A stretch of 64,000 bases of DNA from Escherichia coli. Its GTDB lineage: Bacteria > Pseudomonadota > Gammaproteobacteria > Enterobacterales > Enterobacteriaceae. The stretch lies in assembly GCF_044324785.1 (NCBI RefSeq), contig NZ_CP172127.1. One strand, 5' to 3'. The translations under genes were made by a program, and so were the position numbers. A model generated the notes under the pieces. That model did no database searches, was not told the DNA's origin, and worked only from the letters and a program-made list of their open reading frames with translations. Positions 1-64,000 of the stretch are shown here, piece by piece. Numbering within the stretch: position 1 is the stretch's first letter; each line of letters starts with the position of its first letter.

Positions 1-788
1 TGGGTTTTCTTTCCGGTAAGCGCATTCTGGTAACCGGTGTTGCCAGCAAACTGTCCATCGCCTACGGTATCGCTCAGGCGATGCACCGCGAAGGAGCTGA
101 ACTGGCATTCACCTACCAGAACGACAAACTGAAAGGCCGCGTAGAAGAATTTGCCGCTCAATTGGGTTCTGACATCGTTCTGCAGTGCGATGTTGCAGAA
201 GATGCCAGCATCGACACCATGTTCGCTGAACTGGGGAAAGTTTGGCCGAAATTTGACGGTTTCGTACACTCTATTGGTTTTGCACCTGGCGATCAGCTGG
301 ATGGTGACTATGTTAACGCCGTTACCCGTGAAGGCTTCAAAATTGCCCACGACATCAGCTCCTACAGCTTCGTTGCAATGGCAAAAGCTTGCCGCTCCAT
401 GCTGAATCCGGGTTCTGCCCTGCTGACCCTTTCCTACCTTGGCGCTGAGCGCGCTATCCCGAACTACAACGTTATGGGTCTGGCAAAAGCGTCTCTGGAA
501 GCAAACGTGCGCTATATGGCGAACGCGATGGGTCCGGAAGGTGTGCGTGTTAACGCCATCTCTGCTGGTCCGATCCGTACTCTGGCGGCTTCCGGTATCA
601 AAGACTTCCGCAAAATGCTGGCTCATTGCGAAGCCGTTACCCCGATTCGCCGTACCGTTACCATTGAAGATGTGGGTAACTCTGCGGCATTCCTGTGCTC
701 CGATCTCTCTGCCGGTATCTCCGGTGAAGTGGTCCACGTTGACGGCGGTTTCAGCATCGCTGCAATGAACGAACTCGAACTGAAATAA
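1..788 (+). CDS. fabI: enoyl-ACP reductase FabI (5' partial: first base of the ATG lies outside the window)
   Basis: Window begins tgggttttctttccggtaag = (A)TG GGT TTT CTT TCC GGT AAG (MGFLSGK); ORF continues to stop at 788; translation ...MNELELK recognised as FabI. Confidence 0.93.
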
Positions 789-806
789 TCGTTCTGTTGG
801 TCAAGA

Positions 807-840
807 CGGGCGGCGTTCTGCCGCCCGTTATCTCTGTTAT
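807..840 (+). terminator. hairpin acgggcggc-gttct-gccgcccgt downstream of fabI; weak T-run
   Basis: Inverted repeat read directly in sequence just after the fabI stop. Confidence 0.45.
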
Positions 841-931
841 ACCTTTCTGATATTTGTTATCGCCGATCCGTCTTTCTCCCCTTCCCGCCTTGCGTCAGGA
901 TAACGATTTCCTTTACGACCAAGGAGCGCCC

Positions 932-2059
932 ATGGAACAACGCCACATCACCGGCAAAAGCCACTGGTATCATGAAACGCAATCCAGTACTGCGGAATAT
1001 GACGTTCTGCCTCTGGTCCCGGAAGCCGCAAAGGTTAGCGATCCCTTTCTGCTCGACGCGATCCTTGATGAAAAAACGCTGGCCCCCTTCCTTTCATGGC
1101 TGGTCCCGGCGCGCGTTCTTGCAGCGGAGTTATTCCCTGACCAGCTTACCGTGACCCGTTCACAGACCTTCAACGCTTATGAACGCTTGTCGACGGCCCT
1201 GACGGTTGCTCAGGTTTGCGGCGTCCAGCGGTTATGTAACTACTATTCGGCGCGACTTACGCCGCTCCCCGGGCCTGATTCCTCCAGGGAAAGTAATCAT
1301 CGGTTGGCACAAATCACGCAATATGCCCGCCAACTGGCCAGCTCGCCTTCTATTATCGACAACCGATCGCGCCAACATCTGAATGACGTCGGTCTTACTG
1401 CCTGGGACTGTGTAATCATTAACAAAATCATTGGTTTTATTGGCTTTCAGGCGCGGACAATTGCGACATTTCAGGCTTATCTCGGGCATCCGGTACGCTG
1501 GTTACCAGGTCTGGAGATACAAAACTACGCCGACGCGTCACTGTTTGCTGATGAATCATTACGCTGGCGAAGCAGCTATGAGGTGGAAAAACTACCTGAA
1601 GAGCACACAAAAAGTTCAACTGCAGAACTTTGCCAACTGGCCGAAATACTCTCTCTCCACCCTATTTCACTTTCCCTTCTCGAAAAGTTGTTAAACAGCA
1701 CACGGGTCAATACACAGCCGGATAATCAGCTTGCGGCGTTGTTATGCGCGCGTATAAATGGCAGTCCTGCTTGTTTTGCCACCTGTATGGATTCATCAAA
1801 TGAATATAAAAAAATCAGCACCCTTATGCGCAAGGGCGAAAATGAAATTAACCAATGGGCTGACCGTCATTCTGTTGAGCGCGCTACCGTTCAGGCGATA
1901 CAATGGCTGACCCGAGCACCCGATCGCTTTAGCGCCGCCCAGTTCAGCCCTTTACTCGAACACGAAAAATCATCAACGCAGATTATTAATCTGCTGGTAT
2001 GGAGCGGGCTGTGTGGCTGGATAAATCGCTTAAAAATCGCGTTGGGTGAGACATATTAA
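932..2059 (+). CDS. yciW: YciW, putative oxidoreductase/peroxidase-like protein
   Basis: ORF 854..2059 trimmed to internal start [13 protein letters not shown]...; synteny between fabI and rnb. Confidence 0.85.
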
Positions 2060-2126
2060 CCTTGCCGCGTCAGACAGATTCGCGTAAAACTGTCAGCCGC
2101 TCTAATGGCCACCAAAATAGACAATT

Positions 2127-4061
2127 ATGTTTCAGGACAACCCGCTGCTAGCGCAGCTTAAACAGCAACTGCATTCCCAGACGCCACGCGCTGAAGGGGT
2201 GGTAAAAGCCACAGAAAAAGGCTTTGGCTTCCTGGAAGTCGACGCGCAAAAAAGTTATTTCATTCCGCCGCCGCAGATGAAAAAAGTCATGCATGGCGAC
2301 CGAATTATCGCGGTGATCCACAGTGAAAAAGAACGTGAATCCGCAGAGCCAGAAGAACTGGTTGAACCGTTCCTGACTCGTTTCGTGGGTAAAGTTCAGG
2401 GCAAAAATGACCGTCTGGCCATCGTTCCTGATCATCCACTCTTAAAAGACGCCATTCCTTGCCGCGCAGCCCGTGGCCTGAACCACGAGTTTAAAGAAGG
2501 CGACTGGGCGGTTGCCGAAATGCGCCGTCATCCGCTGAAAGGCGATCGTTCTTTCTATGCTGAACTGACACAATACATCACTTTTGGTGACGACCACTTT
2601 GTACCGTGGTGGGTTACCCTTGCGCGCCATAATCTGGAAAAAGAAGCACCAGACGGCGTCGCTACCGAAATGCTCGATGAAGGTCTGGTTCGTGAAGATC
2701 TGACCGCGCTGGATTTTGTCACCATCGACAGTGCCAGCACTGAAGATATGGATGACGCCCTTTTCGCTAAGGCGTTGCCTGATGACAAACTTCAGCTGAT
2801 TGTGGCGATTGCCGATCCAACCGCGTGGATTGCTGAAGGTAGCAAACTGGACAAAGCCGCGAAAATTCGCGCATTCACCAACTATCTGCCTGGCTTCAAC
2901 ATCCCTATGCTGCCTCGCGAGCTTTCTGACGATCTCTGCTCACTGCGCGCCAATGAAGTCCGCCCGGTACTGGCATGCCGCATGACGCTCTCCGCTGATG
3001 GCACCATTGAAGATAATATCGAATTCTTTGCCGCCACCATCGAATCCAAAGCGAAGCTGGTGTATGACCTGGTTTCTGACTGGCTGGAAAATACCGGTGA
3101 CTGGAAGCCTGAAAGTGAAGCAATTGCCGAACAAGTCCGTTTGTTAGCGCAAATTTGCCAACGCCGCGGCGAGTGGCGTCATAACCACGCACTGGTGTTT
3201 AAAGATCGCCCGGATTACCGCTTTATTCTCGGTGAAAAAGGTGAAGTGCTGGATATCGTCGCCGAGCCTCGTCGCATTGCCAACCGTATCGTCGAAGAAG
3301 CGATGATTGCCGCTAACATTTGTGCGGCCCGCGTACTGCGCGATAAGCTCGGTTTTGGCATCTATAACGTGCATATGGGCTTTGATCCGGCGAATGCCGA
3401 CGCGCTGGCAGCGTTGCTGAAAACCCACGGTCTGCATGTCGATGCCGAAGAAGTGCTCACGCTGGACGGTTTCTGCAAACTGCGTCGTGAACTGGATGCG
3501 CAACCAACTGGTTTCCTCGACAGCCGCATTCGTCGCTTCCAGTCATTTGCTGAAATTAGCACTGAACCCGGTCCTCACTTTGGCCTCGGTCTGGAAGCAT
3601 ACGCCACCTGGACTTCGCCGATCCGTAAATATGGCGACATGATCAACCACCGTCTGCTGAAAGCGGTTATCAAAGGCGAAACTGCGACGCGTCCACAGGA
3701 TGAAATCACTGTCCAAATGGCCGAGCGTCGCCGTCTCAACCGAATGGCAGAACGTGATGTTGGCGACTGGTTATACGCACGCTTCCTGAAAGACAAAGCC
3801 GGGACCGACACCCGTTTCGCGGCGGAAATTGTCGATATCAGCCGTGGCGGCATGCGTGTGCGTTTGGTTGATAACGGCGCTATTGCCTTTATTCCGGCAC
3901 CTTTCTTACACGCTGTGCGCGATGAACTGGTTTGCAGCCAGGAAAACGGCACTGTACAAATTAAAGGTGAAACGGCTTACAAAGTGACTGACGTTATTGA
4001 CGTCACCATTGCCGAAGTCCGCATGGAAACCCGCAGCATTATTGCGCGCCCGGTCGCGTAA
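2127..4061 (+). CDS. rnb: ribonuclease II (exoribonuclease)
   Basis: 644-aa [42 protein letters not shown]...; recognised RNase II, S1/cold-shock domain layout. Confidence 0.95.
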
Positions 4062-4070
4062 TCTCCTTTC

Positions 4071-4104
4071 ACGGCCCATTCCTCATGAATGGGCCGTTTA
4101 TTTC
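4071..4104 (+). terminator. rho-independent terminator after rnb
   Basis: Stem acggcccattc / gaatgggccgt with loop ctcat, followed by ttatttcc. Confidence 0.7.
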
Positions 4105-4295
4105 CCCGCTCCACCTTCGTCATATCCCGGCAGATTTTTAACTGACTTTCGTTTGAAAACTGGCGTTTTTCCAAAACTGGATTACAAATAAATATATAAA
4201 AAAAACAATGCGTTTAGCCGCCGTTAATTTCATGTAAGTCATGTTGTTCCTTTTATTTAACCGCGGACTCCGCTGTTAACCGGAGGATATGCATC

Positions 4296-6281
4296 ATGAA
4301 AACCGTTAGGGAGTCCACAACGTTGTACAACTTTCTCGGATCGCACAATCCATACTGGCGGTTAACGGAAAGCAGCGATGTTTTGCGCTTTTCTACCACC
4401 GAAACCACAGAACCTGAACGTACGTTGCAGTTATCTGCCGAACAGGCTGCTCGCATCAGGGAAATGACGGTCATCACCTCCAGCCTGATGATGAGTCTGA
4501 CCGTCGATGAGAGCGATCTTTCTGTGCATCTGGTAGGACGAAAAATCAATAAACGGGAATGGGCTGGCAACGCGTCGGCATGGCATGACACACCGGCGGT
4601 TGCTCGTGATTTATCACACGGGCTTTCCTTTGCTGAGCAGGTAGTTTCTGAAGCACATTCCGCAATAGTGATTCTCGACAGTCGGGGGAATATCCAGCGC
4701 TTCAATCGGTTATGTGAAGATTACACAGGGTTGAAAGAACACGACGTCATTGGGCAAAGCGTGTTTAAACTGTTTATGAGCCGTCGTGAAGCTGCGGCAT
4801 CCAGGCGCAATAACCGTGTATTTTTTCGAAGCGGCAATGCATATGAAGTCGAACTGTGGATACCAACACGTAAAGGCCAGCGGCTGTTTCTGTTTCGCAA
4901 TAAATTTGTCCACAGCGGCAGTGGCAAAAACGAGATTTTTTTAATCTGTTCCGGCACCGACATTACCGAAGAGCGCCGCGCTCAGGAGCGACTGCGCATT
5001 CTGGCAAATACCGACAGTATCACCGGACTGCCGAATCGTAACGCAATGCAGGAGTTAATCGATCACGCTATTAATCAGGCAGATAACAATAAAGTTGGGG
5101 TTGTGTATCTTGATTTGGATAATTTTAAAAAGGTCAACGACGCCTATGGGCATTTGTTTGGTGACCAGCTATTACGCGACGTGTCATTGGCCATTTTAAG
5201 CTGTCTGGAGCATGACCAGGTTTTGGCGCGTCCAGGTGGCGATGAGTTTCTGGTACTGGCATCCAATACCTCACAAAGCGCGCTGGAAGCAATGGCATCA
5301 CGTATTTTGACCCGCTTACGGCTCCCCTTCCGCATTGGTTTAATTGAAGTTTATACCAGCTGTTCAGTGGGTATTTCACTCTCTCCCGAACATGGTTCGG
5401 ACAGCGCGGCTATTATTCGTCACGCCGACACAGCAATGTACACAGCGAAGGAAGGCGGACGAGGACAATTTTGCGTTTTTACTCCAGAAATGAATCAGCG
5501 GGTATTTGAATATCTCTGGCTGGATACCAACTTGCGTAAAGCACTGGAAAACGATCAGTTGGTTATTCACTATCAACCGAAAATCACCTGGCGTGGCGAG
5601 GTGCGCAGTCTGGAAGCACTAGTACGTTGGCAGTCACCTGAACGTGGGTTGATTCCACCGTTGGACTTCATTTCCTACGCCGAAGAGTCAGGGCTAATTG
5701 TGCCTTTAGGCCGTTGGGTGATTCTCGATGTCGTACGCCAGGTGGCAAAGTGGCGGGATAAAGGTATTAACCTGCGAGTGGCGGTAAACATTTCTGCACG
5801 TCAGCTCGCCGATCAAACCATTTTCACCGCCCTGAAACAGGTTCTCCAGGAACTCAATTTTGAATACTGCCCTATTGATGTTGAACTGACGGAGAGCTGC
5901 CTGATTGAGAATGATGAACTGGCACTTTCTGTTATTCAACAATTTAGCCAACTAGGTGCGCAAGTGCATCTGGACGATTTTGGTACCGGCTACTCTTCAC
6001 TTTCGCAACTGGCGCGCTTTCCGATCGATGCCATCAAACTTGACCAGGTTTTTGTTCGAGATATTCACAAACAACCTGTCTCGCAGTCACTGGTCCGGGC
6101 GATCGTCGCTGTGGCCCAGGCATTGAATCTTCAGGTGATCGCCGAAGGTGTAGAGAGTGCAAAGGAAGATGCTTTTTTAACCAAGAACGGGATCAATGAG
6201 CGGCAAGGATTTTTGTTTGCCAAACCGATGCCCGCCGTCGCCTTCGAACGCTGGTATAAACGCTATCTGAAGCGCGCATAA
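4296..6281 (+). CDS. pdeR: cyclic-di-GMP phosphodiesterase PdeR (GGDEF-EAL protein)
   Basis: 661-aa ORF; PAS-like N-terminus, GGDEF-type region (RPGGDEF) and EAL region (EVRSLEALVRW...) visible in the translation. Confidence 0.93.
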   Translation: MKTVRESTTLYNFLGSHNPYWRLTESSDVLRFSTTETTEPERTLQLSAEQAARIREMTVITSSLMMSLTVDESDLSVHLVGRKINKREWAGNASAWHDTPAVARDLSHGLSFAEQVVSEAHSAIVILDSRGNIQRFNRLCEDYTGLKEHDVIGQSVFKLFMSRREAAASRRNNRVFFRSGNAYEVELWIPTRKGQRLFLFRNKFVHSGSGKNEIFLICSGTDITEERRAQERLRILANTDSITGLPNRNAMQELIDHAINQADNNKVGVVYLDLDNFKKVNDAYGHLFGDQLLRDVSLAILSCLEHDQVLARPGGDEFLVLASNTSQSALEAMASRILTRLRLPFRIGLIEVYTSCSVGISLSPEHGSDSAAIIRHADTAMYTAKEGGRGQFCVFTPEMNQRVFEYLWLDTNLRKALENDQLVIHYQPKITWRGEVRSLEALVRWQSPERGLIPPLDFISYAEESGLIVPLGRWVILDVVRQVAKWRDKGINLRVAVNISARQLADQTIFTALKQVLQELNFEYCPIDVELTESCLIENDELALSVIQQFSQLGAQVHLDDFGTGYSSLSQLARFPIDAIKLDQVFVRDIHKQPVSQSLVRAIVAVAQALNLQVIAEGVESAKEDAFLTKNGINERQGFLFAKPMPAVAFERWYKRYLKRA

Positions 6282-6428
6282 GTAGATGAATATATATACT
6301 TAGCGATATATTCCGTCATTATATATCGTATTACTGGATGATAATTAGCCGTTGCTGTTAAACACTTCTCTTTTAGCGGCAATTTTTGCATTATTCATTT
6401 TCCCACTTTTGCTATAAGGATGTCCTTG

Positions 6429-6602
6429 ATGTCTGAATTTGATGCCCAGCGCGTTGCCGAACGTATTGATATTGTGTTAGATATCCTTGTGGCAGGCGAT
6501 TACCACTCTGCGATCCATAATCTCGAGATACTTAAAGCAGAACTCTTGCGCCAGGTTGCTGAATCTACGCCAGACATCCCGAAGGCACCGTGGGAGATTT
6601 AA
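6429..6602 (+). CDS. yciZ: small protein YciZ (UPF0509)
   Basis: ORF 6420..6602 trimmed to [42 protein letters not shown]...; position between pdeR and yciT. Confidence 0.75.
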
Positions 6603-6691
6603 CAATCGTGCCTTCAGGTTTTCCTATTTGAGGATGCCCGGCGCGTCAGTATTTTTTTATTTAGTATTATAACGTTATAAGAATTACAGCG

Positions 6692-7441
6692 ATGAATTCC
6701 CGACAACAAACTATTCTACAGATGGTCATTGACCAGGGTCAGGTTAGCGTAACCGATCTGGCAAAAGCCACTGGAGTTTCTGAAGTTACCATTCGCCAGG
6801 ATCTCAACACCCTCGAAAAACTGAGTTACCTCCGCCGTGCACATGGTTTTGCAGTTTCGCTTGATAGTGATGACGTCGAAACCCGTATGATGAACAACTA
6901 TACGCTGAAGCGTGAACTCGCCGAGTTTGCCGCGTCACTGGTTCAACCGGGCGAAACCATCTTTATCGAAAATGGCAGCAGCAATGCCCTGCTCGCCCGG
7001 ACTCTGGGCGAGCAGAAGAAAAATGTCACGATCATCACGGTCAGCAGCTACATCGCGCATTTGCTGAAAGACGCGCCTTGTGAAGTCATTTTGCTCGGTG
7101 GCGTGTACCAGAAAAAAAGCGAAAGTATGGTTGGTCCTTTGACACGCCAGTGCATCCAACAGGTGCATTTCAGCAAAGCATTTATTGGTATTGATGGCTG
7201 GCAACCTGAAACTGGGTTTACCGGTCGCGATATGATGCGTACCGATGTGGTCAATGCCGTGCTGGAAAAAGAGTGCGAAGCGATAGTCCTGACTGACAGC
7301 TCGAAATTTGGTGCTGTACATTCATACTCCATCGGCCCCGTTGAGCGATTCAATCGCGTGATTACCGATTCGAAAATACGCGCCAGCGATCTGATGCATC
7401 TTGAGCACAGTAAACTCACCGTTCACGTCGTTGACATTTAA
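6692..7441 (+). CDS. yciT: DeoR-family transcriptional regulator YciT
   Basis: 249-aa ORF with N-terminal HTH ([22 protein letters not shown]) and sugar-binding-like C-terminus. Confidence 0.88.
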
Positions 7442-7709
7442 CCATTTCCCTTCTCTACGGATGATTTGCTGTTTTGCAAATCATCCGCTCTAAGATGATT
7501 CCTGGTTGATAATTAAGACTATTTACCTGTTATTAACACTCTCAAGATATAAAATTATTATCAGCGATATAACAGGAAGTCATTATCACCTGCGTGATAT
7601 AACCCTGCGCGCGAGCGGATTTCACGGAATAATTTCACCAGGCTTATTCTTAGCTATTATAGTTATAGAGAGCTTACTTCCGTGAATCATAAATTCAGGA
7701 GAGAGTATT

Positions 7710-7928
7710 ATGTTTGTAACGAGCAAAAAAATGACCGCGGCTGTTCTGGCAATTACCCTGGCAATGTCTCTGAGTGCCTGTTCTAACTGGTCTAAACGAG
7801 ACCGTAACACCGCAATTGGCGCGGGTGCAGGGGCATTAGGCGGTGCAGTACTGACCGATGGCAGTACGCTGGGTACATTAGGTGGTGCAGCCGTCGGTGG
7901 TGTTATTGGTCACCAGGTCGGTAAATAA
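7710..7928 (+). CDS. osmB: osmotically inducible lipoprotein OsmB
   Basis: 72-aa ORF MFVTSKKMTAAVLAITLAMSLSACSNWSK... with lipobox LSAC and Gly-rich body. Confidence 0.9.
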   Translation: MFVTSKKMTAAVLAITLAMSLSACSNWSKRDRNTAIGAGAGALGGAVLTDGSTLGTLGGAAVGGVIGHQVGK

Positions 7929-8022
7929 TCGTAAATAAATGTCGATTATCGACTCGCAATTATAATACGCTTGATTCTGTTCAGTACGAAATAACTGAAT
8001 AATACACACAGTAAAATATTCG

Positions 8023-8051
8023 AAAGCCACGGATATATCCGTGGCTTTTTA
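8023..8051. terminator. hairpin terminator between convergent osmB and yciH
   Basis: aaagccacgga-tata-tccgtggcttt followed by ttttt. Confidence 0.7.
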
Positions 8052-8053
8052 TG

Positions 8054-8383
8054 TTAACCGCCTGCGAGTTTTACCTTCATCCCTTTCGCTTCAAGTAGTG
8101 ATTTTAATAAATCACGCTTATCGCCTTGGATTTCAATAACTCCATCTTTAACTGCTCCGCCGCAGCCGCATTTTTTCTTCAGTTCCGCTGCCAGTTTTGT
8201 CAGTTCGGCATCATCGAGATCGATACCGGTAATCAGGCAAACGCCCTTACCTTTACGTCCACTGGTCTGACGCTGAATACGCACCACACCGTCGCCTTTA
8301 GGGCGTACAGGGGCCGCTTTTGGCTCATCAATACGTCCGGTTTCCGTTGAGTAGACCAGACGGCTGTTGGAATCACTCATCAT
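8054..8383 (-). CDS. yciH: SUI1/eIF1-like translation initiation factor homologue YciH
   Basis: 109-aa ORF; start overlaps pyrF stop by 4 nt (translational coupling). Confidence 0.85.
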
Positions 8384-9117
8384 ACACTCCGCTGTAAAGA
8401 GGCGTTGATCGCTTTCAGCGTCTGCGCTGGATCTACCGATTGCGTTACCGGGCGACCAATCACCATATAATCAACACCAGCCGCCAACGCCTGTTCTGGC
8501 GTCATAATGCGGCGCTGGTCACCTGCTTCACTCCCCTGCGGACGAATGCCCGGTGTAACCAGTTTGAACTCCTGACCGAATACCTGTTTAAAGCGCACAG
8601 CTTCCTGAGCAGAACACACCACACCATCAAGGCCACATTTTTGCGTCAGTGCCGCCAGACGTTCTGCATAATCTGCAGGTGACAGTGTCACGCCAAGATC
8701 GGCCAGGTCGCTGGCTTCCATGCTGGTCAATACTGTCACAGCAATCAAAAGCGGTGCATCTTTGCCAAACGGAACCAGTGCCTCACGCGCTGCGGTCATC
8801 ATACGCGCCCCACCGGAGGCGTGAACATTCACCATCCACACGCCTAAGTCAGCTGCAGCAGCGACAGCGTGCGCTGCAGTGTTGGGAATATCGTGAAATT
8901 TCAGGTCGAGGAAGATATCAAAACCACGCTGTTGAAGTTCGCGTACAAATTGAGGTCCAAACAGCGTAAACATCTCTTTGCCGACTTTCAGACGACAATC
9001 GCGTGGGTCGATCTTGTCGACAAAGGCCAGCGCGGCATCACGATTATGATAATCAAGGGCAACAACCACAGGAGAATTCGTAACAGCGCGGGAAGAAGAT
9101 GAAGCAGTTAACGTCAT
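8380..9117 (-). CDS. pyrF: orotidine-5'-phosphate decarboxylase
   Basis: ORF 8380..9177 trimmed to [24 protein letters not shown]...; recognised PyrF. Confidence 0.93.
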
Positions 9118-9308
9118 GACCAGACCTTCTTGATGATGGGCACCGGAAGTGGCGCGAAACAGGTAAACGGCGAGCATTCTACCCGTGGAAATAAAAAATT
9201 AACAGTTGCGATTTCTCCCCTGGCAGGCTTTTCTGCGTCGTCGTTGCCGGAGCACAATGGGACATCAATAACTAGTATGTTGTAACTAAAGTCGGATTTT
9301 TTTAAAAA

Positions 9309-10478
9309 TTACAGGCCATCAAGACCGCGAATCGGTTTAATAGTTGACCAGGCACGACAAGACGGACAATGCCAGTAGAGGGTGTATGCGGTAAAACCAC
9401 ATTTCTGGCAGCGATAACGAGGCTTACTACGTACCTTTTCGCCAACCATGTCACGCAGCACCATCAGGCTCTCTTTGGCACGCCCTTCTTCCGCTTCATT
9501 TAAGTGGTAATCCATTAGCTTATGGAACACACGCATGGTCGGATGACGCTGAAGCTGACGCGTAATATAGACCTGTGCGGCCTCACTACCGTCGCGCGCT
9601 TCGATAATATCCGCAAGCATCAGTTCAGCATCGGCACCGGTGTTCTCTTCCACCGCGCGCTGCAGGAACTCTGCCCATTCGGCAGTTTTACCCAACTGCT
9701 GATAGCAGGTTTGCAACATTTCCAGCGTTTCGCTGACCAGTTCTCTGTCCTGGGATATCACGCGTTGCAGACTTTCGACGGCTTTGGCGTATTCTCCTTT
9801 CGCCATAAACACGCGTCCCATCATGATGGATACGCGGGCGCTGTTTTTATCTGCCGCCGCACCTTTTTTTAACAAGGCCATGGCACGATCGAGATCGTCG
9901 CTGGCCATATGCTGTAGGGCTAACTCGCAGTAGAAATGAGCAATTTCGACGCGCTGCTTATCTTTACCCAGCTTCACCAGGCGTTCGGCAACATCAATTG
10001 CTTTCTGCCACTCGCTGGTAGCCTGGTAGATTTGTAGCAACTGTTGCAGCGCGCCAATGCGGAAGTCAGTTTCATCGGTCAGTTGATTGAACATGTCTTC
10101 CGCGCGGTCGTATAACCCGGCGGCCATGTAATCACGCCCCAGTTGTTGAATCGCCAACAGACGCTGTTCATAGGTCAGCGAGGCGCTTTCCATTAGGGTC
10201 TGATGGATGCGAATAGCGCGATCAACTTCGCCACGCGAACGGAACAGGTTTCCGAGCGTAAGGTGGGCTTCAACGGTACCCGTATCCTCTTTAAGCATAT
10301 CGAGAAACAGGTCTACCGCTTTATCCTGTTGATTACTAAGCAGAAAGTTAACCCCCGCTACGTAATCACGCGACAGGCGGTTGGCTTCATCTTGCTTGTT
10401 TTGTTGCGCACTTCTGCGGCCCATATACCAGCCATAGGCAGCGGCTACAGGCAAAAGCAGAAACAACAACTCCAGCAT
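9309..10478 (-). CDS. lapB: LPS assembly protein LapB (YciM), TPR repeats plus C-terminal rubredoxin-like Cys cluster
   Basis: 389-aa ORF; N-terminal TM segment, TPR-like body, C-terminal CQKCGF...CPSC. Confidence 0.93.
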   Translation of the reverse strand: MLELLFLLLPVAAAYGWYMGRRSAQQNKQDEANRLSRDYVAGVNFLLSNQQDKAVDLFLDMLKEDTGTVEAHLTLGNLFRSRGEVDRAIRIHQTLMESASLTYEQRLLAIQQLGRDYMAAGLYDRAEDMFNQLTDETDFRIGALQQLLQIYQATSEWQKAIDVAERLVKLGKDKQRVEIAHFYCELALQHMASDDLDRAMALLKKGAAADKNSARVSIMMGRVFMAKGEYAKAVESLQRVISQDRELVSETLEMLQTCYQQLGKTAEWAEFLQRAVEENTGADAELMLADIIEARDGSEAAQVYITRQLQRHPTMRVFHKLMDYHLNEAEEGRAKESLMVLRDMVGEKVRSKPRYRCQKCGFTAYTLYWHCPSCRAWSTIKPIRGLDGL

Positions 10479-10484
10479 AGAAAG

Positions 10485-10793
10485 TTATTCCTTCGCCGCT
10501 GACGAATGCGGCGCTACAGCCACGTCAGTCGCGGGTGAAAGCTGGTTTTCCAGTCGCTTTATTTTACGTTCAGCGCGCGCCAGGGAAACACGAACTCGCA
10601 GCCAGAACAGGCCGCAAATCAGCCAACCGATAGCAAATCCCGCAGCAAACAATACCGCCAGCAATGTGGAAATACGGTACTCCCCTTGCGCTAACAGATA
10701 ATTAAACGTCACCTGTTGATCGTTCTGCGCACCTAACGTGACCGAAATCACGAAGATCGCTAACACCAGTAAGAAAATGAGTAAATATTTCAC
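10485..10793 (-). CDS. lapA: LPS assembly protein LapA (YciS)
   Basis: 102-aa membrane protein immediately upstream of lapB on the same strand. Confidence 0.88.
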   Translation of the reverse strand: MKYLLIFLLVLAIFVISVTLGAQNDQQVTFNYLLAQGEYRISTLLAVLFAAGFAIGWLICGLFWLRVRVSLARAERKIKRLENQLSPATDVAVAPHSSAAKE

Positions 10794-10941
10794 ATTACTT
10801 CCCGTTATGTGGTTAGAGCGAATAAATTATGGTCAACTTACCGCAATAGCCCTTTAAAGTACCATTTTCGCGCCGTCTGCGAAATGGCATCCACGCGCAT
10901 TGTTGATGATTTAAGGGCTAAATTCGGAAAATCAACCAGCG

Positions 10942-11706
10942 TTAACTTTCTTGTTCTCGTTGTGCAATTTCGCGATTTTCTTCCGCAGGTGGTGTTAATG
11001 GCCCACAAATTCGTTGCGCAAGCCACGTTGCCACCGCCACCAGCGCCCACGAAATCAACGTAGCTACCACCAGATCGCGTGGCCAATGCATCCCGAGCAG
11101 CAGTCGGCTTCCCATGACTCCCGTTGCCCAGACCAACAAGATAGCAATGGTTAACGTTCGCCGACGCGGCCACAGCAAACCAACGGCCAGCAGCGCCCAA
11201 CTGGCAGCAAACATCGTGTGACCGGAAGGAAAGGCAAACCCCGTCTCTTTCTGCCAGTGTGAACGCAAATATTGTGGGATATTTTTCTCTTCAGCCAACT
11301 GTTCTTTCACTAGATTTCCGCGTTCTGCTCGCTTTAAAGTGTAGAACTCATCAACCGGAATATGATGTGTTTTTTCCAGCCAGATAACAAAAGGTCGTGG
11401 TTCCTGGACTTTGTCTTTGATCCAGGATTTAACGCCTTGTCCCACAAGAATTGCCGCCGCCAGAATGGCAAATAACATAATGGCAGCCTTAATGCGAAAA
11501 CGCAGACACCAGAGAAACCAACCGAATAAAATCAAATGTGTAATAACGCCCCAGGGCTGGGTGACAGTTTCAGTAACCCAAAAAGCCGCTTTTAGTAGCC
11601 AACTTTGTTCTCCAGGTTGCCAACGCCAGCCAGAAATCCATACGGCTACTGGCATAACAAGCAATAGTGCAGCTCCCACTGCGGTACGTCTGGCAATCGA
11701 ACGCAT
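10942..11706 (-). CDS. pgpB: phosphatidylglycerophosphatase B (PAP2 family)
   Basis: 254-aa polytopic membrane ORF; PAP2-type motifs (PSGH, HWPRD). Confidence 0.9.
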   Translation of the reverse strand: MRSIARRTAVGAALLLVMPVAVWISGWRWQPGEQSWLLKAAFWVTETVTQPWGVITHLILFGWFLWCLRFRIKAAIMLFAILAAAILVGQGVKSWIKDKVQEPRPFVIWLEKTHHIPVDEFYTLKRAERGNLVKEQLAEEKNIPQYLRSHWQKETGFAFPSGHTMFAASWALLAVGLLWPRRRTLTIAILLVWATGVMGSRLLLGMHWPRDLVVATLISWALVAVATWLAQRICGPLTPPAEENREIAQREQES

Positions 11707-11875
11707 GGCCTCTCCTTTTTGATAAGTCCCACAATCATAACTGAAAATGCCAGTTCCAGGAAAAATTGACAGATTTGTGCCATTCCGTGAACGATCGACG
11801 CGTCGTGATTAGGTGAACCCCTTCTCGTTATGGCAAAATAAGCCAATACAGAACCAGCATTATCTGGAGAATTTC

Positions 11876-12466
11876 ATGCAGCTTAAACGTGTGGCAGAAG
11901 CCAAACTGCCAACCCCATGGGGCGATTTCCTGATGGTGGGATTTGAAGAACTGGCAACCGGACACGATCATGTCGCGCTAGTCTATGGCGATATTTCCGG
12001 GCATACCCCGGTACTTGCGCGCGTCCATTCCGAATGTCTGACCGGTGACGCCCTGTTCAGCTTGCGCTGCGATTGTGGCTTCCAGCTCGAAGCGGCATTG
12101 ACGCAAATTGCCGAGGAAGGCCGTGGTATTTTGCTGTATCACCGTCAGGAAGGTCGTAACATTGGTCTGCTGAATAAAATCCGCGCTTACGCACTGCAGG
12201 ATCAAGGTTACGATACTGTAGAGGCTAACCACCAGTTAGGCTTCGCCGCTGATGAGCGCGACTTCACTCTTTGCGCTGATATGTTCAAACTACTTGGCGT
12301 CAATGAAGTCCGCTTGTTAACCAACAACCCGAAAAAAGTCGAAATTCTGACCGAAGCAGGGATTAATATTGTTGAACGCGTACCGTTGATTGTAGGTCGT
12401 AACCCCAATAACGAACATTATCTCGATACCAAAGCCGAGAAAATGGGTCATTTGCTGAACAAATAA
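11876..12466 (+). CDS. ribA: GTP cyclohydrolase II
   Basis: ORF 11813..12466 trimmed to [26 protein letters not shown]...; Cys cluster [15 protein letters not shown]. Confidence 0.9.
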
Positions 12467-12487
12467 CCCTCTTGCATTGTGTAATTC

Positions 12488-12524
12488 ATTTGCTTGCCGG
12501 AAGCAAAATAACCGGCAAGCAAAT
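12488..12524. terminator. 13-bp-stem hairpin between convergent ribA and acnA
   Basis: atttgcttgccgg-aagcaaaataa-ccggcaagcaaat; no strong T-run on either side. Confidence 0.5.
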
Positions 12525-12529
12525 ACTCG

Positions 12530-15205
12530 TTACTTCAACATATTACGAATGACATAATGCAAAATGCCGTCGTTCTGGTAGTAGGTCAACTCCGTCGCGG
12601 TGTCGATACGACAACGGCAGGGTACGACTTCCTGGCTACCATCCGCGCGCGTAAGCGTCACCGGAACCGTCGCGCCGGGTTGTAGATTTTGCAGATCGCC
12701 AATATCAATCTTCTCTTCCCCGGTTAGCTCTAACGTTTTACGCGTCACGCCTTGCGGAAATTCCAGCGGCAGGATGCCCATGCCAATTAAATTCGAGCGG
12801 TGAATTCGTTCAAACGATTCGGCAATCACAACACGAATACCAAGCAGACGCGGACCTTTTGCCGCCCAGTCACGGCTGGAGCCTGATCCATACTCTTTAC
12901 CGGCAATCACCGCCAGCGGCGTTTGCTCCTGCTTATAGCGCATCGCGGCATCATAAATAGAGATGACCTCGCTGTCAGGTAAATGCCGCGTCATCCCCCC
13001 TTCAACGCCAGGCACCATTTCATTACGGATGCGAATATTGGCGAAGGTGCCGCGCATCATCACTTCATGGTTACCACGCCGCGAACCGTAGGAGTTAAAG
13101 TCTTTGCGCTCAACACCCCGACCTTGTAGATATCGCCCCGCCGGGCTATCGGGCTTAATGCTGCCCGCCGGAGAGATATGGTCAGTGGTGACCGAATCCC
13201 CCAGCATTGCGAGGATCCGCGCACCGTGAATATCTTCCACAGGTGCTGGTGTTGCCTGCATTTCATCAAAGAAAGGCGATAAGCGAATATAGGTTGAATC
13301 TTCCTGCCAACCGTAGGTATCGGATCGTGTGACGTTAATTTCCTTCCACTCTGCTGTGCCTTCAAAAACTTCTGCGTACTCTTTGCGGAACATTTCTGTG
13401 GAGACTTGTTCTACCGCACGGGCAATTTCTTGTGCCGAGGGCCAGATATCTTTCAGATATACCGGGTCGCCTTTACGATCGTGACCAATAGGCTCAGAAG
13501 CGAGGTTAATATTCATATTTCCCGCCAGCGCATAGGCAACCACCAGCGGCGGCGAGGCCAGCCAGTTAGTTTTAACCAGCGGATGGATACGGCCTTCAAA
13601 GTTACGGTTGCCGGACAGCACCGCACCGACGGTTAAATCACCTTTTTTGATTGCCGTTTCGATAGGATCGGGCAATGGACCAGAGTTACCAATACAGGTG
13701 GTACAACCGTATCCCACAAGGTTAAATCCCAGTTCATCGAGATACGGTGTCAGTTTCGCTTTTGCCAGATAATCAGAAACGACTTTCGAGCCTGGTGCCA
13801 GCGACGCTTTGACCCACGGTTGCCGCTTGAGGCCCAGAGTTACAGCTTTTTTCGCCAGCAAACCTGCGGCCATCAGCACACTTGGGTTAGAGGTGTTGGT
13901 GCACGACGTTATCGCAGCAATGACCACCGCGCCATCAGGTAACTGATACTGATGTCCATTCATAACATAATCGACCGGCTGGCGATCTTTATGCGTGGCA
14001 TTCACTTCCAGTTCGTTACTGGCGGCAAATGCTTTTGGTACATCGGGCAGTGCAACGCGATCCTGTGGGCGTTTTGGCCCTGCCAGGCTCGCTTCAACGT
14101 CATTCATATCCAGTTCTAACGTACTGGTAAAAATCGGTTCATCGCCCGGGTTACGCCACATGCCCTGCGCTTTGGCATATTTTTCGACCAACTCGACCTG
14201 ATCTTCGCTGCGCCCGCTTAAACGCATGTAATCGAGGGTTACAGCATCGATTGGGAAGAAGCCACAGGTGGCACCATATTCTGGCGACATATTGGCAATG
14301 GTGGCGCGATCCGCCAACGGTAGTGAATCCAGACCATCACCATAAAATTCGACGAATTTCCCCACCACGCCATGTTTGCGCAGCATTTGGGTAACAGTGA
14401 GAACCAGGTCTGTGGCGGTAATACCTTCACGTAATTTTCCGGTAAGTTTAAAGCCCACTACGTCCGGGATAAGCATGGAAACCGGCTGGCCTAACATTGC
14501 GGCTTCGGCTTCGATGCCACCCACGCCCCACCCCAGCACGCCAAGGCCGTTGATCATGGTGGTGTGCGAGTCAGTACCAACGAGTGTATCCGGATAAGCA
14601 ATCCATTCACCGTCCTGCAATTCGCTCCACACTGCTTTGCCGAGATATTCGAGGTTAACCTGATGGCAAATGCCTGTGCCTGGCGGCACGACGCTAAAAC
14701 GACTGAACGCCTGCTTTCCCCATTTCAGGAACACATAACGTTCGTGGTTGCGCTCCATTTCCAGGCGCACGTTTTCTTCAAATGCCTCATCATCACCAAA
14801 ACGATCGACGGTCACCGAGTGGTCAATGACCAGGTCGACCGGTGAGAGCGGGTTAACCTTTGCAGTATCGCCGCCGAGGCGTTTAACCGCTTCGCGCATT
14901 GCCGCCAGATCAACAACGGCAGGTACGCCGGTAAAGTCCTGCATCAGCACCCTTGCCGGGCGGTAGGCAATTTCACGGTCAGCATGGGCATTTTTCAGCC
15001 ATCCCGCCAGCGCGTAGATATCCTCTTCGGTAACCGAGTTACCATCCTGCCAGCGCAGCAGGTTTTCGAGCAAAACTTTGAGTGACTTAGGCAGACGGGT
15101 GATATCGCCCAGTGATTTGGCAGCAAGCGGCAGGCTGTAGTAGTGGTAAGTTTTATCTTTGGCCTGCAACGTGTCCTTACTGGCTTCTCGTAGGGTTGAC
15201 GACAT
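12530..15205 (-). CDS. acnA: aconitate hydratase A
   Basis: 891-aa [58 protein letters not shown]...; recognised AcnA. Confidence 0.95.
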
Positions 15206-15368
15206 AGCTCCTCCTTAATGACAGGGTTGCGAAGCCCTGATTCTCTTCAGGGTGAATATTAAAGATAACACAAACACCGCGTAACGATTTGATAACAACC
15301 CAAATTGATAAAAGAGGAGAATCCTTGTGGCAAAGCAAATGAAAACCCCGCCGCAGCGGGGTCAGGGA

Positions 15369-15464
15369 TCAGTGAGTAATGATCCAGAGGAGTTCGGCCC
15401 AGAAGAGCATCGACAGAGAAAATGCGCCCATCCAGGACCAATATTTCATATTTGTGTTGATCAT
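15369..15464 (-). CDS. candidate 31-codon small hydrophobic protein (MINTNMKYWSWMGAFSLSMLFWAELLWIITH)
   Basis: Hand-translated minus-strand ORF with plausible SD (aagggtg, about 6 nt spacer); below the 60-aa track cutoff; identity uncertain. Confidence 0.3.
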   Translation of the reverse strand: MINTNMKYWSWMGAFSLSMLFWAELLWIITH

Positions 15465-15577
15465 AGGCTACACCCTTAACGGTTATTACTTTGTGTTGAG
15501 ATAACTCAACCTGTTATTGCTGCGGTGTATTAAAAGCCCTTTAATTCATTAAAAATGGGTAATAAGAATGATGATAA

Positions 15578-15745
15578 TTATTGTTTCGGCTGATCATCTT
15601 CAGCAAACAGTTCTATAAAGGCTTGCTGCTGCGTTGTTAGTTGCCAGTCGTCTGGAATAACGACGGAACATTCCCGTTTCGTTTCTGGTTCATTGTCACT
15701 ATGCTGACATAATGGTGACGACTCCAGTTGCTCCTGACCGACCAT
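15578..15745 (-). CDS. yciX: small protein YciX
   Basis: ORF 15578..15766 trimmed to MVGQEQLESSPLCQHSDNEPETKRECSVVIPDDWQLTTQQQAFIELFAEDDQPKQ. Confidence 0.7.
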   Translation of the reverse strand: MVGQEQLESSPLCQHSDNEPETKRECSVVIPDDWQLTTQQQAFIELFAEDDQPKQ

Positions 15746-15747
15746 AG

Positions 15748-15888
15748 TTATCCCCACACTTTCCAAATCAGCAGTGCGACAACCACCCAGAAAAGAGCAG
15801 AACCAAGAAATACCGCCAGCCAGGCTTTGCGTTTTAATTCAGGGTCCCGGCGGGGTTCCTGATTTCCAGAAGGCATTGCTAACCTCAT
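15748..15888 (-). CDS. ymiA: small membrane protein YmiA
   Basis: Hand translation MRLAMPSGNQEPRRDPELKRKAWLAVFLGSALFWVVVALLIWKVWG; stop sits 2 nt before the yciX ATG. Confidence 0.7.
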   Translation of the reverse strand: MRLAMPSGNQEPRRDPELKRKAWLAVFLGSALFWVVVALLIWKVWG

Positions 15889-16206
15889 ATAATCGCCATC
15901 ACTTATCAGCAAGACGTTGAACGATTGGTGTAATTAATCATACGATGAGACAAATCCTAAAGAAACTTTAGTCAAAAATCCAGCGAATTTACGAATCGTC
16001 TCCAGTGAATAATTCAATCTTTTGACCTGAAATAGATATTTGAAAACTGGAGTTTGCGAGGCGGGTAATTAGACACTACTTTACAGGTAATTTACCCTAT
16101 AAATATGAGGGATAAAAATATTGTGCACGGTATACAAATAAGCAACAAAAGAGAATATATTCCGGCACCTTCGCTACATAAAAGGTGCCGAAAATAACGC
16201 AAGAAA

Positions 16207-17205
<999 letters not shown>

Positions 17206-17390
17206 TCAGAACATCGTTTTTTCGTCACACCTGGCGGGTGACTAATACGATTTAATAATAAAAAAGGTGCTAACTATAACCACTATATCATTTATAGCCT
17301 TAGTGTATAGGTGTGAAGAAAAAATAATATGCAATAAAAAAGGGCCGCTTTCGCGACCCTTTGTTTATAAAAACCTGACAGAATTAAAGG

Positions 17391-19988
17391 TTATTTTTTC
17401 CCTTCAACCCATTTGCCATCAACATAAAATGCTGACCAGCCAGTCGCCTTTCCGTCTTTTTCCGAAGAGACATATTGCTGTTTGGTTTTACGGCTAAAGC
17501 GAACCATGGTCTTATTACCTTCCGGATCCTGCTGTGGCGCATCGGCCAGATAACGCAGTTTTTCCGGCAGACGGTCGCGGAAGCGATAAAGCTCTTCCAC
17601 CAATGGCGCACGTGTTTCACGCGATTTCGGGAAGGTATTGGCCGCCAGGAACACACCGGCAGCACCGTCACGCAGCACGAAATAAGCATCTGATTTTTCG
17701 CACGGCAGCTCCGGTAATGGCACCGGATCTTCCTTCGGTGGTGCCACTTCGCCGTTACGTAAAATCTTACGTGTGTTTTTACACTCTTCGTTAGTGCAGG
17801 CCATGTATTTACCGAAACGCCCCATTTTCAGGTGCATTTCAGAGCCACATTTTTCACACTCAACGATCGGGCCGTCATAACCTTTAATGCGGAATTCGCC
17901 CTCTTCGATCTCGTAACCGTCGCAGGTTGGGTTATTACCACAGACATGCAACTTACGTTTCGGATCGATGAGATAGCTGTCCATCGCCGTGCCGCATTTC
18001 GGGCAACGACGTTTTGCGCGCAGCGCGTTGGTTTCAGCGTCTTCACCTTCCAGCACGTTCAGCACTTCGTTTTCCGGCACCAGGTTGATGGTGGTTTTGC
18101 AACGCTCTTTCGGTGGCAGAGCGTAGCCGGAACAGCCAAGGAATACCCCGGTGCTCGCTGTGCGAATCCCCATTTTGCGACCACAAGTCGGGCAGTCAAT
18201 GCTGGTCAGAACCATCTGGTTCGGACGCATCCCCCCCTCTTCCGGATCTTTTTCCGCTTTATCTAACTGCAGGGTGAAATCCGAGAAGAAGTGATCCAGT
18301 ACAGCTTTCCACTCTGCTTCGTGATTTGCCACCTGGTCGAGGCTGTTTTCCATCTGCGCGGTAAAGTCGTAGTTCATTAACTCACGGAAATTTTCTTCCA
18401 AGCGATCGGTGACAATTTCACCCATTTTTTCCGCGTAGAAACGACGATTTTCTACTCGCACATAGCCACGATCCTGAATGGTCGAAATGATCGACGCATA
18501 GGTAGACGGACGACCGATGCCGCGTTTTTCCAGCTCTTTAACCAACGATGCTTCACTGAAACGCGCTGGCGGCTTGGTAAAGTGCTGGGCTGGTGTCAGT
18601 TCAACGAGTGTCAAAGCATCGCCTTTATCGACTGCCGGTAAGATACGATCTTCATCGCCTTTACGCAGTGCAGGCATCACTTTCGTCCAGCCATCAAAGC
18701 GCAAAATACGACCGCGTGCTTTCAGGCGGAAATCGCCCGCACCAACGGTCAGCGTCGTGGAGTCATATTTCGCTGGGGTCATCTGGCAGGCAACGAACTG
18801 ACGCCAGATTAACTGGTACAGTTTCTGCGCATCTGCTTCCATATCCTTCAGCGATTCCGCCATCACATTGACGTCAGAAGGACGAATCGCTTCGTGCGCT
18901 TCCTGTGAGTTTTCTTTGCTGGCGTACTGATTCGGACTTTCCGGCAGATATTTCTTACCAAAATTATCGCTGATATAACCGCGAACCATATTTACCGCGT
19001 CCTGACTCAGGTTAGTGGAGTCGGTACGCATGTAAGTGATATAGCCTGCTTCATACAAACGCTGCGCCATCATCATGGTTTTTTTCACGCCAAATCCAAG
19101 ACGGGTGCTGGCAGCTTGTTGCAGCGTAGAGGTAATAAAAGGAGCGCCAGGTTTACTGGTTGTCGGTTTGTCTTCACGTTCCAGCACGCTGTAGCGCGCT
19201 TTTTCCAGCAGACTTACCGCAGCCTGAGTTTGTTCTTTGTTGACCGGACGGAACGGTTTGTCGTTCTGATGAGTCACCTGCAACGCCAACGCTTCACCAG
19301 ATGGCGTGGTCGTGCTGGCATCGACTTCCCAGAACTCTTCCGGCACGAACGCTTTAATTTCACGCTCACGCTCGACCACCAGGCGAACCGCCACCGACTG
19401 CACACGACCTGCAGACAGACCACGAGCGATCTTTTTCCACAGCAGCGGCGAAACCATATATCCCACCACGCGGTCCATAAAGCGACGCGCCTGCTGGGCA
19501 TTAACACGATCAATATTCAGCTCACCTGGTTTGTTAAATGCCTGGCGGATCGCGTTTTTAGTAATTTCGTTAAACACCACTCGGCTATAGCGCGCATCAT
19601 CACCACCAATCACTTCCCGCAGGTGCCATGCAATGGCTTCCCCTTCGCGGTCAAGGTCGGTTGCGAGATAGATGTGGTCTGCTTTTTCAGCCAGTTGTTT
19701 CAGTTCAGAGACGACCTTCTCTTTACCAGGCAACACTTCATAGTGCGCCTCCCAATTGTGCCACGGGTCAACCCCCATACGGTTGACGAGAGCGCCACGT
19801 TCATCCTTTTTAGGCTTTTTAGCCGTCTTGGTGGAGGTAGAGTCGGCACTCTTTTTGGCAGCTGAGCCACTGGTCGGCAAATCACGGATGTGACCGACGC
19901 TGGATTTCACCACGTAGTCACTACCCAGATACTTGTTGATCGTTTTGGCTTTTGCCGGGGACTCAACGATGACAAGAGCTTTACCCAT
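17391..19988 (-). CDS. topA: DNA topoisomerase I
   Basis: ORF 17391..20030 trimmed to [22 protein letters not shown]...; C-terminal zinc-ribbon Cys repeats. Confidence 0.95.
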
Positions 19989-20367
19989 ATTCACCTTACC
20001 TAATTTGATTCTTCCAGGAATGCGTCGCACGTTGATAAACCTTCCACTGGCAACGAGTTACCGATATGGACTCGTTCTCTGTGGTTATCAACCCCTTGTC
20101 GTGACTCTGTTCACGAAAATTCAGGTGACTGAGTTAACAGGTCTTGGCCTACAGGCGCTATAGCACGACGGAATTTTGGTCGAATGTCAAGCAAATCTAT
20201 TGCCAGATTGACGAAAGCGTCACACTGTACCTGATAAAATCCGATACGCAACTTTATTAGCATGCAAAATCCAAAGTTGCCAGTAAGGCGCTCTTGCCAC
20301 CAGCGTGGTATATTTGTCTGCAAGCCATGCCTGGCGTAGACTAATGTCCTTGTTTAAGGAGTAAATA

Positions 20368-20619
20368 ATGAACAAAGAGACACAACCCATCGACCGCGAG
20401 ACGCTGTTGAAAGAGGCCAACAAAATCATTCGTGAGCATGAGGATACGCTCGCAGGGATTGAAGCCACCGGCGTCACGCAGCGTAATGGCGTGCTAGTAT
20501 TTACCGGCGACTACTTTTTAGATGAACAAGGATTGCCAACAGCCAAAAGCACCGCGGTGTTTAATATGTTCAAACACCTGGCCCATGTGCTTTCAGAAAA
20601 ATATCATCTGGTTGATTAA
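20368..20619 (+). CDS. yciN: YciN, small protein of unknown function
   Basis: 83-aa ORF between topA and sohB; synteny. Confidence 0.8.
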
Positions 20620-20623
20620 AACA

Positions 20624-20655
20624 AAACGCGAGGTCTTAGCCTCGCGTTTGTCTTT
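20624..20655. terminator. hairpin terminator between convergent yciN and sohB
   Basis: aaacgcgagg-tcttag-cctcgcgttt then ttgtctttt. Confidence 0.75.
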
Positions 20656-21704
20656 TACATCAATGGCTTTTGACCCCGCTGCCACCAGCGTAGCAACAAT
20701 CGATCGGCGCTCTCTGCCGCGCTGCCGGTGAATCGGTCAATGAGTCGTTTACGCTGCATATAGCGTACATTGACCACTTCACGGCCTTCCATCAGGCTAA
20801 GAATAACTTCATCACTGGTGTTGATTTCATCAACCAGGCCTTTCTCTACCGCCTGTTGTCCGTACCAGTGTTCACCCGTTGCCACCTGTTCAATATCCAG
20901 AGACGGACGCATACGCTTCACAAAATCTTTAAATAACTGATGCGTTTCGTTCAGCTCTTCGCGGAATTTCTCCCGCCCTTCTTCGGTGTTTTCACCCAGC
21001 AAGGTCAGCGTGCGCTTATACTGCCCGGCGGTGTGCAGTTCGATATCAATATCTTTGCTTTTCAGGAAGCGGTTAAAGTTGGGCATTTGTGCCACCACGC
21101 CAATGGAACCCACAATAGCAAACGGTGCGGAAACAATTTTGTCCGCCACACAGGCCATCATGTAACCGCCGCTGGCAGCGACTTTGTCTACCGTAACAGT
21201 TAAAGGAATGTTTTTATCACGCAGACGCTGCAGCTGCGAAGCCGCCAACCCGTAACCATGCACCATGCCACCAGGGCTTTCCAGACGGAGCACAACCTGA
21301 TCCTGCGGTTTGAATGCTGCGAGTACCGCCGTTATCTCTTCACGTAGCGAGTTCACTTCATGGGCGTCCATGCTGCCTTTAAAATCCAGCACCCAGACGC
21401 GAGGTTTACTGTCAGTTGCCACCTCGCCCAGTTTGGCTTTCGCTTTTGCTGCTTTCGCTTCTTGCTTGTGCTTTTTCTTCTGCGCTTTGTGCCACTGTTT
21501 TTGCTGATGTGAGTCCATCAGCGCCGCGGCCAGTTCTTCTTTCATCTCCTTATACTGTTCGCTGAGATTGTTGACCCGTAACTCGCCACGCTGGCGTTTA
21601 TTACGTTGAGCAACATTGACAATAATGGCGGCAATCGCCGCAATCGCTAGCACAACGGTAACGATTTTCGCCAAAAACAAACCATATTCAGACAACAATT
21701 CCAC
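20655..21704 (-). CDS. sohB: periplasmic serine protease SohB (S49 family)
   Basis: 349-aa ORF with N-terminal TM segment and S49 peptidase-like body. Confidence 0.92.
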   Translation of the reverse strand: MELLSEYGLFLAKIVTVVLAIAAIAAIIVNVAQRNKRQRGELRVNNLSEQYKEMKEELAAALMDSHQQKQWHKAQKKKHKQEAKAAKAKAKLGEVATDSKPRVWVLDFKGSMDAHEVNSLREEITAVLAAFKPQDQVVLRLESPGGMVHGYGLAASQLQRLRDKNIPLTVTVDKVAASGGYMMACVADKIVSAPFAIVGSIGVVAQMPNFNRFLKSKDIDIELHTAGQYKRTLTLLGENTEEGREKFREELNETHQLFKDFVKRMRPSLDIEQVATGEHWYGQQAVEKGLVDEINTSDEVILSLMEGREVVNVRYMQRKRLIDRFTGSAAESADRLLLRWWQRGQKPLM

Positions 21705-21923
21705 GAGTCCCCACCTTGGTTAAACAACGCTTTGGCTCACAGTTTACAACAGGCATGTTAAGCCGTCTCGCAGAGATGTTATTGCAGCGAAAGTATGACA
21801 AAGTATCCATTTTGCGGTGTTATCGCCCCAGGCTGATTGAAATGCCCTTCTGTTTCAGGCATAAAGCCCCAAAGTCATAAAGTACACTGGCAGCGCGACA
21901 GACAACGTCGTTGAGGAGTAGCC

Positions 21924-22682
21924 ATGCATTACCAGCCAAAACAAGATTTACTCAATGATCGCATTATCCTGGTGACGGGAGCCAGTGATGGTATTGGTCG
22001 TGAAGCCGCGATGACGTATGCACGCTATGGTGCGACAGTGATTCTGTTGGGCCGTAATGAAGAAAAATTACGTCAGGTAGCCAGCCACATAAACGAAGAA
22101 ACTGGGCGTCAGCCACAGTGGTTTATTCTCGATTTGCTGACCTGCACGTCCGAAGATTGCCAACAACTGGCACAGCGCATTGCCGTTAATTATCCACGCC
22201 TGGATGGTGTTTTGCATAATGCCGGATTGCTCGGCGATGTTTGCCCAATGAGCGAACAAAATCCGCAGGTCTGGCAGGACGTCATGCAGGTCAACGTTAA
22301 TGCCACCTTTATGCTCACCCAGGCACTGCTTCCTTTATTACTCAAATCGGACGCCGGTTCACTGGTCTTTACTTCATCAAGCGTTGGACGTCAGGGACGA
22401 GCCAACTGGGGCGCATATGCAGCGTCGAAATTTGCCACCGAAGGGATGATGCAGGTACTGGCCGATGAATATCAGCAGCGCCTGCGCGTCAACTGCATTA
22501 ACCCAGGCGGTACGCGCACCGCAATGCGTGCCAGCGCCTTTCCGACCGAAGATCCACAGAAACTTAAAACCCCCGCTGATATCATGCCGCTCTACCTCTG
22601 GCTGATGGGCGATGACAGCCGCCGTAAGACCGGCATGACCTTTGACGCCCAACCGGGCCGTAAACCAGGAATTTCCCAATGA
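21924..22682 (+). CDS. yciK: short-chain dehydrogenase/reductase YciK
   Basis: 252-aa ORF with Rossmann motif VTGASDGIGRE and YAASK catalytic motif. Confidence 0.9.
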   Translation: MHYQPKQDLLNDRIILVTGASDGIGREAAMTYARYGATVILLGRNEEKLRQVASHINEETGRQPQWFILDLLTCTSEDCQQLAQRIAVNYPRLDGVLHNAGLLGDVCPMSEQNPQVWQDVMQVNVNATFMLTQALLPLLLKSDAGSLVFTSSSVGRQGRANWGAYAASKFATEGMMQVLADEYQQRLRVNCINPGGTRTAMRASAFPTEDPQKLKTPADIMPLYLWLMGDDSRRKTGMTFDAQPGRKPGISQ

Positions 22683-23269
22683 GTGATGAACGCTACCAAC
22701 AGCGTCAGCAGCGAGTGAAAGAAAAAGTAGATGCTCGTGTGGCCCAGGCCCAGGATGAACGCGGTATTATCATCGTCTTTACCGGCAATGGAAAAGGCAA
22801 AACCACCGCGGCATTTGGTACGGCAACACGCGCAGTTGGTCACGGAAAAAAAGTGGGCGTCGTGCAGTTTATTAAAGGCACCTGGCCTAACGGCGAACGA
22901 AAACTGCTGGAACCACACGGCGTTGAATTTCAGGTGATGGCAACGGGCTTTACCTGGGATACACAAAATCGCGAATCTGATACCGCCGCCTGTCGCGAAG
23001 TCTGGCAACATGCAAAGCGGATGCTTGCCAATCCTTCACTGGATATGGTTTTGCTCGATGAGCTGACGTATATGGTGGCGTATGACTATTTGCCACTGAA
23101 AGAAGTGGTGCAGGCGTTAAATGAACGTCCAAATCAGCAAACTGTCATTATTACAGGTCGGGGCTGTCATCGGGATATTCTTGAACTGGCGGATACGGTG
23201 AGTGAATTGCGCCCCATCAAACATGCGTTTGATGCCGGTGTAAAAGCGCAGATAGGGATTGACTACTAA
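22679..23269 (+). CDS. cobO: cob(I)yrinic acid a,c-diamide adenosyltransferase (CobO/BtuR)
   Basis: 196-aa ORF with P-loop GNGKGKTTAAFG; start overlaps yciK stop by 4 nt. Confidence 0.9.
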   Translation: MSDERYQQRQQRVKEKVDARVAQAQDERGIIIVFTGNGKGKTTAAFGTATRAVGHGKKVGVVQFIKGTWPNGERKLLEPHGVEFQVMATGFTWDTQNRESDTAACREVWQHAKRMLANPSLDMVLLDELTYMVAYDYLPLKEVVQALNERPNQQTVIITGRGCHRDILELADTVSELRPIKHAFDAGVKAQIGIDY

Positions 23270-23272
23270 GTG

Positions 23273-23306
23273 AAAGCACCTCAAAAGAAGCCTCTTGAGG
23301 TGCTTT
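23273..23306. terminator. 12-bp-stem hairpin at the cobO 3' end and left islet boundary
   Basis: aaagcacctcaa-aagaagcctc-ttgaggtgcttt read directly; no clean T-run on either strand, so terminator function is uncertain. Confidence 0.4.
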
Positions 23307-23320
23307 AATCATGATTATAT

Positions 23321-23629
23321 TCAAGCGGCAATAGCGAAATTCAGAATACGTGTAATCTCATTCAAATGTCCCTGATATGCTTCATGATTCTCAGCGTCAA
23401 CATCTTCAATAAATAATATCAGTTCAGTAATTAACGCATTAGCATCGTCATAATTTATCCCGGCTAACTCTGGCGAAGTTTCAGTACCGTAGTTAATCGT
23501 CAGGTTGTTCATAACTGTGAGGATATGGATAAAATATTTATGACAAACATTACATGTGGTTTTATTACCCAAAGTATTATACAGCATATCAAGTAATGCC
23601 AGTATTCTACGGTTTTGCACATCGTTCAT
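23321..23629 (-). CDS. hypothetical 102-aa protein, islet gene 2 (no signal peptide, CNVCH motif, acidic C-terminal half)
   Basis: ORF preceded by strong SD aggagg about 7 nt upstream of ATG; starts 10 nt after the stop of the upstream lipoprotein gene. Confidence 0.55.
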   Translation of the reverse strand: MNDVQNRRILALLDMLYNTLGNKTTCNVCHKYFIHILTVMNNLTINYGTETSPELAGINYDDANALITELILFIEDVDAENHEAYQGHLNEITRILNFAIAA

Positions 23630-23639
23630 AAAAAGCCTC

Positions 23640-24641
23640 CTATAACATTATTCCGCTGGCAATAAGTAATTTTGCCAGCCCCTCAGACGCCTTTAACCCA
23701 CTAATGACCTGTGCGCGTAATATTTCATTTAATCTTTTTTGTTCAGCTGCCGTGCGTGTTTTATTAACGTATAAGCTTTTCAGATAATCACCCTTATCTA
23801 TAAAGGCATTTAAAGCCTCAATCGCAGGCATGGCAGGTGCCGATGCCTGTAGTCTGGTTTCATTCACATTGATTACTGAACTTAGAAACTCCTTCCTGTT
23901 TTTCAGAGTGTTAAACTCTGTATTCTTAGAGTTTTTAGATGCCGTATTATAATAAAACATATTATCATGCACATTCGCAAAGGTATAATTTTCAATCTTA
24001 TTGCTTTTTGTATAAATATCATTGCGCAAAACTGCCATGTTCTTTATAAGTCTTACCCAGTTTTCATCTACCGTTTTGCCTATTTTTCCAGAATTGACTT
24101 TAATTATATATAACTCATTGAAATAATTTACCAAATCTTTAACCGCTGCTGCAGATTGAGCTAAATCTTTGCTATGTGAAACACCAAGTAGTGTTTGTGC
24201 GTTGTTTGCGTGATCCAGAGCCTGTTTAAGTAATGCCACTTGCTGACTTTCCGTAGTTGCCATATCCTTTGTCAGAAGTTCCACATAAGCGCTCATGCTA
24301 TTAATGACTTCCATTGAAGCCAGTAATTTTTCTTTCTCGAAAGGGACTAATTGTACTTGTTTTGTATTTGGCCCTGAACGCTGGCATAATTTTCCGCCAT
24401 TCCCATCACCGCCTATATCAATGGTATAATCAGGTCGCAGGGCACAATCCGGATTAGTCGCGTAGAAATTAACAAGGAAGTTTTCACGAGAAGCATAGTA
24501 TTGTTTAAAGAAACTTGCATTCGCCGCTACTGCTTTGTTACCCGCAGTAATAACAGTTTCAGCTTGTTCGTTTTTCAATGCTTCAGTTGCACAACCTGAA
24601 AGCATTAACAGCGATAGAAATATTCCACTATATCTAATCAT
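23640..24641 (-). CDS. hypothetical 333-aa lipoprotein, islet gene 1 (signal peptide + lipobox LSGC, Ala at +2)
   Basis: 1-kb ORF in roughly 30% GC DNA; MIRYSGIFLSLLMLSGCATE...; SD aagagg upstream; Asn/Lys/Ser-rich mature region. Confidence 0.65.
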   Translation of the reverse strand: MIRYSGIFLSLLMLSGCATEALKNEQAETVITAGNKAVAANASFFKQYYASRENFLVNFYATNPDCALRPDYTIDIGGDGNGGKLCQRSGPNTKQVQLVPFEKEKLLASMEVINSMSAYVELLTKDMATTESQQVALLKQALDHANNAQTLLGVSHSKDLAQSAAAVKDLVNYFNELYIIKVNSGKIGKTVDENWVRLIKNMAVLRNDIYTKSNKIENYTFANVHDNMFYYNTASKNSKNTEFNTLKNRKEFLSSVINVNETRLQASAPAMPAIEALNAFIDKGDYLKSLYVNKTRTAAEQKRLNEILRAQVISGLKASEGLAKLLIASGIML

Positions 24642-24766
24642 AACCCACCTCTTGACGTTGAGTTTATCTCAGATAATTAAATAGTAATGTGGCTATTTCC
24701 GGGTATTATTCATAAGCAAGTATGAAATTAAATTAAAATACTGCGACTATTTATCATGCTTCAAAT

Positions 24767-24791
24767 GAAGAAAAGGCCCCGCAGGGCCTTT
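24767..24791 (-). terminator. rho-independent terminator of rluB
   Basis: On the minus strand, stem aaggccc-tgcg-gggcctt followed by ttttcttc. Confidence 0.7.
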
Positions 24792-24810
24792 ATTTTATAC
24801 TTATCTTAAA

Positions 24811-25686
24811 TTAACCGTTATTATTACGTCCACCAGAACGGCGACCACCGCTCACCTGGCTATGACGTTTCACCGCACGACGAATCTGATTTGCTTTCAT
24901 GCGACGACGATCTTTTTCTACAGCAACTTTAGAGCTGGTTTCTGGTGGCAGTTCCACCAGTTCACGCAGATAGTTAGTCTGGGCGAGGTCCAGCTCCGTC
25001 CAGCCGCCGCGTGGCAGACCTTTCGGCAGTGGGATATCACCGTAACGAACACGAATCAGGCGGCTTACCTGCACACCAACCGCTTCCCACAGACGACGAA
25101 CTTCACGGTTACGGCCTTCGGTCAGAGTCACGTTGTACCACTGGTTGATCCCTTCGCCGCCGCTGAACTTAATGGTTTTAAAGGCTGCCGGACCATCTTC
25201 AAGCTGCACGCCACTACTCAAATCACGCAGTTTCGCGTCGTCAACCTGACCAAATACACGCACGGCATATTCACGTTCAACTTCACGGCTTGGATGCATT
25301 AAACGGTTTGCCAGTTCACCGTCGGTGGTGAAGAGCAACAGACCACAGGTGTTAACGTCCAGACGACCTACGGCAATCCAGCGTGCGCCACGCAGCTTTG
25401 GCAGACGGTCAAACACCGTTGGACGCCCTTCCGGATCGTTACGGGTACACAACTCACCTTCCGGTTTGTAATAGGCCAGAACGCGACAAATTTGTTCAGC
25501 GGACTCACGTACCGAAATCAGGTGACCATCGATACGGATTTTCAATCCAGGGGTAATTTCAACACGATCGCCGAGTTTAGCAATTTTGCCATCAACACTC
25601 ACACGACCGGCTTCAATAATAGATTCGATTTCACGGCGAGAACCGTGGCCGGCACGCGCCAGCACTTTCTGTAGCTTTTCGCTCAT
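24811..25686 (-). CDS. rluB: 23S rRNA pseudouridine synthase RluB
   Basis: 291-aa ORF with S4 domain N-terminus, RsuA/RluB-type core and Arg/Gly-rich C-terminal tail. Confidence 0.93.
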
Positions 25687-25896
25687 AGAGCTTCCTTTTG
25701 GTGTCGCCTTCCCAGGCGTCTGATATGCTTTTGTGCAACAGTGAGTCAGAACTTACATCTGACTCACTGATAGTAAAGTCTGTTTGAACTCTTCAGGCCT
25801 TAAGTAAACGACTCGACGTTTATCGGCCTGGCTTTGAGGCGCAACATACTACACTATCTTTATGGTTAAAGCTTGTTTCGATTAACGTCGATTTGG

Positions 25897-27792
25897 TTAC
25901 CAACCACCACCGCCTCCGCCACCCGCACCGCCGCCAGCACCACCACCGGAATAGCTTCGCCCCAACAAACTGGTATAGGCCCCGCAACTCAGGTGCGTCT
26001 GCAATGAGAATAAAACGCCACTACGGGCAATTTCCGGGGCGCTAACAGCCGCTGTGAGTGATGGGGTGATACGTTCTGCCCATTCTCTGCCAAGGTTTGC
26101 CGAGACCGCCCAACCTAACAATGCGTAATCCAGTTTCCGTGTTTCCCCTTTCCGCCGCCGCCCACTGTGTGTTGCCGCCTCTTTACGCGCAAGATAGTTA
26201 ACGATAGCTTCGCCGTGGGCATAACGTTGCTGCCCAGTTTGGGTAAACTTTGGCAGAAAAATATACCCAATGCCAGTGAGATAACCGGTCAGGAAAACAG
26301 AGCTAAAATAACCCGCTGGCATATACCAGTAAAAGAATACATCTCCGACATTGATATAGAGAGAATAGAAGGCCACGCCTGAACAAATCAGTGGTAAAAA
26401 CAAAGTGATGATTACACGATTAACGCAAGGCTTGTCATCATCGCGGGCAAACAAAAGCTCAAGGGAACAAAATAAGAAAGGAAGAAGCCAGCAGATCATA
26501 ATAAACATATCGCCTACCAGACTCATTCCTGCCCAGCCTACGGGACTCAGGTTACCGTAGAGAATGACCGCCAATATTGCCATTCCGCCCCATTGCAAAA
26601 ACGCATCAGGTCGGTAAAACGAAGACTTTTTACGCGGCAGATAAAATTTCTGCATCCGTAAAAATGCACTGCGTAAGACTCTGTTGCGTCTCCCCGTAAG
26701 AACGACCTTATCGCCTTTACGAAATAACGCTTCCAGTAATAACTGCTCTGCGGGCAGTAATACCGCATTATTTCTGGTCGCGCCTTCATTAACACGAATC
26801 AGGATTTGCTGGTTCTTGTCATACTGATCTTTCAGATGAATTTTGCCTTTCACAATCAGATTTACGATATCGGCACAAAAACCTTTATCGTCGTAAACCA
26901 GTTTCGCATCGAGACGTAACATGCCGGGCGTGTAATCTGGCGGAATGACATCGGTTTCAATCACATCTACCGGCGTAAATTGTGGCCTGCGCTTCCAGAG
27001 ATATAACCATCCACACGCCAGGAACAGACACGGAAACCAAATTAACAACGATGACGTAGAGGGTAAAAGAAGATGGCTGAAAATATTCGTCGTTTGTGGT
27101 GCCGAGGCATTACCAAGTAAAGCGTGAGGCCAGCGGTAGAGGACCGTGAAGTCTTCACGATAAAACGGATCGCGGGATTCAATTCTTCCGTCCTCAAGGA
27201 TGCGGCCATTTCGATATGTGTCGCCCTCTTCTCCAGTAAAGAGATCAATTTCGCTAAATGGATTACCCGCAATATCAGGCAACTGGAGAGAAAATCGGGT
27301 CTTATAGATTTCAAACGGCCACTTGTTACCGGTCACGTTCCAGATTAACAGATCTGAATCTCCCTCACGCAGGAAAGCATTTTTAACCTGATAATGAATT
27401 TGATAATGATAGTCGCCTTGAGGCAAGAAACGTTGTTTATCGCCCACGACAATACTCATTAACCCGATATGCCAGTCAAGATGCCAGGGTTCAGGAATAC
27501 CATCACGGGTGACGCCAACAATATGATAGTTCAGCAGTGCAGCGTCCCCATTAGGCTGCATCCATAGTCGTGGTAAATCACGATAAAATCCGTGCTTAAT
27601 CTGCTGATTTCGCGCCTGAAAATGAATGTTCTCTTTGATGTCGAGCACCCCATCCAGTTGCAGGGTGGCTTCAACATCAAAGAGCGAGATCCCTTCTTCA
27701 TAAAAAGGGATCTCCGTGTTTTTCGGATAACTCAACGAAGAGAAAAAAAGCCCAACTATCAACAGCAAAATGCAGCGATATATCCCTGCCAT
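25897..27792 (-). CDS. yciQ: YciQ, large inner-membrane protein (DUF2207-like), Gly-rich C-terminus
   Basis: 631-aa ORF; synteny between rluB and yciO. Confidence 0.85.
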   Translation of the reverse strand: MAGIYRCILLLIVGLFFSSLSYPKNTEIPFYEEGISLFDVEATLQLDGVLDIKENIHFQARNQQIKHGFYRDLPRLWMQPNGDAALLNYHIVGVTRDGIPEPWHLDWHIGLMSIVVGDKQRFLPQGDYHYQIHYQVKNAFLREGDSDLLIWNVTGNKWPFEIYKTRFSLQLPDIAGNPFSEIDLFTGEEGDTYRNGRILEDGRIESRDPFYREDFTVLYRWPHALLGNASAPQTTNIFSHLLLPSTSSLLIWFPCLFLACGWLYLWKRRPQFTPVDVIETDVIPPDYTPGMLRLDAKLVYDDKGFCADIVNLIVKGKIHLKDQYDKNQQILIRVNEGATRNNAVLLPAEQLLLEALFRKGDKVVLTGRRNRVLRSAFLRMQKFYLPRKKSSFYRPDAFLQWGGMAILAVILYGNLSPVGWAGMSLVGDMFIMICWLLPFLFCSLELLFARDDDKPCVNRVIITLFLPLICSGVAFYSLYINVGDVFFYWYMPAGYFSSVFLTGYLTGIGYIFLPKFTQTGQQRYAHGEAIVNYLARKEAATHSGRRRKGETRKLDYALLGWAVSANLGREWAERITPSLTAAVSAPEIARSGVLFSLQTHLSCGAYTSLLGRSYSGGGAGGGAGGGGGGGW

Positions 27793-27819
27793 AGTCTTCC
27801 ATCCGTGGAACGCAATTTG

Positions 27820-28440
27820 TTATAAGAAAGGCTTCACATCACCTACGCCTTCACGCACCACGACCGGCGTATCATCGGTAAGATCAATAACCGTTGTTGG
27901 TTTCTGTCCGAGATAGCCGCCGTGGATAATCAAATCCACCTGTTTTTCCAGACGGTCTTTAATTTCTTCGGGATCGGATTCGGTAAATTCGCTGCCTGGC
28001 AGCATTAGCGAAGTGGAAAGCATCGGTTCGCCCAATGCTTCAAGCAACGCCTGCGCAATCGGGTTAGAAGGCACGCGCATACCGATGGTTTTGCGTTTTT
28101 CCTGCAACAGACGGCGTGGCACCTCCTTCGTCCCTTTCAGGATGAAGGTGTAGTTGCCCGGCGTGTTGTTTTTCATCAAACGAAACGCAACGTTATCCAC
28201 GAATGAATAGGTCGAGAGCTCAGAAAGATCGCGACACATCAGGGTAAAGTTGTGACCGTCCGGCAGCTGGCGAATTCGACAAATACGCTCCATGGCGTTT
28301 TTATCTTCAATTTTACAGCCGAGCGCATAGCCGGAATCGGTTGGATAAACAATCACCCCGCCTTTACGCACGATCTCCACCGCCTGGTTGATCAGTCGTT
28401 GCTGCGGGTTATCAGGATGAATATAAAAAAACTGGCTCAT
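27820..28440 (-). CDS. yciO: YciO, Sua5/YrdC-family protein
   Basis: ORF 27820..28476 trimmed to MSQFFYIHPDNPQQRLINQAVEIVRKGGVIVYPTDSGYALGC...; start overlaps trpH stop by 4 nt. Confidence 0.85.
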   Translation of the reverse strand: MSQFFYIHPDNPQQRLINQAVEIVRKGGVIVYPTDSGYALGCKIEDKNAMERICRIRQLPDGHNFTLMCRDLSELSTYSFVDNVAFRLMKNNTPGNYTFILKGTKEVPRRLLQEKRKTIGMRVPSNPIAQALLEALGEPMLSTSLMLPGSEFTESDPEEIKDRLEKQVDLIIHGGYLGQKPTTVIDLTDDTPVVVREGVGDVKPFL

Positions 28441-29318
28441 AATTCCCTCTCTGTGGTGTTCTGCGGCTGTTCCCATAGCTGCCAGACGCCTTCAACGCCT
28501 GCAGGCAGCCAGAGTTTACGACCCAGTTCAATCCACGGGCACGGCTGATGAAAATCAGATCCTTGTGATGCCCATAAATGATGCTGACGCGCAAGTGTCG
28601 CCAGCTGGGTGCGTTCATTGGGCGATTGCTGGCACTGCGCGACTTCCATCGCGTCGCCGTGGTGTTCAGCAAAATGCGCAACCAATCTTTTCAGCCATTT
28701 AGCACTAAGATTGTACCGCCCAGGATGAGCTAGCACCGCCTTACCGCCAGAATGATGAATGACATCAATAGCTTGTTCTATTGTACACCACTGTGGCGGA
28801 ACGTATCCGGTTTTCCCGCGCGCCAGATATTTTTTAAAGACATCCGCCATTGAACTGGCTTTGCCGCACTCCACAAGGAAACGAGCAAAATGACCGCGCG
28901 TCACCGCACCGCCCTGCGCCAGTCGTTGCGCGCCTTCCAGCGCACCTGGTATCTGCGCTTTTTCAAGTCTTTCGGCAATCAGCTGCGCCCGCTGATTGCG
29001 CCGTTCTGTCTGCTGCGCGAGGAACTCACACATTAGCGGATGAGTAATATCAATATTCAGCCCGACAATATGAATTTCATGATTTTCCCAGACCGTGGAG
29101 ATTTCCACGCCGGGAATAAGATTCAGCGCCAGTCCCGAACGTGAAATTTCCTCTCTTGCTGGTGAGATTGCAGCTGTGGTGTCATGGTCGGTGATCGCCA
29201 GGGTGCCGACGCGCATCTCGACTGCACGGTGCACCAATGCTTCTGGCGTCAGGCAGCCATCGGAAGCTGTGGTATGGCTGTGCAGGTCGTAAATCACTGC
29301 GTAATTCGTGTCGCTCAA
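28437..29318 (-). CDS. trpH: PHP-family phosphoesterase TrpH/YciV
   Basis: 293-aa ORF MSDTNYAVIYDLHSHTTASDGCLTPEAL... (PHP-domain His motif); divergent from the trp operon. Confidence 0.9.
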   Translation of the reverse strand: MSDTNYAVIYDLHSHTTASDGCLTPEALVHRAVEMRVGTLAITDHDTTAAISPAREEISRSGLALNLIPGVEISTVWENHEIHIVGLNIDITHPLMCEFLAQQTERRNQRAQLIAERLEKAQIPGALEGAQRLAQGGAVTRGHFARFLVECGKASSMADVFKKYLARGKTGYVPPQWCTIEQAIDVIHHSGGKAVLAHPGRYNLSAKWLKRLVAHFAEHHGDAMEVAQCQQSPNERTQLATLARQHHLWASQGSDFHQPCPWIELGRKLWLPAGVEGVWQLWEQPQNTTEREL

Positions 29319-29393
29319 GGCGCACTCCCGTTCTGGATAATGTTTTTTGCGCCGACATCATAACGGTTCTGGCAAATATTCTGAAATGAGCTG

Positions 29394-29430
29394 TTGACAA
29401 TTAATCATCGAACTAGTTAACTAGTACGCA
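29394..29430 (+). promoter_or_regulatory. trp promoter (-35 TTGACA 29394..29399; -10 TTAACT 29417..29422) with overlapping TrpR operator palindrome
   Basis: Sequence tgttgacaattaatcatcgaactagttaactagtacgcaagttcacg recognised as the classical trp promoter/operator. Confidence 0.9.
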
Positions 29431-29454
29431 AGTTCACGTAAAAAGGGTATCGAC

Positions 29455-29499
29455 AATGAAAGCAATTTTCGTACTGAAAGGTTGGTGGCGCACTTCCTG
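29455..29499 (+). CDS. trpL: trp operon leader peptide ([14 protein letters not shown]) with tandem Trp codons at 29482..29487
   Basis: Hand translation of atgaaagcaattttcgtactgaaaggttggtggcgcacttcctga. Confidence 0.92.
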
Positions 29500-29542
29500 A
29501 AACGGGCAGTGTATTCACCATGCGTAAAGCAATCAGATACCC

Positions 29543-29570
29543 AGCCCGCCTAATGAGCGGGCTTTTTTTT
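29543..29570 (+). terminator. trp attenuator (3:4 terminator hairpin + U8)
   Basis: agcccgcctaatgagcgggct followed by tttttttt, 22 nt upstream of trpE. Confidence 0.92.
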
Positions 29571-29591
29571 GAACAAAATTAGAGAATAACA

Positions 29592-31154
29592 ATGCAAACA
29601 CAAAAACCGACTCTTGAACTGCTAACCTGCGAAGGCGCTTATCGCGACAACCCGACTGCGCTTTTTCACCAGTTGTGTGGGAATCGTCCAGCAACGCTGC
29701 TGCTGGAATCCGCAGATATCGACAGCAAAGATGATTTAAAAAGCCTGCTGCTGGTAGACAGTGCGCTGCGCATTACAGCATTAGGTGACACTGTCACAAT
29801 TCAGGCACTTTCCGGCAATGGCGAAGCCCTGCTGGCACTACTGGATAACGCCCTGCCTGCGGGTGTGGAAAATGAACAATCACCAAACTGCCGTGTGCTG
29901 CGCTTCCCCCCTGTCAGTCCACTGCTGGATGAAGACGCCCGCTTATGCTCCCTTTCGGTTTTTGACGCTTTCCGCTTATTGCAGAATCTGTTGAATGTAC
30001 CGAAGGAAGAACGAGAAGCAATGTTCTTCGGCGGCCTGTTCTCTTATGACCTTGTGGCGGGATTTGAAGATTTACCACAACTGGCAGCGGAAAATAACTG
30101 TCCTGATTTCTGTTTTTATCTCGCTGAAACGCTGATGGTGATTGACCATCAGAAAAAAAGCACCCGCATTCAGGCCAGTCTTTTTGCTCCGAATGAAGAA
30201 GAAAAACAACGTCTCACTGCTCGCCTGAACGATCTTCGCCAGCAGCTGACCGAAACCGCGCCACCGCTGCCGGTGGTTTCCGTGCCGCATATGCATTGTG
30301 AATGTAACCAGAGCGATGAAGAGTTCGGTGGCGTAGTGCGTTTGTTGCAAAAAGCGATTCGCGCCGGAGAGATTTTCCAGGTGGTGCCATCTCGCCGTTT
30401 CTCACTACCCTGCCCGTCACCGCTGGCGGCCTATTACGTGCTGAAAAAGAGTAATCCCAGCCCGTACATGTTTTTTATGCAGGATGATGATTTCACCCTG
30501 TTTGGCGCGTCGCCGGAAAGTTCGCTCAAGTATGACGCCACCAGCCGCCAGATTGAGATCTACCCCATTGCCGGAACACGTCCACGCGGTCGTCGTGCCG
30601 ATGGTTCACTGGACAGAGACCTCGACAGCCGCATCGAACTGGAAATGCGTACCGATCATAAAGAGCTTTCTGAACATCTGATGCTGGTGGATCTCGCCCG
30701 TAATGACCTGGCGCGTATTTGCACCCCCGGCAGTCGTTATGTCGCCGATCTCACCAAAGTTGACCGTTATTCTTATGTGATGCACCTCGTCTCCCGCGTG
30801 GTCGGTGAGCTGCGCCACGATCTCGACGCCCTGCACGCTTACCGCGCCTGTATGAATATGGGCACGTTAAGCGGCGCGCCGAAAGTGCGCGCCATGCAGT
30901 TAATTGCCGGGGCGGAAGGTCGTCGCCGCGGCAGCTACGGCGGCGCGGTAGGTTATTTCACCGCGCATGGCGATCTCGACACCTGCATTGTGATCCGCTC
31001 GGCGCTGGTGGAAAACGGTATCGCCACCGTGCAAGCCGGTGCTGGCGTGGTACTTGATTCTGTTCCGCAGTCGGAAGCCGACGAAACCCGTAACAAAGCC
31101 CGCGCTGTACTGCGCGCTATTGCCACCGCGCATCATGCACAGGAGACGTTCTGA
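29592..31154 (+). CDS. trpE: anthranilate synthase component I
   Basis: 520-aa [33 protein letters not shown]... Confidence 0.97.
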
Positions 31155-32749
31155 TGGCTGACATTCTGCTGCTCGATAATATCGACTCTTTTACTTACAA
31201 CCTGGCAGATCAGTTGCGCAGCAATGGTCATAACGTGGTGATTTACCGCAACCATATTCCGGCGCAGACCTTAATTGAACGCCTGGCGACAATGAGCAAT
31301 CCGGTGCTGATGCTTTCTCCTGGCCCCGGTGTGCCAAGCGAAGCCGGTTGTATGCCAGAACTCCTCACCCGCCTGCGCGGCAAGCTGCCCATTATTGGCA
31401 TTTGCCTCGGTCATCAGGCGATTGTCGAAGCTTATGGGGGGTATGTCGGTCAGGCGGGCGAAATTCTTCACGGTAAAGCCTCCAGCATTGAACATGACGG
31501 TCAGGCGATGTTTGCCGGATTAACAAACCCGCTGCCGGTGGCGCGTTATCACTCGCTGGTTGGCAGTAATATCCCGGCCGGTTTAACCATCAACGCCCAT
31601 TTTAATGGCATGGTGATGGCGGTGCGTCACGATGCAGATCGCGTTTGCGGTTTCCAGTTCCATCCGGAATCCATTCTTACTACCCAGGGCGCTCGCCTGC
31701 TGGAACAAACGCTGGCCTGGGCGCAGCAGAAACTTGAGCCAACCAACACGCTGCAACCGATTCTGGAAAAACTGTATCAGGCGCAGACCCTTAGCCAGCA
31801 GGAAAGTCATCAGCTGTTTTCAGCGGTGGTGCGTGGCGAGCTGAAGCCAGAACAGCTCGCGGCGGCTCTGGTAAGCATGAAAATTCGTGGCGAGCACCCG
31901 AACGAAATCGCCGGGGCAGCAACTGCCCTTCTGGAAAATGCTGCGCCATTCCCGCGCCCGGATTATCTGTTTGCCGATATCGTCGGTACCGGTGGTGACG
32001 GCAGCAACAGTATCAATATTTCTACCGCCAGTGCTTTTGTCGCCGCGGCCTGTGGGCTGAAAGTGGCGAAACACGGCAACCGTAGCGTCTCCAGTAAGTC
32101 TGGCTCGTCGGATCTGCTGGCGGCATTCGGTATTAATCTTGATATGAACGCCGATAAATCGCGCCAGGCGCTGGATGAGTTAGGCGTCTGTTTCCTCTTT
32201 GCGCCGAAATATCACACCGGATTCCGCCACGCGATGCCGGTTCGCCAGCAACTGAAAACCCGCACCCTGTTTAATGTGCTTGGGCCATTGATTAACCCGG
32301 CGCATCCTCCGCTGGCGTTAATTGGTGTTTATAGTCCGGAACTGGTGCTACCGATTGCCGAAACCTTGCGCGTGCTGGGGTATCAACGCGCGGCAGTGGT
32401 GCACAGCGGCGGGATGGATGAAGTTTCATTACACGCGCCGACAATCGTTGCCGAACTGCATGACGGCGAAATTAAGAGCTATCAATTGACCGCTGAAGAT
32501 TTTGGCCTGACACCCTACCACCTGGAGCAACTGGCAGGCGGAACACCGGAAGAAAACCGTGACATTTTAACACGCTTGTTACAAGGTAAAGGCGACGCCG
32601 CCCATGAAGCAGCCGTCGCGGCGAACGTCGCCATGTTAATGCGCCTGCATGGCCATGAAGATCTGCAAGCCAATGCGCAAACCGTTCTTGAGGTACTGCG
32701 TAGTGGTTCCGCTTACGACAGAGTCACCGCACTGGCGGCACGAGGGTAA
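31154..32749 (+). CDS. trpD: anthranilate synthase component II / anthranilate phosphoribosyltransferase (bifunctional)
   Basis: 531-aa ORF; overlaps trpE stop by 1 nt (tgatg). Confidence 0.97.
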
Positions 32750-34111
32750 ATGATGCAAACCGTTTTAGCGAAAATCGTCGCAGACAAGGCGATTTGGGTA
32801 GAAGCCCGCAAACAGCAGCAACCGCTGGCCAGTTTTCAGAATGAGGTTCAGCCGAGCACGCGACATTTTTATGATGCGCTACAGGGTGCACGCACGGCGT
32901 TTATTCTGGAGTGTAAAAAAGCGTCACCGTCAAAAGGCGTGATCCGCTATGATTTTGATCCGGCACACATTGCAACCGTCTACAGAAATTACGCTTCGGC
33001 AATTTCGGTGCTGACTGACGAGAAATATTTCCAGGGAAGCTTTGATTTCCTCCCCATCGTCAGCCAAATCGCCCCACAGCCGATTTTATGTAAAGACTTT
33101 ATTATCGACCCTTACCAGATCTATCTGGCGCGCTATTACCAGGCCGATGCCTGCTTATTAATGCTTTCAGTACTGGATGACGAACAATATCGCCAGCTTG
33201 CCGCCGTCGCTCACAGTCTGGAGATGGGCGTGCTGACCGAAGTCAGTAATGAAGAGGAACTGGAGCGCGCCATTGCATTGGGGGCAAAGGTCGTTGGCAT
33301 CAACAACCGCGATCTGCGTGATTTGTCGATTGATCTCAACCGTACCCGCGAGCTTGCGCCGAAACTGGGGCACAACGTGACGGTAATCAGCGAATCCGGC
33401 ATCAATACTTACGCTCAGGTGCGCGAGTTAAGCCACTTCGCTAACGGCTTTTTAATTGGCTCGGCGTTGATGGCCCATGACGATTTGAACGCCGCCGTGC
33501 GCCGGGTGTTGCTGGGTGAGAATAAAGTGTGTGGCCTGACGCGTGGGCAAGATGCTAAAGCAGCTTATGACGCGGGCGCGATTTACGGTGGGTTGATTTT
33601 TGTTACGACATCACCGCGTTGCGTCAGCGTTGAACAGGCGCAGGAAGTGATGGCTGCGGCACCGTTGCAGTATGTTGGCGTGTTCCGCAATCACGATATT
33701 GCCGATGTGGTGGGCAAAGCGAAGGTGTTATCGCTGGCGGCAGTGCAACTGCATGGTAATGAAGATCAGCAATATATCGACGAACTGCGTGGTGCGCTGC
33801 CTGAAAACGTTGCCATCTGGAAAGCATTAAGCGTCGGTGAAACCCTGCCCGCCCGCGAGCTTCAGCACGTTGATAAATATGTTTTAGACAACGGCCAGGG
33901 TGGAAGCGGTCAACGTTTCGACTGGTCACTGTTAAACGGTCAATCGCTTGGCAACGTTCTGCTGGCGGGGGGCTTAGGCGCAGATAACTGCGTGGAAGCG
34001 GCACAAACCGGCTGCGCCGGACTTGATTTTAATTCTGCTGTAGAGTCGCAACCGGGCATCAAAGACGCACGTCTTTTGGCCTCGGTTTTCCAGACGCTGC
34101 GCGCATATTAA
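32750..34111 (+). CDS. trpC: indole-3-glycerol-phosphate synthase / phosphoribosylanthranilate isomerase (bifunctional)
   Basis: 453-aa [33 protein letters not shown]... Confidence 0.97.
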
Positions 34112-34122
34112 GGAAAGGAACA

Positions 34123-35316
34123 ATGACAACATTACTTAACCCGTATTTTGGTGAGTTTGGCGGCATGTACGTGCCACAAATCCTGATGCCTGCTCTGCGC
34201 CAGCTGGAAGAAGCTTTTGTCAGCGCGCAAAAAGATCCTGAATTTCAGGCTCAGTTCAACGACCTGCTGAAAAACTATGCCGGGCGTCCAACCGCACTAA
34301 CCAAATGCCAGAACATTACGGCTGGCACTAACACCACGCTGTATCTCAAGCGCGAAGATTTGCTGCACGGCGGCGCGCATAAAACCAACCAGGTGCTCGG
34401 CCAGGCTTTGCTGGCGAAGCGGATGGGTAAAACGGAAATCATCGCCGAAACCGGAGCCGGTCAGCATGGCGTGGCGTCGGCCCTTGCCAGCGCCCTGCTC
34501 GGCCTGAAATGTCGCATTTATATGGGTGCCAAAGACGTCGAGCGCCAGTCGCCTAACGTTTTTCGTATGCGTTTAATGGGTGCGGAAGTGATCCCGGTGC
34601 ATAGCGGTTCCGCGACGCTGAAAGATGCCTGTAATGAGGCGCTACGCGACTGGTCCGGCAGTTATGAAACCGCGCACTATATGCTGGGCACCGCAGCTGG
34701 CCCGCATCCTTACCCGACCATTGTGCGTGAGTTTCAGCGGATGATTGGCGAAGAAACGAAAGCGCAGATTCTGGAAAGAGAAGGTCGTCTGCCGGATGCC
34801 GTTATCGCCTGTGTTGGCGGCGGTTCGAATGCCATCGGTATGTTTGCAGATTTCATCAACGAAACCGACGTCGGCCTGATTGGTGTGGAGCCTGGTGGTC
34901 ACGGTATCGAAACTGGCGAGCACGGCGCACCGTTAAAACATGGTCGCGTGGGCATCTATTTCGGTATGAAAGCGCCGATGATGCAAACCGAAGACGGGCA
35001 GATTGAAGAATCTTACTCCATCTCCGCCGGACTGGATTTCCCGTCTGTCGGCCCACAACACGCGTATCTTAACAGCACTGGACGCGCTGATTACGTGTCA
35101 ATTACCGATGATGAAGCACTGGAAGCCTTCAAAACGCTGTGCCTGCACGAAGGGATTATCCCGGCGCTGGAATCCTCCCACGCCCTGGCCCATGCGCTGA
35201 AAATGATGCGCGAAAACCCGGAAAAAGAGCAGCTACTGGTGGTTAACCTTTCCGGTCGCGGCGATAAAGACATCTTCACCGTTCACGATATTTTGAAAGC
35301 ACGAGGGGAAATCTGA
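34123..35316 (+). CDS. trpB: tryptophan synthase beta chain
   Basis: 397-aa [35 protein letters not shown]... Confidence 0.97.
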
Positions 35317-36122
35317 TGGAACGCTACGAATCTCTGTTTGCCCAGTTGAAGGAGCGCAAAGAAGGCGCATTCGTTCCTTTCGTCACGCTCGGGGATCCAG
35401 GCATTGAGCTGTCATTGAAAATTATCGATACGCTAATTGAAGCCGGTGCTGACGCGCTGGAGTTAGGCATCCCCTTCTCCGACCCACTGGCAGATGGCCC
35501 GACGATTCAAAACGCCACACTGCGTGCCTTTGCGGCAGGTGTGACCCCGGCGCAGTGCTTTGAGATGCTGGCACTCATTCGCCAGAAGCACCCGACCATT
35601 CCGATCGGCCTTTTGATGTATGCCAACCTGGTGTTTAACAAAGGCATTGATGAGTTTTATGCCCAGTGCGAGAAAGTCGGCGTCGATTCGGTGCTGGTTG
35701 CCGATGTGCCAGTGGAAGAGTCCGCGCCCTTCCGCCAGGCCGCGTTGCGTCATAATGTCGCACCTATCTTTATTTGCCCGCCGAATGCCGACGATGATTT
35801 GCTGCGCCAGATAGCCTCCTACGGCCGTGGATACACCTATTTATTGTCACGTGCGGGCGTGACCGGTGCAGAAAACCGCGCCGCGTTACCCCTCAATCAT
35901 CTGGTCACGAAGCTGAAAGAATACAATGCTGCGCCTCCATTGCAGGGATTTGGGATTTCCTCCCCGGATCAGGTAAAAGCAGCGATTGATGCAGGAGCTG
36001 CGGGCGCGATTTCTGGTTCGGCCATCGTTAAAATCATCGAGCAACATATTAATGAGCCAGAGAAAATGCTGGCGGCACTGAAAGCTTTTGTACAACCGAT
36101 GAAAGCGGCGACGCGCAGTTAA
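35316..36122 (+). CDS. trpA: tryptophan synthase alpha chain
   Basis: 268-aa [60 protein letters not shown]...; overlaps trpB stop by 1 nt. Confidence 0.97.
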
Positions 36123-36128
36123 TCCCAC

Positions 36129-36156
36129 AGCCGCCAGTTCCGCTGGCGGCATTTTA
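36129..36156 (+). terminator. trp operon terminator (trp t)
   Basis: gccgccag-ttccg-ctggcggc followed by atttt. Confidence 0.7.
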
Positions 36157-36502
36157 ACTTTCGTTAACGAAGCCGGAAAAATCCTAAATTCATTTATTAT
36201 TTATCTTTTTACCGTTTCGCTTACCCCTGTCGAACGTCAACTTACGTCATTTTTCCGCCCAACAGTAATATAATCAAACAAATTAATCCCGCAACATAAC
36301 ACCAGTAAGATCAATAATTTTCTCTAAGTCACTTATTCCTCAGGCAATTGCTAATACATCCAGAACGTTTCTCAAAATATATTTTTCCACTTTCTTCTCG
36401 TTACGCTTAATTTGACTAATTTTCATTAGTGACTAATTTTAATGAGTGTCGACACACAACACTCATATTAATGAAACAATGCAACGCAACGGGAGAAATA
36501 AC

Positions 36503-36682
36503 ATGGCCGAACATCGTGGTGGTTCAGGAAATTTCGCCGAAGACCGTGAAAAGGCATCCGACGCTGGCCGTAAAGGCGGTCAGCATAGCGGCGGTAATTT
36601 TAAAAATGATCCGCAACGCGCATCCGAAGCGGGTAAAAAAGGCGGTCAACAAAGCGGTGGTAATAAATCAGGAAAATCCTGA
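36503..36682 (+). CDS. yciG: small stress-induced protein YciG with repeated KKGGQ-SGGN motifs
   Basis: ORF 36446..36682 trimmed to MAEHRGGSGNFAEDREKASDAGRKGGQHSGGNFKNDPQRASEAGKKGGQQSGGNKSGKS. Confidence 0.8.
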   Translation: MAEHRGGSGNFAEDREKASDAGRKGGQHSGGNFKNDPQRASEAGKKGGQQSGGNKSGKS

Positions 36683-36767
36683 TTCACCGTTAATTATTAA
36701 TATCAGCTGATAAAGATAATTGCATCTGCGGGCCGTATGGCTCGCAGTGATTTCACTGGAGAAAAAT

Positions 36768-37268
36768 ATGAATATGAAGACCATTGAAGATGTATTTAAT
36801 CACCTGCTTTCAGATACCTACAGCGCAGAAAAACAATTAACCCGGGCACTGGCAAAACTCGCAAGAGCAACATCAAATGAAAAATTAAGTCAGGCTTTTC
36901 ATGCGCACCTCGAGGAAACTCATGGACAGATTGAACGTATTGATCAAGTTGTGGAATCCGAATCGAACCTGAAAATTAAGCGCATGAAATGTGTGGCAAT
37001 GGAAGGTCTCATTGAAGAAGCTAATGAGGTCATCGAAAGCACCGAGAAAAACGAAGTGCGTGATGCCGCACTGATTGCCGCTGCACAGAAAGTCGAGCAC
37101 TATGAGATCGCCAGTTACGGGACATTAGCGACGCTGGCTGAACAATTAGGTTACCGTAAAGCAGCGAAGCTTCTGAAAGAAACTCTTGAAGAAGAAAAGG
37201 CCACCGACATCAAACTGACTGATCTGGCCCTTAATAACGTAAATAAGAAAGCCGAAAATAAAGCCTGA
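36768..37268 (+). CDS. yciF: YciF (DUF892, ferritin-like stress protein)
   Basis: ORF 36720..37268 trimmed to MNMKTIEDVFNHLLSDTYSAEKQL... Confidence 0.85.
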   Translation: MNMKTIEDVFNHLLSDTYSAEKQLTRALAKLARATSNEKLSQAFHAHLEETHGQIERIDQVVESESNLKIKRMKCVAMEGLIEEANEVIESTEKNEVRDAALIAAAQKVEHYEIASYGTLATLAEQLGYRKAAKLLKETLEEEKATDIKLTDLALNNVNKKAENKA

Positions 37269-37313
37269 AATATGAACTTTAACTTTTAGTCATTTTATAA
37301 ATAGGACATTTTC

Positions 37314-37820
37314 ATGAATCGTATTGAACATTATCATGACTGGTTACGTGACGCCCACGCAATGGAAAAGCAAGCCGAATCTATGCTTGAATCCATGGCT
37401 AGTCGTATAGATAATTATCCTGAACTACGCGCTCGTATTGAACAACATCTTAGTGAAACCAAAAACCAGATTGTTCAACTGGAAACTATTCTTGATCGTA
37501 ATGACATTTCACGTTCAGTCATTAAAGATTCCATGAGTAAAATGGCTGCGCTTGGGCAGTCAATCGGTGGTATATTCCCTTCTGATGAAATAGTCAAAGG
37601 CTCTATTAGCGGATATGTCTTCGAGCAATTTGAAATCGCCTGTTACACCTCACTATTAGCAACAGCAAAAAATGCCGGTGATACAGCTTCAATTCCAACC
37701 ATCGAAGCGATTTTAAATGAGGAAAAAGAAATGGCCGACTGGCTGATTCAGCATATTCCGCAAACAACTGAGAAATTTTTAATTCGCTCTGAAACTGATG
37801 GCGTAGAAGCGAAGAAATAA
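37314..37820 (+). CDS. yciE: YciE (DUF892, ferritin-like stress protein)
   Basis: 168-aa ORF, paralogous in appearance to yciF. Confidence 0.85.
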   Translation: MNRIEHYHDWLRDAHAMEKQAESMLESMASRIDNYPELRARIEQHLSETKNQIVQLETILDRNDISRSVIKDSMSKMAALGQSIGGIFPSDEIVKGSISGYVFEQFEIACYTSLLATAKNAGDTASIPTIEAILNEEKEMADWLIQHIPQTTEKFLIRSETDGVEAKK

Positions 37821-37878
37821 TACCCTTTATACCATGTCCTTATTGACCCCGTAATTACGGGGTCATTTTTGTGCGGAA

Positions 37879-38517
37879 TTAAAAACGATATCCTGCTGAG
37901 AACATAAACACCCACGGATCGAGGCGTACGCTATCGTGTTGCTGTGCACCGCCCAGCTTATAACTGGCGGTGGTATCGATATCCATGTACCAGACTGACA
38001 TGTTAACCAACCAGTCACGGTTAATCAGATAATCAACCCCCACCTGCCCGGCTGCTCCCCAGGAGTCTTTCAGACTGAGATCGGAAAGCCCCGCCTCTTT
38101 GCCATGATCGTTAAATCCATTATCAAAGAAGGTGGTGTAGTTAATACCTGCACCAACGTAAGGACGGAATTTGCTGCTGGCATCACCAAAATACCACTGC
38201 GCCATCAGTGTTGGCGGCAGATGATGAACGGTTGCAATATCGCCGGTCGCCCGGGTGCCGATTTTATGGCGGAACGGCGTCGCTGCCAGTAATTCCACAC
38301 CAATGTTGTCGGTCGCCATATAAGTAAACGTCAGGCCCAGTTGAGTGTTATTGGTCACGCTGAATCCACCCAGACTTCCTAACGTACCACCAGCACCTTC
38401 TGTTGGACGTACGGTTGCAGAACCTGCACGCATAAAAAATTCGCCTGCTTCATGCGCAAAGGCACTGCCAGAGAGAAGAGTTGTTACTGCCAAAGCCGCC
38501 ACTGTTAACTTTTTCAT
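37879..38517 (-). CDS. ompW: outer membrane protein W
   Basis: 212-aa ORF with signal peptide MKKLTVAALAVTTLLSGSAFA and C-terminal ...SAGYRF. Confidence 0.92.
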   Translation of the reverse strand: MKKLTVAALAVTTLLSGSAFAHEAGEFFMRAGSATVRPTEGAGGTLGSLGGFSVTNNTQLGLTFTYMATDNIGVELLAATPFRHKIGTRATGDIATVHHLPPTLMAQWYFGDASSKFRPYVGAGINYTTFFDNGFNDHGKEAGLSDLSLKDSWGAAGQVGVDYLINRDWLVNMSVWYMDIDTTASYKLGGAQQHDSVRLDPWVFMFSAGYRF

Positions 38518-38873
38518 ATCCGCTCCGTCGTTATGGTTATAAAAACGTGACGAATATACCTACATTGGAGTAACAAATGATCCTACATAGATCACATTAC
38601 ATATGATAATTCACCCTTTATTGATCTGGATTAATTTAGAAGTTGCATTGAGAATCCTGGTTAATGTGATTTAAATCAATTTTTAAATATTTTCGCTACG
38701 CAAATATTAACTCGCTCGCCACTAGCAGCGGTTTGCCCACGCCTGAAGGCCAGCAATTACCTCCGCTTTACAAAGATATGCTTTTCCATACAAGACCTGA
38801 TGCTGCCACCCGAGGCTTAACCAGGGTACAATTGCCCGCTAATTAACACCTGCATAAAACTCAAGGAGAGTGC

Positions 38874-39617
38874 ATGTCTATCACGGCGCAGTCCGTATAC
38901 CGTGACACCGGAAATTTCTTCCGTAATCAATTTATGACCATTCTGTTGGTATCGTTGCTATGTGCGTTTATCACAGTGGTGTTAGGGCATGTTTTCTCAC
39001 CCAGTGATGCACAGCTTGCGCAGCTCAATGACGGCGTGCCCGTTAGCGGCAGTAGTGGGTTGTTCGACCTGGTTCAGAATATGTCACCTGAACAGCAACA
39101 AATTTTGCTGCAGGCTTCAGCGGCGTCCACTTTTTCAGGATTAATCGGTAACGCCATTCTCGCCGGAGGCGTAATATTAATTATCCAGCTGGTGTCTGCG
39201 GGTCAGAGAGTCAGTGCGCTTCGAGCTATTGGTGCCAGTGCGCCGATATTGCCAAAGTTATTTATTCTCATTTTTCTGACTACCCTTTTAGTACAAATTG
39301 GCATCATGCTGGTCGTCGTTCCGGGAATTATCATGGCCATTTTACTGGCTCTGGCACCGGTGATGTTGGTACAGGACAAAATGGGCATTTTTGCCTCGAT
39401 GCGTAGCAGTATGCGGCTGACATGGGCGAATATGCGTCTGGTGGCACCCGCAGTACTGAGCTGGTTGCTGGCAAAAACACTGTTGCTGCTTTTTGCCTCT
39501 TCTTTTGCCGCATTGACCCCGGAAATTGGTGCCGTACTGGCGAACACTTTGAGCAACCTGATTTCAGCCGTACTGCTCATCTATCTGTTCCGCCTGTATA
39601 TGTTGATTCGCCAATAA
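38874..39617 (+). CDS. yciC: inner-membrane protein YciC (UPF0259)
   Basis: 247-aa polytopic ORF; synteny. Confidence 0.85.
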
Positions 39618-39646
39618 CCTTAAGCATTTGATTACGGAATCGTAAA

Positions 39647-40186
39647 ATGAAGCAGTTTCTTGATTTTTTACCGCTGGTTGTCTTTTTCGCGTTTTACAAG
39701 ATTTATGACATCTATGCGGCTACTGCGGCGCTGATCGTCGCCACGGCGATTGTGCTTATCTATAGCTGGGTTCGCTTTCGTAAGGTTGAGAAGATGGCCC
39801 TGATCACTTTTGTTCTGGTGGTCGTCTTCGGTGGCTTGACGCTGTTCTTCCACAATGATGAGTTTATAAAATGGAAGGTTACTGTCATTTATGCCCTGTT
39901 TGCGGGTGCCCTGTTAGTCAGCCAATGGGTGATGAAAAAGCCGCTAATTCAGCGGATGCTGGGTAAAGAACTCACGCTGCCGCAACCGGTATGGTCGAAG
40001 CTGAATCTGGCCTGGGCTGTTTTCTTTATCCTTTGCGGTCTGGCAAACATCTACATCGCATTCTGGCTGCCGCAAAATATTTGGGTCAACTTTAAAGTCT
40101 TTGGCCTGACCGCCCTTACCTTAATCTTCACATTGTTAAGCGGTATCTATATCTACCGCCACATGCCGCAGGAAGATAAATCCTAA
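39647..40186 (+). CDS. yciB: inner-membrane protein YciB (intracellular septation protein A family)
   Basis: 179-aa polytopic ORF; synteny. Confidence 0.85.
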
Positions 40187-40290
40187 CCAGACTGCCAGTC
40201 CTTCGGGGCTGGCGCTGTATCTCCTCTGTTCTCCTCAGGAAAATCATAGTAGCATCGCGCCTGTGATTTTCCTTTTAAGTCGGTTTTACC

Positions 40291-40689
40291 ATGTCTACAA
40301 CACATAACGTCCCTCAGGGCGATCTTGTTTTACGTACTTTAGCCATGCCCGCCGATACCAATGCCAATGGTGACATCTTTGGTGGTTGGTTAATGTCACA
40401 AATGGATATTGGCGGCGCTATTCTGGCAAAAGAAATTGCCCACGGTCGCGTAGTGACTGTGCGGGTTGAAGGAATGACTTTCTTACGGCCGGTTGCGGTC
40501 GGCGATGTGGTGTGCTGCTATGCACGCTGTGTCCAGAAAGGGACGACATCGGTCAGCATTAATATTGAAGTGTGGGTGAAAAAAGTCGCGTCTGAACCCA
40601 TCGGGCAACGTTATAAAGCGACAGAAGCATTATTTAAGTATGTCGCGGTTGATCCTGAAGGAAAACCTCGCGCCTTACCTGTTGAGTAA
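40291..40689 (+). CDS. yciA: acyl-CoA thioesterase YciA (hotdog fold)
   Basis: 132-aa ORF MSTTHNVPQGDLVLRTLAMPADTNANGDIFGGWLMSQMD... Confidence 0.9.
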   Translation: MSTTHNVPQGDLVLRTLAMPADTNANGDIFGGWLMSQMDIGGAILAKEIAHGRVVTVRVEGMTFLRPVAVGDVVCCYARCVQKGTTSVSINIEVWVKKVASEPIGQRYKATEALFKYVAVDPEGKPRALPVE

Positions 40690-40690
40690 T

Positions 40691-40722
40691 AGTCAAAAGC
40701 CTCCGGTCGGAGGCTTTTGACT
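40691..40722. terminator. bidirectional terminator between convergent yciA and tonB
   Basis: Near-perfect palindrome agtcaaaagcctccg-g-tcggaggcttttgact. Confidence 0.85.
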
Positions 40723-40728
40723 TTCTGC

Positions 40729-41445
40729 TTACTGAATTTCGGTGGTGCCGTTAATTTTAAACAGGATATTCACCACAATCCCACTGCCTGGCTTACCCGG
40801 CTCATAACGCCATCTGCGCATCGCATTTTTCACCTCACGCTCAAACATGTTCGCAGGCTTGGCTGAGAGGATTTGCACGTTATCCACGCGACCATCCGGC
40901 GTGACATCAAATTTAACTTTAACCTGCCCTTCAATGCGCAATGCCTGTGCTCGTGCCGGATACTGCGGCTGATTGCGGCTTAATGCGCGTGGTCCTGAAG
41001 CCACACTTGTAACCGGCTTGCTGGTTGCAGCCGTCGCCGTACTTGATGTCGGGCGCGCGGGTGCCGTATTTTCAAACGGTGATGCCGGACGCGACTCTAC
41101 GGGTTTGACATCGCGTTTTGGCTGCTCCTGTACCTTTTTCACCGGCTTCGGTTTTGGCTTAGGTTTCGGCTTCGGCTTTTCAATGACCACCGGTGCTTCT
41201 TTTGGCGGTTCGGGGATCGGCTCAGGTTCCGGTTCTGGCTCTACCACCGGCTCCGGTGGCGGCTGAACGGCTTGTGGCGGTTCGAGATCCGCAGGCGCAA
41301 CCATCGTGACAGAAATTGGCTGCGCAGGCGCAGGTAGTTCAATAACCTGATGTACCGAGGTATAGAGCAGACCCGCCACAACAGCACCATGAATGCAGAC
41401 CGAAAGTAACGTCGGCCAGGGGAAGCGGCGAGGTAAATCAAGGGT
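40729..41445 (-). CDS. tonB: TonB energy transducer, with (EP)n/(KP)n proline-rich spacer
   Basis: ORF 40729..41499 trimmed to [29 protein letters not shown]...; [15 protein letters not shown] and [12 protein letters not shown] repeats. Confidence 0.95.
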
Positions 41446-41485
41446 CATTGAAGTCATAATCATTTCAGTAGAAAAACCAGGCCTT

Positions 41486-41515
41486 GATTTTAAATGCAAA
41501 TAGCAATCATATTCA
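41486..41515 (-). promoter_or_regulatory. tonB promoter region with Fur-box-like AT-rich repeat
   Basis: Minus-strand tgaatatgattgctatttgcatttaaaatc 40-70 nt upstream of the tonB ATG; resembles the GATAATGATAATCATTATC Fur consensus. Confidence 0.55.
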
Positions 41516-41671
41516 ATAAGGCAAGACGATCAGGATCAGTGAAAATGTCATTTTTGGCGTTATTGACCTTACTTTTTAAATGGTCTTAACAAAGACATCA
41601 TCTTTCCGTTGCAGATCTTCGCCCTTTCAAATAACGTACTTTACAACTTTCCCGAACAAGGAGTTGTGCCC

Positions 41672-41968
41672 GTGTTGTATGTTATTTACGCTCAAGACAA
41701 AGCTGATAGCCTCGAAAAACGCCTTTCCGTTCGTCCGGCACATTTAGCACGTTTACAGTTACTGCATGGTGAAGGTCGATTGTTGACCGCCGGTCCAATG
41801 CCAGCAGTAGACAGTAACGATCCAGGGGCTGCGGGATTTACTGGCTCAACCGTTATTGCTGAATTTGAATCGCTGGAAGCAGCTCAGGCCTGGGCCGATG
41901 CTGACCCGTACGTAGCGGCAGGGGTCTATGAACACGTTTCAGTGAAACCATTTAAGAAAGTGTTCTGA
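41672..41968 (+). CDS. yciI: YciI-family protein
   Basis: ORF 41609..41968 trimmed to a GTG start giving (M)[27 protein letters not shown]... Confidence 0.8.
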
Positions 41969-42268
41969 ATAGAGATTCAATATTTAAGGGCACGGTTTTT
42001 GCAACCGTGTTCTTGTTTGGCCTTTCCTTATAGGTCGGTCAGTGCATTCACCCCCACAAGCAGATAATAACTTTATCTGTATTTCTTTATATGATGTGAG
42101 CATATTCAGGAAAAATGCCCTTTCCTGACGCAGAGTTGCTCACTCAAAACCTTTGATTACTGCGGATAAAGTCATCTACTATTGTTTAACACATTCACGC
42201 GCTGCATGTATGTTCAGAAAATGTGCACGCTAAGATAATTAAACAAAATTGTGGTTACAGAGGTATCA

Positions 42269-43522
42269 GTGAGTCACTGGGCTACATTCAAACAAACAGC
42301 AACTAATTTATGGGTGACCCTACGGCACGACATTCTCGCGCTGGCCGTCTTTTTAAATGGATTGCTTATTTTTAAAACAATCTATGGTATGTCGGTCAAT
42401 TTGCTAGATATTTTCCATATCAAAGCATTTTCAGAGTTGGATCTCTCCTTGCTGGCAAACGCCCCACTATTTATGCTCGGCGTCTTTCTTGTCCTGAACT
42501 CCATTGGCTTACTGTTCCGGGCAAAGCTCGCATGGGCAATCAGTATCATTTTGTTGTTGATAGCGCTAATTTACACCCTGCATTTTTATCCCTGGCTGAA
42601 ATTTAGTATTGGATTTTGCATTTTTACGCTGGTGTTTTTGCTGATACTGCGCAAAGACTTCTCCCACAGTAGCGCCGCAGCCGGGACAATTTTCGCATTT
42701 ATTAGTTTCACGACGTTACTGTTTTACTCCACCTACGGTGCGCTTTATTTAAGCGAAGGTTTTAATCCGCGAATAGAAAGTTTGATGACCGCGTTCTATT
42801 TTTCGATAGAAACCATGTCAACCGTCGGCTATGGCGATATTGTCCCTGTTTCTGAATCAGCACGATTGTTCACTATTTCGGTCATTATTTCCGGCATTAC
42901 CGTTTTTGCCACCTCTATGACCTCAATTTTTGGTCCGCTTATCCGCGGGGGATTCAACAAACTTGTAAAAGGAAACAATCATACAATGCATCGTAAAGAT
43001 CATTTTATTGTTTGCGGACATTCGATTCTCGCCATCAATACGATCCTGCAACTGAATCAACGCGGACAAAACGTAACGGTTATCAGCAACTTGCCTGAAG
43101 ATGATATCAAGCAACTTGAGCAACGCTTAGGCGATAACGCTGATGTTATCCCCGGTGACAGTAATGACAGTTCAGTATTAAAGAAAGCGGGAATCGATCG
43201 ATGCCGGGCCATTCTGGCGCTGAGTGATAACGATGCAGATAACGCGTTTGTTGTACTCTCGGCAAAAGATATGAGCAGTGATGTCAAAACAGTTCTCGCC
43301 GTCAGTGATAGCAAAAACCTGAATAAGATTAAGATGGTACATCCGGATATCATTCTCTCGCCGCAACTGTTTGGCAGCGAAATTCTGGCGCGAGTTTTAA
43401 ATGGTGAAGAGATTAATAATGATATGCTCGTTTCAATGTTGTTGAACTCCGGTCATGGCATTTTCAGCGATAACGATGAACAAGAAACGAAAGCTGACAG
43501 TAAAGAATCGGCGCAAAAATAG
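42269..43522 (+). CDS. kch: voltage-gated potassium channel Kch (TVGYGD selectivity filter, RCK/TrkA domain)
   Basis: ORF 42251..43522 trimmed to GTG start at VSHWATFKQ; selectivity filter TVGYGD present. Confidence 0.85.
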   Translation: MSHWATFKQTATNLWVTLRHDILALAVFLNGLLIFKTIYGMSVNLLDIFHIKAFSELDLSLLANAPLFMLGVFLVLNSIGLLFRAKLAWAISIILLLIALIYTLHFYPWLKFSIGFCIFTLVFLLILRKDFSHSSAAAGTIFAFISFTTLLFYSTYGALYLSEGFNPRIESLMTAFYFSIETMSTVGYGDIVPVSESARLFTISVIISGITVFATSMTSIFGPLIRGGFNKLVKGNNHTMHRKDHFIVCGHSILAINTILQLNQRGQNVTVISNLPEDDIKQLEQRLGDNADVIPGDSNDSSVLKKAGIDRCRAILALSDNDADNAFVVLSAKDMSSDVKTVLAVSDSKNLNKIKMVHPDIILSPQLFGSEILARVLNGEEINNDMLVSMLLNSGHGIFSDNDEQETKADSKESAQK

Positions 43523-43892
43523 AGTTTAAAGACGGAAGAGTAAACTTATTGGGCACCGCAATGGTGCCCAGTACATTTAGATATTGTAGATCGCAAACAA
43601 TAACGAGTTACGCTGTTTGTTTAGAATGCACTTCCTGATGCTGTGGATACGCATATTTCGGCGCGATTGCCCCTCAAGCCAACGCGATTTACGTCGGCTA
43701 GCCTGACGCTGCATGCGCCAGCGCCCCACTTCCGTTCTACTCCGCTTCATGTTAACTACTCTATGCAATAACAGAATGGTCATTATACCCCCGCCCCCGA
43801 CGCTGACCAGTGCTTTTCCCGCGTTTTTATTTGCCAGATGAATCCATATGCGTAAACTCATAACAATGCGCTTTCAAAAGGATTTCTAATCT

Positions 43893-45717
<1,825 letters not shown>

Positions 45718-45769
45718 ATAATCACTTTCGGCGTGAAAAAGGGCTGACAACTGTCAGCCCTTATTGTGT

Positions 45770-46774
45770 TTAAAGCGGATCGACTTTCAGGCAAGAAACG
45801 GCGTGTCTGAAACTCCCCTCCAGCACAGGACGTGTTTTGGCACACTCCGGACCGGCAATCGGGCAACGGGTACGGAAAACACAACCGGAAGGCGGGTTGA
45901 TCGGCGACGGTAATTCCCCTTCCAGTAACTGGATGGTTTTGTTCTTCTCCAGATCCGGATCAGGTATGGGGACTGCCGACATCAATGCCCTGGTGTAAGG
46001 ATGTAGCGGATTGTGATAGACCTCATCATAGGTCCCCAGTTCTACCGCATGGCCGAGATACATCACTAACACACGATCGGAAATGTGTTTTACCACGGCC
46101 AGGTCGTGAGCGATAAAAATTAATGACAATCCCATCTCGCGTTGCAGCTGCTGGAGCAGGTTGACCACCTGCGCCTGAATTGACACGTCCAGCGCCGACA
46201 CCGGCTCATCACAGATAATCAGCTTCGGTTCAAGAATAAGAGCACGAGCAATCCCGATACGCTGGCACTGCCCACCGGAAAACTCATGCGGATAGCGGTT
46301 AATCAGGTTAGGCAATAACCCGACTTTCAGCATCATCGCCTTCACGCGCTCGCGAACTTCCTGGCGTGACATTTTCGGATGATAGGTACGCAGTGGTTCA
46401 GCGATGATCTCGCCGATGGTCATACGCGGGTTAAGCGATGCCAATGGATCCTGGAAAATCATCTGAATATCACTGCGAACGGCACGCCATTCATCGGGCT
46501 TCATGCCCAGCAACTCTTTACCTAACCAGGCAACATGACCGTCGGTCGCTTTAACCAGGCCAATGATGGCGCGAGCAAAGGTGGACTTACCGCATCCCGA
46601 CTCCCCTACCACACCTAATGTTTCCCCTTCATACAGGCGAAGAGTTACACCATCTACGGCTTTGAGCGTTTTCGGCGGTTGCCAGAACCACTGTTTGCCA
46701 TCTTTGATTTCAAAATGCACTTTCAGATCGGCGATTTCGAGGAGGACTTTTCTTCCTTCGGTTACAGCATTCAT
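45770..46774 (-). CDS. oppF: oligopeptide ABC transporter ATPase OppF
   Basis: 334-aa ORF with Walker A GESGCGKST and ABC signature. Confidence 0.95.
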   Translation of the reverse strand: MNAVTEGRKVLLEIADLKVHFEIKDGKQWFWQPPKTLKAVDGVTLRLYEGETLGVVGESGCGKSTFARAIIGLVKATDGHVAWLGKELLGMKPDEWRAVRSDIQMIFQDPLASLNPRMTIGEIIAEPLRTYHPKMSRQEVRERVKAMMLKVGLLPNLINRYPHEFSGGQCQRIGIARALILEPKLIICDEPVSALDVSIQAQVVNLLQQLQREMGLSLIFIAHDLAVVKHISDRVLVMYLGHAVELGTYDEVYHNPLHPYTRALMSAVPIPDPDLEKNKTIQLLEGELPSPINPPSGCVFRTRCPIAGPECAKTRPVLEGSFRHAVSCLKVDPL

Positions 46775-47784
46775 AACAGTTCCTCCACCGGTTTAAAGCA
46801 AGCACGCAGACGGCCAGGCGTAAACTCTTCCAGCGGCGGTGCGCTACTACAAATTTCCATCGCATGCGGACAACGTGGCTGGAACGGGCAACCTTTCGGT
46901 AATCGCAACAGGTTTGGCGGATTACCCGGGATGGTCAACATTGTTTCACCTTCCGCATCGAGACGCGGCACCGCGTTGAGTAAACCGATAGAATAAGGAT
47001 GAACGGGTTGATAAAAGACATCGCGCGCGTTGCCATATTCCATCGTGCGCCCGGCGTACATTACCAGCACTTTGTCGCAGATACCCGCCACCACGCCAAG
47101 ATCGTGGGTGATCATAATGATGGCGGTATTAAATTCCCGCTTCAGTTCATTTAATAGCGTCATGATCTGCGCCTGTACGGTGACGTCCAGCGCAGTAGTG
47201 GGTTCATCCGCAATCAGCAGCTTAGGTCGACATAGCAATGCCATCGCAATCATGACTCGCTGACGCATGCCACCAGAAAATTCGTGCGGGTACATTTTCA
47301 TGCGTTTACGCGCTTCCGGCATTTTTACCGCATCGAGCATCCGCACCGACTCTTCAAACGCCTCAGCTTTGCTCATGTTCTTATGTAGCATCAGCACTTC
47401 CATCAACTGCTCACCGACACGCATATAGGGATTCAACGAAGTCATTGGGTCCTGAAAAATCATTGAGATTTGTTCAGCGCGCAGTTTATTGAGTTCACGC
47501 TCTGGCAAATTGAGGATTTCACGCCCATTGAAGGTTGCCGATCCGCCAATACGTCCGTTGGCAGCCAACAGGCCCATCAACGCAAATGCAGTTTGCGATT
47601 TACCCGAACCAGACTCACCTACAATGCCCAGCGTTTCTCCGGCACGTAGGGAAAAATTTAAATCATTGACCGCCGTGACGTCGCCGTCCGGGGTACTAAA
47701 GGTGACACGCAAATCTTTCACGTTCAGCAGTGCGTCAGCCTGTTGTTGTGCGAGCGGCACAGTTGCAGTTTCAATTACGCTCAT
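46771..47784 (-). CDS. oppD: oligopeptide ABC transporter ATPase OppD
   Basis: 337-aa ORF with Walker A GESGSGKSQ; start overlaps oppF by 4 nt. Confidence 0.95.
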   Translation of the reverse strand: MSVIETATVPLAQQQADALLNVKDLRVTFSTPDGDVTAVNDLNFSLRAGETLGIVGESGSGKSQTAFALMGLLAANGRIGGSATFNGREILNLPERELNKLRAEQISMIFQDPMTSLNPYMRVGEQLMEVLMLHKNMSKAEAFEESVRMLDAVKMPEARKRMKMYPHEFSGGMRQRVMIAMALLCRPKLLIADEPTTALDVTVQAQIMTLLNELKREFNTAIIMITHDLGVVAGICDKVLVMYAGRTMEYGNARDVFYQPVHPYSIGLLNAVPRLDAEGETMLTIPGNPPNLLRLPKGCPFQPRCPHAMEICSSAPPLEEFTPGRLRACFKPVEELL

Positions 47785-47795
47785 GGCTGCACTCC

Positions 47796-48704
47796 TTAAC
47801 GATCTTTCGGGTCGAGGGCATCACGCAAGCCATCGCCGATAAAGTTGAAACAAAACAGTGTCACCACGAGGAATCCCGCTGGGAACAACAATAACCATGG
47901 AGAGACTTCCATCGAGTTCGCGCCATCACTCAGCAATGCACCCCAGCTGCTTAACGGCTCTTGCGTACCCAACCCCAGGAAGCTAAGGAAAGATTCAAAG
48001 AGGATCATGCTGGGCACCAGAAGTGATGCGTAGACCACCACCACACCGAGTACATTCGGCACAATGTGGCGAATAACAATGCCCGACGTCGATACACCGC
48101 CAACTTGTGCCGCCTCAATAAACTCTTTGCGCTTCAGACTCAGGGTTTGCCCACGCACAATACGAGCCATATCCAGCCAGGAAACCATGCCAATCGCCAC
48201 GAAAATCAGCAGGATGTTTTGACCGAAAAAGGTCACCAGCAAAATGACGAAGAACATGAATGGGAAGGAGTTGAGGATTTCCAGCAGACGCATCATTACC
48301 GAATCCACTTTACCGCCCAGATAACCGGAAAGCGAACCATAAAGTGTCCCCACGACCACTGCCACCAGTGCCGCAGCAACACCGACCATGAGTGAGATAC
48401 GCCCGCCAATCGCAACACGCACAAGCAGGTCGCGACCGGATGAGTCAGTACCAAAGTAGTGACCGGACTCCATATCCGGGGCGCTGGACATCATCGCCCA
48501 GTCAGTATCGTCATAGGCAAACTGCGAAAGCATCGGTGCCAGGATTACAAATAACGCGATTAGCACCAGCACTATCAGACTGGCAACCGCCGCACGGTTA
48601 TGCATAAAACGTCGACGTGCGTCCTGCCACAAGCTGCGCCCTTCGACCTCCAGCTTTTCACTGAAATTTTCCAGCGTCTCGCTGTTTTTCTTACTTAACA
48701 TCAT
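47796..48704 (-). CDS. oppC: oligopeptide ABC transporter permease OppC
   Basis: 302-aa polytopic permease ORF; synteny. Confidence 0.95.
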   Translation of the reverse strand: MMLSKKNSETLENFSEKLEVEGRSLWQDARRRFMHNRAAVASLIVLVLIALFVILAPMLSQFAYDDTDWAMMSSAPDMESGHYFGTDSSGRDLLVRVAIGGRISLMVGVAAALVAVVVGTLYGSLSGYLGGKVDSVMMRLLEILNSFPFMFFVILLVTFFGQNILLIFVAIGMVSWLDMARIVRGQTLSLKRKEFIEAAQVGGVSTSGIVIRHIVPNVLGVVVVYASLLVPSMILFESFLSFLGLGTQEPLSSWGALLSDGANSMEVSPWLLLFPAGFLVVTLFCFNFIGDGLRDALDPKDR

Positions 48705-48718
48705 CGCGAGCTCCAGTA

Positions 48719-49639
48719 TCAGTAACGGATTTTCGGGTCGATAACCGCATATAGCACATCGACAATGGCATTAAACAAAATGGTTAACGCACCAACCAGA
48801 ATGGTCAGACTTAACACTAAGGAATAGTCACGGTTCAATGCGCCATTAACGAACAATTGCCCAATCCCCGGTAAACCATAAATGGTTTCGATGACCATAG
48901 AACCGGTAATAATGCCGACAAATGCAGGGCCCATATAGGAGAGCACGGGTAACAGAGCAGGTTTTAATGCATGGCGTAAAATGATCCGCCGCATAGGTAA
49001 CCCTTTCGCCCGGGCAGTACGAATAAAGTTGGAGTGTAATACTTCAATCATAGAGCCACGGGTAATACGCGCAATACTGGCGATATAGGCGAGTGACAAC
49101 GCCACCATTGGCAGTATCATGAATTTAAGCGCACCACCATTCCAGCCACCTCCCGGCAGCCAATGCAAAATGATCGCAAATATCATGACTAATAATGGCG
49201 CAACCACAAAACTGGGAATAACAACCCCGGTCATTGCCAGCCCCATCACGGTATAGTCCCATTTGGTGTTTTGTTTTAATGCGGCAATAACGCCAGCACT
49301 AACACCCAGTATTACCGCAAGGAAAAATGCTGCGGCTCCCAGTTTGGCAGAAACGGGAAAACTGGATGCAACCAGGTCGTTGACCGAATAATCTTTATAT
49401 TTAAACGATGGACCGAAATCGCCATGCGCCAGTTGTTTCAGGTAGCTGAAATACTGTGTCATGATCGGATCATTAAGATGATATTTCGCTTCGATATTGG
49501 CCATCACTTCTGGCGGTAAAGTACGTTCGCCGGTAAAAGGGCTTCCCGGCGCGAGGCGCATCATGAAGAACGAAATAGTAATAAGAATAAATAGCGTCGG
49601 AATCGCTTCCAGACAGCGACGTAGAATAAATTTTAACAT
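48719..49639 (-). CDS. oppB: oligopeptide ABC transporter permease OppB
   Basis: 306-aa polytopic permease ORF; synteny. Confidence 0.95.
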   Translation of the reverse strand: MLKFILRRCLEAIPTLFILITISFFMMRLAPGSPFTGERTLPPEVMANIEAKYHLNDPIMTQYFSYLKQLAHGDFGPSFKYKDYSVNDLVASSFPVSAKLGAAAFFLAVILGVSAGVIAALKQNTKWDYTVMGLAMTGVVIPSFVVAPLLVMIFAIILHWLPGGGWNGGALKFMILPMVALSLAYIASIARITRGSMIEVLHSNFIRTARAKGLPMRRIILRHALKPALLPVLSYMGPAFVGIITGSMVIETIYGLPGIGQLFVNGALNRDYSLVLSLTILVGALTILFNAIVDVLYAVIDPKIRY

Positions 49640-49724
49640 TGCCCTACCTTCTGGCCTGTGCCTTCTGTAATGCGATAAAAATCAGACACCGTGGAGCAGG
49701 ACACGCCTGCCCCACGTATTGCCA

Positions 49725-51356
49725 TTAGTGCTTCACAATGTACATATTCCGGGTGTAGGTATTATCCAGCGGATCTTTGCCGGTATAGCCACCAACCCAC
49801 GGTTTCACCAGACGCGCATTCACGTAGTAATAAACAGGAACAATGGCCGAATCCTTATCCAGCTGTTGTTCTGCTTTAGTGTACAGAGCTGTGCGCTGCG
49901 CCTCGTCAGTCACTTTCAGCGTTTCCGCCATAATGCTGTCAAAGGCCGGGCTCTTATAATGCGCGGTATTCATCGAGCTGTTCGACAGCATGGTGTTCAG
50001 GAAGGAAGTTGGTTCGTTGTAGTCTGCACACCAGCCTGCACGGGCCACATCAAAAGTGCCCTGGTGACGGGTGTCGAGGAACGTTTTCCACTCCTGGTTA
50101 ACCAGTTTGACGTTTACACCAATGTTTTTCTTCCACAATGAAGAGGCTGCAATCGCCAGCTTTTTATGCAGATCGGAGGTGTTATACAACAGGTTGATGG
50201 TTAACGGTTTGTCTGCGGTATAACCCGCTTCAGCCAGCAGTTTTTTCGCTTCTTCGTTACGTTTTTCCTGGCTCCAGCCAAACCATTCCGGCTGAGTCAA
50301 TTTTGCGCCATCAGTATACGGTGGAGTGTAACCATAGGCGGGCATGTCGCCCTGCGCTTTCACTTTATTAACAATGATATCGCGGTCCATACCCAGTTTC
50401 AGTGCGGTACGCACACGTACATCGTTAAATGGCGGTTTCTGGTTGTTAATTTCGTAATAATAAGTGCACAGGTATGGATCAACGTGAACTTCGTCCGGGA
50501 TCTCTTTTTTCAGCTTCTGGAACAATTCGATCGGCATGTTGTTATACGTCATGTCGATTTCACCACTACGGTAGCGGTTGACATCGGTAACTTCAGAAGC
50601 AATAGGCAAATAGGTTACCTGGTTAATAACGGTTTTCGCGTTGTTCCAGTAAGTCGGGCTGCGTTCAAGAACGATTCGCTCGTTTACGACCCAATCTTTT
50701 AAGGTATAGGCACCGTTGGTGACGATATTTCCAGGCTGGGTCCATTTTTCGCCGAATTTCTCGATAGCGGCTTTTGACACCGGTGAAGTTGATGGGTGAA
50801 CAAGTAATTTATAGAAGTACGGAACAGGTTCACTTAAGGTGACTTCTAATGTGTGATCATCAATAGCTTTCACGCCGAGATCGGTAATCGGTTTTTTCCC
50901 TTCAAGAATTTCATCAATACCGGCGATATGCCCATATTGCAGATAACTGGCATACGGAGAAGCGGTGTTCGGATCAACAGAACGTTGCCAGCTATACACA
51001 AAGTCTTGGGCTGTGACTGGCGTGCCATCAGACCATTTCGCATCTTTACGCAAATGGAAGGTCCAGACTTTCGCGTCTTTATTATCCCAGGATTCAGCGA
51101 CGCCAGGTGCTGGATGACCGTCAAGATCGCTGACCAGTAAGCCTTCAAACAGGTCTCGGCTGATATTAGACTCCGGAACACCTTCAATTTTGTGCGGATC
51201 TAATGACTGAACTTCTGAACCATTGTTACGTACCAGCGTTTGTTTTTCCGCCAGTGTGACGCCTGCGGGTACATCAGCTGCCAGCGCGACATTCCCTGCC
51301 ATTAGCGCAGCCAGAACGCCAGCTGCTACTAAACTTCTCTTGGTGATGTTGGTCAT
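49725..51356 (-). CDS. oppA: periplasmic oligopeptide-binding protein OppA
   Basis: ORF 49725..51428 trimmed to MTNITKRSLVAAGVLAALMAGNVALA (signal peptide) with SD gagggag upstream. Confidence 0.95.
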   Translation of the reverse strand: MTNITKRSLVAAGVLAALMAGNVALAADVPAGVTLAEKQTLVRNNGSEVQSLDPHKIEGVPESNISRDLFEGLLVSDLDGHPAPGVAESWDNKDAKVWTFHLRKDAKWSDGTPVTAQDFVYSWQRSVDPNTASPYASYLQYGHIAGIDEILEGKKPITDLGVKAIDDHTLEVTLSEPVPYFYKLLVHPSTSPVSKAAIEKFGEKWTQPGNIVTNGAYTLKDWVVNERIVLERSPTYWNNAKTVINQVTYLPIASEVTDVNRYRSGEIDMTYNNMPIELFQKLKKEIPDEVHVDPYLCTYYYEINNQKPPFNDVRVRTALKLGMDRDIIVNKVKAQGDMPAYGYTPPYTDGAKLTQPEWFGWSQEKRNEEAKKLLAEAGYTADKPLTINLLYNTSDLHKKLAIAASSLWKKNIGVNVKLVNQEWKTFLDTRHQGTFDVARAGWCADYNEPTSFLNTMLSNSSMNTAHYKSPAFDSIMAETLKVTDEAQRTALYTKAEQQLDKDSAIVPVYYYVNARLVKPWVGGYTGKDPLDNTYTRNMYIVKH

Positions 51357-52093
51357 TGTTTTTTGGACTCCCTCATTATAATTACTGGTATTAACCAGCA
51401 TGTGTAATCCCGGATTGGGACCCTGCACAGGCTCGGAGACTTTCTGCTGTCAGGTTACTTTATCGTTACGGATTGCTATCACCGACTTTATTTATTCTGG
51501 TGATTCAGACGATCACCTTATGTCGATTCGTACTGTGTCTCCCCTGTCGAGACACATTATTCTTTCGCGACGCTCTTTAATTGTTAATTATTCTCATTAC
51601 CAATAAAGAATCGCCTGACGGTTGCCCGGAAAGTACCAAATGCGGTTCTTACTCGCCAATACATTTTGCAAAATTGTTAAGCAATTCTCTTTTATTGACC
51701 GTATCAGAATCTATAGCTTGTATCCATGACTTAACAAACATCTTTAAATTCAATCAAATAGAGATTGGTTAAGCATGTCTATCTTTTCTGATTACAGTTC
51801 CAGTAGTGAAATGCACAATAATTTAACAATTGATTATTATTTAGCACTTTCCTCTACCAAAGGCAGTGGAATTACTAATATCATTTCAATTATTCTTCAG
51901 CAAGCCCAGGATTATGATGTGGCGAAAATAACATGATGGTAAGGAGAAGCAGTTAAGGAAATCCTTATAACTACCTGTAATTTGAGAAGAATATTTTTAC
52001 CTATTCCTTTTGCTTTTGATAACTGCGCGGGAACAAAGTAAAAATAATGACGAAGTAAACGGAGCATGGCAGCTCCGTTTCATTTGAAAGGAA

Positions 52094-52741
52094 TTAATTA
52101 AGCAGGCCGGGGAAAATCCCCTTAATACCAGTAACGATAAATTCAATCCCCAATGCCATCAGCAATAGCCCCATAATACGCGTAATCACGTTGATGCCGG
52201 TCTGGCGTAAAACCCGTACCAGCCACGGTGCCATGCGGAACAATCCCCAGCAACATAAAGCGAACAAAGCAATAGCCACAAAGAAACCAAACAGATAGCT
52301 AATGCTGTGATAACGCGTACCCCAGACGATGGTAGAACTGATCGCCCCTGGCCCCGCCATCAACGGCAACGCCAACGGCACCACACCAATGCTTTCACGT
52401 ACCGCGGTTTCTGATTTTTCTTGCTTGTTCTGTTTATCCTCGCCAAGCTTGCCGCTGATCATCGACATCGCTATCGTCACCACCAGGATGCCCCCGGCGA
52501 TACGGAACGAATCAATTGATATACCAAAAAGTTGCAGAATCGTGTCGCCGAGAAAAAGCGAGATCCACAAGATAATGGCCACAGACAGGTTGGCTGTAAG
52601 GTTCGTTTTGTTTCGCGCTGCCGCTGTCTGATAACTGGTCATGCTGATAAAGACGGGAATAATCCCTACCGGGTTGACCAGCGCAAATAACCCGATGAAA
52701 AATTTGAAGTAAACGGGAAAATCAAAAAGGGTCTGAATCAC
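52094..52741 (-). CDS. ychE: MarC-family inner-membrane protein YchE
   Basis: 215-aa polytopic ORF; synteny between oppA and adhE. Confidence 0.85.
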   Translation of the reverse strand: MIQTLFDFPVYFKFFIGLFALVNPVGIIPVFISMTSYQTAAARNKTNLTANLSVAIILWISLFLGDTILQLFGISIDSFRIAGGILVVTIAMSMISGKLGEDKQNKQEKSETAVRESIGVVPLALPLMAGPGAISSTIVWGTRYHSISYLFGFFVAIALFALCCWGLFRMAPWLVRVLRQTGINVITRIMGLLLMALGIEFIVTGIKGIFPGLLN

Positions 52742-53217
52742 GGTTAGCTCCGAAGCAAAAGCCGGATAATGTTAGCCATAAATAAGGTTGAAAAGACGCG
52801 CTGACAATACGCCTTTTGACAGCATTTTTCACCTCCTAACTACTTAAAATTGCTATCATTCGTTATTGTTATCTGGTTGTGCAAAACATGCTAATGTAGC
52901 CACCAAATCATACTACAATTTATTAACTGTTAGCTATAATGGCGAAAAGCGATGCTGAAAGGTGTCAGCTTTGCAAAAATTTGATTTGGATCACGTAATC
53001 AGTACCCAGAAGTGAGTAATCTTGCTTACGCCACCTGGAAGTGACGCATTAGAGATAATAACTCTAATGTTTAAACTCTTTTAGTAAATCACAGTGAGTG
53101 TGAGCGCGAGTAAGCTTTTGATTTTCATCGGTTAAGCAAATCATCACCGCACTGACTATACTCTCGTATTCGAGCAGATGATTTACTAAAAAAGTTTAAC
53201 ATTATCAGGAGAGCATT

Positions 53218-55893
53218 ATGGCTGTTACTAATGTCGCTGAACTTAACGCACTCGTAGAGCGTGTAAAAAAAGCCCAGCGTGAATATGCCAGTTTCACTCA
53301 AGAGCAAGTAGACAAAATCTTCCGCGCCGCCGCTCTGGCTGCTGCAGATGCTCGAATCCCACTCGCGAAAATGGCCGTTGCCGAATCCGGCATGGGTATC
53401 GTCGAAGATAAAGTGATCAAAAACCACTTTGCTTCTGAATATATCTACAACGCCTATAAAGATGAAAAAACCTGTGGTGTTCTGTCTGAAGACGACACTT
53501 TTGGTACCATCACTATCGCTGAACCAATCGGTATTATTTGCGGTATCGTTCCGACCACTAACCCGACTTCAACTGCTATCTTCAAATCGCTGATCAGTCT
53601 GAAGACCCGTAACGCCATTATCTTCTCCCCGCACCCGCGTGCAAAAGATGCCACCAACAAAGCGGCTGATATCGTTCTGCAGGCTGCTATCGCTGCCGGT
53701 GCTCCGAAAGATCTGATCGGCTGGATCGATCAACCTTCTGTTGAACTGTCTAACGCACTGATGCACCACCCAGACATCAACCTGATCCTCGCGACTGGTG
53801 GTCCGGGCATGGTTAAAGCCGCATACAGCTCCGGTAAACCAGCTATCGGTGTAGGCGCGGGTAACACTCCAGTTGTTATTGATGAAACTGCTGATATCAA
53901 ACGTGCAGTTGCATCTGTACTGATGTCCAAAACCTTCGACAACGGCGTAATCTGTGCTTCTGAACAGTCTGTTGTTGTTGTTGACTCTGTTTATGACGCA
54001 GTACGTGAACGTTTCGCAACCCACGGCGGCTATCTGTTGCAGGGTAAAGAGCTGAAAGCTGTTCAGGACGTTATCCTGAAAAACGGTGCGCTGAACGCGG
54101 CTATCGTTGGTCAGCCAGCCTATAAAATTGCTGAACTGGCAGGCTTCTCTGTACCAGAAAACACCAAGATTCTGATCGGTGAAGTGACCGTTGTTGATGA
54201 AAGCGAACCGTTCGCACATGAAAAACTGTCCCCAACTCTGGCAATGTACCGCGCTAAAGATTTCGAAGACGCGGTAGAAAAAGCAGAGAAACTGGTAGCT
54301 ATGGGCGGTATCGGTCATACCTCTTGCCTGTACACTGACCAGGATAACCAACCGGCTCGCGTTTCTTACTTCGGTCAGAAAATGAAAACGGCTCGTATCC
54401 TGATTAACACCCCGGCTTCGCAGGGTGGTATCGGTGACCTGTATAACTTCAAACTCGCACCTTCCCTGACTCTGGGTTGTGGTTCCTGGGGTGGTAACTC
54501 CATCTCTGAAAACGTTGGTCCGAAACACCTGATCAACAAGAAAACCGTTGCTAAGCGAGCTGAAAACATGTTGTGGCACAAACTTCCGAAATCTATCTAC
54601 TTCCGCCGTGGCTCCCTGCCAATCGCGCTGGATGAAGTGATTACTGATGGCCACAAACGTGCGCTCATCGTGACTGACCGCTTCCTGTTCAACAATGGTT
54701 ATGCTGATCAGATCACTTCCGTACTGAAAGCAGCAGGCGTTGAAACTGAAGTCTTCTTCGAAGTAGAAGCTGACCCGACCCTGAGCATCGTTCGTAAAGG
54801 TGCAGAACTGGCAAACTCCTTCAAACCAGACGTGATTATCGCGCTGGGTGGTGGTTCCCCGATGGACGCCGCGAAGATCATGTGGGTCATGTACGAACAT
54901 CCGGAAACTCACTTCGAAGAACTGGCGCTGCGCTTTATGGATATCCGTAAACGTATCTACAAGTTCCCGAAAATGGGCGTGAAAGCGAAAATGATCGCTG
55001 TCACCACCACTTCTGGTACAGGTTCTGAAGTCACTCCGTTTGCGGTTGTAACTGACGACGCTACTGGTCAGAAATATCCGCTGGCAGACTATGCGCTGAC
55101 CCCGGATATGGCGATTGTCGATGCCAACCTGGTTATGGACATGCCGAAGTCCCTGTGTGCTTTCGGTGGTCTGGACGCAGTAACTCACGCCATGGAAGCT
55201 TATGTTTCTGTACTGGCATCTGAGTTCTCTGATGGTCAGGCTCTGCAGGCGCTGAAACTGCTGAAAGAATATCTGCCAGCGTCCTACCACGAAGGATCTA
55301 AAAATCCGGTAGCGCGTGAACGTGTTCACAGTGCAGCAACTATCGCGGGTATCGCGTTTGCGAACGCCTTCCTGGGTGTATGTCACTCAATGGCGCACAA
55401 ACTGGGTTCCCAGTTCCATATTCCGCACGGTCTGGCAAACGCCCTGCTGATTTGTAACGTTATTCGCTACAACGCGAACGACAACCCGACCAAGCAGACT
55501 GCATTCAGCCAGTATGACCGTCCGCAGGCTCGCCGTCGTTATGCTGAAATTGCCGACCACCTGGGTCTGAGCGCACCGGGCGACCGTACTGCTGCTAAGA
55601 TCGAGAAACTGCTGGCATGGCTGGAAACGCTGAAGGCTGAACTGGGTATTCCGAAATCTATCCGTGAAGCTGGCGTTCAGGAAGCAGACTTCCTGGCGAA
55701 TGTGGATAAACTGTCTGAAGATGCATTCGATGACCAGTGCACCGGCGCTAACCCGCGTTACCCACTGATCTCCGAGCTGAAACAGATTCTGCTGGATACC
55801 TACTACGGTCGTGATTATGTAGAAGGTGAAACTGCAGCGAAAAAAGAAGCCGCTCCGGCTAAAGCTGAGAAAAAAGCGAAGAAATCCGCTTAA
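53218..55893 (+). CDS. adhE: bifunctional acetaldehyde-CoA/alcohol dehydrogenase
   Basis: 891-aa [81 protein letters not shown]... Confidence 0.97.
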
Positions 55894-55909
55894 TCAGTAG
55901 CGCTGTCTG

Positions 55910-55934
55910 GCAACATAAACGGTCCCTTCTGGGG
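55910..55934 (+). terminator. rho-independent terminator of adhE
   Basis: cggtccc-ttct-ggggccg (one G-U pair) followed by ttttttt. Confidence 0.8.
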
Positions 55935-56195
55935 CCGTTTTTTTGTTTTACCCAAAGCAACTTTCCCATAAACCGACAGCATTTGCCTTCATCATATTTA
56001 CGGCGATGTATAACGCCTACACACAGCGATATTGTACTTTACAGGTCACAAGTCAACGTCACTGTAAAAGCGCTCTGTGAGGGGTATAGCGGCGTTAAAG
56101 AACTGTCGAGAAGGGTATATACACCGGATGAAGTGAGTAAAACGAACTGACAGGATAAAAGTGCCCTGCTCACCCTGTCAGTAAAGAAATTCTTA

Positions 56196-56813
56196 TTAAT
56201 CGTGGCGATGCCTTTCCTGAATAGCCGTTAATGAGCCGACTTCTAACGCTTCTTTATAGTGTTTACGGCATACAGAAACGTAGCGTTCATTACCACCAAT
56301 AACCACCTGCTCACCTTCGTTATAAGGTCTGCCTGCTTGATCAAGACGCAGCACCATGCTTGCTTTGCGGCCACAAAAACAGATGGTTTTTAATTCAACC
56401 AGTTTGTCGGACCATGCCAGTAAGTATTGGCTGCCAATAAATAATTCACCTCGAAAATCGGTACGTAAACCATAACAAAGTACGGGTATATCGAGTTGAT
56501 CGACAACCTCCGATAATTCATATACTTGTTGTCTGGTTAAAAACTGGCATTCATCAACCAGTACGCAATGAATTGCCTGCTGTTCATGTTCCGCACGAAT
56601 CTCATCAAATAATGATGAATTTTGGTTAAATAATTTTGCAGGCGATGACAAACCTATACGCGAACTGACTTTCCCGGCACCAAAGCGATCATCAATTTCT
56701 GCCGTATATACGACAGTGCGCATGCCGCGTTCCTGGTAATTGTATGAAGATTGCAACAATGCTGTAGACTTACCCGCATTCATTGCGGAATAGTAGAAAT
56801 ATAGCTGTGCCAT
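56196..56813 (-). CDS. tdk: thymidine kinase
   Basis: 205-aa [33 protein letters not shown]... (P-loop). Confidence 0.92.
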
Positions 56814-57416
56814 CAGCCACAGGCCCTCAATGATATGAATTAAAGTTGGCTGGAGTTTATCATAATTCGTCAGTTTTTCAGCTCAACAGTATGCACAGAA
56901 GTGGTATATGCGTTCTCCCTTACGAAGCCTTGCATAATCCTTCTGAGCTATCATTACAACTGCCTCGCTTGTTATAAGCGGGTAAATGACTGCTGGTAAC
57001 TATTCACAATCTTTAACCTGTTGCGCAAGTAATAGCCCTCTGTTGACCTCCAGGAGATAGTGCAATACTAAGTCCCTGCTCTTATTGCGACTGTTCTACT
57101 TTTCATCATTCGCTTAATAGGGAATTCTCGTAAACACGACTAATACAGAAGACTGAAAGGTCGTCAGCCTACGATAATCTCCCCATAAAATGTGACATGA
57201 ATCAGGAAGTTTTAACCTCACGTGCTGCGAAATCATCGGCGCAAATAGGGCTATATGCCGCGTCTTTTCTGGCTAATTTTATGAAAAGATATTTATTGGC
57301 GGCACAAAATAAAGAACAATTTTGAATTCCTTACATTCCTGGCTATTGCACAACTGAATTTAAGGCTCTATTATTACCTCAACAAACCACCCCAATATAA
57401 GTTTGAGATTACTACA

Positions 57417-57830
57417 ATGAGCGAAGCACTTAAAATTCTGAACAACATCCGTACTCTTCGTGCGCAGGCAAGAGAATGTACACTTGAAACGCTGGAAGAA
57501 ATGCTGGAAAAATTAGAAGTTGTTGTTAACGAACGTCGCGAAGAAGAAAGCGCGGCTGCTGCTGAAGTTGAAGAGCGCACTCGTAAACTGCAGCAATATC
57601 GCGAAATGCTGATCGCTGACGGTATTGACCCGAACGAACTGCTGAATAGCCTTGCTGCCGTTAAATCTGGCACCAAAGCTAAACGTGCTCAGCGTCCGGC
57701 AAAATATAGCTACGTTGACGAAAACGGCGAAACTAAAACCTGGACTGGCCAGGGCCGTACTCCAGCTGTAATCAAAAAAGCAATGGATGAGCAAGGTAAA
57801 TCCCTCGACGATTTCCTGATCAAGCAATAA
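57417..57830 (+). CDS. hns: nucleoid-associated protein H-NS
   Basis: 137-aa [47 protein letters not shown]... Confidence 0.97.
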
Positions 57831-57854
57831 TCTTCTGTGGATTGCACTTGCTTA

Positions 57855-57881
57855 AAATCCCGCCATCGGCGGGATTTTTTA
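57855..57881 (+). terminator. rho-independent terminator of hns
   Basis: aaatcccgcc-atcg-gcgggattt followed by tttttt. Confidence 0.85.
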
Positions 57882-57918
57882 TTGTCCGGTTTAAGACAAT
57901 TTAATAAGAATAAGCTAT

Positions 57919-57950
57919 AAAAAAACGGCGTCGATTACTCAACGCCGTTT
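57919..57950 (-). terminator. rho-independent terminator of galU
   Basis: On the minus strand, aacggcgt-tgagtaatcg-acgccgtt followed by ttttt. Confidence 0.8.
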
Positions 57951-57973
57951 CGTGGATAACACCGATACGGATG

Positions 57974-58882
57974 TTACTTCTTAATGCCCATCTCTTCTTC
58001 AAGCCAGGCTTTAAATTCCGTGCCAAGGGTGTTATGACGAATACCGTATTCAACGAAGGCCTGCATGTAACCTAATTTATTACCGCAGTCATGGCTCTTC
58101 CCTTTCATATGATAGGCTTCAACCGTTTCTTTTTCGATCAGCATATCAATTGCGTCGGTGAGCTGAATTTCATCACCAGCACCCGGAGGTGTTTTTGCCA
58201 GCAACGGCCAAATATCCGCGCTAAGTACGTAACGACCCACAATAGCGAGATTAGACGGCGCAACATCCGCTTTTGGTTTTTCAACCACGCCAACCATAGG
58301 TACGCTTTCACCCGGCGCTAATTCAACGCCTTTGCAATCCACAACGCCATATGCGGTAACATCAGCAACCGGTTCAACCATGATCTGGCTATGACCCGTT
58401 TCATCAAAGCGGCGGATCATCTCTGCCAGGTTATCCTGTGACAAATCGGATTCATATTCATCCAGAATAACGTCAGGCAAAATAACAGCCACAGGTTCAT
58501 CACCCACTACCGGGTGAGCACACAATACCGCGTGTCCCAGGCCTTTCGCCAGCCCCTGACGAACTTGCATAATAGTCACGTGCGGCGGACAAATAGACTG
58601 CACTTCATCAAGCAGTTGACGTTTTACACGTTTTTCCAGCATTGCTTCCAGTTCAAAACTGGTATCAAAGTGGTTTTCAATAGAGTTTTTAGATGAGTGA
58701 GTAACCAGCACAATTTCAGTAATGCCAGCCGCAATACATTCATTCACGACGTATTGAATTAATGGCTTATCGACAAGTGGCAGCATCTCTTTCGGGATGG
58801 CTTTCGTCGCCGGCAACATCCTGGTTCCTAATCCCGCAACGGGGATAACGGCTTTTTTGACTTTCGTATTAATGGCAGCCAT
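57974..58882 (-). CDS. galU: UTP--glucose-1-phosphate uridylyltransferase
   Basis: 302-aa [51 protein letters not shown]... Confidence 0.95.
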
Positions 58883-59083
58883 TTAAATTCTCCTGGACTG
58901 TTCGTGTTTTGAACGTGTTCATATTTCTGTATCGCATCCCAGTATATCAGCACCCCGAAGGGGCTAAGTTCTGAAAAGGATGCGAGTTAGCATAATTAAG
59001 ACAATTACTTATACGAATGGCGACGATAGTACCACCAGCCGACATTAGCTGGTAATGCAAATTTAGCCCGCGTTATCGTTTGC

Positions 59084-60097
59084 TCATTCTGCAGACAACA
59101 TCAAGCGCAGCCGACCACCGGTTCCCCATATTTGGCATTGCCAGGCATCGCATCGCTGGCTCAATTGATTCAAATAAGCGTTACCTAAAGTGCCTAACGG
59201 AACACCATTACTGATTTGCACCTGGTGTTCGCCGGTATTTAACGTCGCATTCAGCCCCGCAGAAACCAGAATGAGATTTTTCAGTTCGCGATGATAATAG
59301 CCAACTAATAGCGGAAACTGCCCCGGCAGATTGGCCTGACGGAGTAAATGGTTTACCTGCTTCAATAACGCGCCCAACTCTGGCAACCGTTGATTTTGGT
59401 GTGCAAGCTGTTCCTGTAATAATCCGTTAAACAATGCGCGTAATAACAAGGCAGCAAGTACGCCATTATGTCCAGCTCGGGTGACATCAAGGCAATAAAA
59501 TGCCAGATCGTTTTCCGAAAGTGCGGCAATATCAAGCACCAGGCCGGGTTTGTCCGCGGCAACCAATTGACGATAATTAACCCGGCAATGGGAAATCACC
59601 TGCTGAACCGGCGGTTGCAATTCCTGTAATAATTTCGCCGCTGCGGCAGGGTTATCAACCATTGCATCCCAGTCGCGAAAAAGCCTCTCCTCTTCCTCAA
59701 CGCGGGAATTAAACATGCTGGGATAGAGACAGGCAAAAACCATCTCGCGCAAGCGATTCAGATCTTTAACTGGTTTCAGCAAAACATCTTCAACGCCCAG
59801 ACGTAACGCTTTGGCAATATCTGCCATATTTTCAGTGGCAGATATCACCAGAACCGGTGTCTGGTCACCTCTGTTACGTATATGCTCCAGCAATTTAAGC
59901 CCGTTCATTCGTGGCATCGCGATATCACATATCATCAGGTCTGGAGTGAAACCTCCCAGCAACTCAAGGGCATCCACCCCATCAGCCGCCAGTACCGTTG
60001 TCGCTCCCAATGAGGAAAACCACGAATCCAGAAGCGAGCGAAATACCTGCTCATCTTCAACAATGAGAATCTGTTTTCCGACCAATGGCTGCGTCAT
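59084..60097 (-). CDS. rssB: RpoS-degradation adaptor response regulator RssB
   Basis: 337-aa ORF MTQPLVGKQILIVEDEQVFRSLLDSWFSSLGATTVLAADGVDALELL... (receiver domain). Confidence 0.95.
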   Translation of the reverse strand: MTQPLVGKQILIVEDEQVFRSLLDSWFSSLGATTVLAADGVDALELLGGFTPDLMICDIAMPRMNGLKLLEHIRNRGDQTPVLVISATENMADIAKALRLGVEDVLLKPVKDLNRLREMVFACLYPSMFNSRVEEEERLFRDWDAMVDNPAAAAKLLQELQPPVQQVISHCRVNYRQLVAADKPGLVLDIAALSENDLAFYCLDVTRAGHNGVLAALLLRALFNGLLQEQLAHQNQRLPELGALLKQVNHLLRQANLPGQFPLLVGYYHRELKNLILVSAGLNATLNTGEHQVQISNGVPLGTLGNAYLNQLSQRCDAWQCQIWGTGGRLRLMLSAE

Positions 60098-60188
60098 GTT
60101 CTCTCCCCTGACTGGCTTTACTCAATAGTGGCATGCTATTGCCACCTGCGCCTGTCAGAATTAACTTAAGTGTAGATAAAAATTCTGG

Positions 60189-61094
60189 TCAAATGTTGGT
60201 GCGTACCAACGGCAAAAGTTCGTCCATTTTCTTTTCCACTGCCAGCTGCCCAGCCGCAATGGCAGCGTGCGCGCGATGGAAATCAAGCGTAGATATTTGC
60301 GGGCAAACAGGTTGAATCAGAATATCGGGCGGATCACCTGCCATGCGGTTCCTTTTAAGGCGGTTCTCCAGCACCTGGATAGAAGTGGTCATAATCTCTG
60401 TTGCCGTTGGCGCTGTCACCGCCCGACGTGTCGTTATGCTGCCCAACCTTTCTTTCAGACGCGCATGCCACGGCAGAGAATCACCATTCTCGCTATTTTC
60501 TTCACTGACATTAAAGGAGAGCAGATCTTGTTGCATCAAATGAGCATCGTGCTGCAGGTCGACCGCTATCACAATATCAGCACCCAATGCACGCGTGAGC
60601 GAAATAGGAATTGGGTTAACTACAGCGCCATCAACCAGCCAATAGCCGTTATGCGCAACGGGTGCCATTAGTCCTGGAATACTGCATGATGCACGAATAG
60701 CAAGATGGAGATCGCCTTCAGTAAACCATAATTCGCGCCCAGTACTTAAATTGGTGGCAACAGCCGCGAAGCGACGGGAACAATTTTCGATCTCTGTTTC
60801 CGGCATTATTTCGCGATATTGATTGAAGACACGCTCGCCGCGCAGTAACCCACCGCGCTGCCAGGAGAGATCCATCAGGCGTAAAACATCCCAATAACTG
60901 AAAGAGGTTACCCAATCTTCCAGCGCAGATAATCGATCGCATGCATAGGCAGCGCCCACCAGCGAACCAATTGAACATCCTGCAACGATATCAATTTCAA
61001 TACCCACTTTTTTTAGCGCATTAATAACGCCAATATGCGACCAACCTCTCGCCGCGCCAGATCCCAGCGCCAGCCCTATTTTTATCTTTCTCAT
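60189..61094 (-). CDS. rssA: patatin-like phospholipase RssA
   Basis: 301-aa ORF with GxGxxRG (GSGAARG) and GCSIG nucleophile motif. Confidence 0.88.
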   Translation of the reverse strand: MRKIKIGLALGSGAARGWSHIGVINALKKVGIEIDIVAGCSIGSLVGAAYACDRLSALEDWVTSFSYWDVLRLMDLSWQRGGLLRGERVFNQYREIMPETEIENCSRRFAAVATNLSTGRELWFTEGDLHLAIRASCSIPGLMAPVAHNGYWLVDGAVVNPIPISLTRALGADIVIAVDLQHDAHLMQQDLLSFNVSEENSENGDSLPWHARLKERLGSITTRRAVTAPTATEIMTTSIQVLENRLKRNRMAGDPPDILIQPVCPQISTLDFHRAHAAIAAGQLAVEKKMDELLPLVRTNI

Positions 61095-61206
61095 TATTCC
61101 CGCAAGATTCCCCTGGAATGCAATCGTAGCAACATCGCTACTGCTCGGTTAACATAGTGCTACTCAGGCGGTTAATACGCCGTTATTGTTTCCAGGGAGA
61201 TTATTT

Positions 61207-61665
61207 GTGTCTCAGCTTTGTCCCTGTGGTAGTGCTGTCGAGTATAGCCTATGTTGCCACCCTTATGTGTCTGGTGAAAAGGTTGCACCTGATCCAGAAC
61301 ATCTCATGCGTTCGCGTTACTGCGCTTTTGTGATGCAAGACGCAGATTATTTAATAAAGACCTGGCATCCATCTTGTGGAGCGGCGGCGTTACGTGCCGA
61401 ATTGATTGCCGGATTTGCGCATACTGAATGGTTGGGATTGACCGTATTTGAACATTGTTGGCAGGACGGCGACAATATCGGTTTTGTCAGTTTTGTTGCG
61501 CGATTTACCGAAGGTGGCAAAACAGGTGCAATCATTGAACGTTCGCGATTTTTGAAAGAAAACGGTCAATGGTACTATATTGACGGTACACGTCCGCAGT
61601 TTGGCCGCAACGATCCCTGCCCTTGTGGTTCAGGTAAAAAATTTAAAAAGTGCTGCGGCCAATAA
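61207..61665 (+). CDS. ychJ: YchJ (UPF0225), with SEC-C-like CPCGS...CC motifs at both termini
   Basis: ORF 61186..61665 trimmed to a GTG start at (M)[19 protein letters not shown]...; C-terminal [13 protein letters not shown]. Confidence 0.8.
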
Positions 61666-61714
61666 TGGTTGACGGTACGGTTTAGCAAACACTCTCAACA
61701 AGGTTTTTCCAGCA

Positions 61715-62557
61715 ATGCAATCACTCCAACGTAAAGTTCTGCGTACTATTTGTCCGGACCAAAAAGGTCTGATCGCACGTATTACCAATATTTGCTACAA
61801 GCACGAGTTAAATATCGTACAGAACAATGAATTTGTTGATCACCGTACCGGGCGCTTTTTTATGCGCACGGAACTGGAAGGAATTTTTAATGATTCCACC
61901 CTGCTGGCGGATCTCGACAGCGCATTGCCAGAAGGCTCCGTACGTGAGCTGAATCCTGCTGGTCGTCGCCGGATAGTGATTCTGGTCACTAAAGAGGCGC
62001 ATTGCCTTGGCGATTTGTTGATGAAAGCCAATTACGGCGGCCTGGATGTCGAAATCGCGGCAGTTATTGGTAACCACGATACTTTACGTTCTCTGGTTGA
62101 GCGTTTTGATATTCCGTTTGAGCTGGTAAGTCATGAAGGATTAAGCCGCAACGAGCACGATCAAAAGATGGCGGATGCCATTGATGCTTATCAGCCTGAC
62201 TACGTGGTGCTGGCGAAGTATATGCGGGTATTAACGCCAGAATTTGTGGCACGCTTCCCGAATAAGATCATCAATATTCACCATTCATTCCTGCCAGCGT
62301 TTATCGGCGCACGTCCTTATCACCAGGCCTATGAACGTGGCGTGAAGATTATTGGCGCAACCGCTCACTATGTGAATGACAATCTGGACGAAGGTCCAAT
62401 CATCATGCAGGACGTTATTCATGTCGATCATACCTACACAGCTGAAGATATGATGCGCGCAGGTCGTGACGTCGAGAAAAACGTCTTAAGTCGCGCACTC
62501 TACAAAGTACTGGCGCAGCGCGTCTTTGTTTACGGTAATCGGACGATTATTCTTTAA
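61715..62557 (+). CDS. purU: formyltetrahydrofolate deformylase
   Basis: 280-aa ORF MQSLQRKVLRTICPDQKGLIARITNICYKHELNIVQNNEFVDHRTGRFFMR... (ACT + formyltransferase domains). Confidence 0.95.
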   Translation: MQSLQRKVLRTICPDQKGLIARITNICYKHELNIVQNNEFVDHRTGRFFMRTELEGIFNDSTLLADLDSALPEGSVRELNPAGRRRIVILVTKEAHCLGDLLMKANYGGLDVEIAAVIGNHDTLRSLVERFDIPFELVSHEGLSRNEHDQKMADAIDAYQPDYVVLAKYMRVLTPEFVARFPNKIINIHHSFLPAFIGARPYHQAYERGVKIIGATAHYVNDNLDEGPIIMQDVIHVDHTYTAEDMMRAGRDVEKNVLSRALYKVLAQRVFVYGNRTIIL

Positions 62558-62638
62558 TCGCCAGCAAAAATAACTGGTTACCTTTAATCCGTTACGGATG
62601 AAAATTACGCAACCAGTTCATTTTTCTCAACGTAACAC

Positions 62639-62666
62639 TTTACAGCGGCGCGTCATTTGATATGAT
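62639..62666 (+). promoter_or_regulatory. tyrT promoter (-35 TTTACA 62639..62644; -10 TATGAT 62661..62666) with GC-rich discriminator
   Basis: aacactttacagcggcgcgtcatttgatatgatgcgccccgcttcc; predicted start about 40 nt before the mature tRNA 5' end. Confidence 0.8.
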
Positions 62667-62715
62667 GCGCCCCGCTTCCCGATGAGGGAGCAGGCCAGTA
62701 AAAAGCATTACCCCG

Positions 62716-62800
<85 letters not shown>

Positions 62801-63000
62801 ATCACTTTCAAAAGTCCGTGAACTCTCAAACGAATCCGCGATTAAATATTCTGCCCATGCGGGGAAGGATGGGAAGCTTCGACCAAGGTGCGACTCGAGC
62901 GCCAGCGAGAAAGCGTTGCCGCAGGCAACGACCCGAAGGGTGAAGCGCGCAGCGCTGAGTAATCCTTCCCCCACCACCATCACTTCCTGTAAATACTCAA
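62801..63000 (+). repeat. tRNA-distal repeat region (rtT-like): about one unit ending in a second copy of the tRNA 3' segment aatccttcccccaccacca (62971..62989)
   Basis: 3' end of the tRNA (62782..62800) recurs 189 nt downstream; partial third similarity (tcactt, attctgccca) after that. Confidence 0.6.
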
Positions 63001-63046
63001 AACCAGTTACTCCGAGCTAATTCTGCCCAATGGCACCGCGTTTACC

Positions 63047-63098
63047 GGACCTACAATATCCATCCCTGTAGGTCGGATAAGCGAAGCGCATCCGACAA
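63047..63098. repeat. REP-like (repetitive extragenic palindromic) element
   Basis: cctacaatatccatccctgtaggtcggataagcgaagcgcatccgacaa; gtcggat/atccgac inverted repeat, matches REP consensus pattern. Confidence 0.6.
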
Positions 63099-63119
63099 CT
63101 CACCCCGTACCGTGCCCAT

Positions 63120-63143
63120 AAAAAACCCCGCCGAAGCGGGGTC
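63120..63143 (-). terminator. rho-independent terminator of the narGHJI operon
   Basis: On the minus strand, accccgc-ttcg-gcggggt followed by ttttt. Confidence 0.8.
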
Positions 63144-63162
63144 TATGCAAACTAAAATTCGC

Positions 63163-63840
63163 TTAGTGACGAGCGCGCACCAGCTGATACTTACGTGTCA
63201 GATACTCCACCGGTACGCTCCAGATGTGCACCAGACGTGAGAACGGGAACAGCAAGAATAACGTCATCCCCAGCACCAGGTGCAGACGGAAGATAAACGC
63301 CACGCCATCAAGATGTTGAGAAGCGCCACCGTGGAAGGTCACCACCGACTGCGCCCAGCCAACCAGTTTCATCATCTCGCTACCGTCCATATGCTGGGCG
63401 GAGAACGGAATGGTCAGCAAGCCCAGAGCGCATTGGATAACCAGCAGAGACAGGATCAGGATATCCGCTCCGGTAGTCGTTGCACGCACGCGTGGGCTGA
63501 ACAGACGACGTTTCAGCAACAGCACGCCGCCAATCAGACACAGCACGCCGCTGGCACCACCAGCAAACATCGCCATTTTCTGTTTCACTTCAATCGGCAG
63601 CCAGGCTTCATACATCCAGTGCGGCGTCAGCATACCGAAGAAGTGACCGACAAAAATCCCCAGAATACCGATATGGAACAGGTTCGACGCCAGGTTCATC
63701 CCTTTGCGATCCAGCATCTGGCTGGACGCCGCGCGCCAGGTGTACTGCCCGTAGTCATAACGTAGCCAGCTACCAATCAGGAAGACCGCCCCGGCTATGT
63801 ACGGGTAGATATCAAAGAAGAACATATTCAGGAATTGCAT
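63163..63840 (-). CDS. narI: respiratory nitrate reductase gamma subunit
   Basis: 225-aa [61 protein letters not shown]... Confidence 0.95.
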
Positions 63841-64000
63841 TAGTGCTGTCCTCCGGTGGTGATATTCAGATATTGCGGCGCGACGGCACCGGCAAAGCGA
63901 CGTTGATGGGCAGTGATGGCTGAATCACCGCAGCCTTTGTCAGCAAAGAATTTAACCTGCTCTTCTTCCCAGACGGCATCCAGCGCCTGCGGCGTATCGT
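63840..64000 (-). CDS. narJ: nitrate reductase chaperone NarJ (3' partial; the N-terminal part lies beyond the window end)
   Basis: Hand translation of the open minus-strand frame: ...[52 protein letters not shown]; TAATG stop/start overlap with narI. Confidence 0.85.

Follow-up and report, generated by a model that had tools for sequence, protein, structure and literature searches.

The promoter and leader region upstream of oppA, to which the DNA examined here belongs, is already known. Two promoters, P1 and P2, and a long 5′ untranslated region (5′ UTR) were described for the Escherichia coli oppABCDF operon by Igarashi and colleagues in 1997 (as cited in PMC9988348). Working in K-12, Carrier, Lalaouna and Masse (RNA Biol, 2023; PMC9988348) placed the starts of P1 (+1) and P2 (+246) by primer extension, found that P1 gave the stronger OppA-LacZ activity of the two in lacZ fusions, and positioned the RNase E site (+341), the MicF pairing region (+372 to +393), and the Hfq-binding stretch (+484 to +492), the last of these near the Shine-Dalgarno sequence (SD). 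The literature has both Hfq and GcvB binding the leader near the SD, MAPS/RIL-seq data list the “ychE_oppA IGR” as a MicF partner, Lrp ChIP-seq in K-12 showed strong enrichment at the oppA promoter and repression that depends on Lrp, and a genomic SELEX survey in K-12 included the ychE>oppA spacer among the regions that bind RNA polymerase and gave it an HNS flag. In Salmonella, the oppA 5′ UTR is processed to yield OppX, a sponge for MicF reported by the Vogel laboratory (as summarised in PMC9988348), and the OppX RNAs known there are sense-strand fragments of the leader. An RNA-seq study (Raghavan et al. 2011) is reported to have found an Hfq-dependent, terminator-less “ychE-oppA” sRNA in E. 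coli, which we infer, by analogy with Salmonella OppX, to be a sense-strand leader fragment as well. Small proteins encoded antisense to other transcripts also occur in E. coli and have been validated, according to Weaver et al.

The window analysed here is a stretch of 64,000 nucleotides of E. coli DNA in which oppA and ychE are separated by a spacer of 737 bp (Table 1). A first-pass annotation had described this spacer as a long AT-rich region holding an unlisted 53-codon open reading frame (ORF) with a weak SD, and had offered two readings of that ORF, a small protein gene or chance in a long regulatory leader. The description was borne out in each respect: GC content is 0.37 overall and falls to a minimum of 0.295 (about 0.30) at 51700–51899, with the flanking genes near 0.48; the ORF begins with ATG and its translation is identical to the one first given; and its anti-SD duplex is weak, at − 2.9 kcal/mol. 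The annotation was silent on the strand of the ORF, on its antisense position relative to the leader, on its overlap with the core of P1, and on its being the 3′ remnant of a 98-codon frame annotated in K-12-type genomes. The ORF runs along the plus strand, with both oppA and ychE on the minus strand, and covers P1 from − 69 to + 93 in antisense. We conclude that the stretch is the known oppABCDF regulatory region and that, on the antisense strand of this region, the ORF has stayed open by chance, a reading to which we give a probability of about 0.92. It was reached from the coordinates of the features, the match of the promoter motifs to the published landmarks, conservation that follows the promoter elements one by one, and an absent coding signature, all of which were observed directly.

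The spacer aligned with 95–99% identity to 5423 of the 5426 complete E. coli genomes searched, the best matches being O157:H7 (99.2%). An Rfam scan of 51000–52500 on both strands returned one chance match to a miRNA model (E = 0.38) and no known RNA family. Downstream of the ychE stop, a hairpin read directly from the sequence is probably the ychE terminator, and a consensus terminator scan did not flag it. Immediately upstream of ychE, RefSeq annotates ychT (b4771), a small ORF of 17 aa at 52772–52825 on the minus strand, which is far under the 60-aa ORF cut-off of the first-pass annotation and for which the PGAP rows give the gene field as “ychE”.

Table 1. Positions of genes, promoter and leader elements, reading frames, and insertion scars in and around the ychE-oppA spacer of the window
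Feature	Position	Strand	Remarks
oppA	49725..51356	-	
ychE-oppA spacer	51357..52093		737 bp
oppA 5′ UTR from P1	51357..51867	-	511 nt; ATG at +512
MicF pairing site (+372..+393)	51475..51496	-	published position mapped to the window
RNase E processing site (+341)	51527	-	published position mapped to the window
Stem-loop, eight pairs, GC-containing	51534..51556 (terminator-like site to 51566)	-	precedes the RNase E site by 7 nt when read on the oppA strand
oppA P2 start (+246 of P1)	51622	-	by arithmetic from +341 = 51527
oppA P2 extended -10, TGgTACTTT	51630..51638	-	-10 96%, TG 83% conserved
98-codon frame of K-12-type genomes	51640..51936	+	1784-2080 in L001 and L002
oppA P2 -35, TTGGCG	51654..51659	-	82% conserved
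Best-conserved spacer block, AAAAGAGAATTGCTTAACAAATTTGCAAATTGTA	51660..51693	-	P2 -38..-71 (P1 +175..+208)
53-codon ORF	51775..51936	+	ATG start
IS5U TTAG target duplication, 4 bp	51841..51844		ORF codon 23; P1 +24..+27
oppA P1 start (+1, A)	51867	-	from +341 = 51527
oppA P1 extended -10, TGaTATTAG	51875..51883	-	TG 100%, TATTAG 100% (77 loci)
oppA P1 -35, TTGCTG	51898..51903	-	93% conserved (77 loci)
Hairpin, AAACGGAGC-N6-GCTCCGTTT	52057..52080	-	read directly from sequence, after the ychE stop
ychE	52094..52741	-	
adhE	starts 53218	+	

The published numbering was anchored on the oppA part of the T7 primer EM4528, which starts at +341 and corresponds to the minus strand from 51527. With this anchor, the published +1, +246, +341 and +372..393 positions and the SD near +492 map consistently, to 51867, 51622, 51527, 51496..51475, and the oppA SD. 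Within the leader, complementarity to MicF is best from 51497 to 51474 (19 of 22 pairs, MicF nt 3–26, with a MicF sequence that agrees with primer EM2982), about 120–140 nt upstream of the oppA ATG, and, used as a ruler, it independently puts the P1 +1 at 51866–51868. The layout of P1 is TTGCTG-N17-TATTAG with an extended TG, the − 10 hexamer occupying − 13 to − 8 and ending 8 nt before 51867, and that of P2 is TTGGCG-N18-TACTTT with TG, its − 10 hexamer likewise stopping 8 nt short of the start at 51622. From one − 10 hexamer to the other the distance is exactly 245 nt, which equals the published spacing of P1 (+1) and P2 (+246).

Conservation was measured in 77 non-redundant Enterobacteriaceae loci, for which the registering anchor overlaps the P1 − 10 but is present in every locus. 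Base by base, conservation inside the ORF follows the − 35, TG, and − 10 elements of P1, while the “n” of TGn is conserved in about 70% and the middle of the spacer between the hexamers in 30–60% of these loci. Judged by its hexamers, spacer, and element-wise conservation, P1 reads as a sigma-70 promoter, its start being taken from the K-12 experiments. Conservation in the spacer is highest in a block that precedes the P2 − 35, which has 70–90% identity per base and holds a TTGC-N11-GCAA symmetry; it is probably a regulator-binding or UP-type element. A CRP-like palindrome at 51918–51933 on the minus strand, upstream of P1, is also conserved across genera, with the consensus TGTTA-N6-TCACA and the E. 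coli form TGTTA-TTTTCG-CCACA. A class I CRP site was considered for it and rejected, the palindrome being centred at about − 58.5, off the standard class I spacing, and it could be the site of another regulator or a UP-like element.

The wider comparison used 80 loci from different Enterobacteriaceae species, collected by means of a YchE anchor. In all 75 of these loci with both genes on the retrieved sequence, and in three E. coli reference loci besides, the ychE/oppA spacer is 661–878 bp long with a GC content of 0.34–0.45, so that a long AT-rich spacer is in itself an old, conserved feature. Across 24 non-Escherichia genera, two blocks stand out, at 51627–51686 (73–85% identity) and, inside the ORF, at 51807–51926 (64–79%). 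Both promoters and the region of the MicF site are retained in 75 species, which indicates that the two-promoter, long-leader architecture predates the divergence of the Enterobacteriaceae genera compared.

Taken together with the published work, these features suggest the following course of events. P1, on the minus strand, would fire at 51867 to give a leader of 511 nt, and P2 would start at 51622. The leader would be cut by RNase E at +341, pair with MicF at +372..+393, and bind Hfq and GcvB near the SD, with Lrp acting at the promoter region and the spacer bound by H-NS as the literature has it. The ORF is open in E. coli proper only through the chance absence of a stop in that frame, and the conservation inside it belongs to promoter and leader DNA, not to a protein.

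The length of the ORF is within chance for the local composition: when the spacer sequence was shuffled 2000 times with dinucleotides preserved, an ATG-initiated frame as long as 53 codons or longer arose in 42.5% of the shuffles, and another ORF in the real spacer is longer, at 68 codons. The SD of the ORF is weak. The anti-SD duplexes of oppA, oppB, ychE, and adhE range from − 5.8 to − 8.4 kcal/mol, against the − 2.9 kcal/mol of the ORF, and 37.5% of the 24 ATGs in the spacer score at least as well as that of the ORF in anti-SD pairing. Genes with a weak SD do exist. A consensus scan found no plus-strand promoter between 51567 and 51775, and the sole plus-strand match, TGCACA-17-TATTAT, is inside the ORF and has a − 35 that varies among genera. 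Read on the plus strand, the stem-loop at 51534 scores as intrinsic-terminator-like and stands upstream of the ORF. The ORF does not appear in the accessible text of Weaver et al. 2019 or of Stringer et al. 2021, and in the PIRT-seq supplements only oppA and ychE appear, in gene lists.

The same frame is annotated in other genomes. K-12-type RefSeq records carry a PGAP call of a 98-aa “hypothetical protein” (WP_001211520.1 and WP_001211521.1) that shares its stop with the 53-codon ORF, and of 30 complete E. coli genomes sampled evenly, 17 had this call and the rest lacked it; PGAP made none at the locus in L003, the O157 record that was examined. The window breaks the 98-codon frame twice, by TGA at 51727–51729 and TAA at 51745–51747, and the 53-codon ORF opens at the ATG that comes next. 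The frame and stop of the two RefSeq proteins are those of the window, where TGA and TAA cut the frame and leave its last 53 codons; the 53 residues are identical to the C-terminal 53 of WP_001211521.1 and differ from those of WP_001211520.1 at one residue (T34/N). Allele-specific searches found the TAA haplotype in 447 of 5426 complete genomes (~ 8%) and the open haplotype in 4525 of 5426. Taking TAA as the ancestral state, as the A aligned there in the cryptic clades might suggest, was rejected because these sequences align poorly around the codon and no more than ~ 8% of genomes have the allele, and we claim no polarity. The 98-codon version also reaches over the P2 − 35 and the conserved block that precedes this hexamer, and at least 98 codons, with any start codon allowed, were reached in only 4% of shuffles.

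A search of 5.8 billion proteins returned 50 relatives, all unnamed or “hypothetical” and with called lengths of 53–143 aa; those with a source name were labelled Escherichia or Shigella, except for one labelled Enterobacter hormaechei. Pfam and NCBIfam gave no match to the 53- and 98-aa peptides, and there was no Pfam domain in the matching part of any of the 50 relatives. The protein labelled E. hormaechei (P0013) has 98 aa and is 93% identical to the E. coli ORF, and the ychE-oppA locus of E. hormaechei (L032) has no equivalent ORF; the assembly behind P0013 is probably mislabelled or contaminated.

Insertion sequences also interrupt the spacer. The MG1655 reference genome carries IS5U within it at 1299499–1300693 (1100–2294 in L084), which separates P1 from oppA and splits the ORF, and NCTC122 carries the IS3-family element ISSen4 between P1 and P2, at about 51704–51710 of the window (1283–2500 in L085). 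A single spacer match of at least 80% was lacking in 83 of 5424 matching records. The insertions, the two nonsense alleles, and the TAA allele that O157/O145-type strains have in common all show that interrupting the frame is tolerated. Users of Ribo-seq data should bear in mind that MG1655 reference coordinates carry the IS5 element 24–27 nt downstream of P1, with the ORF split. In U00096.3 the ORF is on the complement strand, its start codon at 1300761–1300763 and its two parts at 1300694–1300763 and 1299403–1299498, whereas in the IS5-free strain BW25113 (NZ_CP087136.1) it occupies complement 1295406–1295567.

The first-pass annotation had proposed that conservation of the reading frame in Enterobacteriaceae, and the pattern of synonymous and nonsynonymous change, would tell a gene from a chance frame, and in both respects the evidence went against a gene. 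The frame is not kept. In the closest non-coli Escherichia (L004), ATA replaces the ATG of the ORF; the ATG is also missing from the four cryptic Escherichia species, in which one additional base following CAGCAAG shifts the frame by + 1 onto stops; and all other genera have lost 1 nt in mid-frame, share neither the start nor the stop of the E. coli frame, and in most cases carry internal stops. An ATG ORF crosses the conserved P1 core in the E. coli frame in only 17 of the 80 loci, with lengths of 11–165 aa and stops scattered over 180 nt, and the other two frames across the core did no better in the same loci. A shorter conserved micro-ORF lying under the block in one of those frames was rejected, as no frame had a conserved start and stop. 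The peptide “(E)ITNIISII.QQA..” that does recur across genera is conserved because its codons overlie the − 10, TG, and − 35 DNA of P1.

Substitutions in the ORF show no codon periodicity. Differences at codon positions 1, 2, and 3 were 0.126, 0.119, and 0.113 among Escherichia species and 0.352, 0.379, and 0.397 in the 24 other genera; the corresponding values in ychE were 0.035, 0.004, and 0.246, and 0.101, 0.033, and 0.502, and oppA had a pattern like that of ychE in the same loci. Relative to the four cryptic clades, dN/dS over codons 2–43 of the ORF was 0.95–2.76, which gives no sign of purifying selection on a protein, against 0.011–0.038 in ychE and 0.006–0.077 in oppA. The nominal dS was 0.10–0.22 in the ORF and 0.49–0.92 in the neighbouring genes, and this low value, together with the dN/dS, indicates constraint on the DNA and not on a protein. 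Within E. coli and its nearest relative, the differences are too few for dN/dS, the ORF differing from K-12 by 1 nt, and the dN/dS of 0.33 against L004 comes from 7 differences only. Of the two readings first offered, chance in a long regulatory leader therefore stands, and the small protein gene, having failed on frame, periodicity, and dN/dS, does not; the 53-codon ORF is almost certainly not a gene, and we infer that no functional protein is made from it.

Three other explanations were weighed. The first, that a young small protein gene has arisen de novo in E. coli alone, in the shape of the ORF or of its 98-codon form, and is read from an antisense or divergent transcript across P1, draws on the ATG and intact frame of the E. 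coli records examined, on the prevalence of the open allele where the window has TAA (about 4525 of 5426 genomes), on the 4% of shuffles that reach 98 codons, on its prediction by PGAP and other pipelines, and on the antisense small proteins validated in E. coli according to Weaver et al. Set against these are a dN/dS of about 1 or above relative to the sister Escherichia and the missing codon periodicity, the start lost in L004 and the frameshift in the cryptic clades, the two nonsense alleles tolerated in the window (one of them in ~ 8% of genomes), the splitting of the frame by IS5 in the MG1655 reference, the weak SD and want of a consensus promoter on the ORF strand, the flagging of the spacer as H-NS-bound, and the lack of any domain or family, and we regard such a gene as very unlikely. 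Less likely again is that the 98-aa form was once a functional gene, intact in K-12, of which the 53-codon ORF is a remnant decaying in the O157-like lineage of the window; this we consider close to negligible. The two nonsense changes relative to K-12 do fall in one frame, and the nonsense allele is the minority state, but the 98-codon frame is no better conserved outside E. coli than the 53-codon one, P2 and the adjoining conserved block lie under its N-terminal half, and it has no homologue outside the ychE-oppA locus.

The third explanation turns from protein to RNA, with the conserved block at 51807–51935 representing a conserved plus-strand antisense RNA that regulates P1 of oppA, and not the promoter itself. 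The strong conservation of the block across 24 genera would suit it, as might the reported Hfq-dependent “ychE-oppA” sRNA, were it from the plus strand; but conservation peaks exactly on the − 35, TG, and − 10 of a minus-strand promoter that has a primer-extension start, no Rfam match rises above chance, the plus strand has no conserved promoter consensus (the TGCACA-17-TATTAT match inside the ORF being variable in its − 35), and the Salmonella OppX RNAs are fragments of the sense-strand leader. We place it between the two gene-based explanations, as very improbable. A more venturesome version of the coding idea, and a long shot, is that a very young, E. coli-specific ORF receives low-level translation from pervasive antisense transcription across P1 and thereby modulates P1 firing. 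If this were true, P1 would be modulated through transcriptional interference, by the product or, more plausibly, by the act of transcribing and translating, and the O157-type nonsense alleles and the MG1655 IS5 would be natural loss-of-function variants. The frame may be translated at a low level in E. coli.

On the preferred reading, that of a chance frame over the known oppABCDF regulatory region, the main value of the case is in annotation hygiene, and as a discovery it amounts to little. A 98-aa protein is called by PGAP across the P1 and P2 promoters of oppA in about half of the E. coli genomes sampled, and the comparative evidence indicates that the call is spurious. The locus can also serve as a worked example of promoter conservation that mimics conservation of an ORF.

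In relation to described systems, the ORF resembles the validated small proteins of Weaver et al. 2019 and Stringer et al. 2021 in its size class and in its context, as a short intergenic frame on the strand opposite an expressed one; it differs in that those proteins are backed by initiation-complex profiling and tagging, whereas the ORF lacks a comparative coding signature. With the OppX system the likeness is on the other strand. The leader of the window corresponds to the OppX-yielding region of Salmonella, and the E. coli and Salmonella loci (L013 and L014) have P1, the MicF site, and the length of the leader in common, the ORF running antisense to the presumptive 5′ end of OppX-L. Stable OppX-like fragments were reported in Salmonella but were undetected in E. 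coli by Carrier et al. (PMC9988348). The closest described system is the published E. coli oppA promoter region itself: the allele of the window is O157-like and has a few SNPs, the published experiments were done in K-12, and the two are the same locus at 98–99% identity, with nothing of substance differing between them.
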